Of a stretch of DNA of 13,670 nt, positions 1 through 13,670 are shown one piece after another; the stretch's first letter is position 1; every line of letters begins with the position of its first letter. The position numbers and the translations under genes are program-made. This DNA is from Octopus sinensis (lineage: Eukaryota), in the NCBI RefSeq assembly GCF_006345805.1, contig NW_021826053.1, positions 1 to 13,670 of the forward strand, given 5' to 3'. A model generated the notes under the pieces. That model did no database searches, had not been told where the DNA came from, and saw only the letters and a program-made list of their open reading frames with translations.

Positions 1-176
1 ATGTAGTTTGTTGCTATGATTGCGTTGTGTGTTTGTGTGTATTTCTGTGTGTGTATGGGCGGGTAAGTGTGTGGGTATATATATATATATTATATGTGCG
101 TGTGTGTGTGTGTGTGTGGTGTGTGTGTGGTATATATCTGTATGTATGTATGTATATATGTACGTATGTATATATA

Positions 177-286
177 GGCGCAGGAGTGACTGTGTGGTGA
201 GCATCTTGGGCAAGTTTTTTCTATTATAGCCATGGGCTGGCCAAAGCCTTGTGAGTGGATTTGGTAGACAGAAACTGAAAGAAGCC
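177..286 (+). mobile_element. tRNA-derived SINE (family 1), 5' part, internally deleted
   Basis: GGCGCAGGAGTGACTGTGTGGT head joined to CTTGGGCAAGT...CCAAAGCCTTGTGAGTGGATTTGGTAGACAGAAACTGAAAGAAGCC. Both parts match the reverse complement of the copy at 8266-8690; the B-box region is missing. Confidence 0.85.
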
Positions 287-654
287 TATATATATATACA
301 TGTATATACATATATACACATAAATACATACATATATATACATGCACACTCTCACACACACATATATATATCCTTATATGAGTACATGTATATGTAGAAA
401 TGTGTGTGTACGTATTGTGCATATCCACTTGTGTGGGTGTATATGTTGCGTTTGCGAATTTATGTGTGTGAAATCTAATACGTGTGAACACACATGTTTG
501 CATTTAAAAACATATATATGCTTTTAACGAAGTGAGAAGTGGGGGGGGGGCGAGAGTGGGGAACGGCAGGAGAAGGGAGTTCTAACACTGCTCCTTTTCA
601 ATGCACCCTTATTCGAGCACAATCCTAGCAGTCACTGACCAGCTACATATAATA

Positions 655-660
655 TGTGTA

Positions 661-725
<65 letters not shown>

Positions 726-726
726 A

Positions 727-759
<33 letters not shown>

Positions 760-1030
760 GTGTGTGTGCGTGTGTGTACACACACATACATATATACACA
801 TATGTATATATATATATGCATATATATACATACATGTATATTTACACACACGTTTATATATATATATATATGTATGTATGTATGTATAATACACATATAT
901 AAACACATACGCATATATACATATATATACATATATACGCACGTATACACAATCTGTAGAAATACATATACATTTACATATATACATGTATATATGTGTA
1001 TAGGTATCTATATATTCACATACATACATG

Positions 1031-1077
<47 letters not shown>
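655..1077. repeat. Compound (TA)n/(TG)n/(CA)n microsatellite
   Basis: Directly visible dinucleotide tracts. Confidence 0.95.
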
Positions 1078-1078
<1 letters not shown>

Positions 1079-1371
1079 CTTTAAGTAAGTGATAGAAAGA
1101 GGGAAAGAAAGAGAAGGAGGTGTATATGGAAGAGGAAACTATGAATAAGGAATGTGGGGAGTGATGTGTTTGGTAGGGATTATAGGTAAGTCAGACATTC
1201 CTCTATCCATGCCCATCACGTCTCACCAAGGGTGCAGCTACACTTTTTCCGCCACCACCAGTTTACACTCGTATACACACATGTATATATGTGTATATAT
1301 ATATGTGTGTCAATACACACACACACACAATCATGCACATGCGCACACACACGCGCGTACATATATATATA

Positions 1372-1807
1372 GGGGCAGGCGTGGCTGTGTGGTTATAAGC
1401 TTGCTTCCGAACCACAGGGTTCCAGGTTCAATCCTACTGTGTTGGTGGAAACTGAAAGAAGCCCGTCGTATTGTGTGTGTTTGTGCCTATGTTTATCCAT
1501 GTCGTCAAGCAGTGCTGGTGTGTCTATGTCTCCCCTTAAATTAGGGGTCGACAAAGCAAGACCGACAGAATAAGTACCAGGCTTAAAAAAACGTACAGAG
1601 GTCGATAGATTTGGCTAAAAATTCTCCGGTCCTGGTTTGTTTACATTCTTGTAATTTAGCGTTTCAGTTACATATATCGACAAAACAAATAAGTACCAGA
1701 TATACAGATAAAATAAAATACTGGGGTCGATTTGTTTAAGTAAACCTTTCAAGGTGGTGCTCCAGCACGGCCGCAGTCCAATGACTGAAACAAAATTAAT
1801 ATAAAAA
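1372..1807 (+). mobile_element. tRNA-derived SINE (family 1) with duplicated central domain
   Basis: A-box-like TGGCTGTGTGG, B-box GGTTCAATCC, GAAACTGAAAGAAGCCCGTCGTA, AATAAGTACCAG twice, 3' end GGTGCTCCAGCACGGCCGCAGTCCAATGACTGAAAC plus A-rich tail. Homologous to 3293-3773 and 8266-8690. Confidence 0.85.
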
Positions 1808-2289
1808 TGGAGGAAGAAAGTAAAATACGTTCGTTATTCCATAAAAGAATCCATTTACGAATTTATAGTTTATGCGTTCGTTAAGCGAATAGATTATTTT
1901 CAAAATGGCTACGGATGTTTGTGCGGAGCTTGAAGAGTTCTGTGTTTCCGTAGTTTTCAGTTTTCGTCTCTTTCGTGTTACTCTGTTATAAACCCAAACT
2001 CGAATATCAAAGTTTAAAAGGTTTTAATCGACTAAAATTACAGCAATATACAATACAAACAAAGGTTGCTAAATTGTAAGCAAAGCCAAACTTCAACGCA
2101 GTAACAGTTTTATGCAGCGAGTTGCTACATTCTTGACTAACTAAAGATCAACGCTGAACATGTCGTCTGCAAACAGAACAGAACTCTGCGCAGTCGCAGT
2201 GCAGGCATATAACAGCAATCGAGACAATCAAAATCACGTGATCAAAACTAAAATCACAACAACTTTTTCAGCACCTCGTCGAATACTGT

Positions 2290-2743
2290 GATGTTTTATT
2301 AACCATAAAGGTCTTACATAGAGGGGACACTACAACACTTTGGGGACACAAAACATCAAAAAAAATTATTGTACGATAAAATGAGAGAAAGGGTGAAAAT
2401 GAGAGATAAAGGTGATGTTAACTGCCCCATCAGTCAACATCACTTACTTGTCCTTTTTTTCCTAATTTTCTGCGAAAACCACAAAGTCCCCAAATTTAAC
2501 CTCGTATATTTCTTCTAGTTCATCCTTATTTTCCGGTGCCAATGTTCCTTTTATAAATACATATTCATCCTCAAGTTCCTCTTCAAGTTCTTTCCCCCGA
2601 CTTTTTGACGTTACCAATTCTATTTTCTGATGCCACCCATCTGGGATTTCTATCTTTCCCCATATTTTCAATCTTTCATATAAATGTTTGCTGTCAATAA
2701 TACCCATACAATGTTCTTCAGAGTAGGGGTTTTGTGTTATCGT
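2290..2743 (-). mobile_element. 5'-truncated non-LTR retrotransposon of unidentified clade (ORF C-terminus + 3' UTR), copy 1, with 14-bp TSD
   Basis: Flanked by exact direct repeat TCGTCGAATACTGT (2276-2289 and 2744-2757). Minus-strand ORF ends ...LYERLKIWGKIEIPDGW...LEEIYEVKFGDFVVFAEN* (stop at 2462), followed by a 3' UTR ending AATAAAACATC. Homologous to 9378-9758. Confidence 0.8.
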
Positions 2744-2892
2744 TCGTCGAATACTGTTCCAAAGTTGGATCTTGGTGGTTTTGCCTATTTTGTTAGAGTA
2801 TCACGTAGCGTACATTCTCAAGAATACGGCAGCGACTTTGCCAATTCCTTGGTAGATATCGACCACAATGTCGCCATTGTTACTGGTGTTGC
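2744..2892 (-). pseudogene. RTE-clade LINE reverse transcriptase fragment (C-terminal RT/thumb region)
   Basis: One minus frame reads SNNGDIVVDIYQGIGKVAAVFLRMYAT*YSNKIGKTTKIQLWNSI. This matches the RTE pattern S.DG....DI..RIGKA...F..L..IW....I...TKI.LY.S, with TGA at the expected Trp. Confidence 0.75.
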
Positions 2893-2911
2893 AACATCGA
2901 TACGTAGTGAA

Positions 2912-3170
2912 GGCGCGTGGCTCAGGGGTTAGGGCATTCGGCTCTTGATAGTTATGTTGTGAGTTCGATTCCCGGCGGAATTTCACATTACTCCAGTCCA
3001 CTCAACTGGAAAATTCTGTATTTCAAAAGGGCCAGCCTTGTTAGGTTCTTTGTCACACAAAATCTCCTTGAGAACTACGTTAAAGGTACGCCTGTCTGCG
3101 AAGTACTCAGCCGCCCGCACGTGGAATTCACGAGGAGGCTGTTCCGTTGATTAGTGTTTCGATCAACTCC
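2912..3170 (+). mobile_element. tRNA-derived SINE (family 2)
   Basis: GGCGCGTGGCTCAGGGGTTAG A-box and GAGTTCGATTCCC B-box (2961-2973) at tRNA spacing, followed by a body unrelated to family 1. The 3' boundary is approximate. Confidence 0.7.
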
Positions 3171-3292
3171 ATGGCCTCTTCCATTGAATTAACGCGTAAC
3201 TGCAACTGAATGTTCCGCAAACGACTCCACTCTTAACACAATTTCCGAACAAAAAACCAGCGTAACATGGTGTATGACAAAGCTGTATTCGT

Positions 3293-3577
3293 TTCCTTCT
3301 TTCTTTTATTCTTTTATTTGCTTCAGTCATTTGACTGCGGCCATGCTGGAGCACTGCCTTTAGCCGAGTAAACAGACCCCAGGACTTATTGTTCGTTAGC
3401 CTAGTACTTATTCTATCGGTTTCTTTTGCCGAACCACTAATTTACCGGGACGTAAACACACCAACATCGGTTGTCAAGCGATATTTAGGGGACAAACACA
3501 GACACCAACATATACACACAACACACACACACACCACACACCACACACACCACACATACATATATATATATATATAT

Positions 3578-3622
<45 letters not shown>

Positions 3623-3773
3623 TACGACGGGCTTCTTTCAGTTCCGTCTACCAAATCCCTCACAAGACTTGGTCGACCCGAAGACTATAGTAGAAGGCAC
3701 TTGCCCAAGGTGCCACGCAGTGGGACTGAACTCGAACCATGTGGATGGTAAGCAAGCTGCTACCACACAGCCA
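3293..3773 (-). mobile_element. tRNA-derived SINE (family 1), near full length with expanded internal microsatellite
   Basis: Colinear with 8266-8690 from the tail (CAGTCATTTGACTGCGGCCATGCTGGAGCA) to the head (TACCACACAGCCA). Internal CA/TA tract at ~3505-3620. Confidence 0.9.
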
Positions 3774-3869
3774 GAGGCTTCATCGTAATTTTCCCTTACA
3801 CAATTCTCTGCTAGGGAATGCTACCAGATCGATATCTGAAGTTACAGAAAATGGTATTTCGCCCGAAAT

Positions 3870-3938
3870 TCCACGCTGTGAGATCGAAACCTGAACCTCA
3901 TGTTCGCAAAGTGAACATCTCAAACATTCGACCAGGCT
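3870..3938 (-). mobile_element. Degenerate tRNA-derived SINE head
   Basis: Minus strand reads TGGTCGAATGTTTGAGATGTTCACTTTGCGAACATGAGGTTCAGGTTTCGATCTC, giving A-box-like and B-box-like motifs at tRNA spacing. Confidence 0.5.
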
Positions 3939-4093
3939 TACACACACGCGTGCGCGCGCGGACACACCATGTTATATAAATAGCGATTTTCTTCTTTTCT
4001 TCTTCTTGTCGTTCTTATTCTCACGTCGCCAAACCAATTCCATTCAGCAATCAATTGTGAGCTCCACCGTTCATTATCGCCGTTGCTAAAGTG

Positions 4094-4757
4094 CCACCAC
4101 CACCACCAGCAGCAGCAGCACTACTACTACTACTACTACTACTACTGTTCTTGTTATTTTGGCTATCATCATCATCAACATCATCATTATTATCAGCATT
4201 TTTCTCCCCTCCTCTTCATTATCATCATCATCATCATCATATCATCATCGTCTTCTTCTCGTCGTAGTCTTCTTCTTCGTCTCCTTCTTCTTCGTCTTCT
4301 TCTTCTCTTCTTCTTCTTCTTCTTCTTCCTCTCCTTCTTCTTTTTCTTCCAATTCTTCTTCTTCTTCTTCTTCTTCTTCTTCTTCTTCTTCTTCTTCTCT
4401 CCTTCTTTTTCTTCCAATTCTTCTTCTTCTTCTTCATTTATCTTCTACTTCTTCTTCTACTTCTTCTTCCTCCTCCTACTCTTATTATGTACTCGCCTCC
4501 ACCAACCCTTAATACCTGTCTTTCAATTGGCTCCCTCATCCGACGCTCTGGTAGCAAATAAAAGAAATTATTATGTCTATCATCATCATCATCATCATAA
4601 ATATCATTTATTATCCTCATTATTATCATTATTAATCTTATCATTATTATAATTATAATCATCATCATCATCAACGTTATTATCAACATTCTTCTTTATT
4701 TTCCTTCTTCTTCTTCTACTTCCCCCTCCCCCTCCTCCTGTTGTTGTTGTTGTTGTT
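4094..4757. repeat. Large compound trinucleotide microsatellite (CAC, CAG, TAC, CAT, CTT, ATT, CCT, GTT)
   Basis: Directly visible; accounts for all homopolymeric ORFs in this region. Confidence 0.95.
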
Positions 4758-4979
4758 ATGAAAGAGTGGGTCATTTTCTTTTTTTGGTTTGGTACTATTG
4801 AACTGGCTCGAATAAAGGTTTTTGGCGACATTGACTTGGTTCCAACAGACAATAAAAAATGGATACTTATTTAGCCGTTCCCGGGTTTTAATGGGGCCCT
4901 GACATAATTCTTTCTCTTCTCCTGTATTTCCTGCGTCTATTCAAAGCTCTCCTCCGACCATTCTTCCCCCCCCCATTCT

Positions 4980-5251
4980 TTCTTTCTCTTTCTGTCTCCA
5001 AACACCTCTCTCTCTCTCTCCCTCTCCCTCCCTCTCCCCCTCTCTAGTGTCTACCTGTTTCTCAAATACACAAATATACGCGTGTGTTGTGTATGTATGT
5101 GTATGTGTATGTCTGTGTGTGTGTAATTGCATATGTATGCATATATGTATATTGATGTAATTTCATAAATATGTATACACACACACATACACCTGTATAT
5201 ATATACATATACATATATATATGTGTATATATATATATATATATATACACA

Positions 5252-5302
<51 letters not shown>

Positions 5303-5531
5303 TATATATATACACATATAAATACACACGTTTATCTCTCGTGCTATAAATATGTATATATATATATATATAATAATATATATTTATATTATATATATAA
5401 TATATAATATATATAATAATATATATAATATTATATACCTGTATGATATCATATCTATAATATCATATATATATATATATATATATCTATATATATATAA
5501 TATATCTATATCTATATAATATATTATATAT

Positions 5532-5562
<31 letters not shown>
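4980..5562. repeat. (CT)n, (TG)n and long degenerate (TA)n microsatellite
   Basis: Directly visible. Confidence 0.9.
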
Positions 5563-5895
5563 GTGCTGACTGTATGCGTGCGCTTAAACACAGACAAACA
5601 ACACACTCACACGTGGCGCGCGCACACATTAACACATTAGCACAATACACGGCGAACAAGCGCCGTTTTCATTGTCCACACACTTTATAAAAATAGAGAC
5701 TGGCGCTTGCAGCGACATCTATGCATTTCTATTAAACCTACAGCCAATATGGCGTCTCACTTGACCCGTATACTTTTATTTTTCTGCCGGTTATTTGTTG
5801 AATTTTGGCGCCTTTTTCTGAGTCTATCGCAGACGATGTCGTCACGTTGACATAGAAGTCAAAGGGAGGCGAAATACAGATTGGAAACATTCAAT

Positions 5896-6175
5896 TGTGC
5901 GTGTGTGTATTTACGGGTGTGTATGTGTGCATATATGGATTTGTATACCTGTGTGTGTGGGTGTGTGTGTGTATAGTTGCATATATGCATATATGTATAT
6001 GTTGGTGCGTATATATGTAGTTATGCATATATTTATGTATGTATGTATTAATGTATGCACGTACGTATGTGAATATTTTAATGCTGGTTTTATGTGTTTC
6101 TAATCGTATATGAATATATATTTGTACGTAATGTATGTATGAATATATTTTCTAAGTGTGTATGTGTGTGTGTAT
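5896..6175. repeat. Degenerate (TG)/(TATG) microsatellite
   Basis: Directly visible. Confidence 0.85.
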
Positions 6176-6267
6176 ATTTTTTTTCTAGTTTCAGTTTCAG
6201 TTCAGAGCTGTCGGCCATGCTATATATATATATATATATCTATATATAGATATATATATATATATAT

Positions 6268-6916
6268 ATAACACTAGGGACTAAAGCCATCTGAATATGG
6301 CTAGGGACAGTGCAGGGTGGTGTTACTGTTGCATTTAGCCCCAGGCGAACATCGACGTCGCCAGATAGGCTTGACACCATCACGTGTCCTTTAACCTGCA
6401 AAGGGAGATAATTCCCCGATGAAGCGAAACCACACACGGACCATGTTTCAAGGTGTATTGCCTATCGTCAACGTGTGGTAGGCCTCCGCTTCCTCGACGA
6501 AATCTCACTCTGCAGGATATTCATAATAATTTTTTTCAAGCAAAATCCATTTGCTGATTTCGAAAATCTGTTCGACAGCAATAATAATTCTCTAAAAGAG
6601 ATATAGACAGTAACTGCTCGATAACATAAGGACTAAAGCCATCTGAATATGGCTAGGGACAGGGAAGGGTGGTGGGGGTTTTACTGTTGCATTTAGCCCC
6701 AGGCGAACATCGACGTCGCCAGATAGGTTGACACCATCACGGTGTCCTTTAACCTGCAAAGGGAGATAATTCCCCGATGAAGCGGAAACCACACACGACC
6801 ATGGTTTCAAGGTGTATTGCCTATCGTCAACGTGTGGTAGGCCTCCGCTTCCTCGACGAAATCTCACTCTGCAGGATATTCATATATAGATTTTCAAGCA
6901 AAATACATTTGCTGAT
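6268..6916 (-). repeat. ~1.85 tandem copies of a ~353-bp structured unit (copies A and B)
   Basis: ATAACA..GGACTAAAGCCATCTGAATATGGCTAGGGACAG starts at 6268 and again at 6621; the copies differ mostly by small indels. Strand is inferred from G-U-compatible folding. Confidence 0.95.
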
Positions 6917-7299
6917 CTCTTTTAGAGAATTATTATTGCTGTCGAACAGATTTTCGAAATCAGCAAATGTATTTTGCTTGAAAATCTATATATGATATCC
7001 TGCAGAGTGAGATTTCGTCGAGGAACGGAGGCCTACCGCACGTTGACGATAGGCAATACACCTTGAAACCATGGTCCGTGTGTGGTTTCCGCTTCATCGG
7101 GGAATTATCTCCCTTTGCAGGTTAAAGGACACCGTGATGGTGTCAAGCCTATCTGGCGACGTCGATGTTCGCCTGGGGCTAAATGCAACAGTAACACCCC
7201 CACCACCCTGCTCTGTCCCTAGCCATATTCAGATGGCTTTAGTCCCTTATGTTATCGAGCAGTTACTGTCTATATCTCTTTTAGAGAATTATTATTGCT
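6915..7299 (+). repeat. Inverted copy C of the ~353-bp unit (~1.1 units)
   Basis: 6959-7299 is the reverse complement of 6577-6916 apart from small differences. The spacer 6917-6958 is itself inverted unit sequence (reverse complement of ~6559-6600). Confidence 0.95.
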
Positions 7300-7352
7300 A
7301 TATATATATATATATATACATACATATATATATGTGTGTGAGTGTGTGTATA

Positions 7353-7412
7353 TAACGGGAAGCTTTATGAAAATAGACAAAAGACGAAGGCAGGTGGAAT
7401 ACAAACAAACAA
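7353..7412 (-). mobile_element. Short terminal fragment of the Penelope-like element also seen at 12739-12944
   Basis: TAACGGGAAGCTTTATGAAAATAGACAAAAGACGAAGGCAGGTGGAATACAAACAAACAA closely matches 12739-12798 and has the same boundary next to TA repeats. Confidence 0.65.
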
Positions 7413-7443
7413 TTATATGTACACACACACATAAATATATGTA

Positions 7444-7474
7444 TTGGGTCATCCCATAAATAAAGCGGTTTTTT
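7444..7474 (+). mobile_element. Mariner 5' terminal inverted repeat (after TA target dinucleotide)
   Basis: TA|TTGGGTCATCCCATAAATAAAGCGGTTTTTT resembles mariner ITRs (TTAGGTTGG...TGCGGTTTTT type) and lies ~180 bp upstream of a transposase. No 3' ITR is seen. Confidence 0.7.
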
Positions 7475-7626
7475 AAAGTGCATGAACTAAAATTTGAAGG
7501 GGGATGGAATAAACTACCTGCATCAACTTGCTTTAAAAACAGGTAGTAATTTTACCTTCTGCTTATTCTTAGTGCTAGTTTTGAAGAGTGCAGTTCGATT
7601 TTAGCAGTTATTTTTTCAAAGCTATA

Positions 7627-8094
7627 ATAGAAGTGACAAAGGAGCATATTTGGCATATTTTGCTTTATGAGTTCAATAAAGGCAACAATGCAACGGAACG
7701 TGCGAGGAATATTAATGCAGTATATGTGGATCGGACATTAAGCGTAAGCCAGTTTCAGTGGTGGTTTCAGAAATTCTGAGCCGGAAAATACAGCCTAGAA
7801 GACAAGTCTCATCCTGGAAGATCTGTAGAGCTAGACGAGGACGTCCTGCAAACCCTGGTGGCACAAAACTCCATCGTAATTGTTGAGGAACTAGCAGAGA
7901 AGCTTAGATTTGGTCATTTAACCATTCATCGACACCTGTGTGCCATCGGAAAAGTCAGCAAATTGGGTCAATGGGTTCCTCACAAACTTTCTGAGTCTAA
8001 TCGCGTGCAGAGAGTGAATGTGTGCTCTTCTTTGCTGTCACGTCTCACGAATGAACATTTTTGGGAACGAATGATGACTGGTAATGAGAATTGA
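7627..8094 (+). pseudogene. Mariner (Tc1/mariner, Mos1/Hsmar1-like) transposase pseudogene, N-terminal half
   Basis: One frame reads EVTKEHIWHILLYEFNKGNNATERARNINAVY...WWFQKF*AGKYSLEDKSHPGRSVELDED...EELAEKL...TIHRHLCAIGKVSKLGQWVPHKL...MMTGNEN*. It has two HTH regions, a WVPHEL-like motif and a degenerate TGDEKW. It also has an internal stop at 7777-7779, a likely ATG>ATA start loss, and ends at the first catalytic motif. Confidence 0.93.
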
Positions 8095-8095
8095 G

Positions 8096-8190
8096 TAAAG
8101 GGAAGAATGTTACTGCTATTTAGCCCCAGGAATCACCGTTTCCAGTCGGCCATGTGACACAAGCGTACTGTGTCCTTATGTTTTCAAAGT
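8096..8190 (-). mobile_element. Short insertion with a two-hairpin motif ending CCTGGGGCTAAATAGCAGTAAC (probable retroelement 3' end)
   Basis: Shares motif sequence and structure with 7125-7195, and begins immediately where the mariner frame ends. Confidence 0.55.
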
Positions 8191-8265
8191 TGACAACAAA
8201 CCATCACTTTACCGTGCTGCTACTGTATAAATCTCTCTGAGAGATTTAGAAATGTAATATTTATA

Positions 8266-8690
8266 ATTTTATTTTATTTTATTTTATTTTATTTTTTTTA
8301 CTTGTTTCAGTCATTTTGACTGCGGCCATGCTGGAGCATCACCTTTAATCGAGCAACTCGACCCCGGGACTTATTCTTTGTAAGCCCAGTACTTATTCTA
8401 TCGGTCTCTTTTGCCGAACCGCTAAGTAACGGGGACATAAACACACCAGCATCAGTTGTCAAGCGATGCTAGGGAGACAAACACAGACACACAAACATAC
8501 ACGCACATACATATATATGCATATATACGACGGACTTCTTTCAGTTTCCGTCTACCAAATCTACTCACAAGGCTTTGGTCGGCCCGGGGCTATAGCAGAA
8601 GACACTTGCCCAAGATGCCACGCAGTGGGACTGAACCCGGAACCATGTGATTGGTTAGCAAGCTACTTACCACACAGCCACTCCTGCGCC
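8266..8690 (-). mobile_element. tRNA-derived SINE (family 1), full length
   Basis: Minus strand: GGCGCAGGAGTGGCTGTGTGGTAAGTAGCTTGC (A box), GGTTCAGTCCC (B box), CTTGGGCAAGTGTCTTCT, internal TA/TG tract, central domain, CCAGCATGGCCGCAGTCAAAATGACTGAAACAAGT, and an (AAAAT)n tail. Confidence 0.93.
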
Positions 8691-8702
8691 TATATATATT
8701 TT

Positions 8703-8878
8703 AAAAAGGTACCAGACGTAATTAAAAAAAAAAAAACATTAGTAATGTGGTCGATTTATTCGACTAAAAAGCTCTTCAAGACGGTGCCCCAGCGTAGCAG
8801 CAGTCTAATGACCGAAACAAGTAAAGATTAAAAGATTAAAAGATTAAAAGATTGAAAGATTGAAAGATTGAAAGATTA
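8703..8878 (+). mobile_element. 3' fragment of family-1 SINE with (AAAGATT)n tandem tail
   Basis: GGTACCAG...GGTCGATTTATTCGACTAAAA...CGGTGCCCCAGCGTAGCAGCAGTCTAATGACCGAAACAAGT followed by ~7 AAAGATT(A/G) units. Confidence 0.8.
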
Positions 8879-8959
8879 GTTTTATAATTAAATACTATTG
8901 GAAATTGAATTAACATATTGTTAAAATATTTTGTGCATTGTAGAAATATAACCAATTTA

Positions 8960-9040
8960 TTGCAGATAAACTTTAACAGGAAAATCTTATGTGGGTCCCG
9001 CTCCCCAGGGTCATATTGACCCCGGTTGAGAAGCACTCCA
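8960..9040 (-). mobile_element. Possible hAT-family (Charlie/Chap-like) MITE terminus
   Basis: GGTTGAGAAGCACT (9024-9037) is the reverse complement of a CAGTGCTTCTCAACC-type hAT TIR, with GGGGTCAATATGACCC subterminal sequence. The partner TIR was not found. Confidence 0.45.
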
Positions 9041-9219
9041 GAAATCAAGAACTCGATTCTCTATGAGTTTCGCTTCCATATGTGAAGTTGTTGTTCCCTT
9101 CTATCGCCTGCCCCTACTTCGTCCTGGCGCCCTGTTGCTGCATCTCCACCAGCCCGATTGTAATTCGAGAGAAGGTCTCTCCCAGCAGAGGTGGGGGCAT
9201 CACAGAAATTGTAAATGGT

Positions 9220-9377
9220 TTACGGCACAAATTAAATCATCTGAAACTTGCTAAAATAAACTTTATTGAGTGAATCTTTCCTGATGCGTATATTTTAGAC
9301 ATTAATGATCATAATGCTCAGCTGAGCATCCATTATCTTAGTTGAAGTATATTTAAAATCCCATCAGAACGACTACG
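9220..9377 (+). pseudogene. hAT transposase C-terminal dimerisation domain, left piece
   Basis: Frameshifted reading IE*IFPDAY..TLMI..ASAEHPLS*LKYI*NPIRTT matches the hAT motif FPN...L.I.LT....N.SAERSFS.LK.IKN.LRTTM. Confidence 0.7.
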
Positions 9378-9758
9378 ATTTTTTTTATTCACCATACGGT
9401 TTTACACAGAGGGGACACTGCAATACATTGGGGACACAAAACATCAAAAAAATAATCGTATAAGATGAGAAAAAGGATGATAATGAGGGGTGAAAGTGAT
9501 GTTAACTGCCCCATCAGTCAACATCATTTACTTGTCCTTTTTCCTATTTCACTGCAAAATCACAAAGTCCCCAAATTTTATCTCATATATTTTTTCGAGT
9601 TTCTCCCTCTTTTCCTGTGCCAACATTCCCCTTATTAACATGTATACATCTCCAAGTTCCTTCACCTGAATTTTCAGCAATACTACTTTCATTCCCTCAT
9701 TCCAGCTATCTGGTATTTCTACTTTTCCTCAGACCTTTCACCTTTCATATAAATACTC
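9378..9758 (-). mobile_element. 5'-truncated non-LTR retrotransposon of unidentified clade, copy 2
   Basis: Minus frame EYLYER*KV*GKVEIPDSW...LGDVYMLIRGMLAQEKREKLEKIYEIKFGDFV aligns with copy 1. It has the same 3' UTR and ends AATAAAAAAAATC. Confidence 0.8.
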
Positions 9759-10040
9759 ACAAGGTAAGCTGGATGTTTTATATCTCTACTAGATATAGAA
9801 GTAGATGTGTTACCTAAGATTAATTTTGAGGATCTGATCAAAGACTTCGCAATGAAAAAAGTAGGAGGAAACTTTCCAAATATAAAGCGGAAGAATACAA
9901 AAATGAACATTATTTTCCACCTGACTCTTACTTTTTTCTTTCATTCCGAAAAATAAAAATTATTTTGTGGTTTATTATTATTTATATTTTGAATTACATA
10001 TATAAGTGCTTGGGGCCCTCTATGGGTTTTAATTAGACCA
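9759..10040 (+). pseudogene. hAT transposase C-terminus, right piece, plus degenerate 3' end
   Basis: QGKLDVL/SLLDIEVDVLPKINFEDLIKDFAMKK/SRRK continues the hAT motif (Q.RL..L.LL.IE.....I.F..LI..FA.KK.R). An AT-rich 3' region and a GGGGCCC subterminal motif near 10012 follow. Confidence 0.75.
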
Positions 10041-10168
10041 TCTCTCCTTAGTTGTTCCATTGCTTTCATATTTACATAAAACAATAGGCTGTGATTGAGG
10101 AAGAGTTACCAACAGATCTTAGCGCAAAGATCTCTCGTTTTGCTTGTATACATACATACACACACACA

Positions 10169-10210
<42 letters not shown>

Positions 10211-10406
10211 TATATATATATAATATATATACATAATTCGTATTTCATAACCAAGGTGTTATATTGAGTATATTTAATTTGATTATCCCCACAATTGTCG
10301 ATACGGTCTTGCCTAACTTGCCTGCCGTTACATTTACCGGCTCGAGCACTTCGAAGTGTATTACAGCCACAAGACAGATGATAGATATACATAATAATGC
10401 AATATA

Positions 10407-10568
10407 TTCTTTTATTCTCTTACTGTTTTGCTTGCTTCAGCCAATTTGACTGCGGCCATGCTGGAGTATCGCCTTACAGAATTCTTAGTCGAAGGTGCCA
10501 CGCAATAGGACTGATGAACACGGAGCCATGTGGCTGAGAAGCAAGCTTCTTGCAGCCATGCCTGCCCC
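10407..10568 (-). mobile_element. Family-1 SINE with large internal deletion (head fused to tail)
   Basis: Tail TTTGACTGCGGCCATGCTGGAG is joined within ~25 bp to head AAGGTGCCACGCAATAGGACTGA...AGCAAGCTTCTT..CAGCCATGCCTGCCCC. Confidence 0.8.
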
Positions 10569-10569
10569 T

Positions 10570-10571
10570 TA

Positions 10572-10622
<51 letters not shown>

Positions 10623-10625
10623 TAC

Positions 10626-10685
<60 letters not shown>

Positions 10686-10725
10686 CAACACACACATACA
10701 TATATATATATATATAATATATACC

Positions 10726-10781
<56 letters not shown>

Positions 10782-10860
10782 CATATATTAATATATATTA
10801 TATATATTATATATAATACACACACACATACATATATATATACACATACATATATACATG
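10570..10860. repeat. Compound (TA)n/(CA)n microsatellite
   Basis: Directly visible. Confidence 0.95.
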
Positions 10861-11809
10861 CATCACCCTTTTGTACTGTTTTATATTCATCCCCACCACT
10901 ACAAACTCAATACCATTATAAAATGGTCAAAACTCCTCACACAGGAACTTAGTTTGATTTGAAAACCCCACTAGAATGGGAGAAAGCGCTAATACATGAT
11001 CTAAGTTATATGATGTATAAAAACATGTAATATACAAATAAATATCTGTAAATATAAACCATCCGATTTTCTGAGTACCTCATTTCTTCTAATATATAAT
11101 ACCTGTACATCATCTCCAAACCTTCCGATACGTATATATATGTATATACATGTATGTATATACTCCGCACATATGTGTGTATTTGTGTATGTGTGTGTAT
11201 GTATGTGTGTGCCTGTGTGTGTGTGCAATCAATTTTGTACGTGTATGTGTGTGAAATTCGGAATCATTTTTCATTTCTTCCATTTTGTCATTAAGACGTC
11301 ACAATGTCTCGTAACGGTTTTCTCCAGAGATTTCCTTTCCAAAAGTCTTCAGTCTCTTTCAACCTTTCGCGGTGATTAGAGGCTAGGGAATGTGTGCGCC
11401 AGGGGGCGTACCCAAACATCTGAGGACTAGTGTGAAGTGACAGTCATCTTCACCTTGTTTTTGATGTTTGTGGGGATATTTTATGCACCTTTGACTTCTT
11501 AAACACCCAATGTAACATGCTGGTTGGTAGCATAACATAGTTACAAGGTGTCCGGTAGTGTTCCTCTACCCGGATGAATTCTTAACCAGGCCATTTCAGG
11601 ACAGAAAACCTGGGGGTTCCAACCAGAAATATCTTCCCTTCTTCACTCTACACAGATTCACACAGAATATATTTTATTTCAATAAACAATTGTGTGAGTG
11701 TAAAGAGAATGGCGACGTTAAACAAGAATAAAAATGATGAACACGAAATAAAGTTTACTCAATAAATAGTCAGAGGAATGTCGAGAGAGTTTCGCTGTAA
11801 ACTCGAGAA

Positions 11810-12118
11810 GAATTTTAATAAAACATTAATCTTTTGTTATTAAAAAGTTTGATAATATTTTCTGGATATTTATTATAATAAAGTAAAACAGCTTCTTCGT
11901 TATTTTGTTTGATAAACTTCAGAAGTGGACATAAACGTCTTGGGTTTACAAGTTTGCATGTAGCCGGGACTTTGGTGTATATGTGGTAGGAATTTTAGTA
12001 AAACAAATCTTTTGTTATTAAAAGGTCTGATAATATTTTCTAGAGATTTCTAAAAGTAAAATAGTTTCTTTTTTGTTTGATAAACTTCAGAAGTGAATAT
12101 ACATCATTGGTTTGTAAC
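11810..12118 (+). repeat. Diverged tandem duplication, 180-bp period
   Basis: GAATTTTA.TAAAACA..AATCTTTTGTTATTAAAA.GT.TGATAATATTTTCT...TTTTGTTTGATAAACTTCAGAAGTG starts at both 11810 and 11990. Confidence 0.85.
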
Positions 12119-12145
12119 TCTCTATGTATCTGTGACAATGATGTA

Positions 12146-12525
12146 TATATGTATGTATGTATTATGTATGTATACATACATACATACATACATAATACAT
12201 ACATACATACATACATACATACATACATACATACATAATACATATATACATAATACATACATTCATACATACATAATACATACATACATAATACATACAT
12301 ACATACATACATACATACATACATACTACATAATACATTCATACATACATAATACATACATACATAATACATACATACATACATACATACTAACATACAT
12401 ACATAATACATTCATACATACATAATACATACATTCATACATACATAATACATACATACATACATACATACATATATGTATGTATGTATGTATGTATTAT
12501 GTATGTATGAATGTATGTATGTATG

Positions 12526-12556
<31 letters not shown>

Positions 12557-12594
12557 GTATGTATGCATGTATTATGTATGTATGTATTATGTAT
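12146..12594. repeat. (TATG)n-(CATA)n-(TATG)n tetranucleotide array with two strand inversions
   Basis: Orientation switches at ~12171 and ~12474. Confidence 0.95.
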
Positions 12595-12701
12595 TACCCC
12601 ATAGAGACGCCTGCACCTGTATTTTGTATGTTTACGTGTAACTCATCACTGCTTCGACTCACATATGTGAATGCATGTTTGTACATGTTGTGTGTGTATG
12701 A

Positions 12702-12738
<37 letters not shown>

Positions 12739-12741
<3 letters not shown>

Positions 12742-12944
12742 CGGGAAGGTTTACGAAAATAAACAAAAGGCGAAGGCAGGTGAAGTACAAACAAACAACT
12801 GTATTAGTATAGCGCTCAGGAATAGAAATAGAAAAAGTGGTTTACGTTTCGAGCCTACGCTCTTCGACAGAAGATACACAGAAAAAAAAACGAGAAGAAG
12901 AAACAAGGAGAGAAAAGAATGCGTATAGGAGTAACGATCTATCA
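12739..12944 (-). mobile_element. Penelope-like element terminal (pLTR-like) fragment between TA repeats
   Basis: Contains a minimal hammerhead-type motif typical of Penelope-like elements, has a second partial copy at 7353-7412, and is flanked by (TA)n. Confidence 0.6.
12841..12872 (-). ncRNA. Minimal type-I hammerhead ribozyme-like motif (variant core CUGUCGA)
   Basis: Minus strand UU-CUGUCGA-A-GAGC-GUAG-GCUC-GAAACGUA-AA gives a core, a 4-bp stem II, GAAA, a palindromic ACGU stem III and a GUA cleavage triplet. A6 is U and stem I is only 2 bp. Confidence 0.6.
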
Positions 12945-13124
12945 ATATATATATATATTTATATATATCTATTGCTAAAACCCTTAATTTTATTTATAAT
13001 GATATATATAAAAAAAAACTTTTTGTACAAATTTTTACCAATAATGGTCCTTTTTCATACCGAAACTACTTGGTAATTATTTAAAATTATTAATTAATAA
13101 TTCTTTACCCTATATCTGTCATGA

Positions 13125-13125
13125 G

Positions 13126-13164
<39 letters not shown>

Positions 13165-13208
13165 CCCCTTGTGGCAATAAAGAAGTATTAATATATATTA
13201 ATATATAT

Positions 13209-13244
<36 letters not shown>

Positions 13245-13379
13245 TGAGAGCGAGGAGACGAGAGGGAGAGAGAAAGAGAGAGCGAGAGAGAGAGAGAGAT
13301 GTTTGATTGATTGTTTATCAGTCTTCTCTTACTCTCTCTCTCTCTATTCTTCACACTCTCTCTCTCTCTCTCTCTCACA

Positions 13380-13416
<37 letters not shown>
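13125..13416. repeat. (TA)n, (GA)n, (CT)n, (CA)n compound microsatellite
   Basis: Directly visible. Confidence 0.9.
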
Positions 13417-13417
<1 letters not shown>

Positions 13418-13670
13418 TTTGGACGCATTCTAAACATACATATGGGTAAGCATACAAGAACGTATGCATATCCATGTATGTATGTTTCACAGACAAATGA
13501 ACGGATGTTTGCATATGTAGTGTGCGATATAGGAGTGTATATATATATATGCATGTTTGTGGTGTTGTGTCTCTCTCGGTCTCCCTCACACCACAACACA
13601 CTCCCCACTCATTCCTCATCTAATCATGCGATTCTGCGTATTCTTTTACGCATGTTTATATATTTATGTA

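What the first reader, a model, noticed from the sequence alone, without database searches (positions are those of the whole stretch)
6268..7299. Non-coding ~1 kb element made of a ~350-nt structured unit in tandem plus head-to-head inverted copies, inserted in (TA)n: candidate retrozyme-like or Penelope-mobilised RNA element
Seen: a ~353-bp unit occurs ~1.85 times in tandem (6268-6916). It then switches strand at a 2-nt AT microhomology (6915-6916) and runs ~1.1 unit inverted (to 7299). This gives ~340-bp arms (6577-6916 / 6959-7299) around a 42-nt spacer. Each arm is longer than one unit and the two start and end at different points of the unit (circularly permuted). Both outer ends run into (TA)n, and no ORF is shared by all copies. 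Known: tandem and inverted pLTR arrangements typify Penelope-like elements, and metazoan non-LTR retrozymes are tandem repeats of a few hundred nt that yield circular RNAs. Inference: longer-than-unit permuted arms fit reverse transcription round a circular or multimeric RNA, primed from both sides of a TA break.
Basis: partly seen in the sequence, partly recalled or inferred. Interest (0 to 1): 0.72.

Follow-up and report, generated by a model that had tools for sequence, protein, structure and literature searches.

The report
Two-armed retrozyme with altered hammerhead core
This 1-kb repeat is one of many scattered copies of a protein-free 361-base element that carries a hammerhead (predicted self-cutting RNA) motif with an unusual core letter, and its two mirror-image arms start at two different fixed points, which likely means a Penelope-type jumping-gene enzyme copied its RNA, probably a small circle, from both strands of one DNA cut.

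Summary
The tandem-plus-inverted layout is real and typical of a whole family. The unit is 361 nt; the window holds a 1.84-unit left arm and a 1.07-unit right arm joined at a 2-nt overlap. So this is an animal non-LTR retrozyme. Of 50 two-armed loci, 46 have one outer end at site A and the other at site B, 44 nt apart; none has A+A or B+B. Six loci outside pure (TA)n show 12-14-bp target duplications. This fits Penelope-type priming from both target strands. Arms run through the predicted cut site without stopping, which fits a circle or an uncut multimer. Unusual: this lineage has a U3/G8 core in about 210 matches, a derived C3-C4 core in 27, and the canonical core once. Cleavage, circles and the partner enzyme are not shown; no independent read spans this locus. 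This scan reported the same two-site anatomy earlier for other retrozyme families of this genome.

The parts
6221..6270 (.). (TA)n target, left side; a target duplication cannot be read inside pure TA
   Evidence: (L001 row)
6268..6916 (-). Left arm, 1.84 units, outer end at site B (unit position 45, no tail). The predicted RNA sense is the - strand; it holds two hammerheads in tandem
6426..6483 (-). Hammerhead copy 1 (core UUGACGA; one base missing in stem III/loop 3, probably an assembly error); predicted cut near 6439/6438
   Evidence: the model was built from this family, so the match is by construction; table 4
6577..6620 (-). Internal copy of the 44-nt tail segment (unit 1-44), read through inside the left arm
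   Evidence: query 310-353
6785..6842 (-). Hammerhead copy 2 (core UUGACGA; one base missing at the cut site, probably an assembly error); about one unit from copy 1
6915..6916 (.). 2-nt AT overlap where the two arms are joined
   Evidence: family overlaps are 0-5 nt in 39 of 50 two-armed loci
6915..7299 (+). Right arm, 1.07 units, outer end at site A (unit position 1, with tail). The predicted RNA sense is the + strand
7031..7089 (+). Hammerhead copy 3, intact type I fold: stem I, core UUGACGA (7043-7049), stem II, GAAA, 2-bp stem III with palindromic loop, predicted cut 7076/7077
7256..7299 (+). 44-nt tail between reverse-transcription start sites B and A (inferred), with a small hairpin
7299..7333 (.). 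(TA)n target, right side

Best explanation
This is a genomic copy of a protein-free, 361-nt, hammerhead-bearing repeat (a non-LTR retrozyme) that was likely pasted into a (TA)n tract by a Penelope-like reverse transcriptase/endonuclease copying its RNA, probably a circle, from both strands of one staggered cut. Steps. (1) Shown: each unit carries a type I hammerhead fold on one strand, and that strand is the better-folding one. (2) Inferred: a locus with two hammerheads in one arm, as here, is transcribed; the ribozymes cut, probably as a dimer, and the monomer is ligated into a circle. (3) Shown: insertions lie in AT-rich or (TA)n DNA, with 12-14-bp duplications where these can be read; inferred: a staggered cut leaving two 3' ends. 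(4) Shown: one arm starts at site A and the other at site B, 44 nt apart; inferred: the two 3' ends prime cDNA at two fixed RNA sites, one each, perhaps through the two halves of an enzyme dimer on one RNA. (5) Shown: arms cross the unit junction and the predicted cut site and end at scattered points; inferred: synthesis runs round a circle or along an uncut multimer. (6) Shown: the arms meet at 0-5-nt overlaps in most loci; inferred: host end-joining closes the gap, giving the inverted layout. Circle versus uncut multimer: about 65:25.
For: Hammerhead: found by comparison with two related families at about 61-62% identity. On 16 hand-picked distinct motifs, 94.6% of cells pair and 5 of 15 pairs change on both sides; slid controls give 20-59% and at most 2 pairs. 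The shape matches the usual metazoan type I form: 6-bp helix I, 4-bp helix II, short helix III with palindromic loop (PMC4209133, passages). The minus strand folds as a circle at z = -5.5 against -2.4 for the plus strand (60 shuffles). Two fixed ends: 46 of 50 two-armed loci are A+B, 0 are A+A or B+B, 4 have one end elsewhere (67 distinct loci from 90 fetched); the related 352-nt family gives 11 of 13. Target duplications of 12-14 bp at L002, L020, L026, L041, L052, L053 (45 loci examined). PLE signatures in print: partial tandems, inverted 5'-truncated copy, 30-40-bp tail at one end, (TA)n bias (PMC8557442, passages). Two adjacent internal start sites that bound the tail, cleavage and extension of both strands, and a predicted dimer (PMC11167929, main text). 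Intact RT+GIY-YIG frames of 775 and 781 aa exist in this genome, and the 775-aa family also has two 3' ends about 30 nt apart in (TA)n. Template longer than a unit: 66 of 120 arms exceed one unit; 1 of 120 inner ends lies within 3 nt of the predicted cut, 2.3 expected if uniform. Passes within a locus differ by 0.7-2.1%, between loci by 2.6-5.3%. Shared variants are in all passes at 105 of 112 multiply covered sites; L151 has about 20 and L154 has 7 variants fixed in all passes and seen in no other sampled locus. A 390-nt contig in a run guessed to be RNA spans one 360-nt unit plus 30 nt (X15), the shape of a closed path if the word size is 31 (recalled).
Against: The core is not canonical: U3 opposite G8 in this copy. 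Natural covariation reported there is U3-A8 (PMC3088659, section read; PMC4209133), and I could not read the paper on tolerance of this pair. Rfam finds no ribozyme. In the predicted monomer circle stems II and III are not formed, and forcing the fold costs 6-9 kcal/mol. The structure was drawn by me from these related sequences, so leans towards it. No autonomous element with a homologous end was found among 72 PLE loci; the apparent link at L097 is an unrelated neighbouring insertion. The longest arm (L147, 5 units) shows variants shared by neighbouring passes, which points to later local expansion; L011 and L014 share flanks but hold 2.35 and 1.35 units. Long arms are over-represented because the queries rank them first. 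Five two-armed loci gave only a 2-8-nt duplication match (L005, L007, L021, L032, L046). RNA status of the runs is a guess, and depth on the repeat-rich flanks is as high as on the element, so expression is not shown. The F2 locus L113 has two A ends.
Confidence: 0.83

Rival explanations
1. Same element and same Penelope-type insertion, but the template is an uncut linear multimer transcribed from tandem source loci. The altered core leaves the ribozyme slow or dead, and no circle is involved.
For: Non-canonical core in nearly all copies. HHR mutants did not impair PLE insertion in vitro and unprocessed RNA was the main substrate (PMC11167929). Arrays can grow locally (L147; L011/L014). A 390-nt closed contig also arises from a uniform tandem.
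Against: No array longer than about 5 units among 40 scored candidates of the 2.35-unit query. Each successive subfamily has its new variants in all passes of multi-unit arms, which needs a single-unit bottleneck. The rest of the hammerhead is kept, with compensatory changes.
Confidence: 0.25
2. The units are only the terminal repeat (pLTR) of an autonomous Penelope-like element, and these loci are its 5'-truncated insertions.
For: Tail, inversion, hammerhead and (TA)n bias are all PLE features. Xenopus retrozymes match pLTRs (bioRxiv 10.64898/2026.07.22.740005).
Against: In the 67 loci mapped, arms continue into another unit or stop; none was seen to continue into an ORF. No PLE locus examined has a homologous end in the expected orientation. 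An ancestral origin from a pLTR is not excluded.
Confidence: 0.07
3. The inversion arose by L1-style twin priming or by later DNA rearrangement (fold-back, MITE-like terminal repeats), without Penelope machinery.
For: Short junction overlaps and 12-14-bp duplications also occur with LINE insertion (recalled).
Against: Both arms begin at fixed sites and overlap in sequence, whereas L1 twin priming gives non-overlapping pieces with a variable internal primer (recalled). The two ends are different sequences, not terminal inverted repeats; no poly(A) tail; single-armed copies exist (15 of 67).
Confidence: 0.04
4. The structure at this locus is a fold-back or chimeric assembly artefact.
For: The window is a whole 13.7-kb contig with many indel errors; no independent contig spans it.
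Against: A fold-back read would mirror the flank and have symmetric ends. Here the flanks differ, the ends are A and B as in the family, and the same layout occurs on chromosome-scale contigs.
Confidence: 0.03

Closest known systems
Metazoan non-LTR retrozymes (Cervera and de la Pena 2020, PMC7229834; Li, Clavereau and Pollet 2026, bioRxiv 10.64898/2026.07.22.740005)
   Same: Non-coding tandem unit of similar size (mussel 350-390, axolotl 330-350 nt), GC under 50% (0.46), type I hammerhead in each unit, 2-bp helix III with tetraloop and a U-U at the base of helix II as in axolotl HHR_Amex2, well-folded predicted circle, duplications longer than 4 bp, PLEs in the same genome.
   Different: Dispersed one- or two-armed insertions of 0.1-5 units, not long arrays; inverted arms with two fixed starts, which the main texts I read do not describe; core U3/G8 or C3-C4 instead of the canonical core; cleavage and circles untested here.
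EN+ Penelope-like elements (Craig et al. 2021, PMC8557442; PAc, Frangieh et al. 2024, PMC11167929)
   Same: Partial tandems, inverted truncated copy, tail at one end only, AT/(TA)n targets, two adjacent start sites, hammerhead upstream of the start sites.
   Different: No ORF; tail 44 nt against 30-40; cut site about 180-220 nt upstream of the start sites; no homology to the ends of the PLE families examined here.
Non-autonomous Chlamys elements such as MRC1 (PMC8557442, passage)
   Same: ORF-less PLE passengers with head-to-tail multicopy insertions.
   Different: Those generally resemble autonomous partners at the 3' end and mostly lack hammerheads; here no partner match was found and a hammerhead is present.
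Natural hammerhead core variants (Perreault et al. 2011, PMC3088659; PMC7151607)
   Same: U at position 3 and C at position 4 occur in natural ribozymes; U4C is reported to keep enough activity in vivo in a viroid.
   Different: Reported U3 cases come with A8 or with a two-base insertion in saltern sequences; here U3 faces G8 without either, through several successive subfamilies of a mobile element.

Membership tests
Metazoan non-LTR retrozyme | Short (about 150-450 bp) head-to-tail repeat unit without ORF, LTR, PBS or PPT | tested here: met
   361-nt unit; no frame shared by the copies; arms of units only. PBS and PPT were not searched for specifically.
Metazoan non-LTR retrozyme | Type I hammerhead fold in each unit | tested here: met
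   three helices, GAAA, A15.1-U16.1, C17; compensatory changes in helices I and II.
Metazoan non-LTR retrozyme | Canonical catalytic core (C3 U4 G5 A6 N7 G8 A9) | tested here: not met
   Exact-pattern counts: canonical 0, UU core 113, CC core 26; in the shorter-loop subfamily 98 UU, 1 canonical, 1 CC of 100 listed out of 113. The related 352-nt family is canonical. This is why I call it a variant.
Metazoan non-LTR retrozyme | At least two consecutive hammerhead-bearing units (Li et al. criterion for an active copy) | tested here: met
   The window's left arm spans two motifs (each has a one-base gap, probably an error); 21 of 67 loci have such an arm.
Metazoan non-LTR retrozyme | Self-cleavage of the transcript | not testable with these tools
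   Needs in vitro transcription.
Metazoan non-LTR retrozyme | Expressed as a monomeric circular RNA | tested here: inconclusive
   Unit+30-nt contig in X15 and a deep 285-nt contig in X17; contigs only, RNA status guessed, strand unknown.
Penelope-type insertion | Tail present at one end only (two start sites) | tested here: met
   46 of 50 two-armed loci are A+B.
Penelope-type insertion | Partial tandem and inverted 5'-truncated copies in AT-rich or microsatellite targets | tested here: met
Autonomous Penelope-like element | ORF with RT and GIY-YIG domains | tested here: not met
   No ORF in the element or continuing from it in the loci mapped.
Non-autonomous derivative of a named PLE family | End sequence shared with an autonomous partner | tested here: inconclusive
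   BLAST and nhmmer on 42 and 72 PLE loci found only independent neighbouring insertions; few PLE families were sampled and most loci had 1.5-kb flanks.

The most novel reading that the evidence does not exclude
A retrozyme lineage that has spread for several subfamily generations with a weakened hammerhead core (U3/G8, later swapped for C3-C4 but never for the canonical core), so that its RNA cuts only as a dimer and its circle stays closed; and whose insertions record an asymmetric Penelope dimer priming both target strands at sites A and B on one circular RNA and running round it with strand displacement.
Probability: 0.3. Interest if true: 0.75.

Novelty: new variant of a known kind. Interest (0 to 1): 0.52.

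Why it matters
Retrozymes are proposed to move through Penelope enzymes and RNA circles, but the evidence in the papers read is co-occurrence and sequence kinship. This family leaves the insertion footprint itself: two fixed starts, one per target strand, a 12-14-bp stagger, and arms longer than a unit. Craig et al. name the formation of tandem/inverted structures as an open mechanistic question, and the existing in vitro PLE system could test it with a 361-nt RNA. The persistent non-canonical core bears on a puzzle raised in PMC7229834: how animal retrozyme circles avoid cutting themselves. It also shows that searches with canonical descriptors and Rfam miss whole retrozyme families.

Tried and rejected
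Rfam on the window, the element and a clean 2.35-unit copy: no ribozyme. A first motif scan that required C at position 3 missed the hammerhead and flagged a plus-strand CCGATGA...GAAA; rejected because helix I cannot form. Twister- and HDV-like readings were considered by eye and dropped for lack of stems. Helitron/MITE readings rejected: different ends, target duplications, single-armed copies. L097 looked like an autonomous partner but is a separate insertion of a related retrozyme beside a PLE. Partner search by GIY-YIG family, by protein and by profile: none found. Sequencing runs: no RNA holder listed; all eight runs laid were contigs, and none covers the window's junctions. Search for a second assembly copy or empty site of this locus: the left flank is single-copy. 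Pile-up of arm ends at the ribozyme cut, expected for a linear cut monomer: not seen. Pfam on three window ORFs: no family. Literature: searches for retrozyme+octopus, hammerhead+octopus(+Penelope), retrozyme+twin priming, C3U, C3-G8/U3-G8 and the core words found no report of these families or of a U3/G8 retrozyme core; the library lacks most subscription papers. The supplement of PMC7229834 could not be read, bioRxiv supplements are closed, and one supplement file of PMC4209133 was not searched; these may list cephalopod repeats.

Full report
Observation. The window is a whole 13.7-kb contig of a 2.72-Gb animal genome. From its repeat landscape I take it to be an octopus; that label is recalled, and the scan's earlier notes also say cephalopod. 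Self-BLAST confirms the tandem and inverted matches at the stated coordinates. On the 361-nt family unit the left arm runs from position 45 through 1.84 units and the right arm from position 1 through 1.07 units; they meet at a 2-nt overlap. The many one-base differences between copies are mostly errors of this contig: independent DNA contigs differ from its unique left flank by 5 gaps in about 380 bases. No independent record spans the locus.

The family. Three DNA searches fetched 90 loci. After removing duplicates and loci cut by the fetch edge, 67 remained; two of them are the same site. Fifty have two arms pointing inward, 15 have one arm and 2 are more complex. In 46 of the 50, one outer end is at unit position 1-5 (site A) and the other at 45-50 (site B). 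None is A+A or B+B; four have one end elsewhere. Inner ends are scattered round the unit, and junction overlaps are 0-5 nt in 39 of 50. Most targets are (TA)n. Among 45 loci examined, six two-armed loci in readable targets have 12-14-bp duplications, five give only 2-8-nt matches, and seven single-armed loci give 3-4 nt. For single-armed L011, contigs of the host repeat join its two flanks directly. A related 352-nt family (62% identity) has the same anatomy in 11 of 13 two-armed loci, with one three-piece exception that has two A ends. An older third family also exists. Exact motif counts put this lineage at roughly 250 intact ribozyme copies or more; the first-look candidate numbers include relatives and are not copy numbers.

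The ribozyme. Rfam and my first motif scan found nothing. Comparing the three families exposed a conserved block that reads as a type I hammerhead on the minus strand of the unit. That is the strand that must be the RNA if both arms are cDNA grown inward from the target. It is also the better-folding strand (z -5.5 against -2.4). On 16 distinct motifs that I picked, 94.6% of cells pair and 5 of 15 pairs change on both sides, well above slid controls; the rows are related and I drew the structure from them, so this is support, not proof. Helix III has two pairs and a palindromic loop, the form said to need a dimer (PMC4209133, passages; PMC7229834, results and discussion). The window has three copies.

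The core. The related 352-nt family has the canonical core. This lineage does not: canonical 0, UU 113, CC 26 with one loop length, and 98 UU, 1 canonical, 1 CC of 100 listed with the other. A tree of 46 units, with the 352-nt family as the outgroup, shows a ladder of UU subfamilies with the CC group as one derived clade (support 100/98; many other forks are weak). Contigs from four of the five runs guessed to be RNA carry CC (X15, X17, X18, X19; not X22). C3-G8 is a pair in the active fold (PMC3884650, passages). Natural covariation is to U3-A8, and U4C is tolerated in a viroid (PMC3088659, passages and one section); a U3 core with a two-base insertion is known from salterns (PMC7151607, passages). 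Whether U3/G8 cuts is untested. In predicted circles of this lineage helices II and III are unformed, and the ribozyme fold costs 6-9 kcal/mol, against 3.6 in the canonical family.

Mechanism. PLE insertions show partial tandems, an inverted truncated copy, a 30-40-bp tail at one end and (TA)n bias (PMC8557442, passages and supplement rows). A purified PLE protein cuts and extends both strands at AT-rich sites and starts at two adjacent internal RNA sites that bound the tail (PMC11167929, main text). The A/B ends, duplications and junction overlaps here fit one staggered cut with both 3' ends primed, one at each site. The strict pairing suggests one asymmetric complex rather than two independent events; that step is inference. 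Intact RT+GIY-YIG frames are present, and one family has two ends about 30 nt apart in (TA)n, but no PLE end homologous to the unit was found among 72 loci.

Circle or multimer. A cut linear monomer is unlikely: 66 of 120 arms exceed one unit, and only 1 of 120 ends near the cut; long arms are enriched by the queries. For a circle: passes within a locus are about three times closer than between loci, both arms share haplotypes, and some loci have many variants fixed in all passes. One contig has the length of a unit plus 30. Against: the 5-unit arm of L147 shows later local expansion, L011/L014 differ by one unit at one site, 71 of 74 locus-private variants are not in all passes (expected from later mutation under either model), and a weak ribozyme would leave multimers uncut. 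Expression is not established.

Standing. It works like, and on tested features is, an animal non-LTR retrozyme (PMC7229834; bioRxiv 10.64898/2026.07.22.740005, abstract through discussion), differing in its core and in a two-armed footprint that those main texts do not describe. My searches found no cephalopod retrozyme in print, but unread supplements may hold one. This scan has noted the two-site anatomy in other families of this genome; I had reached my reading before that look-up, no note matched this sequence and none held the core-variant words. Verdict: new variant of a known kind, interest 0.52.

Noticed in passing
window 8101-8250: A small, older two-armed relic related to the same retrozyme group (profile positions 89-173 on +, 7-69 on -; nhmmer E 2e-7 and 8e-9).
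   Followed up: partly
window 7340-8095: Very high-copy repeat (depth) with a 104-aa frame at 7780-8094 that looks like a mariner transposase remnant (recalled; Pfam gave no hit).
   Followed up: partly
window 7345-7412 and 12740-12782: Two short similar fragments next to (TA)n, probably the end of another Penelope-type family.
   Followed up: no
window 2462-2800 (-): 112-aa open frame in non-repetitive-looking sequence, no Pfam match; could be an exon or a transposon remnant.
   Followed up: partly
L092-L096 (e.g. L092:1174-4874): PLE family with an intact 781-aa RT+GIY-YIG frame preceded by an overlapping 479-aa frame of no clear family; L092 repeats with a period of about 5.9 kb.
   Followed up: partly
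L097, L184-L213: Second PLE family with near-identical intact 775-aa frames and two alternative 3' ends about 30 nt apart in (TA)n; no sense-strand hammerhead found by my pattern.
   Followed up: partly
L104-L133, L164-L183, L035:196-253: Related retrozyme families: a young 352-nt one with canonical core, an older one, and a further canonical motif in the flank of L035.
   Followed up: partly
L011 and L014: Same flanks but 2.35 against 1.35 units: an allelic or assembly difference of exactly one unit.
   Followed up: no
L050; L113: Three-piece insertions (A, B, B ends in L050; two A ends plus a B fragment in L113) that do not fit the simple two-arm rule.
   Followed up: no
fetched loci, motif list: Two hits of a different hammerhead-like motif that also has U at position 3, so the variant may recur in another family.
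   Followed up: no
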